A stretch of 6,905 nucleotides of DNA. It comes from a virus. Lineage: Duplodnaviria; Heunggongvirae; Uroviricota; Caudoviricetes. The stretch's first letter is position 1. Every line of letters begins with the position of its first letter. The position numbers and the translations under genes were made by a program. This document shows, piece by piece, positions 1 through 6,905 of this stretch. The notes beneath the pieces were generated by a model. It ran no database searches. It worked only from the letters and a program-made list of their open reading frames with translations, and was not told the DNA's origin. The stretch lies in the IMG/VR virus record IMGVR_UViG_2526164632_000019; one strand, given 5' to 3'.

Positions 1-113
1 CAAAAACAGTGTTATGGGTGGATTCTCTGTATCCGGCGTTAATTGTTAACTGGTTAACGTCACCTGGAGGCACCAGGCACCACATCACAAAATTCATTGT
101 TGAGGACGCGATA

Positions 114-302
114 ATGGAAACGTTATTACCAAACGTTAATACGTCTGAAGGTTGTTTTGAAATTGGTGTCACTATCAGTAACCCTGTATTTACTGAAGAT
201 GCCATTAACAAGAGAAAACACGAACGGGAGTTATTAAATAAAATATGCATTCTTTCAATGCTGGCCCGTTTACGTCCGATACAAAAAGGATGCTGGCAAT
301 GA
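114..302 (+). CDS. Small hypothetical protein (62 aa) in the prophage early-left region. The reading frame is open back to the window edge, so it may instead be the C-terminus of a longer gene starting upstream of the window.
   Basis: ATG at 114 preceded by GAGGA (102-106) at about 8 nt spacing; stop TGA at 300-302 overlaps the ATG of the next ORF (ATGA overlap). Same strand as the downstream prophage genes. No recognisable motif. Confidence 0.4.
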   Translation: METLLPNVNTSEGCFEIGVTISNPVFTEDAINKRKHERELLNKICILSMLARLRPIQKGCWQ

Positions 303-490
303 ATACAGCATTTGCACTTGTTCTGACAGTTTTTCTTGTTTCCGGAGAGCCAGTTGATATTGCAGTCAGTGTTCACAGGACAATGCAGGAGTGTGTGACT
401 GCAGCAACCGAACAGAAAATTCCCGGTAACTGTTACCCGGTCGATAAAGTTATTCACCAGGATAATAACGAAATCCCGGCAGGTCTTTAA
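299..490 (+). CDS. Small hypothetical protein (63 aa) with a hydrophobic N-terminus (MNTAFALVLTVFLVSG), possibly a signal peptide or membrane anchor, and two Cys residues; common small prophage protein type.
   Basis: ATG at 299 overlaps the stop of the upstream ORF (translational coupling); AGGA at 286-289 upstream. The hydrophobic stretch followed by a polar region with two Cys is read directly from the translation. Start choice between 290 and 299 is uncertain. Confidence 0.5.
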   Translation: MNTAFALVLTVFLVSGEPVDIAVSVHRTMQECVTAATEQKIPGNCYPVDKVIHQDNNEIPAGL

Positions 491-582
491 AACAGTTCCG
501 TAATAAACATCCGGTTTCATTCTTATATGCCAGCAATGGCAGGGATTTGTTCACCATTAAATCTGTAATGAGGTAAGACAAA

Positions 583-3054
583 ATGAGTAAAGTCTTTATT
601 TGCGCCGCCATTCCGGACGAACAGGCAATAAAGGAAGAAGGTGCAGTCGCTGTAGCCACTGCCATTGAAGCCGGTGATGAATGTCGCGCCCGCGCAAAAT
701 TTCACTGGCAATTCCTGGAACATTATCCGGCTGCTCAGGACTGCGCTTATAAATTTATTGTCTGCGAGGATAAACCTGGCATACCCCGCCCTGCCCTCGA
801 TTCATGGGATGCTGAATATATGCAGGAAAACCGCTGGGATGAGGAGTCTGCTTCTTTTGTCCCGGTTGAGACTGAATCCGATCCGATGAACGTCACTTTT
901 GACAAGCTGGCCCCTGAAGTACAGAACGCTGTCATGGTTAAGTTCGACACATGTGAAAACATCACCGTTGATATGGTTATTAGCGCACAGGAATTGTTGC
1001 AGGAAGACATGGCAACATTCGACGGACATATCGTTGAAGCGTTGATGAAAATGCCAGAAGTTAACGCCATGTATCCGGAGCTTAAGTTGCACGCCATTGG
1101 GTGGGTTAAGCATAAATGTATTCCTGGTGCTAAATGGCCCGAAATTCAGGCAGAGATGCGCATCTGGAAAAAACGTCGCGAAGGTGAACGCAAGGAAACC
1201 GGAAAATACACGTCTGTTGTTGATCTCGCCCGCGCCAGAGCCAATCAACAGTACACTGAAAATTCAACAGGAAAAATCAGCCCGGTCATTGCTGCCATTC
1301 ATCGCGAATACAAGCAGACATGGAAAACACTGGATGACGAACTGGCCTACGCTCTCTGGCCTGGTGATGTGGATGCCGGAAACATTGACGGCAGCATCCA
1401 TCGCTGGGCAAAAAATGAAGTTATCGACAACGGCCGCGAAGACTGGAAGCGTATCTCGGCATCAATGCGCAAACAGCCTGATGCCCTTCGCTACGACCGC
1501 CAGACTATTTTTGGCCTTGTCCGTGAACGTCCGATCGACATTCACAAAGATCCCGTAGCACTGAACAAATATATCTGCGAATACCTGACGACAAAGGGCG
1601 TGTTTGAGAATGAAGAAACAGACCTGGGCACTGTTGATGTTCTCCAGTCATCAGAAACACAAACTGATGCAGTGGAAACTGAGGTATCTGATATCCCAAA
1701 AAATGAAACCGCGCCGGAAGCTGAACCATCTGTAGAGCGTGAGGGGCCGTTCTACTTCCTCTTCACCGACAAGGATGGCGAAAAATACGGTCGCGCAAAC
1801 AAACTTTCTGGTCTGGATAAGGCGCTGTCTGCTGGGGCTACTGAAATCACGAAAGAAGAATATTTCGCCCGCAAAAACGGTACATACTCAGGTTCACAAC
1901 AAAATACTGGTGCATCTGACACGACCGCACAACCAGGGCCGGTAAAAGTTACCGCTGACGAAGTAAACAAAATTATGCAGGCAGCCAATATCAGCCAGCC
2001 TGACGCCGATAAGTTACTTGCTGTATCGCGTGGTGAATTTGTTGAGGGGATTAGCGCCCCTAATGATCCGAAATGGGTCAAGGGGATCCAGACTCGCGAT
2101 TCTGTGAACCAGAACCAGCATGAATCGGAACGGAACTACCAAAAAGCGGAACAAAACAGCCCAAATGCGTTACAAAACGAGCCAGAAACGAAACAACCTG
2201 AACCAGTAGTGCAACAGGAACCGGAAAAGATCTGCACCGCCTGCGGTCAGAGCGGTGGCGGCAACTGCCCTGATTGTGGTGCGGTGATGGGTGACGCAAC
2301 ATACCAGGAAATATTCGATGGAGAGAATCAGCCTGAAGTTCAGGAAAATGATCCGGAGGAAATGGAAGGCACTGCGCATCAGCACAAGGAGAACACTGGC
2401 GGCAATCAGCATCATGCCAGCGATAGTGAAACTGGCGAGGCGTCAGATCCCTTAATTAAGGCGAACGGTCATCATAATCTCACATCCACCAGCAGAGCGG
2501 GGATTCATCTGATGATCGACCTTGAAACCATGGGAAAAAATCCCGATGCCCCGATTATCTCAATAGGTGCAATATTTTTCGATCCGCAAACCGGAGATAT
2601 GGGACCGGAATTTAGTAAGACTATCGATCTGGAAACTGCTGGCGGAGTCATTGATCGGGACACCATTAAATGGTGGCTTAAACAATCACGCGAAGCGCAA
2701 TCTGCCATTATGGCCGATGAAATCCCGTTAGATGATGCACTGTTACAATTGCGGGAATTTATCGACGAAAACTCCGGTGAATTTTTTGTTCATGTCTGGG
2801 GAAATGGAGCCAACTTCGACAACACGATTTTGCGCCGTTCATACGAACGGCAGGGGATCCCCTGCCCGTGGCGTTACTACAACGATCGCGATGTACGCAC
2901 AATCGTTGAGCTGGGGAAAGCCATAGACTTCGATGCCAGAACGGCTATTCCATTCGAAGGTGAGCGCCATAATGCACTTGATGACGCCCGTTACCAGGCA
3001 AAATACGTTTCAGCTATCTGGCAAAAACTGATCCCGAGTCAGGCTGATTTTTAA
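583..3054 (+). CDS. Prophage multidomain nuclease (823 aa): uncharacterised N-terminal domain, acidic linkers, CxxC-x8-CxxC zinc knuckle, and C-terminal DEDDh (DnaQ-like) 3'-5' exonuclease domain. Probably the type of protein often annotated as exodeoxyribonuclease VIII-like in lambdoid prophages.
   Basis: Uninterrupted 2472-nt ORF with GAGGT RBS about 8 nt upstream of ATG 583. C-terminal motifs read from the translation: Exo I MIDLETMG (D646, E648; nt 2518-2526), Exo II HVWGNGANFD (D746), Exo III HNALDD (H796, D801; nt 2968-2985). Zinc knuckle CTAC...CPDC at residues 551-566 (nt 2233-2280). It sits immediately upstream of xis-int, where lambda exo and Rac recE lie. Confidence 0.85.
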   Translation: MSKVFICAAIPDEQAIKEEGAVAVATAIEAGDECRARAKFHWQFLEHYPAAQDCAYKFIVCEDKPGIPRPALDSWDAEYMQENRWDEESASFVPVETESDPMNVTFDKLAPEVQNAVMVKFDTCENITVDMVISAQELLQEDMATFDGHIVEALMKMPEVNAMYPELKLHAIGWVKHKCIPGAKWPEIQAEMRIWKKRREGERKETGKYTSVVDLARARANQQYTENSTGKISPVIAAIHREYKQTWKTLDDELAYALWPGDVDAGNIDGSIHRWAKNEVIDNGREDWKRISASMRKQPDALRYDRQTIFGLVRERPIDIHKDPVALNKYICEYLTTKGVFENEETDLGTVDVLQSSETQTDAVETEVSDIPKNETAPEAEPSVEREGPFYFLFTDKDGEKYGRANKLSGLDKALSAGATEITKEEYFARKNGTYSGSQQNTGASDTTAQPGPVKVTADEVNKIMQAANISQPDADKLLAVSRGEFVEGISAPNDPKWVKGIQTRDSVNQNQHESERNYQKAEQNSPNALQNEPETKQPEPVVQQEPEKICTACGQSGGGNCPDCGAVMGDATYQEIFDGENQPEVQENDPEEMEGTAHQHKENTGGNQHHASDSETGEASDPLIKANGHHNLTSTSRAGIHLMIDLETMGKNPDAPIISIGAIFFDPQTGDMGPEFSKTIDLETAGGVIDRDTIKWWLKQSREAQSAIMADEIPLDDALLQLREFIDENSGEFFVHVWGNGANFDNTILRRSYERQGIPCPWRYYNDRDVRTIVELGKAIDFDARTAIPFEGERHNALDDARYQAKYVSAIWQKLIPSQADF

Positions 3055-3069
3055 TGTTCAACCCTAATT

Positions 3070-3095
3070 GCCGCTAACCGTATATAGTTAGCGGC
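3070..3095. repeat. Perfect 9-bp inverted repeat (GCCGCTAAC / GTTAGCGGC) with an 8-nt AT-rich spacer, in the gap between the nuclease gene and the xis-like gene.
   Basis: Read directly: 3070-3078 gccgctaac, spacer cgtatata, 3087-3095 gttagcggc. No downstream T-tract, so it does not look like an intrinsic terminator; more likely a protein-binding palindrome or an RNA hairpin. Confidence 0.5.
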
Positions 3096-3112
3096 GGTTA
3101 TGAGATATAGCT

Positions 3113-3316
3113 ATGAGCAGCTTATTTTTAACCGAAGATGAATTGCTAATATTAACGGGCTGCAAATATGCAAGCCACCAGCGAAAATGGTTAATGGAAA
3201 ACGGGCTTCCGTTCTATACCAATCGTAGTGGCAAACCGATTGTCAGCCGGGAGCTATTTACCTGCAATAAAACTTTACCACCACGCGAGGTAGAGCCGAA
3301 TTTTGGTGCGATCTGA
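3113..3316 (+). CDS. Small excisionase-like / DUF4224-type protein (67 aa) typically found immediately upstream of lambdoid integrases.
   Basis: The motif LTEDELLILTGCKYASHQRKWLMENGLPFYTNRSGKPIV matches my memory of the DUF4224 pattern. Its TGA stop overlaps the integrase ATG (TGATG at 3314-3318), indicating translational coupling. Confidence 0.7.
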   Translation: MSSLFLTEDELLILTGCKYASHQRKWLMENGLPFYTNRSGKPIVSRELFTCNKTLPPREVEPNFGAI

Positions 3317-4340
3317 TGGGAAGACGAAGGAAAAATCCTGAACACGAAAAATTACCTCCAAATGTATACCCAAATAAATATAGTTATGTATGGAAACCAA
3401 CATCCAGAGAATCTGTAACACTAACCGCCATCAAGGATGGTTTAGCTGCTTTATGGAAAAAGTATGAGGAAACTGTAAATAATCGCGATCGTGCAATGAC
3501 ATTCGGTCGCTTGTGGGAAAAATTCCTCGCCAGCGCCTATTACAGTGACCTCAGTCCAAGAACACAAAAAGATTATCTGCAACATCAAAAAAAGTTGCTT
3601 GCCGTATTCGGTAAGGTGCCGGCAGATTCCATAAAACCAGAACACATCCGTCGATACATGGACAAGAGAGGGGAGCAGAGTAAAACGCAAGCCAACCATG
3701 AAAAAAGCAGTATGTCCCGCGTTTACAGTTGGGGGTATGAGCGAGGGTACGTGAAGGGTAACCCATGTGCAGGTGTAAGTAAATTCAAGGCCAAAAACCG
3801 CGAACGATATGTAACCGACAAAGAATACCAGGCAGTATTAAGCGTTGCACCTCTTCCTGTTTTTATCGCAATGGAAATTGCCTATCTGTGTGCAGCGAGG
3901 GTTTCCGATGTGTTATCGCTGAAATGGGAGCAGATTGGAAACGACGGGATCTTTATCCAGCAAGGGAAAACAGGAAAAAACAGATAAAAGCATGGAGTCC
4001 ACGATTACAGGCGGCGATCGAAAAAGCAAAACAGTTACCAACATCCGCCTATGTAATCAGCAATCAATACGGCAACCGATATATGTACAAAGGCTTTAAC
4101 GAAATGTGGGTAGAAGCAAGAAATCGCGCAGGCAAAATTTCAGGTATTTTAACCGACTTCACCTTTCATGATCTGAAGGCGAAAGGAATTTCAGACTATG
4201 AAGGAAGCAGTCGGGATAAGCAACTTTTCTCTGGTCACAAAACCGAGGGGCAAGTGCTAATCTATGACAGGAAGGTTAAAGTTTCACCGACACTTGATGT
4301 CCCGTTACCTGAAAATATTCCAAGAAAATATTCCAAGTAA
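3316..4340 (+). pseudogene. int: Lambda-type tyrosine integrase with N-terminal arm-binding domain, disrupted by a -1 frameshift in an A6 run (3975-3980).
   Basis: Frame A (3316-3987) ends ...IFIQQGKTGKNR*; frame B continues ...KKQIKAWSPRLQAAIEK... to the stop at 4340. Adding one A to the A6 run would join them as ...QGKTGKKQIKAWSP.... The C-terminal box FHDLKAKG...GHKTEGQVLIYDRK carries the catalytic His and Tyr (Y at 4263-4265). The gene lies next to the tRNA-Ser 3' end. Confidence 0.85.
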
Positions 4341-4347
4341 TTCCAAG
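4311..4347. repeat. Tandem direct repeats (AAAATATTCCAAG twice, then TAATTCCAAG) overlapping the integrase 3' end; candidate integrase arm-type binding sites.
   Basis: ATTCCAAG occurs at 4317-4324, 4330-4337 and 4340-4347, about 45-80 bp from the tRNA-Ser 3' end (4393). The position is analogous to the lambda P' arm sites, which overlap the int C-terminus. Confidence 0.45.
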
Positions 4348-4392
4348 TGTGATTTTTGTCACTGACTTAATGATGTATAAGTGATTGAATTT

Positions 4393-4482
4393 TGGCGGAG
4401 AGAGGGGGATTTGAACCCCCGGTGGAGTTGCCCCCACTCCGGTTTTCGAGACCGGTCCGTTCAGCCGCTCCGGCATCTCTCC
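4393..4482 (-). tRNA. serU: tRNA-Ser, anticodon CGA, 90 nt with long variable arm; integration target of the adjacent prophage.
   Basis: Reverse complement reads GGAGAGATGCCGGAGCGGCTGAACGGACCGGTCTCGAAAACCGGAGTGGGGGCAACTCCACCGGGGGTTCAAATCCCCCTCTCTCCGCCA. Acceptor stem GGAGAGA/TCTCTCC, anticodon loop CUCGAAA, 3' CCA encoded. Matches my recollection of E. coli serU and its position next to mtfA. Confidence 0.95.
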
Positions 4483-4575
4483 GTTCAGATGGTTGCCATG
4501 ATGCCAGGAAATTTGGCATTTTAACAGTCCCTGTCCGTGCAATTTTGTTCAAGTGACGAGTTTGCGAGCAAAACG

Positions 4576-5373
4576 ATGATTAAGTGGCCCTGGAAAGTAC
4601 AAGAATCAGCACATCAAACTGCCCTTCCCTGGCAGGAAGCACTATCGATCCCCCTTTTAACGTGTCTGACGGAACAGGAACAAAGCAAATTAGTCACTCT
4701 TGCCGAACGTTTTTTACAGCAAAAGCGGCTTGTTCCTTTACAGGGCTTTGAACTGGATTCATTAAGAAGCTGCCGGATAGCACTTCTATTTTGCCTACCC
4801 GTTCTGGAGTTAGGACTGGAATGGCTGGATGGTTTTCATGAAGTCTTAATTTATCCTGCGCCATTTGTGGTCGATGATGAATGGGAAGACGATATCGGTC
4901 TGGTGCATAACCAACGTATTGTTCAGTCAGGTCAGAGCTGGCAGCAAGGGCCTATCGTTTTGAACTGGTTGGATATACAAGATTCTTTTGATGCTTCTGG
5001 TTTTAACCTGATTATTCATGAAGTCGCTCATAAGCTGGACACCCGTAACGGCGATCGCGCCAGCGGAGTTCCCTTTATTCCGTTGCGTGAGGTTGCTGGC
5101 TGGGAACACGATCTTCATGCTGCAATGAACAACATTCAGGAAGAAATCGAATTGGTTGGCGAGAATGCGGCGAGCATTGATGCTTATGCTGCCAGTGATC
5201 CTGCTGAATGTTTTGCCGTACTTTCTGAATATTTCTTTAGCGCCCCAGAACTTTTTGCTCCTCGTTTCCCTTCATTGTGGCAACGTTTCTGCCAATTTTA
5301 TCAACAAGATCCTTTGCAGAGACTGCATCGCACTAATGATACAGACTCGTTTTCGGCGACGAATGTTCATTAA
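4576..5373 (+). CDS. mtfA: MtfA (YeeI), Mlc titration factor A, a zinc-dependent peptidase-like protein (265 aa).
   Basis: Translation begins [14 protein letters not shown]... and contains the HEXXH motif (HEVAHKLD). Conserved position between serU and asnT as in E. coli K-12. The ORF track starts at an upstream GTG (4537); the ATG at 4576 gives the 265-aa product. Confidence 0.93.
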
Positions 5374-5427
5374 TTAACAACTTTGCAGATTAATTAACCA
5401 ATTGAAATGACTTATGAAATTTAGTGT

Positions 5428-5456
5428 TGACAGACAAGGTACCGCTAAGTAATATG
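5428..5456 (+). promoter_or_regulatory. Near-consensus sigma-70 promoter for asnT (-35 TTGACA, 17-bp spacer, -10 TAATAT, GC-rich discriminator).
   Basis: TTGACA at 5428-5433, TAATAT at 5451-5456, followed by GCGCCCC; the mature tRNA begins at 5474. Typical architecture of a stringently controlled tRNA promoter. Confidence 0.6.
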
Positions 5457-5473
5457 CGCCCCGTTCACACGAT

Positions 5474-5549
5474 TCCTCTGTAGTTCAGTCGGTAGAACGG
5501 CGGACTGTTAATCCGTATGTCACTGGTTCGAGTCCAGTCAGAGGAGCCA
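5474..5549 (+). tRNA. asnT: tRNA-Asn, anticodon GUU, 76 nt.
   Basis: TCCTCTGTAGTTCAGTCGGTAGAACGGCGGACTGTTAATCCGTATGTCACTGGTTCGAGTCCAGTCAGAGGAGCCA. Acceptor stem TCCTCTG/CAGAGGA, anticodon loop CUGUUAA, encoded CCA. Confidence 0.97.
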
Positions 5550-5638
5550 AATTCTAAAAATTCGCTTTTTTAGCGCAATGTCACTGACCTTAGTTGAACA
5601 TTGTTTTTTAACGGATAGCGGGTTTTTAACATCTTAAG

Positions 5639-5669
5639 CGCCCTCGACCTTTATGGTTGAGGGCGTTTT
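5639..5669 (+). terminator. Probable intrinsic terminator downstream of asnT.
   Basis: GC-rich stem CGCCCTCGA (5639-5647) pairing with TTGAGGGCG (5657-5665, one G-U pair), a short loop, then TTTT (5666-5669). Confidence 0.5.
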
Positions 5670-5862
5670 GCTATGAACGCCATCACCATTTTCCCCTCGA
5701 TTATAAAACTTGAGTTATTCAGTAGTCTCCCCTCTTGCAACTCACACCCAAAACTGCCTAACGAAAAGTTATTAATTTTCAATCATATTGCTATCAGGAT
5801 TTACATTTTTTCGCTGTGCTAGAAAGGGCGCATTTATGTTAGCTCGTTCAGGGAAGGTAAGC

Positions 5863-6905
<1,043 letters not shown>

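Follow-up and report, generated by a model that had tools for sequence, protein, structure and literature searches.

Probable int-proximal end of a lambda-like prophage in Escherichia coli serU, with a hybrid tRNA gene and a frameshifted integrase gene

We analysed a 6,905-nucleotide stretch of DNA, hereafter the window, and found that its positions 1–4454 very probably represent the int-proximal end of a lambda-like prophage of the Sp14/CP-933U type, which lies in serU between yodB and mtfA. The gene content, a hybrid tRNA gene, an empty site in K-12, a far-end repeat with a full prophage in the relatives, and a frameshift in the integrase gene were all observed directly. Apart from its broken int, the window is one more, ordinary copy of an already known serU prophage, and its importance lies mainly in annotation.

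[quoted passage not shown] Positions 1–4392 hold dicB, a DUF1482 gene, an exonuclease gene, an excisionase gene and an integrase gene, all on the plus strand and pointing at serU. Position 1 falls within phage DNA and the element continues past the window start: bases 1–113 (plus strand), the phage DNA 5′ of dicB that makes up the DicF-dicB spacer, are 99.9% identical to positions 20001–20113 of the relative L001. Rfam found no match to the DicF sRNA in the window; in the relative, DicF sits 62–113 nt upstream of the position equivalent to the window start. The cell-division inhibitor gene dicB (114–302, plus strand), a Qin-type early-left gene also annotated in the relatives, matched Pfam PF05358 (DicB) over its full length (E=1.7e-37). 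After it come a gene for a YdfD-like DUF1482 small protein (299–490, plus strand; PF07358, E=3.7e-25; PHROG 1092), a gene for an 823-aa exonuclease of the YdfE type (583–3054, plus strand; PF16473, Rv2179c-like, E=1.5e-66; PHROG 2082 exonuclease, full length) and xis (3113–3316, plus strand), encoding a 67-aa DUF4224 excisionase (PF13986, E=1.7e-15; PHROG 1266 ‘excisionase’, E=4e-21). All four are intact. The excisionase gene sits directly 5′ of int, its stop codon overlapping the int start, and the early-left genes run in lambda order toward att. The ORFs, Pfam and PHROG all agree with the original prediction of a prophage inserted at the 3′ end of serU and showing int, xis and a nuclease in lambdoid order on one strand toward the tRNA.

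Integrative islands and phage satellites also use tRNA genes as sites, and asnT, about 1 kb away, holds an integrase-bearing island in the related genomes L011, L016, L019 and L020. That the window shows the int-xis module of such a non-phage element using serU is nevertheless very improbable: dicB, DUF1482 and the gene for the YdfE-type exonuclease belong to the lambdoid early-left set, every relative examined continues from them to dicA/dicC, replication, Q, lysis, terminase, head and tail, and isolated phage records matching window 1–3062 include mEp460_ev081, HannyBb and Tritos. Defence-system models run against the window’s proteins gave a sole match, a weak generic DEDDh hit on the exonuclease; RmrT/RmrA-like and SMEK defence matches belong to a relative’s prophage, outside the window.

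We next turn to the evidence for insertion. In K-12 MG1655 the order is yodB, serU, mtfA, asnT, yeeJ, with no phage genes and an empty site, in agreement with the original prediction. The closest complete genomes are FDAARGOS_1059 (NZ_CP066032.1) and O111:H2 12A (NZ_CP077479.1), both 99.9% identical to window 1–6620. In these two genomes a displaced K-12-type 62-bp copy of serU adjoins yodB, 46.8–58.4 kb off, and the two serU copies enclose a full lambdoid prophage, damaged by IS elements, that carries nle effector genes. Thus both features proposed earlier as a check, a partial serU repeat and further phage genes, are present there. Far-end partial copies of 62/61 bp beside yodB were found in FDAARGOS_1059, O111:H2 12A and O157:H7 F6294, whose prophages measure 58,438 bp, 46,781 bp and 42,715 bp, respectively. 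The lambdoid modules in the relatives comprise dicA/dicC immunity, Q, lysis, terminase, head, tail and nle or tccP/espJ cargo. Could the segment instead be ancestral in E. coli, with a loss in K-12? The sole support for this reading is that about 21% of genomes have it. Yet the yodB-serU spacer of K-12 is clean, the lysogens keep the same spacer intact past the far-end partial serU, and the flanking direct repeats are of host-type and phage-type variants. We consider ancestral descent extremely unlikely and rejected it as refuted by the att duplication, which together with the empty K-12 site shows insertion.

The prophages of FDAARGOS_1059 and O111:H2 12A share one annotated accession each for the exonuclease and xis, and they have the same phage-type 3′ part of serU as the window. 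They differ in that their int has A7 and an unbroken 341-aa ORF, whereas the window has A6, and in that they span 58.4 and 46.8 kb, whereas the window shows only the int end of its own prophage. Their yeeJ also lacks the IS100 cut; beside the window’s serU region, yeeJ is frameshifted and interrupted by IS100. No exact match to this yeeJ::IS100 junction was found in the GTDB species representatives, and matches to complete RefSeq E. coli genomes extend no further than 6620 in the window.

Judging from these relatives, the element in the source genome probably measures about 40–60 kb. If a large prophage is indeed present, a second copy of TGGCGGAGAGAGGGGGATTTGAACCCCCGGTAGAGTTGCCCCTACTCCGGTTTTCGAGACC is expected to adjoin yodB tens of kb away. 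The original prediction had called the element a remnant, and a short remnant, of which only the dicB-to-int early-left end survives with the rest deleted, deserves consideration: the window alone is unable to show otherwise, int is already a pseudogene, and yeeJ, frameshifted and cut by IS100, suggests a strain that is accumulating lesions. Deletion derivatives in O111:H8 retain only part of int beside the exonuclease gene, and the O111:H2 12A prophage is already about 11.7 kb shorter than that of FDAARGOS_1059, having lost J and tail-fibre genes among others. We nonetheless judge a remnant unlikely. Both complete genomes with 99.9% identity across 6.6 kb hold prophages of 46.8 and 58.4 kb; dicB, DUF1482, the exonuclease gene and xis are undamaged, with a protein identical to the exonuclease indexed in 464 blocks of an assembly collection; and Logan contigs with the same int allele stop at 4422, where a k=31 graph would be expected to branch if the 3′ part of serU occurred twice in those genomes. 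The int frameshift is the only lesion visible in the prophage part of the window; the term remnant is not supported, and a large prophage remains the preferred reading.

The boundary of the element does not coincide with the end of the tRNA gene at 4392/4393, as had been assumed. Alignment with K-12 attB and with the relative’s far-end copy delimited a 62-bp att repeat at 4393–4454, the phage-supplied 3′ part of serU. The last phage-specific base is 4435 and attP/attB identity ends at 4454, which leaves a crossover interval, ACTCCGGTTTTCGAGACCG, at 4436–4454, that includes the anticodon loop together with most of the stem. By this sequence comparison the phage/host junction is placed within serU at 4436–4454, and the phage-derived 3′ part of the tRNA amounts to 43–62 nt. 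serU (4393–4482, minus strand) is an intact tRNA-Ser(CGA) gene by ARAGORN, Rfam and folding, and a hybrid, with a host 5′ part and a phage 3′ part. Within the variable-arm stem, G4424 and C4435, both of phage type, form a base pair, a compensatory change. The host and phage versions of serU fold to one and the same cloverleaf, in which positions 48 and 59 pair. The phage-type G..C variant was present in the int-side serU of 14/14 lysogen loci, while the host-type A..T variant was confined to K-12 and the displaced copy at the far end. The G..C variable-arm allele is a simple marker of lysogeny, with a prophage boundary inside a tRNA gene.

Between the int stop codon and the tRNA 3′ end lie 52 bp. 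This P′-arm spacer (4341–4392), at 28.8% GC, retains partial similarity (ATAAGTsATTGA) to the K-12 host sequence that follows serU. At its edge, three direct copies of ATTCCAAG begin at 4317, 4330 and 4340 (4317–4347, plus strand) and overlap the 3′ end of int. Three matches compare with 0.34 expected, and 0/200 shuffles reached three. In the relative, only two ATTCCAAG matches occur in 41 kb, both about 115 bp or less from the far att core. As putative arm-type sites, the repeats would bind Int on the P′ arm. The copy number of the 13-bp repeat unit differs between genomes.

These features suggest how the prophage would have entered serU. The phage attP would hold 62 bp of serU sequence, reaching from the anticodon stem as far as the terminal 3′ CCA, and a lambda-type Int with an N-terminal arm-binding domain would probably contact the ATTCCAAG repeats. 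Int would swap strands in or beside the anticodon loop; we infer that the exchange takes place inside its 7 nt. Integration would then rebuild the tRNA gene with the phage 3′ part and displace the original 3′ part to the far end of the prophage, and the DUF4224 Xis would steer excision. A natural attP-like junction between tandem prophages is found in CP051001.1.

The integrase gene itself is a pseudogene in the window. int (3316–4340, plus strand), of the lambda tyrosine type, is split into two ORFs, 3316–3987 (223 aa) and 3888–4340, a defect overlooked in the original prediction together with the junction inside serU. In the relatives, the uninterrupted 341-aa Int aligns over aa 1–313 with lambda Int (residues 1–338; E=1.4e-12), the N-terminal arm-binding domain included. 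The lesion is a −1 frameshift at 3975–3980 (plus strand), where all intact relatives have A7 and the window has A6; the shifted frame ends ...GKTGKNR at a stop codon at 3985–3987. A7 was found in 15 related loci checked, and A6 only in the window and in three Logan contigs. Because the change is a single base within an A7 run that is conserved in all 15 of those loci, one could suspect a homopolymer error of sequencing or assembly, with Int intact and the prophage excisable. Homopolymer indels are often sequencing errors, and the frameshift therefore rests on the agreement of the three short public contigs. These contigs (1.4 kb) were the only ones retrieved when the truncated 223-aa Int was sought as an exact match; they agree with window 3020–4422 at 100% identity, A6 included, and derive from the separate public read sets ERR181299, SRR096435 and SRR096453, each being found in a second sample too. 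In view of this identity an error is very unlikely; the frameshift is taken as real, a one-base deletion with the identical allele in three independent read-set assemblies.

The deletion in the A7 run would end Int after residue 223, and the truncated protein would be devoid of the H-x-x-K, His and Tyr catalytic residues. This predicts that the window’s copy of the prophage has lost excision, since without the catalytic residues it would be unable to excise with its own enzyme. With its integrase broken, the prophage and any effector cargo are probably fixed in the chromosome. We first read the PGAP ‘frameshifted’ flags on the relatives’ int as a shared lesion, but rejected this reading, because the ORF is uninterrupted there. 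It is colinear with an annotated 341-aa integrase, and many assemblies give its product as 341 aa. Most likely the flag arises from comparison to a 360-aa form that bears one extra 13-bp unit.

Through the change in copy number of this 13-bp repeat, which probably also provides arm-type binding sites, the C-terminal tail of Int is altered (341 vs 360 aa). In nearly all tyrosine recombinases an arginine occupies the second catalytic position. In contrast, Int of the serU-phage clade has an invariant lysine at the second catalytic arginine position (lambda R311), and this Lys-bearing Int is evidently active in nature. Tentatively, and with the odds well against it, the Lys-for-Arg exchange and the repeat-altered tail, if both are functional, might constitute an uncharacterised variant of lambda-type integration, both catalytic and regulatory. 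Such a variant, if true, would reside in a very common E. coli prophage.

Compared with the lambda int-xis-attP region, the window shows the same arrangement of exo, xis, int and att, all transcribed toward att, and a homologous Int that includes the arm-binding N-terminus (MGRRR...LPPN.Y). The putative arm sites number three on the int side in the window and two on the other arm in the relative, the same 3+2 count as in lambda. The target, in contrast, is a tRNA gene, where lambda uses the gal-bio attB, and the att identity block spans 62 bp instead of 15 bp. Besides the lysine at the R311 position, further differences are a DUF4224 Xis and a nuclease other than lambda Exo; bet and gam were not found. 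Qin of K-12 (dicA-dicC-ydfABC-dicF-dicB-ydfD-ydfE) is of the same early-left type: the window has dicB, DUF1482/YdfD and a YdfE_N/YdfE_C exonuclease, and its relatives have DicF, dicA and dicC upstream. Qin occupies another chromosomal site, and its ydfE is truncated.

The closest counterparts are Sp14 (Sakai) and CP-933U (EDL933) of O157:H7, lambdoid prophages between yodB and serU. They share the gene order dicB, DUF1482, exonuclease, DUF4224 xis, int, serU. O157:H7 genomes show about 95% identity in the int region, and a displaced host-type serU copy of 61 bp lies at the far end, as in the relatives. They differ in their far-end cargo (tccP and espJ, versus nleB2/nleC/nleH/nleF in the window’s closest relatives), in a LexA-type cI immunity instead of dicA/dicC, and in an int with A7, without the A6 frameshift of the window. 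We tied Sp14/CP-933U to serU through a prophage with tccP and espJ cargo at serU of an O157:H7 genome and through the reported location of tccP on Sp14/CP-933U (PMC2884950). Sp14 is defective in several functions and still circularises after mitomycin C (PMC2669165). serU is also a listed prophage site in STEC O145:H28 (PMC7067040).

Lambdoid prophages are known to integrate often at serU, and in EPEC and EHEC they carry genes for type III effectors. The same int occurs in 1,155/5,426 complete E. coli genomes (~21%). The exact phage-type 62-mer is found in 1,185 records, and its copies exceed the genomes holding it by 1,577.

The 823-aa exonuclease is a practical annotation point. Many records label the protein ‘exodeoxyribonuclease VIII’, the name of RecE of Rac, and its middle is indeed RecE-like: residues 262–625, a Cys-rich segment included, show 38% identity to K-12 RecE, confined to RecE aa 278–591. 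RecE-type identity was rejected, as there is no RecE similarity past residue 591 and the C-terminus is Rv2179c-like (DEDDh) with the E value of 1.5e-66 given above. A predicted DEDDh 3′-5′ exonuclease domain (aa 642–813, Pfam Rv2179c-like) thus replaces the RecE nuclease domain as the catalytic C-terminal domain, and the label is misleading. The same fusion of a DEDDh domain to a RecE-like middle region led us to reject a lambda Exo-type identity. The protein matches the Pfam families YdfE_N/YdfE_C, and that of FDAARGOS_1059 is identical to it. No recT-like ORF adjoins the exonuclease gene in the window, where xis follows after 58 bp and DUF1482 lies upstream; in the Rac prophage, recT comes after recE.

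Finally, we measured base composition, as the segment had been described as AT-rich. It is not: GC amounts to 46.0% over 1–4392 vs 46.3% in the host flank (4483–6620), and we rejected an ‘AT-rich island’ as a criterion of foreign origin. The estimate by eye of 35–42% GC for the first 500 bp and int, below mtfA, proved roughly right at its upper edge (41.8% in bases 1–500 and 42.9% in int vs 45.7% in mtfA), with a contrast that is small. The exonuclease gene, more than half of the segment, has 49.1% GC, and low GC is limited to dicB (37.0%), the first 500 bp, int and the 52-bp P′ spacer.

Five plus-strand phage genes lie beside serU in the window, in the strand and order originally described: dicB (114-302; Pfam DicB, E=1.7e-37), a DUF1482 gene (299-490), the gene of an 823-aa exonuclease (583-3054), that of a 67-aa DUF4224 protein placed by PHROGs in the excisionase class (3113-3316) and the integrase gene int (3316-4340). 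ARAGORN and Rfam give two tRNA genes in the window, namely tRNA-Ser(CGA), serU, on the minus strand (4393-4482) and tRNA-Asn(GUU), asnT, on the plus strand (5474-5549). The int stop codon is 52 bp from the tRNA-Ser 3' end (4393), and to the right of tRNA-Ser come mtfA, asnT and the first part of yeeJ. In FDAARGOS_1059, one of the two closest complete genomes, a DicF sRNA gene (Rfam RF00039, 76.7 bits; locus L001, 19888-19939) sits directly 5' of dicB, 62-113 nt upstream of the window start; the window opens just past DicF.

K-12 MG1655 has the order yodB-serU-mtfA-asnT-yeeJ with phage genes absent and a yodB-serU spacer of 570 bp. FDAARGOS_1059 and O111:H2 12A match window 1-6620 at 99.9% identity, and both have yodB tens of kb off, with the K-12 spacer intact next to it. 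After that spacer come a 62-bp partial serU 3' part (TGGCGG...GAGACCG) and then phage DNA; an O157:H7 genome has a like arrangement, with a displaced serU copy of 61 bp. The segment is thus inserted, not ancestral, and the empty K-12 site together with the displaced serU copy in relatives bears out the core of the original prediction, phage DNA integrated at serU.

The boundary itself had been placed at the serU 3' end, a position that the two serU copies do not support. They differ at two positions, 4424 and 4435. These are G and C in the int-side copy (4393-4454), with which the functional tRNA is complete, and A and T in K-12 and in the displaced copy. In each of the 14 lysogen loci fetched the int-side copy is the G..C version, and the A..T version is restricted, among the loci compared, to K-12 and the displaced copy. 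This distribution shows the phage to be the supplier of the serU 3' part and puts the prophage/host junction inside the gene; the crossover must have taken place within the 19 bp ACTCCGGTTTTCGAGACCG (4436-4454), which span the loop of the anticodon arm and most of that arm's stem. For tRNA-targeting integrases of the lambda family, strand exchange in a stem-flanked 7-nt anticodon loop is established, and by analogy we infer that exchange here would occur in the 7-nt anticodon loop, with symmetric stem on both sides. Since positions 4424 and 4435 form a base pair in the long variable arm's stem, and both versions fold into the same cloverleaf, the G..C for A..T change is compensatory and the hybrid tRNA-Ser should be functional.

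In CP051001.1 (L017 13700-13960), the int-side serU core is followed directly by a phage P arm in place of the remaining serU, with NleG genes and tail genes downstream, an arrangement of tandem serU prophages with a natural attP-like junction between them. In FDAARGOS_1059, ISCro1 (IS66 family; L002 35037-37720), bordered by the 8-bp duplication CTGAATGT, lies in the yodB-serU spacer just beyond the far att site.

Over residues 1-313 the uninterrupted 341-aa Int of relatives can be aligned with lambda Int (E=1.4e-12), a match that takes in the N-terminal arm-binding segment (MGRRR..LPPN.Y) as well as Arg-I, the beta-hairpin Lys, His-II, His-III and the tyrosine. Overlapping the int end are three direct copies of ATTCCAAG (4317-4347), where 0.34 would be expected by chance and three were reached in 0 of 200 shuffles; a relative has just two copies in 41 kb, both within about 115 bp of the far-end core on the phage side. 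This three-plus-two layout is like that of the lambda arm-type sites, and the copies are putative arm sites.

The int gene expected beside serU is present, but a split overlooked in the first reading divides it into two ORFs (3316-3987 and 3888-4340). By alignment, one A is missing from a run that is A7 in FDAARGOS_1059, in O103:H2 12009 and in ON470583, whose integrase is annotated as intact; A7 is kept in 15 of 15 related loci checked. The frameshifted Int stops at ...GKTGKNR, 223 residues long, before the H-x-x-K motif, the second His and the nucleophilic Tyr are reached. That the frameshift is an assembly error is unlikely, because the A6 run recurs in three contigs from separate public read sets (ERR181299, SRR096435 and SRR096453), 100% identical to window 3020-4422. 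The window int is a pseudogene.

Two units of GAAAATATTCCAA followed by GTAATTCCAAG lie at the int 3' end in the window (4311-4347) and most relatives; three units in the related loci L015 (13730-13779) and L019 shift the frame, giving an Int of 360 aa vs 341 aa. A polymorphic 13-bp repeat that alters the Int C-terminus is a mildly unusual feature of this integrase clade. PGAP "frameshifted" notes on the relatives' int do not reflect the window's lesion, the ORF being open there, and most likely stem from comparison with the 360-aa form and its extra 13-bp unit.

Codons for HDLK lie at 4166-4177, in the second int ORF. H-D-x-K, in which Lys takes the place of the second catalytic Arg (lambda R311), occurs in 17 of 17 diverse clade members aligned (55-100% identity; Escherichia, Salmonella, Klebsiella, Dickeya, Sodalis, Hamiltonella, Gilliamella). 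Tyrosine recombinases generally, like lambda, have Arg at this position, reported at 99.1% (PMC2943603), whereas Lys is invariant in this clade, its other mildly unusual feature; such a replacement is rare yet documented (PMC2943603; PMC12884075).

The predicted nuclease gene is likewise there, its product now corrected to a DEDDh enzyme: the last 180 residues match the Rv2179c-like family of DEDDh 3'-5' exonucleases (E=1.5e-66), and their sequence shows the D-x-E, D and H-x4-D motifs. Residues 262-625 share 38% identity with K-12 RecE 278-591, which lies upstream of RecE's nuclease-activity region, and no recT stands beside the gene among the window ORFs. The position of the RecE likeness, the DEDDh C-terminus and the absence of recT rule out a true RecE. 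The 823-aa protein is a fusion of a RecE-like middle and a predicted DEDDh exonuclease domain, and its usual "exodeoxyribonuclease VIII" annotation in EHEC/EPEC prophages is misleading. It fills the site of the lambda recombination genes, yet differs from lambda Exo. Pfam YdfE_N and YdfE_C cover the remainder, tying the early-left region to the Qin type.

The serU repeats of FDAARGOS_1059 are 58,438 bp apart. Between them lie dicA/dicC, DicF, replication genes, hokD, rusA, the Q-region, three tRNAs, lysis, terminase, portal, head and tail genes, three IS66-family insertions breaking J and tail-fibre genes, nleB2, nleC and nleH (all pseudogenes) and intact nleF. The O111:H2 12A element (46,781 bp) has lost the J-to-tail-fibre segment, and that of O157:H7 F6294 (42,715 bp) ends with tccP and espJ. 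The relatives' prophages are large and defective, not small remnants, which leaves the term "remnant" unproven for the window. The source strain may still hold a short remnant, because deletion derivatives exist elsewhere, as in O111:H8, where a partly retained int adjoins the exonuclease gene; the 46,781 and 58,438 bp prophages of the two 99.9%-identical genomes speak against it.

Outside the window, two stretches of the FDAARGOS_1059 prophage (L001 10584-12318 and 15058-15957) contain candidate defence cargo: a pair that fits the PADLOC models RmrA (E=6e-105) and RmrT (E=5e-25), a protein with a SMEK-N domain that hits the PADLOC model Aga_REase-PNTD1-PNTD2, and a Type II-like DNA methyltransferase.

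Of 5,426 complete E. coli genomes, 1,155 match the int region, almost always with one copy on the chromosome, and at least 80% of the whole window is common to 744 genomes. The exact phage-type 62-mer is found in 1,185 records, its copies exceeding the genomes that hold it by 1,577. Sp14/CP-933U carries tccP (PMC2884950), which is located in the serU prophage of O157:H7. Sp14 is described as a lambdoid prophage that encodes a seemingly intact integrase and an "Exo VIII-type" nuclease, has several defects in morphogenesis and forms circles upon mitomycin C treatment (PMC2669165). Window 1-4454 is the integrase end of a kind of E. coli prophage that is very common and well documented.

By-eye GC estimates were roughly right (bases 1-500, 41.8%; int, 42.9%; mtfA, 45.7%) but too weak a basis for calling the element AT-rich: segment 1-4392 has 46.0% GC and the host flank (4483-6620) 46.3%. 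Over half of that segment is the exonuclease gene, at 49.1%. The element has no composition distinct from its neighbours.

In the host flank, yeeJ (inverse autotransporter adhesin; 5788-6905) is frameshifted, with ORFs at 5788-6138 and 6050-6679, and is interrupted at 6620/6621 by the left end of IS100 (IS21 family), a junction absent from complete RefSeq E. coli genomes and GTDB species representatives. asnT is unoccupied in the window (5474-5862), with yeeJ directly next. Several genomes with the identical exonuclease have a 420-aa integrase after asnT, succeeded by chorismate-binding, MFS and ABC-transporter genes in three related loci (L011, L016, L020) and by Rhs/PAAR toxin genes in L019.

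Follow-up and report, generated by a model that had tools for sequence, protein, structure and literature searches.

The longest open reading frame in the window (the whole 6,905-nucleotide stretch of viral DNA analysed here) encodes an 823-aa protein that ends in a predicted exonuclease domain. The first-pass annotation described this domain as fused to an N-terminal region of about 340 residues that it could not place, acidic linkers and a four-Cys zinc knuckle.

Reading frame and domain organization

The reading frame was found where it had been proposed, on the + strand with an ATG start. Its features are listed below.

583-3054, + strand: nuclease ORF (RecE-family scaffold and DEDDh exonuclease), 823 aa, ATG start, matched over its full length by PHROG 2082
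583-882, + strand: head A subdomain 1 (aa ~1-100), small alpha/beta, ferredoxin-like fold
895-1257, + strand: head A subdomain 2 (aa ~105-225), helical bundle
1303-1617, + strand: domain B (aa 241-345), helical, common to the whole RecE family (RecE alignment, AF2; dN/dS 0.14)
1738-1878, + strand: folded mini-domain in the linker region (aa ~386-432), beta-hairpins and helices (AF2 pLDDT ~90; dN/dS 0.03)
1990-2217, + strand: RecE-homologous conserved segment (aa 470-545), containing SRGEFVEGISAPNDPKWVKGIQTRD (alignments; mostly low-confidence or disordered in AF2)
2227-2295, + strand: Cys4 zinc ribbon (aa 549-571), homologous to RecE 518-532, with CxxC-x7-CxxC at nt 2233-2280 (AF2 pLDDT ~67)
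2296-2493, + strand: acidic disordered linker (aa 572-637), holding the end of recE homology (AF2)
2500-3051, + strand: DEDDh exonuclease domain (DnaQ-like, PF16473, DexA-type), aa 640-823 (Pfam, AF2, Foldseek)

The frame is no chance ORF but a coding sequence under selection, since all seven variants examined from other genomes and phages were intact, each exactly 823 aa long, and dN/dS was 0.03-0.14 in the folded N-terminal modules versus 0.36-0.67 in the linkers. An internal start at M644 was considered and dropped, as only a purine-rich stretch (GGGGA) lies ~10-14 nt upstream, which is unconvincing as a ribosome-binding site.

The N-terminal ~340 aa do form a folded module (mean pLDDT 90.5 in AF2), for which structure searches found no informative relative among solved structures. 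Within it, domain B carries the signature TLDxEIAxAL...DxD...RxAKE...WKxWSxALR...YxRxxIF. The mini-domain at aa ~386-432 occurs in a subset of relatives only and falls at a gap of Rac RecE in the alignment. The Cys4 motif is formed by residues 551, 554, 562 and 565. Disorder was predicted for aa ~439-456, 484-547 and 572-637 in an AF2 model of aa 380-823. The segments between folded parts are acidic, as the first-pass annotation had stated, with a net charge of -8 to -13 each.

The C-terminal exonuclease domain

Sequence and modelled structure both identify the C-terminal domain as a DEDDh exonuclease of the DnaQ-like type whose active site is complete. Residues 642-813 match practically the whole profile of the Rv2179c-like DEDDh family PF16473 (positions 2-177 of 177; E=1.5e-66; 223.9 bits, with a cutoff of 27). 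The catalytic residues D646, E648, D746, H796 and D801, like the four Cys codons, lie exactly where they had been placed. When the protein is aligned with T4-type DexA and six relatives, none of the five catalytic residues varies, and their DexA equivalents are D7, E9, D119, H186 and D191. The model of aa 380-823 shows a confident DnaQ-like (RNase H-like) fold over aa ~638-820 (pLDDT 80-93). Foldseek identified T4 DexA (8KEL) as the best neighbour in the PDB (E=5.9e-9); RNase T, Cap18 and Orn came next, and these top hits had a probability of 1.0. In a PDB-wide sequence search, T4 DexA was the sole match detected (E=6.5e-6), and no Rv2179c structure appeared at E<=1. The profile-HMM, structure-prediction and Foldseek checks thus led to the DnaQ-like fold that had been predicted, and no well-characterised full-length homologue was found. 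The 823-aa protein probably has 3'-5' DNA exonuclease activity, and its most likely activity is that of a RecT-independent 3'-5' DNA exonuclease working on DNA ends.

A RecE-type scaffold with an exchanged nuclease

The remainder of the protein can largely be placed, since aa ~246-626 are homologous to Rac RecE. BLASTP aligned aa 262-625 with residues 278-591 of E. coli Rac RecE (E=6e-59), including the presumed linkers and the Cys4 knuckle, and identity to RecE is ~75% over aa 470-625. In addition, a match to PHROG 607 supports a RecE-type non-catalytic region consisting of domain B, the mid-segment and the Cys4 ribbon. The NCBIfam RecE model NF007259 matches aa 246-626 only, and its score of 273 bits is below the equivalog cutoff of 1269. 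At the DNA level, positions 2174-2456 of the window are ~82% identical to recE. The joint of a cassette swap is marked by nt ~2456 (aa 625), where homology stops in both protein and DNA.

The BLASTP alignment ends at RecE residue 591, ahead of the RecE nuclease domain. No PD-(D/E)XK domain was detected in the 823-aa protein by Pfam (PF06630, PF12684), and RecE 600-866 used as a phmmer query did not match it. Judged by these comparisons, the protein is very likely a RecE scaffold, in architecture and in evolutionary origin, on which a DEDDh domain took the place of the PD-(D/E)XK nuclease, the joint lying within the last linker (aa ~625-640).

Other RecE-family proteins show similar modularity. 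Residues 1-240 (head A) represent an alternative head that is also seen on other members of the family. A protein search with aa 1-401 yielded nothing beyond near-identical E. coli copies, most of them partial, and homologues bear precomputed labels for two newer Pfam families, PF27430 and PF27432. Of the 64 long proteins related to the N-terminal module, 24 have an Exonuc_VIII domain, 15 a DUF3799 domain and nine an Rv2179c-like one, and several combinations of head and nuclease occur among RecE-family relatives. The 823-aa protein is thus a catalogued variant of the RecE family, not a new kind of protein.

Among the closest known systems are the RecE proteins of Rac and of Gifsy-1 and HK225, which have domain B, the mid-segment, the Cys4 ribbon and the acidic linkers in common with the 823-aa protein. 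The Gifsy/HK225 proteins also match head A from aa ~136, whereas residues 1-275 of Rac RecE differ from the first ~240 aa. Within the early-left operon the genes have equivalent positions, ahead of xis-int. However, the catalytic domain of RecE is a 5'-3' PD-(D/E)XK nuclease and that of the 823-aa protein is of the DEDDh type with a predicted 3'-5' polarity. The truncated nuclease domain of RecE contacts RecT, and so a nuclease swap would take away RecT docking. Unlike recE of Rac, Gifsy-1 and HK225, the 823-aa gene has no adjacent recT. The truncated nuclease domain is also genetically sufficient for recombination, and the N-terminal ~600 aa of RecE are without an assigned function (reviewed in PMC11611040).

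Prophage context, recT and Chi sites

The neighbouring features in the window are as follows.

114-302, + strand: dicB, cell-division inhibitor (Pfam DicB; annotation of the identical SLK172 region)
299-490, + strand: ydfD (DUF1482, annotated lysis protein), immediately upstream of the nuclease gene (Pfam; SLK172 annotation)
2486-2493, - strand: Chi site inside the nuclease gene, CCACCAGC on the + strand, one of the prophage's strand-biased Chi sites
3113-3316, + strand: excisionase-like gene (DUF4224), immediately downstream of the nuclease gene (Pfam; SLK172 annotation)
3175-3182, - strand: second Chi site in the same orientation, within xis
3316-4340, + strand: tyrosine integrase, frameshifted into ORFs 3316-3987 and 3888-4340 (ORFs, Pfam; "frameshifted" in the SLK172 annotation)
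4393-4482, - strand: tRNA-Ser (CGA), prophage attachment site beside mtfA

The nuclease gene is the last before xis-int in a dicA-repressed early-left operon (...dicB-ydfD-nuclease-xis-int). A search upstream of the gene for a dedicated promoter found no + strand sigma-70-like site, with counts below the shuffle mean, and the gene is counted as an operon member because promoter-like sites there are no more frequent than expected by chance. There is no recT between the nuclease gene and xis in the window.

The host element is a Qin/DicB-type, "Tritos-class" lambdoid prophage. This class of lambdoid phages was defined by the presence of a nuclease, the absence of an annealase and of anti-RecBCD functions, and many Chi sites, with Tritos as its prototype (PMC12315714, 2025). 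The window covers part of the prophage and the class features were read from SLK172 and the Tritos gene order: the nuclease is present, the early-left operon contains no annealase, SSB or anti-RecBCD gene, and Chi sites are abundant and strand-biased (9 versus 2 in 23.8 kb of the SLK172 prophage). That paper classified the module without analysing the protein itself, its chimeric RecE/DnaQ nature or its function.

The association with recT was surveyed in 49 species-representative loci, found by a genome scan seeded with a nine-sequence domain B alignment, as a diverse alignment of 26 sequences was too divergent to serve as seed. These loci sample the RecE-head type of domain B only, and head-A proteins like that of the window are outside the sample. 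Within it, recT is immediately downstream in 23 of 24 PD-(D/E)XK loci, whereas none of the 18 DEDDh loci has recT within +-7 kb (Fisher p=5e-11 for recT against nuclease type, the loci not being phylogenetically independent). Instead, the DEDDh genes are followed directly by xis and then int, and no annealase family turned up when a sample of the neighbouring ORFs was scanned with Pfam. The window, SLK172, mEp460 and Tritos share this order, with exo followed by xis-int and no recT in between, and differ in this from Rac, HK225, Gifsy-1 and Klebsiella phi12.4. The 823-aa gene thus lacks the adjacent RecT, Beta or Erf gene of a RecET/Red-type two-component recombinase. Chi density was 4.3 per 10 kb in the 18 DEDDh loci versus 2.2 in 21 RecE/RecT loci (p=9e-4).

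Distribution

The first-pass annotation had called proteins of this kind functionally unexplored; as a family they are neither rare nor unexplored. Of 5426 complete E. coli genomes, 3537 (~65%) carry the gene at >=80% coverage, with a median of two matching places per genome. The family is also represented by K-12 ydfE, by the Tritos class and by an entry in the HREX homologue table (see below). The ydfE gene (b1577, Qin prophage) is an IS2-cut remnant of the 823-aa gene. K-12 matches window nt 1-1349 at 96.8% identity with the same dicB-ydfD-ydfE order, but the gene is cut by IS2 after ~255 codons and is without domain B, linkers and nuclease. The Tritos and mEp460 genes are 94-98% identical to the 823-aa gene and have the same gene order, and phage HannyBb and Stx2a phages are further carriers. 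Homologues are commonly annotated as "exodeoxyribonuclease VIII", and many RefSeq copies as "3'-5' exoribonuclease". Stand-alone relatives of ~189 aa, adjoining int, are found in Salmonella phage 118970_sal3 and on 43-kb plasmids of E. coli.

Proposed role

The explanation that we prefer, and hold tentatively, is that of a stand-alone 3'-5' exonuclease on a RecE scaffold, which would act independently of RecT and benefit the RecBCD pathway. Derepression of the early-left operon would lead to production of the exonuclease, which the flexible linkers would tether to the scaffold. The scaffold would bring the nuclease to RecE's own target, which is most likely the end of a double-stranded DNA or a host factor found at such ends, and this job would be independent of RecT and of the type of nuclease carried. 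The suggestion made in the first-pass annotation, that the N-terminal domain directs the nuclease to a target, is a reasonable one.

In the last and weakest step, 3' single-strand tails would be trimmed to leave blunt ends that RecBCD could load on. RecBCD requires blunt or nearly blunt ends. Tritos-class phages lack both an annealase and a RecBCD inhibitor, and correctly oriented Chi sites are strongly enriched in them, so that they would depend on the host RecBCD-Chi-RecA pathway. Taken on its own, a RecBCD-feeding role of the 823-aa protein is nevertheless doubtful. Inhibition of RecBCD by the scaffold was also considered and judged unlikely, as strong Chi enrichment only makes sense with RecBCD active.

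Alternative explanations

The first alternative is an HREX-type superinfection defence, in which the DEDDh domain would degrade incoming 5hmC phage DNA and shield the lysogen from T-even phages, with the scaffold bringing it to injected linear ends. EcD (HREX) is the E. coli DexA homologue HAK9828821.1; it is reported to digest 5hmC T4 DNA while leaving unmodified dsDNA intact and, when carried on a plasmid, to protect against T4 with no need for induction (PMC12153337, 2025). Table S3 of that paper includes WP_162656894.1, a full-length 823-aa member of the present family in a dicB-ydfD-exo-xis context, and several further accessions from the same RefSeq number block are among its homologues; neither prophage context nor a RecE-like extension is mentioned there. 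A defence function would also be consistent with the high frequency of the gene in E. coli, with an ORF that is still intact although the prophage integrase is broken, and with the position of the stand-alone relatives beside int, which is typical of accessory genes.

However, EcD is not the same protein. It is homologous to the DEDDh domain, starts at the residue equivalent to M644 and was tested as a ~190-aa domain; protection was observed only for this isolated, plasmid-expressed domain. Its termini (MIDTET/TIPETY) differ from those of the 823-aa protein (MIDLET/IPSQADF), and the primer-derived termini MIDTET...TIPETY matched nothing in the loci, viral contigs and proteins searched. The EcD gene was probably codon-optimised. 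The stand-alone ~189-aa relatives were considered as EcD and rejected.

T4 DexA (exonuclease A; 8KEL/8KEN) belongs to the same Pfam family and has the same five catalytic residues, but it is a stand-alone protein of 227 aa with extra loops and ~25% identity, whereas the 823-aa protein adds a 640-aa RecE-type extension. DexA S87, W152 and D169, highlighted in PMC12153337, are not conserved in the 823-aa protein. Of the 5hmC-recognition residues, W152 aligns to Y766 (W in most relatives, with W763 close by) and D169 to A780 (with D782/D784 close by). D90, involved in tetramerisation, stays Asp (D718, with A719 adjacent) in our alignment, which was made without the EcD sequence; in EcD it is replaced by A78 (PMC12153337). 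In addition, a repressor-controlled early operon in which the gene has no promoter signal of its own makes expression in the lysogen doubtful, and PADLOC gave only a generic CRISPR-associated DEDDh match (E=1e-5) and none for the N-terminus. A defence role is therefore unlikely.

A second alternative, drawn by analogy, is a lytic-cycle anti-defence or host-takeover nuclease, which would attack host nucleic acids that offer a free 3' end, for example retron msDNA, primers, or host DNA as a source of nucleotides in the manner of T4 DexA, and have no role in recombination. The closest solved relative, T4 DexA, scavenges host DNA (PMC12153337), and RecE degrades retron msDNA in vivo (bioRxiv 10.1101/2020.06.22.160242), which indicates that nucleases on this scaffold can meet small DNA. 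The early operon also holds the host-directed dicB, dicF and ydfD. The neighbourhood, however, points to no particular defence system, and wholesale degradation of host DNA would be unlikely for a temperate phage that relies on RecBCD/RecA. We consider a takeover role improbable.

Still less probable is a 3'-5' exoribonuclease acting on host or phage RNA like the founding M. tuberculosis Rv2179c. The name of PF16473 ("3'-5' exoribonuclease Rv2179c-like") and the corresponding RefSeq annotations suggest this activity, and RNase T and oligoribonucleases are among the structural neighbours. However, DexA is the best match by both sequence and structure, Rv2179c structures being absent at E<=1 from the sequence search, the tested E. 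coli homologue acts on DNA (PMC12153337), RNase T cuts DNA too, and the scaffold to which the domain is joined is that of a nuclease for DNA recombination.

Lastly, it is very improbable that the protein is either a true RecE-type recombination exonuclease with an annealase from elsewhere, as its exodeoxyribonuclease VIII annotation and recE-like position might suggest, or a functionless decaying remnant like the K-12 ydfE pseudogene: the former is opposed by the missing PD-(D/E)XK domain, the sub-cutoff RecE score, the lack of RecT within +-7 kb in the 18 DEDDh loci and a predicted polarity that would destroy the 3' tail an annealase needs, and the latter by purifying selection, the seven intact variants and carriage by viable phages (Tritos, mEp460, HannyBb, Stx2a phages).

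Significance

The 823-aa protein is among the commonest uncharacterised prophage proteins of E. coli. It links two recent lines of work, neither of which had made the connection to it, on Chi-rich, recombinase-less lambdoid phages and on DexA-like HREX defence nucleases. The HREX result is to be read differently, since the "bacterial" DexA homologues include large prophage RecE-like fusions.

One scaffold carries either a 5'-3' PD-(D/E)XK nuclease with RecT (23/24 loci) or a 3'-5' DEDDh nuclease without it (0/18), and this split indicates that the job of the scaffold is separable from RecT as well as from the polarity of the nuclease. Full-length RecE is the workhorse of linear-linear recombineering, and these natural chimeras are on offer for experiments on its scaffold. 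It is possible, though rather speculative, that the RecE-family part of ~600 aa is a nuclease-agnostic, RecT-independent delivery scaffold onto which nucleases of either polarity are plugged, and that the DEDDh version has a role of its own, in end preparation for RecBCD-Chi or in a domesticated, modification-sensing exclusion. If true, this reading would give the long-unexplained N-terminal region of RecE a testable function.

The DEDDh nuclease domain and predicted structure

The ORF at 583-3054 on the plus strand of the window starts with ATG and contains 823 codons. The first-pass annotation had described its product as a nuclease, and D646, E648, D746, H796 and D801 were found where it had placed them, in the expected DEDDh motif contexts. 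The four cysteines of its zinc knuckle were likewise located at aa 551, 554, 562 and 565, spanning nt 2233-2280. The Pfam family PF16473 (Rv2179c-like 3'-5' exonuclease) matched aa 642-813 over the full model (E=1.5e-66). In a PDB sequence search the 823-aa protein retrieved 8KEL/8KEN as the sole match, which was identified through the fold search as T4 DexA. T4 DexA was also the top structural neighbour of the AF2 model of aa 380-823 (E=5.9e-9), with RNase T, Cap18 and oligoribonucleases behind it, and all five catalytic residues were invariant in an alignment of T4-type DexA and six relatives. The structure search thus bore out a DnaQ-like fold and not the contrary outcome that the annotation had allowed for. 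In this protein, the DEDDh fold and active site are therefore both intact.

The AF2 model of aa 1-350, which was built on a 48-sequence alignment, was confident (mean pLDDT 90.5, pTM 0.52) and consisted of three units.

Predicted units of the 823-aa protein
aa ~1-100, alpha/beta domain (AF2 model of aa 1-350)
aa ~105-225, helical domain (AF2 model of aa 1-350)
aa ~245-340, domain B, helical, after disordered aa 222-235 (AF2 model of aa 1-350)
aa ~387-431, small mini-domain, well predicted (AF2 model of aa 380-823)
aa ~549-571, zinc ribbon, modest confidence (AF2 model of aa 380-823)
aa ~638-820, DEDDh domain, confident (AF2 model of aa 380-823)
aa ~439-456, 484-547 and 572-637, disorder (AF2 model of aa 380-823)

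Among seven intact 823-aa variants, dN/dS was 0.11 in head A (aa 1-240), 0.14 in domain B (aa 241-345), 0.03 in the mini-domain, 0.36-0.67 in the linkers and 0.32 in the DEDDh domain, which was little diverged. Purifying selection acts on the non-catalytic folded modules.

Relationship to RecE

What the first-pass annotation had observed was confirmed, and its interpretation was supported in part. Much of the protein ahead of the nuclease domain could be placed: aa 262-625 aligned with residues 278-591 of K-12 Rac RecE (BLASTP, E=6e-59). Identity reached about 75% across aa 470-625, where both the acidic "linkers" and the Cys4 knuckle lie. The match of aa 246-626 to the RecE equivalog model of NCBIfam scored 273 bits, but the cutoff is 1269. 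DNA similarity to Rac-type recE was about 82% over window nt 2174-2456 (hits H119/H120) and ended at aa 625, some 15 residues ahead of the DEDDh domain. Because both the protein and the DNA homology stop at aa 625, these alignments indicate that the 823-aa protein is a RecE paralogue with another nuclease cassette joined in its last linker. The end of the recE-like patch at nt 2174-2456 is the apparent recombination joint of this swap.

When 1.84 billion representative proteins were searched exhaustively with aa 1-350 as query, only 170 clusters were returned at E<=1e-3, and thus the N-terminal module represents a narrow family. Among 64 long relatives, PF06630 (RecE nuclease) was present in 24, DUF3799 (PDDEXK-like) in 15 and an Rv2179c-like DEDDh domain in nine. 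The mosaic of RecE-family proteins was mapped segment by segment with phmmer, which separated the heads into two alternatives, head A and that of Rac RecE (aa 1-275). Domain B follows the head in both types, and after it come variable linker elements and then one of two nuclease types. All four combinations exist, as head A and the RecE head each occur with the DEDDh and the RecE nuclease. In addition, one 901-aa protein (P0124) has a RecE head (56-233) and head A (227-388) in tandem, followed by domain B and a DEDDh nuclease, and may be an intermediate of head shuffling.

Many head-A proteins (P0126, P0130, P0139, P0147 and others) had no nuclease recognized by the phmmer queries. For example, Stenotrophomonas phage BUCT708 encodes a 710-aa head-A protein (L006 3974-6106); downstream of it lie a Gp157-family gene and xis-int, in that order. 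Such proteins may be the "RecE-2" proteins, RecE relatives without a recognized nuclease, of a survey of lambdoid recombination modules (PMC12315714, Genome Research 2025). Stand-alone versions of the same DEDDh domain, ~189 aa long and 58-60% identical to it, were found in Salmonella phage 118970_sal3 (L062 2495-3064) and on a 43.7-kb E. coli plasmid (L063 2995-3567), so the cassette circulates both fused and free. Both genes lie near an integrase gene, and the plasmid copy adjoins a PrtN-family activator and is downstream of rdgC.

Association with RecT

In Rac, HK225, Gifsy-1 and Klebsiella phage phi12.4, recT directly follows the RecE homologue with the PD-(D/E)XK nuclease; xis-int directly follows the DEDDh version in the window, E. 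coli SLK172, mEp460 and Tritos. A domain B profile was used to fetch 49 loci, all of the RecE-head subgroup, from species-representative Enterobacterales genomes. A RecT ORF abutted the nuclease gene in 23 of 24 assessable PD-(D/E)XK loci, the one exception being frameshifted, and RecT was found within +-7 kb of the DEDDh gene in none of 18 assessable loci (Fisher's exact p=5e-11, for loci that are not phylogenetically independent and all belong to the RecE-head subgroup). Excisionase and integrase were the next genes in DEDDh loci, and a Pfam scan found no annealase family among their sampled neighbours.

An Rrf2-like wHTH gene often lay just upstream of the DEDDh gene in the sampled loci. 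In Citrobacter, Phytobacter and one other Enterobacteriaceae genome, an Rrf2-family wHTH of 113-123 aa was directly upstream (L017 5594-5962, L026 5309-5656 and L028 5321-5659), at the position held in E. coli by dicB-ydfD, and could be a regulator or partner.

Genomic setting and distribution

The host element is an E. coli lambdoid prophage at tRNA-Ser(CGA), adjoining mtfA and tRNA-Asn. SLK172 carries a 100% identical copy, in an early-left operon of dicA, ydfA-like, ydfB, ydfC, dicB, ydfD, the gene, xis (DUF4224) and int. The gene is placed distally in an operon under repressor control, and no promoter signal beyond chance was found for the gene itself. The intact gene occurs in the same order in the viable temperate phages mEp460, Tritos, Evi, HannyBb, PhiR42_1 and Stx2a-converting PPompW phages, and PHROG 2082 matched the protein end to end.

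Of 5426 complete E. coli genomes, 4780 had a match to the gene and 3537 (~65%) had at least 80% of it covered. The median was two matching places per genome, and some of the matches that cover the gene only in part are to recE. K-12 strains matched window nt 1-1349 at 96.8% identity, followed by IS2; this interrupted copy has been annotated as ydfE, a pseudogene in the Qin prophage.

The integrase of the prophage (3316-4340) is split into overlapping ORFs at 3316-3987 and 3888-4340, and is annotated as frameshifted in SLK172; the prophage is probably excision-defective. The 823-aa ORF is intact beside it. The gene after tRNA-Asn, which begins MATKKRSGEEINDRQILCGMGIKLRR and occupies window 5788-6679 and beyond, resembles the adhesin yeeJ. 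Its coding sequence is distributed over two or more frames (5788-6138 and 6050-6679), as would be expected from frameshifts or a pseudogene. SLK172 has an integrase and a yersiniabactin island at this position, and thus the window represents a different strain background. An enterobacterial-type gene for a RecE head and DEDDh nuclease, with xis-int, was also found on a contig assigned to a Veillonella parvula MAG (L039, JAGZPX010000007.1), probably through mis-binning.

Chi sites

The E. coli chromosome has ~1.1 Chi per 10 kb per strand. The 23.8-kb prophage arm of SLK172 (L001 1-23800) contained nine Chi in one orientation and two in the other, where chance predicts ~0.36 per strand, and the early-left genes are on the other strand from all nine. 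Of the nine, two fall in the window.

Chi sites in the window
2486-2493, strand opposite the early-left genes, Chi at the start of the DEDDh domain
3175-3182, strand opposite the early-left genes, second Chi

On the strand opposite the gene, Chi density was 4.3 per 10 kb in 18 DEDDh early regions versus 2.2 in 21 RecE/RecT regions (p=9e-4). These counts agree with the Tritos-prototype class, which has a nuclease, no annealase, SSB or anti-RecBCD, and abundant Chi (21/6 to 7/2) (PMC12315714). Tritos carries the gene of the 823-aa protein. The same survey noted that early-left operons can contain DnaQ-like 3'-5' nucleases, in most cases encoded very close to int (PMC12315714).

Comparison with DexA and EcD

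The structure of T4 DexA was solved in a study (PMC12153337, NAR 2025) which reported that EcD (HAK9828821.1), an E. coli DexA homologue, digests 5hmC T4 DNA and spares unmodified dsDNA, and that plasmid-expressed EcD protects cells from T4. Its Table S3 of "bacterial DexA homologues" includes WP_162656894.1, which is an 823-aa dicB-ydfD-exo-xis protein (96% DNA identity to the window), and several other accessions share the RefSeq number block of WP_000048392.1, the accession of the window protein. Thus the set on which the argument for a bacterial HREX defence draws contains RecE-like fusion proteins of 823 aa from prophages, WP_162656894.1 among them; neither the word "prophage" nor the 640-aa extension appears in that paper. 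EcD begins at the residue equivalent to M644, and its termini differ (MIDTET...TIPETY). In the alignment, the DexA residues that the study tied to specificity paired with Y766 (W152), A780 (D169) and D718 (D90). These residues are not conserved in the window protein, to which 5hmC specificity is therefore not simply transferable.

Discussion

The domain architecture, RecE homology, cassette-joint position, absence of RecT and Chi-rich context are established. The 823-aa protein would act as a 3'-5' DNA exonuclease. DNA is preferred as the substrate because DexA and EcD are the nearest characterized relatives, and an RNase activity is less likely. The flexible acidic linkers would tether the nuclease to the scaffold, which may place it where RecE also acts, double-strand ends being the most economical guess for the target of a RecE-type scaffold. 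The scaffold function would have to be independent of RecT, since nucleases of either polarity occur on one and the same scaffold, in the presence as well as the absence of RecT.

We tentatively favour a role in which the DEDDh nuclease trims 3' tails so that host RecBCD can load, because these phages lack both an annealase and an inhibitor of RecBCD and are densely populated by Chi in the active orientation. The main rival, HREX-like exclusion of phages with modified DNA, we consider somewhat less probable: it would fit the retention of the ORF beside a frameshifted integrase and in ~65% of genomes, but not the operon position of the gene or the non-conserved specificity residues. An anti-defence or host-takeover role is less likely, as is a RecE-like recombinase or decaying remnant.

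The RecE nuclease domain contacts RecT. When truncated to this domain alone, RecE is genetically sufficient for recombination (reviewed in PMC11611040). Exchanging the nuclease would therefore do away with RecT docking as well as the 5'-3' activity, and the DEDDh form is not one component of an exonuclease-annealase recombinase.

The protein is catalogued, as a RefSeq "exonuclease," as PHROG 2082 and through newer Pfam families on its N-terminus. Together with its ubiquity in E. coli and its appearance in two papers of 2025, this means that the system is not of a new kind. Three points are apparently first spelled out here, as judged from the searchable literature: a RecE scaffold carries a polarity-reversed nuclease cassette, the DEDDh form strictly lacks RecT, and this 823-aa protein accounts both for K-12 ydfE and for some of the "bacterial DexA homologues."

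Follow-up and report, generated by a model that had tools for sequence, protein, structure and literature searches.

A RecE-family scaffold fused to a DexA-like DEDDh exonuclease domain in an annealase-free lambdoid prophage locus

Introduction

SynExo and EATR recombination systems combine a 5'-3' exonuclease of the PD-(D/E)XK type with an annealase of the RecT, Redbeta, Erf or Rad52 type. In the Rac prophage recE is followed by recT, while the order in lambda is gam-bet-exo, with bet before exo; the first-pass annotation of the DNA studied here gave exonuclease followed by annealase for both, which holds for Rac and not for lambda. The function of the N-terminal region of RecE is still described as unknown, yet this region improves linear-linear recombineering (PMC11611040).

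The closest described arrangement is that of phage Tritos, which serves as prototype for the "nuclease only" class of Rec modules (Zheng, Casjens, Davidson, Amundsen & Smith, Genome Res 2025, PMC12315714). In that study the Tritos class has a nuclease, lacks a strand-annealing protein (SAP), SSB and an anti-RecBCD function, and is rich in Chi (21/6 to 7/2 sites); its authors, who used structure prediction, scored the class as lacking a strand-annealing protein. They also describe 3'-5' nucleases of the DnaQ-like type in Rec modules of lambdoid phages, including canonical annealase-bearing modules of some other lambdoid phages such as epsilon34, and leave int-proximal DnaQ genes out of the Rec-module count. 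Since DnaQ-like nucleases can stand beside annealases, as in epsilon34, DEDDh nucleases are not intrinsically annealase-free. Here we describe a locus in which a nuclease gene at the recE position is followed directly by xis and int.

Results

The window, meaning the whole 6,905-nt stretch analysed (IMG/VR record IMGVR_UViG_2526164632_000019), belongs to a defective prophage located at serU. For prophage sequence upstream of the window we used the nearest E. coli relative (L001, 99.9% identical). The genes that matter here are:

114-302, + strand: dicB, cell-division inhibitor (Pfam DicB, E 1.7e-37; NCBIfam CellDivInhibDicB, E 3e-39)
299-490, + strand: ydfD (DUF1482), directly 5' of the nuclease gene (Pfam DUF1482, E 7.8e-25)
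583-3054, + strand: open reading frame of a chimeric nuclease of 823 aa, in which a predicted DEDDh 3'-5' exonuclease follows an N-terminal scaffold of the RecE family
3113-3316, + strand: xis-like gene, DUF4224 excisionase, 67 aa (Pfam DUF4224, E 1.7e-15; PHROG 1266 excisionase, E 4e-21)
3316-4366, + strand: tyrosine integrase, a pseudogene in the window, split into open reading frames 3316-3987 and 3888-4340
4393-4482, - strand: tRNA-Ser (cga), attachment-site end of the prophage (ARAGORN; Rfam tRNA)

dicB is the upstream member of the early-left operon to which the nuclease gene belongs, and ydfD/DUF1482 is the label of the corresponding gene in RefSeq relatives. The open reading frames confirmed the gene order first proposed, with the nuclease ending at 3054 and an xis-like gene from 3113 coupled to int, base 3316 being common to the xis stop codon and the int ATG. 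Loss of 1 nt from a run of A near 3974 has frameshifted int (341 aa in intact relatives), and RefSeq labels int of the nearest relative 'frameshifted'. The 823-aa gene is probably intact and widespread in the early-left operon of Qin/DicA-type lambdoid prophages.

Within the nuclease gene we distinguished the following parts:

583-1617, + strand: N-terminal region, aa 1-345 (YdfE_N PF27430 and YdfE_C PF27432; precomputed Pfam labels on homologues and loci)
1366-2457, + strand: acidic low-complexity segment, aa 262-625, homologous to the non-catalytic part of Rac RecE (BLASTP)
2233-2277, + strand: four-cysteine knuckle C551, C554, C562 and C565 (CxxCGxxGGxCPDCG), common to RecE by alignment
2457-3063, + strand: DEDDh cassette, an exchangeable unit (homology breakpoints against loci L011, L002 and L087)
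2486-2493, - strand: Chi site (GCTGGTGG, sequence match) within the cassette, 30 nt from its left junction
2506-3021, + strand: Rv2179c/DexA-like DEDDh 3'-5' exonuclease domain, aa 642-813 (Pfam PF16473, E 1.5e-66)

PHROG 2082 matched the protein over its full length (positions 1-823 of 823). The scaffold has three parts, namely the YdfE_N/YdfE_C region, the acidic linker and the four-cysteine knuckle. Residues 262-625 aligned to residues 278-591 of K-12 RecE (38% identity, E 6e-59), and homology at the DNA level covered window positions 2007-2456 (76%). The homology ends with RecE residue 591, the point at which the nuclease domain of RecE starts according to a review (PMC11611040). The NCBIfam ExoVIII equivalog (PRK09709) scored 273.3 bits against a cut-off of 1269 and matched only at model positions 271-603 of 877. 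PF12684 (DUF3799; RecE residues ~564-866) had no Pfam match in the 823-aa protein, and phmmer with the RecE C-termini of K-12 and of loci L011 and L012 found nothing in the window. The gene occupies the recE position, as first annotated, but by these comparisons lacks the catalytic domain of RecE or lambda Exo, a DEDDh domain standing in its place. The four-cysteine motif also occurs C-terminally in a D12 Dam methyltransferase that adjoins an EcD-like gene in locus L113.

PF16473 matched aa 642-813 with 223.9 bits (cut-off 27) over profile positions 2-177 of 177. The catalytic residues D646, E648, D746, H796 and D801 are all intact, and their columns were invariant in an alignment with T4 DexA and an EcD-like protein, the latter recovered via a published primer sequence. 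The nearest solved structure in a PDB sequence search was 8KEL/8KEN (E 6.5e-6), that of T4 DexA (PMC12153337). Family membership, from which both the polarity and the DNA substrate are drawn, suggests that the enzyme would degrade DNA 3' ends. Of the DexA residues for 5hmC recognition, W152 corresponds to Tyr in the window protein and D169 lies in a region that does not align reliably; the equivalent of D90, a tetramer residue, is Asp. The EcD-like protein has Ala at the D90 position and keeps Trp at W152. PADLOC gave a weak, generic DEDDh match (E 1e-5). The Pfam family name and RefSeq protein names read "3'-5' exoribonuclease domain-containing protein", and stand-alone homologues of the domain (190 aa) adjoin xis/int in YeP2 and SKA5, in the manner of accessory genes.

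In each of four complete phage genomes (mEp460_ev081, HannyBb, PhiR42_1 and Tritos) the gene likewise measures 2472 nt. All five copies compared have 823 codons without stops, with dN/dS of 0.10-0.55 across all three regions, and the gene is under purifying selection. Selection was strongest in the N-terminal region (omega 0.10-0.15), for which AF2 gave a poor model.

N-termini that are nearly identical (89-95%) are joined to either of two 3' cassettes. Homologues whose N-termini are 89-92% identical carry either PF16473 or PF12684, and recT lay directly downstream in all three PF12684 (RecE-type PD-(D/E)XK) loci examined, such that the presence of recT co-varies with nuclease type. The left swap junction falls at window 2456/2457, in frame after codon 625: the window and L011, which has the PD-(D/E)XK plus RecT form, are 94.7% identical over 1-2456 and unrelated past 2456. 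The right junction lies at ~3063, 8-10 nt beyond the stop codon, and homology to two loci with other xis/int modules (L002 and L087) stops at 3062-3064. On an evolutionary scale, the DEDDh cassette replaces a unit of RecE PD-(D/E)XK 5'-3' nuclease domain, recT, lar and ydaC carried by prophages that are otherwise 95% identical. The DEDDh cassette was present in 4070 of 5426 complete E. coli genomes (75%), in up to 7 copies per genome, and the RecE C-terminus plus recT cassette in 1750. DEDDh domains occurred on at least 6 N-terminal scaffolds with <50% mutual identity, and PD-(D/E)XK domains on twelve others.

The gap between the nuclease gene and xis (3055-3112, 58 nt) had been singled out for a 9-bp perfect palindrome and as a place to look for a deletion scar. 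The palindrome is present, as the core (GCCGCTAAC / GTTAGCGGC) of an inverted repeat with 14-nt arms at 3065-3078 and 3087-3100 (86% complementary, 8-nt loop). No scar was found in the gap, the left swap junction lying at 2456/2457 instead; the gap consists of two features:

3052-3062, + strand: conserved 11-nt junction TAATGTTCAAC (stop codon plus 8 nt), common to all DEDDh-type loci
3065-3100, + strand: GC-rich hairpin 5' of xis (inverted-repeat and RNA-folding analysis)

TAATGTTCAAC was identical in 7 of 7 distinct gap sequences covering five xis/int module types, and the equivalent place in RecET-type loci carries TAATAATCAAC or AAAAATCAAC. Folded as RNA, the hairpin region reached -21 kcal/mol (z = -3.5; 0 of 200 shuffles equal), and no terminator-like or promoter-like pattern was found in the gap. 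Every xis/int module has a hairpin of different sequence in this position, as do RecET prophages downstream of ydaC. In a subfamily of four hairpin sequences, 95.5% of cells were paired and both sides had changed in 4 of 11 pairs. The gap sequence was identical in all eight loci that share the xis/int module of the window. The hairpin belongs to the xis/int module and is not a deletion scar.

We searched for an annealase in the window and its relatives. None lies between the nuclease gene and xis, which is the next gene, or upstream in the window, where dicB and ydfD are found. The order nuclease, xis, int recurs in the four complete phage genomes, whose annotations list no annealase and have no bet, recT or erf between nuclease and xis. 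Among IMG/VR contigs, the DEDDh form was directly followed by xis or int in 64 of 64 informative cases with five module types, and RecT, Bet, Erf, the PD-(D/E)XK domain, Lar and DUF1187 were found in 0 of 80 contigs (flanks up to 7 kb). A phmmer panel (two RecT, Bet, Erf, Exo, the RecE C-terminus, Gam and Abc2; all positive controls recovered) gave no match at E <= 10 in the window or in six-frame translations of L001, mEp460_ev081, HannyBb and PhiR42_1. Accordingly, neither SynExo/EATR component was detected in the window, L001, these three genomes or the 80 contigs. When the ten largest early open reading frames without assignment were scanned with Pfam and PHROG, none matched an annealase, GamL, MuGam or SSB family. 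From repressor to nuclease the early-left operon holds only open reading frames of up to 204 aa, mostly <125 aa. Early open reading frames without assigned function occur in HannyBb (204 aa), mEp460_ev081 (120 and 448 aa) and L001 (231 and 215 aa), and one of these could be an unrecognised annealase. RecT or Bet could also act in trans from co-resident prophages, RecET being present in 1750 of 5426 genomes.

The Tritos copy is 95% identical over window positions 1-3062, in the order dicB-ydfD-nuclease-xis-int. Three complete relatives gave Chi counts of 7/2, 5/2 and 4/2, and the 24 kb of L001 that are prophage gave 10/2. In mEp460_ev081 Chi occurs 9 times in total, against 1.4 ± 1.25 expected; 0 of 100 shuffles reached 9, and the excess in the relatives is mostly on the late-gene sense strand. 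Chi also lies within the nuclease gene of mEp460_ev081, HannyBb, PhiR42_1 and Tritos, at what gene coordinates suggest is the same codon position.

Discussion

The nuclease-only arrangement is ordinary and already described as the Tritos class, and an annealase-free nuclease is in all likelihood the normal state of this phage type and not the outcome of a deletion. The first-pass annotation offered two possibilities, loss of the annealase or a nuclease working alone; the second was upheld, in the sense that no phage-encoded annealase accompanies it in the four complete phages or 64 of 64 contigs. Its premise that such an exonuclease implies an annealase partner did not hold, the domain being of the DEDDh 3'-5' type and not the PD-(D/E)XK 5'-3' type that pairs with annealases.

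The 823-aa protein can be read as a non-catalytic RecE-family N-terminal scaffold fused in frame to what would be a DexA/Rv2179c-type DEDDh 3'-5' exonuclease. An annealase would pair with a 5'-3' nuclease that leaves 3' tails, whereas a 3'-5' enzyme would yield no such substrate, and the DEDDh version would therefore come without an annealase and need none. Homologous recombination may be left to host RecBCD/RecA at the abundant Chi sites, as the correlative evidence of Chi counts suggests. The exonuclease may trim 3' tails, letting RecBCD load, or alternatively have another role at DNA ends or in nucleotide recycling, as for T4 DexA. The occurrence of DEDDh domains on at least 6 diverse scaffolds and of PD-(D/E)XK domains on twelve others supports a speculative proposal, unlikely to be correct as it stands: the RecE-family scaffold might be a targeting platform that brings interchangeable nuclease 'warheads' of opposite polarity to one DNA-end substrate or host partner, the DEDDh version replacing RecET as a RecBCD helper that blunts 3' tails for loading on Chi-rich phage DNA.

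Two readings would keep an annealase in the history or genome of the phage. Local deletion of a recT- or bet-type gene between nuclease and xis might be expected of a prophage whose int is frameshifted, that is, decaying elsewhere, and recT does occupy this place in prophages 95% identical upstream. Such recent decay is nonetheless extremely improbable, given an identical gap in all eight loci with this module, the same gene order in four complete phages and 64 of 64 contigs, a left junction inside the nuclease gene and outside the gap, a hairpin that RecET prophages have too, and purifying selection on the nuclease gene. An annealase encoded elsewhere, or one of a new family hidden among early genes without assignment, is a very unlikely reading: several early open reading frames lack an assigned function and sequence comparison detects remote annealase families poorly, but RecT, Bet and Erf had no match at E <= 10 in six frames of L001 and three complete phage genomes, the largest unassigned frames had no annealase PHROG or Pfam match, the repressor-nuclease interval holds small frames only, and Zheng et al. 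(PMC12315714), who used structure prediction, scored the Tritos class as SAP-negative.

Other readings give the domain a task outside recombination. It might be an EcD/HREX-type defence or exclusion nuclease against modified DNA of superinfecting T-even phages or, relatedly, a DexA-like scavenger of host DNA. EcD protects against T4 (Kang et al. 2025, PMC12153337), the domain shares its Pfam family with the EcD-like protein (39% identical) and has 27.7% identity to DexA, stand-alone homologues adjoin xis/int in YeP2 and SKA5, and such int-proximal DnaQ genes fall outside the Rec-module count of Zheng et al. (PMC12315714). However, the equivalent of DexA W152, needed for 5hmC DNA, is Tyr, the D90 equivalent is kept (Ala in EcD) with D169 not alignable, the gene sits in a repressed early-left operon and not under a lysogenic promoter, the PADLOC match is weak and generic, and the domain is fused to a RecE-family scaffold on which it alternates with a recombination cassette; we consider this reading improbable. 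Action on RNA, such as trimming or degrading phage or host transcripts, is suggested by the exoribonuclease activity of Rv2179c and by the Pfam and RefSeq names, but is highly improbable, as DNA is the substrate of T4 DexA and EcD, the exonucleases nearest in sequence among characterised relatives, and a RecE scaffold carries the domain in alternation with a DNA recombination cassette.

The value of these results is mainly corrective. Many records name the protein "exodeoxyribonuclease VIII", which implies a 5'-3' enzyme of the RecE type and an annealase partner, neither of which is true, and the literature searched yielded no experimental characterisation of the 823-aa gene. Two cassettes alternating on a 95% identical scaffold amount to a natural experiment on the role of the RecE N-terminal region, and their alternation could also show how annealase-free, Chi-rich lambdoid phages recombine.

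Among known systems, the domain shares PF16473 with EcD/HREX (Kang et al., NAR 2025, PMC12153337), the EcD-like protein being 39% identical over 183 aa. EcD differs in standing alone (189 aa) next to a Dam methyltransferase, and in Ala at DexA D90 and Trp at W152 where the window protein has Asp and Tyr. With T4 DexA it shares the DEDDh catalytic residues and, by family, the character of a phage-encoded 3'-5' DNA exonuclease without an annealase partner; identity is 27.7% over aa 643-776, and DexA is a stand-alone protein of 227 aa with extra loops, has no RecE-type scaffold and carries W152 in place of Tyr. M. tuberculosis Rv2179c, the founder of PF16473, is a stand-alone bacterial exoribonuclease; the window domain fits the family profile end to end, while Rv2179c did not appear at E 0.01 in the PDB sequence search with that domain.

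Lambda Red, SynExo and EATR systems share with the window a lambdoid early-left operon and a nuclease with DNA ends as its presumed substrate, and differ by their 5'-3' PD-(D/E)XK exonuclease, annealase and Gam, all absent from the window. Rac RecE/RecT has the same early-left position just 5' of xis/int, RecE 278-591 is homologous to window aa 262-625 including the four-cysteine knuckle, and near N-terminal relatives (89-95%) of the window protein bear a RecE-type nuclease domain and recT. In contrast to Rac, the window lacks the PD-(D/E)XK domain, recT, lar and ydaC, its catalytic domain is DEDDh with the opposite expected polarity, and the YdfE_N-type stretch of ~260 residues at the N-terminus of its protein bears no relation to K-12 RecE. 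From the Tritos class nothing substantive differs: the window copy has a different xis/int module, a frameshifted int and a defective prophage, and relatives of the window match the class on every count, with a nuclease, no SAP, SSB or anti-RecBCD function, and an excess of Chi.

Prophage setting and gene order

The window is E. coli chromosome carrying the int-proximal end of a Qin/DicA-type lambdoid prophage at tRNA-Ser(cga), with mtfA, tRNA-Asn and yeeJ downstream of the prophage end, and it matches E. coli FDAARGOS_1059 at 99.9% identity over 1-6620. Prophage sequence upstream of the window was taken from the nearest complete genome and not from the source. An ORF check reproduced all coordinates of the first-pass annotation, and xis and int overlap by one base, which ends the xis stop codon and begins int.

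Features of the window (coordinates, strand, identity)
114-302, plus, dicB (62-aa DicB)
299-490, plus, ydfD/DUF1482 (63-aa YdfD)
583-3054, plus, nuclease ORF (823 aa)
2486-2493, minus, Chi site in the DEDDh cassette (the exchangeable 3' part of the nuclease gene), 30 nt from the in-frame junction 2456/2457
3055-3112, gap of 58 nt between nuclease and xis
3113-3316, plus, DUF4224 excisionase-like gene (xis)
3175-3182, minus, Chi site in xis
4393-4482, minus, tRNA-Ser(cga), the prophage insertion site

As first noted, no annealase lies in the 58 nt between the nuclease and the next gene, the DUF4224 xis. The accompanying claim that an annealase follows the exonuclease in both lambda and Rac holds for recE and recT of Rac, the only one of the two with such an order; the lambda transcript runs gam-bet-exo. 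Since bet is upstream of exo in lambda, the upstream side of the nuclease also needed checking, and within the window it contains no annealase, only DicB and YdfD.

Int is a pseudogene (3316-4366) in which a 1-nt deletion in an A-run near 3974 leaves ORFs 3316-3987 and 3888-4340, so that the prophage is probably unable to excise by its own means; relatives with the same xis/int module encode an intact 341-aa Int. yeeJ, annotated as frameshifted in the relative too, is interrupted from 6621 by an IS21-family element, colinearity with FDAARGOS_1059 stopping at 6620, and an istA N-terminus occupies 6706-6903 (NCBIfam transpos_IS21, E 2.8e-15). The dicA/dicC immunity region is present in this prophage (18124-20302 of L001, the nearest E. 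coli relative). DicF sRNA is annotated just upstream of dicB in phage Tritos (locus L120, 7635-7687), and the window starts just downstream of the expected dicF position.

A chimeric nuclease

The gene had been taken for an Exo/RecE-type exonuclease, and its catalytic domain instead belongs to PF16473, the Rv2179c-like 3'-5' exonuclease family: aa 642-813 match the whole Pfam profile (E 1.5e-66, 224 bits; cut-off 27 bits). The NCBIfam exonuclease VIII equivalog was matched only at model positions 271-603 of 877, with 273 bits against a cut-off of 1269. In direct protein comparison aa 262-625 align with residues 278-591 of K-12 Rac RecE (38% identity across the alignment as a whole and far more in its final ~150 residues; DNA-level homology to recE at window 2007-2456), and no alignment to this RecE was found past aa 625, or RecE residue 591, which is about the start of the RecE nuclease domain. 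That domain comprises residues 564-866, and the N-terminal part is described as "of unknown function" (review, PMC11611040). Rac-SA53 recE, tried as a comparator, proved to be of another sequence type and barely similar, and K-12 Rac was used instead. By sequence, the nearest solved structure to the DEDDh (DexA/DnaQ-type 3'-5' exonuclease) domain is 8KEL/8KEN, which is T4 DexA (PMC12153337), and the active site is intact: D646, E648, D746, H796 and D801 do not vary when the domain is aligned with DexA and with an EcD-like homologue from E. coli. The 823-aa protein is almost certainly, as judged from these alignments, chimeric, with a DEDDh 3'-5' exonuclease joined to a non-catalytic scaffold of the RecE family.

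Three parts make up this scaffold: a region to which the precomputed Pfam labels YdfE_N and YdfE_C apply, a linker that is acidic and of low complexity, and a four-cysteine knuckle (C551, C554, C562, C565). An AlphaFold2 model of aa 1-345, built on an alignment of 17 sequences that are 87-100% identical, had a mean pLDDT of 43.5 and a pTM of 0.32. Five copies of the nuclease gene, taken from differing module contexts, all have exactly 823 codons and are stop-free, with pairwise dN/dS of 0.10-0.23 over aa 1-345, 0.26-0.55 in the linker region and 0.20-0.36 in the DEDDh domain. Values below 1 in all regions, together with the constant length, indicate that the gene is maintained under purifying selection and is not debris.

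The motif CxxCGxxGGxCPDCGxVxGDATY (window 2233-2310, aa 551-576) is common to the nuclease scaffold and RecE. It recurs as the C-terminal tail of a Dam DNA methyltransferase of the D12 class (4468-5445, minus strand, of locus L113) whose gene adjoins that of an EcD-like exonuclease. Presence on both the RecE scaffold and a Dam methyltransferase indicates that the motif is a small mobile module. A gene-fission link, raised by a match to the N-terminus beside the EcD-like gene, was rejected: the match was only this motif ending the methyltransferase.

Two alternative cassettes on one scaffold

We searched aa 1-625 against a collection of 5.8 billion proteins and found that the matches, 89-100% identical, end in either of two C-terminal domains, PF16473 in the majority (812-826 aa) and PF12684/DUF3799, a RecE-type PD-(D/E)XK domain, in 17 of the 120 top matches (880-1058 aa). 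The presence of recT co-varied with nuclease type: in all three PF12684 contigs examined a RecT gene starts at or just past the nuclease stop codon, and behind it come lar (identified in each of these loci with phmmer), ydaC (DUF1187), xis and int. One prophage locus of this form, L011, has a dicB-ydfD context like the window's, is 94.7% identical to it over nt 1-2456 and is unrelated from 2457 on, and in DEDDh-form relatives with other xis/int modules the match to the window ends at 3062-3064. These two limits of homology delineate an exchangeable unit at window 2457-3063, with a left swap junction in frame directly after the shared ...ETGE(A/V)xDP(L/V)I and a right one 8-10 nt beyond the stop codon; in L011 its counterpart, of ~2.1 kb, holds the PD-(D/E)XK domain, recT, lar and ydaC. 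The annealase goes together with the 5'-3' nuclease domain and is tied neither to the N-terminal scaffold nor to the operon position.

Only 239 scaffold relatives were found among 1.84 billion cluster representatives. A DEDDh domain is carried by 6 of the 49 relatives of at least 480 aa, on scaffolds less than 50% identical to each other, and a RecE-type domain by 12 (phmmer; Pfam gave PF12684 in 11 and PF06630 in 19). The occurrence of DEDDh domains on six divergent scaffolds and of RecE-type domains on twelve indicates that the scaffold-plus-warhead design is recurrent. One cluster representative, P0202 (703 aa), joins a RecE-linker-like N-terminal part and a RecT domain (residues 516-703) in a single ORF; the fusion may be genuine, or may be an artefact of assembly or of a frameshift. 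DEDDh homologues of 190 aa that stand alone, 55-60% identical to the window's domain, are encoded immediately before xis/int in the Yersinia phage YeP2 (L121, 4995-5567) and in the e14-like phage SKA5 (L122, 4995-5568), the SKA5 gene being in two pieces under the annotation 'exodeoxyribonuclease VIII'; this position suggests how fusion to the RecE scaffold could have arisen.

Prevalence of the annealase-free arrangement

Scanning IMG/VR with the N-terminus yielded 80 loci, and a DEDDh domain was present in 78 of the 78 that reach the C-terminal coding region, two contigs ending earlier. In all 64 loci running at least 150 nt past the stop codon the next recognisable gene was xis or int, distributed among five module types (mEp460-type 50, the window's DUF4224/serU type 6, lambda Exc/Int-like 5, and two further types 2 and 1). 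RecT, Bet, Erf, a RecE-type nuclease domain, Lar and DUF1187 were found in none of the 80 loci, with flanks of up to 7 kb. Four complete phage genomes (mEp460_ev081, HannyBb, PhiR42_1 and Tritos) carry a 2472-nt copy of the nuclease in the same gene order, with no annealase annotated. A phmmer panel of two RecTs, Bet, Erf, lambda Exo, the RecE C-terminus, Gam and Abc2 gave no match at E <= 10 in stop-to-stop segments of at least 50 aa from the window, the 44-kb E. coli relative, mEp460_ev081, HannyBb and PhiR42_1, while all positive controls were recovered, and PHROG and Pfam placed none of the ten largest unassigned early ORFs in an annealase family.

Across 5426 complete E. coli genomes, the DEDDh cassette occurred in 4070 (8111 places) and the RecE C-terminus plus recT cassette in 1750 (1841 places), which makes the annealase-free form the more frequent one in this species. 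The DEDDh family is common in phages too, with homologues detected by tblastn in 1633 of 50,697 phage records.

A hairpin at the module boundary

The 9-bp perfect palindrome noticed in the gap is present as the core of a longer inverted repeat with 14-nt arms (3065-3078/3087-3100, 86% complementary) and an 8-nt loop, and as RNA the gap region folds at -21 kcal/mol (z = -3.5; 0 of 200 shuffles fold as well). No T-run follows the hairpin, a scan of 2900-3400 gave no terminator-like or promoter-like patterns, and Rfam returned only two tRNAs in the window and no curated family for the hairpin. The stop codon and the same 8 nt form TAATGTTCAAC in every DEDDh-type locus (in the window from 3052), followed by a GC-rich hairpin of -19 to -25 kcal/mol whose sequence varies by xis/int module. 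A comparable hairpin stands between ydaC and xis in prophages of the RecET type, K-12 Rac among them, with TAATAATCAAC or AAAAATCAAC ahead of it.

Such a short junction and GC-rich hairpin stood just upstream of xis in every module examined (window 3052-3100; L010 4317-4428; L011 5587-5670; L004 4450-4535). When all seven hairpin variants were aligned with MAFFT and folded with RNAalifold, the consensus was weak (-2.7 kcal/mol), since the two hairpin families are out of register in that alignment. In an in-register subfamily, small at four sequences, 95.5% of cells pair under a hand-written structure (slid controls 17-73%), with changes on both sides in 4 of 11 pairs. Junction and hairpin together resemble a conserved element that delimits or regulates the integration module; our guess would be that the hairpin helps to process or stabilise the transcript running into xis.

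Of the two explanations first offered for the missing annealase, local loss predicts a deletion scar in the gap, and the search there found the conserved junction and hairpin instead. Being module-specific and also present in RecET prophages, the hairpin belongs to the xis/int module, marks the module boundary on the right of the nuclease cassette and is no deletion scar, which contradicts local loss. The alternative, a nuclease working without a phage annealase, is borne out by the gene order of the 64 informative contigs and four phage genomes; the comparison with intact relatives, a check set beforehand, gave nuclease then xis/int in all of those with the DEDDh form. The original observation was therefore correct and its interpretation half right, and absence of an annealase is very probably the normal state of DEDDh-type phages.

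Relation to the Tritos class and possible roles

Among the classes of recombination module that Zheng, Casjens, Davidson, Amundsen and Smith distinguished in 325 lambdoid phages (Genome Res 2025, PMC12315714), their Table 1 gives a Tritos-prototype class of four phages that have a nuclease but no strand-annealing protein, no SSB and no anti-RecBCD function; Chi sites of the class are reported as 21/6 to 7/2 (top/bottom strand). The Tritos copy is 95% identical to the window over 1-3062, with like gene order. We counted Chi sites at 7/2 in mEp460_ev081, 5/2 in HannyBb, 4/2 in PhiR42_1 and 10/2 in the 24-kb prophage part of the nearest E. coli relative, in agreement with the counts reported by Zheng et al. 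The total of 9 in mEp460_ev081 is in excess of the 1.4 +/- 1.25 expected, and 0 of 100 shuffles reach it. The Tritos copy and the matching Chi counts make the window's arrangement an instance of this class as tabulated. Both window Chi sites are oriented with the late-gene sense strand (0.15 expected in the window), and Chi also occurs inside the nuclease gene of all four phages. The annealase-free arrangement is ordinary, widespread and already described, and a modest interest is left in the roles of enzyme and scaffold.

From what is known of its family, the window enzyme would act on DNA with 3'-5' polarity. A 3'-5' exonuclease strips, and does not make, the 3' tails onto which annealases load, so no annealase would be expected to accompany it. 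Host 3'-5' single-strand exonucleases are credited with blunting 3'-tailed ends so that RecBCD enters. The phage enzyme might likewise blunt such ends for RecBCD entry, and we regard this RecBCD-helper role as possible rather than probable. Recombination in DEDDh phages may be handed to host RecBCD/RecA, as Zheng et al. argue (PMC12315714). Other candidate roles of the enzyme are action on RNA, a DexA-like scavenging of host DNA and an HREX-like defence function. Searches of the literature on Rv2179c with phage, ydfE with prophage, and PF16473 found nothing useful, and PADLOC gave only a generic DEDDh match for the window protein.

Kang et al. (NAR 2025, PMC12153337) showed 3'-5' DNA exonuclease activity for DexA and, for its stand-alone E. 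coli homologue EcD, cleavage of 5hmC DNA together with protection against T4. EcD is not the window's C-terminal domain: the published primer sequences lead to a stand-alone protein of 189 aa with Ala at position 78, as in PMC12153337. HREX-type specificity is not established for the window protein, since it has Tyr at the position of DexA W152, keeps Asp at that of D90 and does not align in the region of D169. At the level of the whole domain, the EcD-like protein is a PF16473 member 39% identical to the window's domain, and T4 dexA shares 27.7% identity with it (tblastn).

Follow-up and report, generated by a model that had tools for sequence, protein, structure and literature searches.

The integrase gene at one end of an Escherichia coli prophage is read in two overlapping frames, and the question is whether a single lost base has split it, whether that loss is real, and whether the prophage can still leave its site. 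The window (the whole stretch of DNA analysed here, 6,905 nt) is E. coli/Shigella-type chromosome spanning the int-proximal end of a lambdoid prophage. An earlier note, made from the letters alone, had proposed that a 1-bp deletion in a poly-A run inactivated the integrase and immobilised the prophage; it had also pointed out that homopolymers are classic sites of sequencing error, and that slippage could in principle restore the frame at a low level. The features discussed below are collected in Table 1.

The prophage end in serU

The visible part of the prophage is limited to its int-proximal 4.4 kb, out of 6.9 kb in the window. At least 80% of the window is matched by 744 of 5426 complete E. 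coli genomes. The exonuclease and DUF4224 genes upstream of int are intact and identical to the copies of relatives. The C-terminal exoribonuclease domain of the former is recognised with an E value of 1.5e-66, and the exact 823-residue sequence is widespread, 464 blocks of the collection listing it. The stop codon of the DUF4224 gene overlaps the int start (an ATGA-type overlap), and this small gene occupies the excisionase position; its counterpart in phage Fostie is annotated as excisionase. On the other side of int the order is serU, mtfA, asnT, and then a broken yeeJ that runs into the end of an IS element.

Table 1. Positions of the features of the window, from left to right.
Feature	Positions	Strand	Remarks
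dicB-like ORF and DUF1482 ORF	1-490		
Exonuclease gene, intact, 823 aa	583-3054	+	YdfE_N/YdfE_C and Rv2179c-like 3'-5' exoribonuclease domain
DUF4224 gene, 67 aa	3113-3316	+	PF13986, E 1.7e-15
Integrase region	3316-4340	+	
int 5' ORF, 223 aa	3316-3987	+	Arm-binding N-terminus, core-binding domain, start of catalytic domain (Arg195, Lys218)
A6 run	3975-3980	+	Site of 1-bp deletion (A7 in relatives)
A_AAA_AAC heptamer	3975-3981	+	Potential -1 slippery site made by the deletion; zero frame GGA AAA AAC AGA TAA
int 3' part, -1 frame	3981-4340	+	Inside ORF 3888-4340; QIKAW... with His285, Lys288, His308, Tyr317
13-nt tandem repeat	4311-4347	+	GAAAATATTCCAA x2 and a third ATTCCAAG; overlaps int stop
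serU, tRNA-Ser(CGA)	4393-4482	-	Attachment site
asnT, tRNA-Asn	5474-5549		

In E. coli K-12, serU is flanked by yodB and not by phage DNA, and comparison of this empty site with the window shows divergence exactly at the 3' end of the tRNA gene (4393). Within serU itself the window differs from K-12 by substitutions at 4424 and 4435, which correspond to tRNA positions 59 and 48. These two positions pair in the variable-arm stem, and the change from A-U in K-12 to G-C in the window is compensatory. The same piece of serU (window 4377-4454) is carried by other phages. Because of the variable-arm substitutions and the presence of this piece in phages, the 3' part of serU (about 4393-4454, the attL core) must be the copy supplied by the phage, and the crossover lies 5' of tRNA position 48. 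The arrangement is that of the attL of a tRNA-inserted prophage: int lies beside a tRNA gene with a phage-derived 3' part, at the point where the empty site diverges. The window thus covers the attL end of a lambdoid prophage that has integrated into serU, a site that is recognised and often occupied by prophages in STEC (PMC7067040).

Two leads were rejected. The sole isolated-phage records with this integrase (ON470580 and ON470583) were considered as a source of attP; they contain the whole tRNA gene and host flank up to window position 4500, and thus look like cut-outs of prophages and yield no attP. Prophage phi458 (PMC9701743), followed as a serU lead, has a P22-like integrase.

Beyond the prophage, yeeJ, which encodes an inverse-autotransporter adhesin, is frameshifted (5788-6679, around 6090-6092: GGAAATCGG); FORC 064 has one A fewer at this point. 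The lesion is common to the closest relative, FDAARGOS_1059, in which yeeJ carries a 'frameshifted' annotation. In the window the gene is further interrupted, at about 6607-6905, by the end of an IS21-family, IS100-like element (TGTCACGAACGGTGCAATAG...). The junction of yeeJ with the IS100-like element is absent from all complete E. coli genomes of the collection, which places the source strain outside that set, and a search for the chimeric yeeJ::IS ORF (6050-6679, with two possible starts) as an independent marker of the A6 lineage found no record.

The prophage in serU of FDAARGOS_1059, the nearest complete relative, is about 50 kb long and has a full lambdoid late region. The IS66-family elements IS679 and ISEc22 break its tail-assembly and host-specificity J region (L034, 40297-48640), with a sodC gene between the two insertions. 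Since these elements sit in tail-assembly and host-specificity genes of the nearest relative, the prophage lineage was already decaying.

Two halves of one tyrosine recombinase

The A6 tract lies exactly where the earlier note had put it; the local sequence is ...caagggaaaacagg-AAAAAA-cagataaaagc.... The frame that begins with the ATG at 3316 ends in ...QQGKTGKNR* (...IFIQQGKTGKNR), with the TAA stop at 3985-3987, and the last two residues of this product (NR) are out of frame. The frame of ORF 3888-4340 reads ...ENRKKQIKAWSPRLQ... (...ENRKKQIKAWSPRLQAAIEK...) through to the TAA at 4338-4340, and translation from the int start does not reach its integrase part. One added A rejoins the two into a continuous 341-aa ORF containing ...QGKTGKKQIKAWSPRL..., and the A7 relatives have precisely this continuous ORF, with the sequence that had been predicted for the repaired gene. 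The restored 341-aa protein is matched residue for residue on 820 public contigs (P0001), where it is named integrase; the carriers are E. coli, E. albertii and other Gammaproteobacteria.

The two halves align with lambda Int one directly after the other, and likewise with the Pfam Phage_integrase, Phage_int_M and SAM-like domains. ORFs 3316-3987 and 3888-4340 are therefore halves of one lambda-Int-like tyrosine recombinase, an agreement far beyond chance. In the window no continuous ORF leads from the int start to Tyr317, which is encoded in the -1 frame; neighbouring ORFs match consecutive parts of one protein whose orthologues are single ORFs, and int, as it reads in the window, is a frameshift pseudogene of the lambda-Int-like family of tyrosine recombinases.

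The catalytic domain of the restored protein is recognised by PF00589 over residues 183-317 (E 3e-11, 43.8 bits against a cutoff of 27.1), and the core-binding domains by PF22022 (27.9 bits) and PF14659 (24.8 bits), both above their cutoffs. Residues 1-60 align to the N-terminus of lambda Int, including the MGRRR and LPPN motifs. The lambda Int structures (PDB 1Z1B, 1Z1G, 5J0N) have the same three-domain layout, and residues 1-313 of the restored integrase align to them with an E value of 1.4e-12, at an identity of only about 22-25%. The two proteins share the MGRRR...LPPN N-terminus, the hairpin lysine of KTG, the GH-...-Y end and the Arg-I motif (AARVSDV in the window integrase, GQRVGDL in lambda). 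The genes are also placed alike: as in lambda, int adjoins the P' side of attL and follows a small gene that takes the place of the excisionase gene. The differences are that the target is the serU tRNA gene and not attB-lambda, that a lysine (HDLK) stands in the window integrase at the Arg-II position of HxxR, and that the int of the window is split by the frameshift.

Nearer relatives are the integrases of ST64B (Sb28) and of the Klebsiella phage KpF5: almost from end to end, identity to them is 59% (between 58 and 60% by different tools). A resemblance to the CP-933U integrase is mentioned in the database record of ST64B. Integrases of this ST64B/CP-933U type, from enterobacterial lambdoid phages, share with the window the HDLKAKG box and the overlapping small gene upstream. 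The window gene is of the E. coli serU type with A7 reduced to A6; in the other phages int is unbroken, and the Lys-Lys pair that the A7 run specifies at 221-222 is missing.

The catalytic positions of the restored protein are R195, K218, H285, K288 (at the Arg-II position), H308 and Y317. In the structural alignment R195 falls at Arg212 and K218 at Lys235 of lambda Int, and in the family alignment with ST64B, KpF5, ZF40 and Fostie, H285 and K288 lie in an invariant FHDLKAKG box, followed by H308 and Y317. Box II is thus HDLK, where HxxR is canonical (residue 288, window about 4178-4180). It was considered whether this marks the whole family as inactive; the idea was rejected, as the lysine is invariant in the integrases recorded for the phages ST64B, KpF5, Fostie and ZF40, the last of which comes from an induced lysogen. 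Judged by its conservation in all five aligned integrases, the lysine appears to be a trait of the subfamily and not a defect.

The A run encodes K221-K222, in a beta-hairpin three residues past the catalytic Lys218. The 223-aa product consequently has both DNA-binding domains, for arm and core sites, but only a third of the catalytic domain, its first, and is without four of the six catalytic positions, namely His285, Lys288, His308 and the Tyr317 nucleophile. By what is established for tyrosine recombinases, such a fragment should be unable to catalyse strand exchange.

Relatives, read assemblies and the A6 run

The earlier note had suggested comparing orthologous integrases, in which a conserved two-ORF arrangement would speak against a disabling deletion. 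That comparison gives the opposite picture, A7 and a single ORF in the relatives. The run is A7 in 14 of 14 NCBI-derived loci inspected, and among the 1132 complete E. coli genomes with a match to the 80-mer around the A6 run, none matches it identically; the best matches reach 98.8%, which is the one-base gap. The corresponding A7 81-mer is present identically in 140 complete E. coli genomes, the rest differing at up to a few positions. An alignment with FORC 064 shows one extra A in the run as the sole difference across the region, and over 6620 nt the nearest complete genome, FDAARGOS_1059, differs from the window by four SNPs and this single indel. An A6 43-mer found no match among GTDB species-representative genomes, a result of little weight given that each species is represented by one genome. 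A single ORF also encodes the integrase in ST64B, KpF5, ZF40 and Fostie, which are more distant. Since the relatives carry A7 and the A6 80-mer is missing from all 1132 genomes, A6 is a rare derived state and the two-ORF layout is not conserved; on these comparisons the allele is a private variant, and a rare one, of an integrase that is very common in serU prophages.

The A7 allele is itself labelled 'frameshifted' by PGAP, with the CDS extended 25 nt past the TAA, in all six annotated complete E. coli genomes inspected, which come from diverse backgrounds (for example O157:H7, ST131 and an avian septicaemia isolate). This flag arises from the 13-nt tandem duplication at the 3' end of int, where GAAAATATTCCAA is perfectly duplicated at 4311-4336. 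The number of copies is one, two or three, depending on the strain, and alters the tail of the integrase past Tyr317. With one copy the protein has 345 residues and ends in ...ENIPSNSKCDFCH (...SNSKCDFCH; P0009, WP_332188564.1, two contigs), with two copies it is the common 341-aa form ending in ...RKYSK, and with three copies it has 360 residues (L014, L018). The single-copy form of 345 residues is presumably the reference behind the flag, and the label on the A7 alleles of these six genomes is no evidence that their integrases are dead.

An attP lying inside int, in the manner of Mx8 or SSV1, was also considered as a cause of the altered 3' end. It was rejected on two grounds: the empty K-12 site departs from the window no sooner than at the 3' end of the tRNA gene, and what alters the end of int is the tandem duplication of 13 nt, which lies within phage DNA. 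The motif ATTCCAAG occurs three times, in the repeat and the next 10 nt, against 0.34 occurrences expected in the window, and its copies are positioned between int and the tRNA core. Lambda has P' arm-type sites between int and the attachment core, and the ATTCCAAG repeats are candidate P' arm-type binding sites for this integrase.

The possibility that the genome truly has A7, and that the homopolymer was under-called in sequencing or assembly, has several points in its favour. Homopolymers are typical sites of error, A6 is absent from all complete RefSeq genomes, and a protein from an NCTC assembly (P0018) implies further changes in run length. In addition, a group of Logan contigs with related int alleles (L021-L029) has A6 at this place together with single-A deletions elsewhere, at window-equivalent positions 3570, 3593, 3674, 3705 and 3797. 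Since several further A runs of the same gene are shortened in them, these contigs fit the pattern of noisy, error-prone reads, and they serve as a negative control when homopolymer indels are judged. The many 138-aa C-terminal ORFs in Logan were rejected as recurrent, independent A6 events for the same reason, the additional A-run deletions marking noisy assemblies.

A different pattern is seen in ERR181299, SRR096435 and SRR096453, the only three Logan read assemblies with a record of precisely this truncated protein of 223 residues. Over about 1.4 kb (window about 3035 to 4422) their contigs have 100% identity to the window, A6 included, and this run alone is shortened; the gene's other long runs (A7 at 3587-3593, A6 at 3701-3706) have kept their length in the window and in all three contigs. 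The three are different runs, and the assembly that gave the window may itself derive from one of them; their accessions were not found in the literature. Together with the lack of any other indel against the nearest relative over 6.6 kb, these contigs make an artefact unlikely. The caveat about sequencing error is thereby largely answered, with a small residual chance left to it, and the A6 deletion is most probably a true mutation that a small lineage has inherited.

The deletion has the side effect of creating a potentially slippery heptamer. The motif has the X_XXY_YYZ form in the zero frame, and the ORF that follows is in the -1 frame, as expected for programmed -1 frameshifting, and a -1 slip would yield a full-length integrase with the substitution K222N (...GKNQIKAW...). 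The closest parallel is the insA-insB' pair of IS1, in which the heptamer and its zero-frame register are identical to those of the window and the downstream ORF is likewise in -1; there A_AAA_AAC is the proven frameshift site for the InsAB' transposase, without an established stimulator (PMC4066793). It might thus be argued that recoding compensates for the deletion, supplying a little full-length integrase and keeping excision at a low level. Position 222 is not invariant (it is Ala in phage Fostie), a rare AGA codon and then the stop follow directly after the heptamer, and herpesvirus thymidine kinase offers a precedent for homopolymer indels that are compensated at a low level (PMC5009743). 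Against this, A_AAA_AAC is much less shifty in E. coli than A_AAA_AAG (PMC5009743), and the RNA fold downstream is unremarkable: the 90 nt from 3982 to 4071 fold with -14.9 kcal/mol (z = -1.41), and 16 of 200 shuffled sequences do as well.

The conservation expected of a programmed site is not seen, with A6 in none of the 1132 genomes and A7 with a single ORF in all 14 loci. The arrangement in IS1 is conserved and functional, whereas the two-ORF int of the window is a rare derived allele of a one-ORF gene; the layout being unconserved, there is no selection for recoding. A compensatory role is accordingly distinctly improbable. We regard as very improbable the stronger proposal that the change from A7 to A6 is an attenuating 'savior' indel, giving an IS1-like two-ORF int with trace amounts of active Int(K222N) by slippage; if it were true, the prophage would be nearly permanently fixed, with excision at very low frequency still possible. 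The suggestion of slippage in the earlier note was reasonable, and the IS1-type heptamer of the mutant frame makes it more specific. Trace restoration of the integrase is conceivable and mechanistically plausible but, on the sequences compared, would be accidental, with a low probability of biological significance.

Still less likely than recoding is a phase switch, in which the A7/A6 run would be a contingency locus that toggles the mobility of the prophage through slipped-strand mispairing. The run does lie in an essential part of int, and a +1 slip could in principle revert the deletion. Frequent switching, however, would show both states, and the A6 80-mer is seen in none of the complete genomes while all loci inspected have A7. 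Seven bases are short for a contingency tract. Moreover, residues 221 and 222 are V/I/A/V and K/K/K/A in ST64B, KpF5, ZF40 and Fostie, respectively, which therefore cannot carry this A7 run. A role as a switch is thus highly improbable.

Consequences for the prophage

The best explanation, and one that we hold with considerable confidence, is that a real A6 frameshift inactivates the integrase, so that the prophage is unable to excise by its own Int. In the sequence of events that this implies, the A7 run would have lost one A in this lineage, most likely through replication slippage. Translation from the int start would then end after 223 residues, and the fragment, without His285, Lys288, His308 and Tyr317, would be expected neither to cleave nor to rejoin DNA. 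The prophage could then not excise with its own integrase and would be immobilised by the loss of Int. The central claim of the earlier note, that a 1-bp homopolymer deletion splits and inactivates the phage integrase, is supported by the A7 single-ORF genes of the relatives and by the loss of the tyrosine from the product.

Some activity could come from a related integrase elsewhere in the genome, or from rare -1 frameshifting at A_AAA_AAC. Copies of this int are found at a median of one place per genome; as most genomes have a single copy, rescue in trans by an identical integrase is not expected by default.

Disrupted integrases of lambdoid prophages are known from E. coli O157 Sakai, in which Sp3, Sp11 and Sp12 have a disrupted int, and the prediction for them is that they do not excise; circular forms of these three were not detected, in contrast to other prophages of the strain (PMC2669165). 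Sp3, Sp11 and Sp12 resemble the present case in being lambdoid prophages with an inactivated int, and differ from it in strain and in lesion.

Frameshifted integrases are routine as E. coli prophages decay and become fixed. The lesion described here is most probably an ordinary, lineage-specific loss-of-function frameshift in a well-known integrase family, a usual case of prophage decay. The A6 allele provides a worked example of how read assemblies can separate a real homopolymer indel from sequencing noise, and it can serve as the marker of a lineage in which the prophage at serU has probably lost its mobility.

Follow-up and report, generated by a model that had tools for sequence, protein, structure and literature searches.

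Phage lambda, prophage KplE1 of E. coli K-12 and the Salmonella phage ST64B provide the described systems with which the present locus can be compared. The lambda sequence was read from OR974322, with the integrase gene first, and matched to the arm-site consensus, which we take to be of the ATAGTGACTG type. Consensus matches lie at −83, −72, and −62 in direct orientation, at +103 in inverted orientation, and at +134 again in direct orientation; the first of them (−83) overlaps the integrase stop codon. For KplE1, a study of IntS and TorI reportedly dealt with the regulation of the integrase gene in a tRNA-integrating prophage and mentioned arm-type sites. The arm-type sites of KplE1 overlap the integrase gene sequence at the promoter region rather than at the 3′ codons; the KplE1 integrase belongs to a different lineage, and its target is argW.

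The integrase of ST64B, IntA, recombines supercoiled attP with attB in vitro when boiled cell extract is supplied (PMC12455584). Arm-type sites are not mentioned in the paper on ST64B IntA (PMC12455584), and a limited literature search found no published arm-site map for ST64B, CP-933U, or the integrase family. Among the insertion sites listed for Stx phages is the tRNA gene serU (PMC8065619). We describe here a serU prophage end with three copies of ATTCCAAG at the 3′ end of the integrase gene; these copies are very likely the integrase-proximal arm-type binding sites of a lambda-style attachment site, equivalent to P′1–P′3.

Prophage End and Repeat Array

The window (the whole 6905-bp stretch of DNA that was analyzed) is E. 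coli DNA with a prophage end. A prophage exonuclease gene was found at positions 583–3054, and the gene order after serU is mtfA, tRNA-Asn, and yeeJ. The last ~300 bp of the window (approximately 6607–6905) are the end of an IS100-like element of the IS21 family (98–99% identity), apparently inserted in yeeJ; the closest genomes are without the element at this place. The features of the integrase end are as follows:

3113–3316, + strand: DUF4224 gene (Pfam DUF4224, E = 1.7e-15), upstream of and abutting the integrase gene
3316–4340, + strand: lambda-like tyrosine integrase gene (ORF list, Pfam hits, and comparison with NZ_CP066032)
4311–4336, + strand: perfect 13-bp unit GAAAATATTCCAA in two copies (Tandem Repeats Finder, 100% match)
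4317–4324, + strand: putative arm-type site 1, the outermost, equivalent of lambda P′3; exact ATTCCAAG inside the integrase coding sequence
4330–4337, + strand: putative arm-type site 2; exact ATTCCAAG in the integrase coding sequence, invariant in all close relatives examined
4340–4347, + strand: putative arm-type site 3, the core-nearest; exact ATTCCAAG, its first base being the last base of the integrase stop codon
4349–4362, no strand assigned: small palindrome GTGATTTTTGTCAC, directly 3′ of site 3
4378–4390, − strand: candidate IHF site ATTCAATCACTTA, one mismatch to WATCAANNNNTTR, between the arm sites and the core
4393–4482, − strand: tRNA-Ser(CGA) gene serU, the integration target (ARAGORN)
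4439–4454, no strand assigned: core region CCGGTTTTCGAGACCG, the anticodon stem-loop (both junctions compared with the attP of ST64B and KpF5)

The motif ATTCCAAG occurs exactly three times in the 6905 bp, always on the + strand, while 0.34 copies are expected by chance; three or more copies appeared in none of 200 dinucleotide shuffles of the window. The start-to-start spacing of the copies is 13 and then 10 bp. Each GAAAATATTCCAA unit consists of one ATTCCAAG site and a spacer, and the two units hold sites 1 and 2. The integrase stop codon TAA is located at 4338–4340; therefore, the first two sites belong to the coding sequence, and the third begins with the final base of the TAA. The first-pass annotation of this DNA had reported tandem repeats at 4311–4347, which is correct in both coordinates and description. 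It had also put three direct repeats within about 80 bp of the tRNA 3′ end and across the C-terminal codons of the integrase; the measured distance between the repeats and the serU 3′ end (4393) is 46–76 bp, and sites 1 and 2 lie within the codons, with site 3 touching the stop.

The integrase gene of the window carries a −1 frameshift in a run of A (A6 at 3975–3980, A7 in intact copies), which splits it into ORFs 3316–3987 and 3888–4340 and would lead to a stop at 223 amino acids, without the catalytic domain. The A6 run reflects either a prophage that is immobile on its own or a homopolymer sequencing error. With the integrase frameshifted in the window, the sites may therefore no longer serve in this particular strain. 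The copy in NZ_CP066032 (99.9% identical) has A7 and reads through to ...PENIPRKYSK and the stop codon. Regarding the neighboring gene, DUF4224 accompanies the integrase gene in relatives, and the protein at the equivalent position in phage ZF40 is annotated as an excisionase; the DUF4224 protein is a candidate excisionase (directionality factor).

Opposite Prophage End and Reconstructed attP

The prophage in NZ_CP066032 is lambdoid, ~64 kb in length, located between yodB and serU, and carries nleB2, nleC, nleH, and nleF. With its flanks it was analyzed over ~90 kb, as a near half of 46.6 kb (L001) and a far half of 44 kb (L002). Several effector genes of this prophage are pseudogenes. It is also full of IS66-family insertions (L002 35037–37652 and other places in L001 and L002), one of which separates the far attachment junction from yodB.

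The far junction is marked by a 61-nt duplicate of the serU 3′ part. The bacterial and the phage tRNA 3′ parts differ at two variable-arm positions (window 4424 and 4435), and bases 4393–4453 of serU, its 3′ part, are phage-derived in the window. Identity with the phage tRNA part stops at ...TTTTCGAGACCG (window 4453), the same base at which the attP of ST64B and KpF5 ends, so the crossover is placed in the anticodon stem-loop (window 4439–4454). The prophage belongs to the tRNA-integrating, anticodon-loop class, the attP of which carries the tRNA 3′ part, and the gene is restored. The functional serU of the lysogen has the phage-derived G-C pair in the variable arm and the displaced bacterial copy has A-T, which is a compensatory double change.

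In the near half, ATTCCAAG was found only as the three copies at the integrase end, and in the far half only as two copies just inside the junction, one inverted and one direct. All five copies in ~90 kb lie within ~130 bp of the crossover; for two random 8-mers in 44 kb, the chance that both fall no more than 130 bp from a given point is roughly 1e-5. The attP was reconstructed by joining the two NZ_CP066032 junctions, with positions counted from the anticodon-loop centre. Its sites are at −130, −117, and −107 (+), +47 (−), and +112 (+), which corresponds to offsets of 0, 13, 23, 177(−), and 242(+); no further ATTCCAAG site at one mismatch was found in the 523 bp of the reconstructed attP. 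Thus read from the integrase side, the site pattern is + + + core − +, and a short motif distinct from the core sequence is repeated on both attP arms.

The first-pass annotation had compared the position of the repeats with that of lambda P′1–P′3, and the orientation + + + core − + is indeed identical in the lambda sequence. Its proposal that the repeats may define the attachment-site arm of the prophage gained support from the search of the other prophage end that it had suggested, where the inverted copy is 47 bp and the direct copy 112 bp away from the crossover centre. The layout in relatives described below supports it as well, so that neither of the two outcomes it had named as refuting was observed.

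Candidate IHF sites were located by a consensus scan only (consensus WATCAANNNNTTR). The matches in attP at −69 (one mismatch), +25 (perfect), and +80 (one mismatch) occupy the positions of lambda H′, H2, and H1, which is suggestive only. In the far arm (L002 34716–34830), the perfect match at +25 is AATCAAAAGGTTA and the second match is at +80; both are kept or improved in diverged far-arm variants. The −69 element, TAAGTGnTTGAAT, is conserved in serU-integrating relatives. We rejected it as a family-wide IHF-like element: it is present in only 10 of the 85 loci of the family survey, so it is a weak candidate for the serU group only.

Conservation of the Array in Related Prophages

A protein search in phage genomes identified related integrases in ST64B (59% identity), Klebsiella phage KpF5 (60%), and Pectobacterium phage ZF40 (50%). 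Species-representative genomes, when scanned, added 80 more relatives with integrases 45–100% identical, giving 85 loci including those of the phages and of ECL27829. In 50 of the 85 loci there was a detectable downstream tRNA, with its 3′ end 50–145 bp from the integrase stop except in ECL27829; the loci without a detected tRNA include intact attP sites and short contigs.

The intact attP sites of five relatives (ST64B, KpF5, ZF40, and loci L052 and L083) share their anatomy with the window prophage. In ST64B and KpF5, the motif TTTTCTCA is found at 0, 13, 23, 178(−), and 241(+), and in ZF40 the motif ATTAGGAA is found at 0, 12, 204(−), and 265(+). The offsets of ZF40 and L052 are 0, 12–13, 203–204(−), and 265(+), and those of L083 are 0, 13, 24, 176(−), and 241(+).

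At least three exact copies of a 7-mer were present beside the integrase 3′ end in 29 of the 85 loci, with spacing of 13 and then 10 or 11 in all 29, and two exact copies were present in 38. As for controls, three copies were found in none of 85 integrase-internal regions and none of 85 shuffled regions, and two copies were found in nine. The three sites at 13/10–11 spacing are kept in relatives with integrases 45–85% identical. In E. albertii and other relatives with integrases 75–85% identical, which are also 341 aa long, the three sites have 13/10 spacing and diverged flanks; in E. albertii, an additional 82%-identical relative, and ECL27829, the units are non-identical as well. A comparison of int 3′ ends in related prophages had been suggested along with the original observation: the repeats are kept, at 13/10 spacing, in the 75–85%-identical relatives, and in distant relatives the layout is preserved with a different 8-mer. 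The sequence GTGAT occurs at most 16 nt after the last site in 15 of 24 three-site arrays belonging to several motif classes (background ~1%); this box may be a site for a shared factor.

Conservation on the integrase side begins ~5 nt before site 1, ECL27829 included. On the distal arm it ends just past the outer site: in five diverged E. coli variants, the far arm is conserved from the core through ATATTCCAAGCCTTCTT and unrelated beyond it. By these boundaries, the array marks both edges of an attP of ~260 bp. In strain 97-3250 (NZ_CP027599, L094 70–170), the conserved far arm, which extends from the core to the outer site, continues into a left flank other than the serU remnant; a tandem or secondary insertion could have produced this junction, or else recombination.

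In many family members, as in lambda, the end of the integrase gene overlaps the first site. Sites 1 and 2 of the window are coding and encode NIPRKYSK, as would be expected if the constraint acted on the protein, through a repeated peptide at the integrase C-terminus, and not on DNA. However, the integrase tail after PTLD is not conserved across the family and has a pLDDT of 43–62 in the AlphaFold2 model, the units are read in different frames, and in ST64B, KpF5, ZF40, and ECL27829 no part of the array precedes the integrase stop codon. We give the peptide explanation next to no credence, and the non-coding arrays already contradict it. The array of ECL27829 is non-coding, 1.2 kb from the integrase gene, and at an unchanged distance from serU. 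ECL27829 (NZ_OZ462641; L010 198–1165/L011) is a sister serU prophage with two extra genes inserted between the integrase stop and the array, encoding an ImmA/IrrE-type metallopeptidase and a hypothetical protein. The array is kept in diverged and in non-coding contexts and is therefore ancestral and constrained as DNA rather than as protein.

Integrase N-Terminal Domain and Arm Motif

Residues 1–313 of the integrase were aligned by phmmer with residues 1–338 of lambda Int (1z1b; E = 1.4e-12). PF09003, the arm-binding model of Pfam, matched residues 1–20 only and remained below the cut-off (E = 0.016); for this reason, we turned to comparing profiles, modelling the structure, and searching by fold. 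The N-domain profile matched lambda Int 1–70 with E = 6.7e-5 and 39% identity over 36 columns, with a probability of 64% only. In the AlphaFold2 model (pLDDT 87.5), the N-terminal domain consists of three strands (17–19, 23–26, and 34–38) and a helix (43–58), with a pLDDT of about 85. The top Foldseek match of the model was full-length lambda Int (1z1b; E = 6e-16, 352 aligned columns). As modelled, the integrase is of the lambda Int type, with an arm-binding domain at the N-terminus followed by the core-binding and catalytic domains.

Across the family, the arm motif tracks a short signature of the integrase N-terminus, around residues 24–32. At least 12 signature–motif pairs were found, among them the following:

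signature YVWKPTSRE, arm motif ATTCCAAG
signature GYYWKPGG, arm motif TTTTCTCA
signature YYYKPT(S/A)KE, arm motif TATTCTAAG
signature YEFHPxxGG, arm motif TATTAGGAA
signature RTCRGRSAYEFKPK, arm motif TATTATGAA
signature YEFKH(P/N)xGR, arm motif TTCTGAA
signature YEFQTYDSR, arm motif ATAGTGAA
signature YEFRxxDGR, arm motif ATGGCGAA
signature YEFRxKDNK, arm motif CATCTTCGGA

The motif is independent of the tRNA target: tRNA-Leu(TAA) integrators have at least seven motifs, and serU integrators have two. In Siccibacter (DHYB01000008, L099 1610–1790), with an integrase 75% identical, the array ATTCCAGG/ATTCCAAG/ATTCCAAC at 13/10 spacing adjoins tRNA-Ser(UGA), and a hairpin is inserted between the array and the tRNA. 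By its sequence, this relative appears to have the arm specificity of the serU prophage and a different core target. Between classes, the integrases differ most in their N-terminal 60 residues. From pairwise identity, motif sharing was predicted with an AUC of 0.86 from the first 60 residues, 0.78 from the rest of the integrase, and 0.76 from the excisionase-like ORF; the advantage of the N-domain is modest, the signature–motif table is more telling, and the tracking is partly confounded by shared ancestry. Arm specificity appears to follow the N-terminal domain and to be separable from core specificity.

Another factor, either the DUF4224 excisionase-like protein or a host protein, could bind the repeats in place of the integrase N-terminal domain. 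Excisionases, too, recognize short direct repeats in the arms of attachment sites; the DUF4224 gene is found together with the integrase gene; and motif sharing can be predicted, to a degree, from identity in the excisionase-like ORF. Nevertheless, the sites are present on both arms in the orientation pattern of lambda P1/P2/P′1–3, whereas lambda Xis sites are known from only one arm. The arm motif follows the N-domain signature of the integrase, with the higher AUC (0.86 versus 0.76), and a host factor could not explain at least 12 motif classes within one host group. We consider binding by another factor improbable and retain the reading of the repeats as arm-type sites of the integrase.

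Variation in the Number of 13-bp Units

A segment of the integrase-proximal arm was found in 1152 of 5426 complete E. coli genomes. The two-unit, three-site allele present in the window is carried by about 1055 of the 1152, and the unit number differs from two in ~92–97 (about 8%), ranging from one to four units; these frequencies are approximate, being derived by BLAST identity band. One- and three-unit alleles are not cleanly separable by BLAST, which breaks an alignment with a 26-bp difference into two perfect pieces. Most carriers of other alleles have three units, e.g., the O157:H7 strains EC4115, TW14359, SS17, and SS52. The one-unit allele was found in a few strains (113, OkiPb01687, EC20017429) and the four-unit allele in at least one (Z1323HEC0355). 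Alignment of the one-, two-, three-, and four-unit alleles showed prophages that are otherwise near-identical.

The integrase frame runs into the array, and as a result, unit slippage alters the tail as well as the site number, which ranges from 2 to 5. Every unit step shifts the tail frame: the one-unit allele ends with ...PSNSKCDFCH, the two-unit allele ends with ...PRKYSK, and the three-unit allele has a 29-residue tail reaching almost to the tRNA. The two-unit integrase is 341 aa in length and the one-unit integrase is 344 aa, which goes against the earlier idea that a duplication merely extends the integrase C-terminus, the two-unit tail being the shorter one. PGAP calls the intact two-unit integrase of NZ_CP066032 (L001 23316–24366, equal to window 3316–4365) ‘frameshifted’ and extends it to the stop codon of the one-unit allele. 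This call was rejected as evidence of decay; it reflects repeat-number variation because the 341-aa frame also occurs in diverged relatives. At the serU locus, ‘frameshifted integrase’ calls made by automatic annotation can simply be of this origin.

If the repeats were no more than a neutral duplication by strand slippage, altering the integrase tail only and having no role in DNA binding, this would account for the perfect 13-bp tandem unit that includes the first two copies, for the one to four units and changed tails among otherwise near-identical E. coli prophages, and for the PGAP call in NZ_CP066032. It would not account for the three-site 13/10 array with non-identical units in 75–85%-identical relatives having diverged flanks and 341-aa integrases, for the array as non-coding DNA in ECL27829, for arrays with other motifs across the family, or for ATTCCAAG at fixed positions on the other arm. 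As a full explanation, neutral duplication is already contradicted by the comparisons, and we hold it to be very unlikely. The slippage itself is real, but as a polymorphism superimposed on an ancient array. Slipped-strand duplication, which the first-pass annotation had offered as the alternative, fails as the origin of the array, which is ancestral, and holds for the 13-bp unit, which does vary from one to four copies.

With the repeats read as arm-type sites, the 13-bp unit could be a contingency locus for prophage mobility, resetting the number of docking sites on the integrase-proximal arm (2 to 5) and rewriting the tail; we offer this tentatively and regard it as rather unlikely. If it were true, lineages such as the EC4115/TW14359 group of O157:H7, having three units, would differ heritably in the readiness of this effector-carrying prophage for excision and re-integration.

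Proposed Mechanism and Significance

The prophage is a lambdoid E. coli phage inserted in the anticodon loop of tRNA-Ser(CGA) serU, and its integrase has three domains. According to the proposed mechanism, the small N-terminal domain would contact the arm sites, and the remaining two would bind and cut the core. The full attP of ~260 bp presents three direct sites on one arm and an inverted and a direct site on the far arm, with candidate IHF sites lying in between. By bridging arm and core, with bending of the DNA, the integrase would form the recombination complex for integration, and the DUF4224 protein, as the likely excisionase, would promote excision. Slippage of the 13-bp unit changes the site number (2 to 5) and the non-conserved integrase tail. 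The analysis shows the positions, layout, and conservation of the motif, its tracking of the N-domain, and the protein fold; the actual binding and the role of each site are what we infer.

The array of the serU prophage is very probably an ordinary, previously unmapped example of a textbook mechanism. Its analysis provides a complete, if putative, map of the ~260-bp attachment site for a very common E. coli serU prophage type, the carriers of which include O157:H7 and other EHEC/EPEC strains with effector genes on the serU prophage. The map also applies to the Salmonella relative ST64B, the integrase of which is under active study. The natural pairs of N-domain and arm motif, at least 12 on a fixed 13/10–11 scaffold, are material for decoding how the domain reads DNA and could be useful for building integrases without cross-reaction. 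Of specialist interest are the family-wide N-domain/motif pairing and the 13-bp copy-number polymorphism.

Comparison with Known Systems

The attachment site of the serU prophage resembles that of lambda in having five short sites, corresponding to P1, P2, P′1, P′2, and P′3, in the order + + + core − +; in a triple array that abuts or overlaps the integrase stop, with neighboring sites 10–13 bp apart; and in a three-domain integrase starting with MGRRR...LPPN.Y. The candidate IHF sites between the arm sites and the core, located by consensus scan, may be a further resemblance. The two systems differ in the motif, which is ATTCCAAG in the serU prophage and of the ATAGTGACTG type in lambda, and in the core, which is located in a tRNA anticodon loop in the former, whereas lambda attB is near gal-bio. 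The triple array is 100–130 bp from the crossover in the serU prophage and 53–83 bp in lambda; the three-site arm is the long arm in the serU prophage, and the inverted far-arm site is at +47, compared with +103 in lambda. The integrases are ~20% identical.

With ST64B and KpF5, the serU prophage shares the integrase family (59–60% identity), the serU target, and the site offsets to within 1 bp. The differences are the motif, which is TTTTCTCA in ST64B and KpF5, the location of their array entirely downstream of the stop codon, and the N-terminal domain, with ~30% identity in the first 60 residues and ~65% in the rest of the protein.

The 13-bp unit also resembles slipped-strand repeat variation, being a perfect unit present in one to four copies in otherwise near-identical strains. 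It differs from such variation in that the unit is a predicted protein-binding site with its spacer and that the basic array is ancient rather than a recent event.
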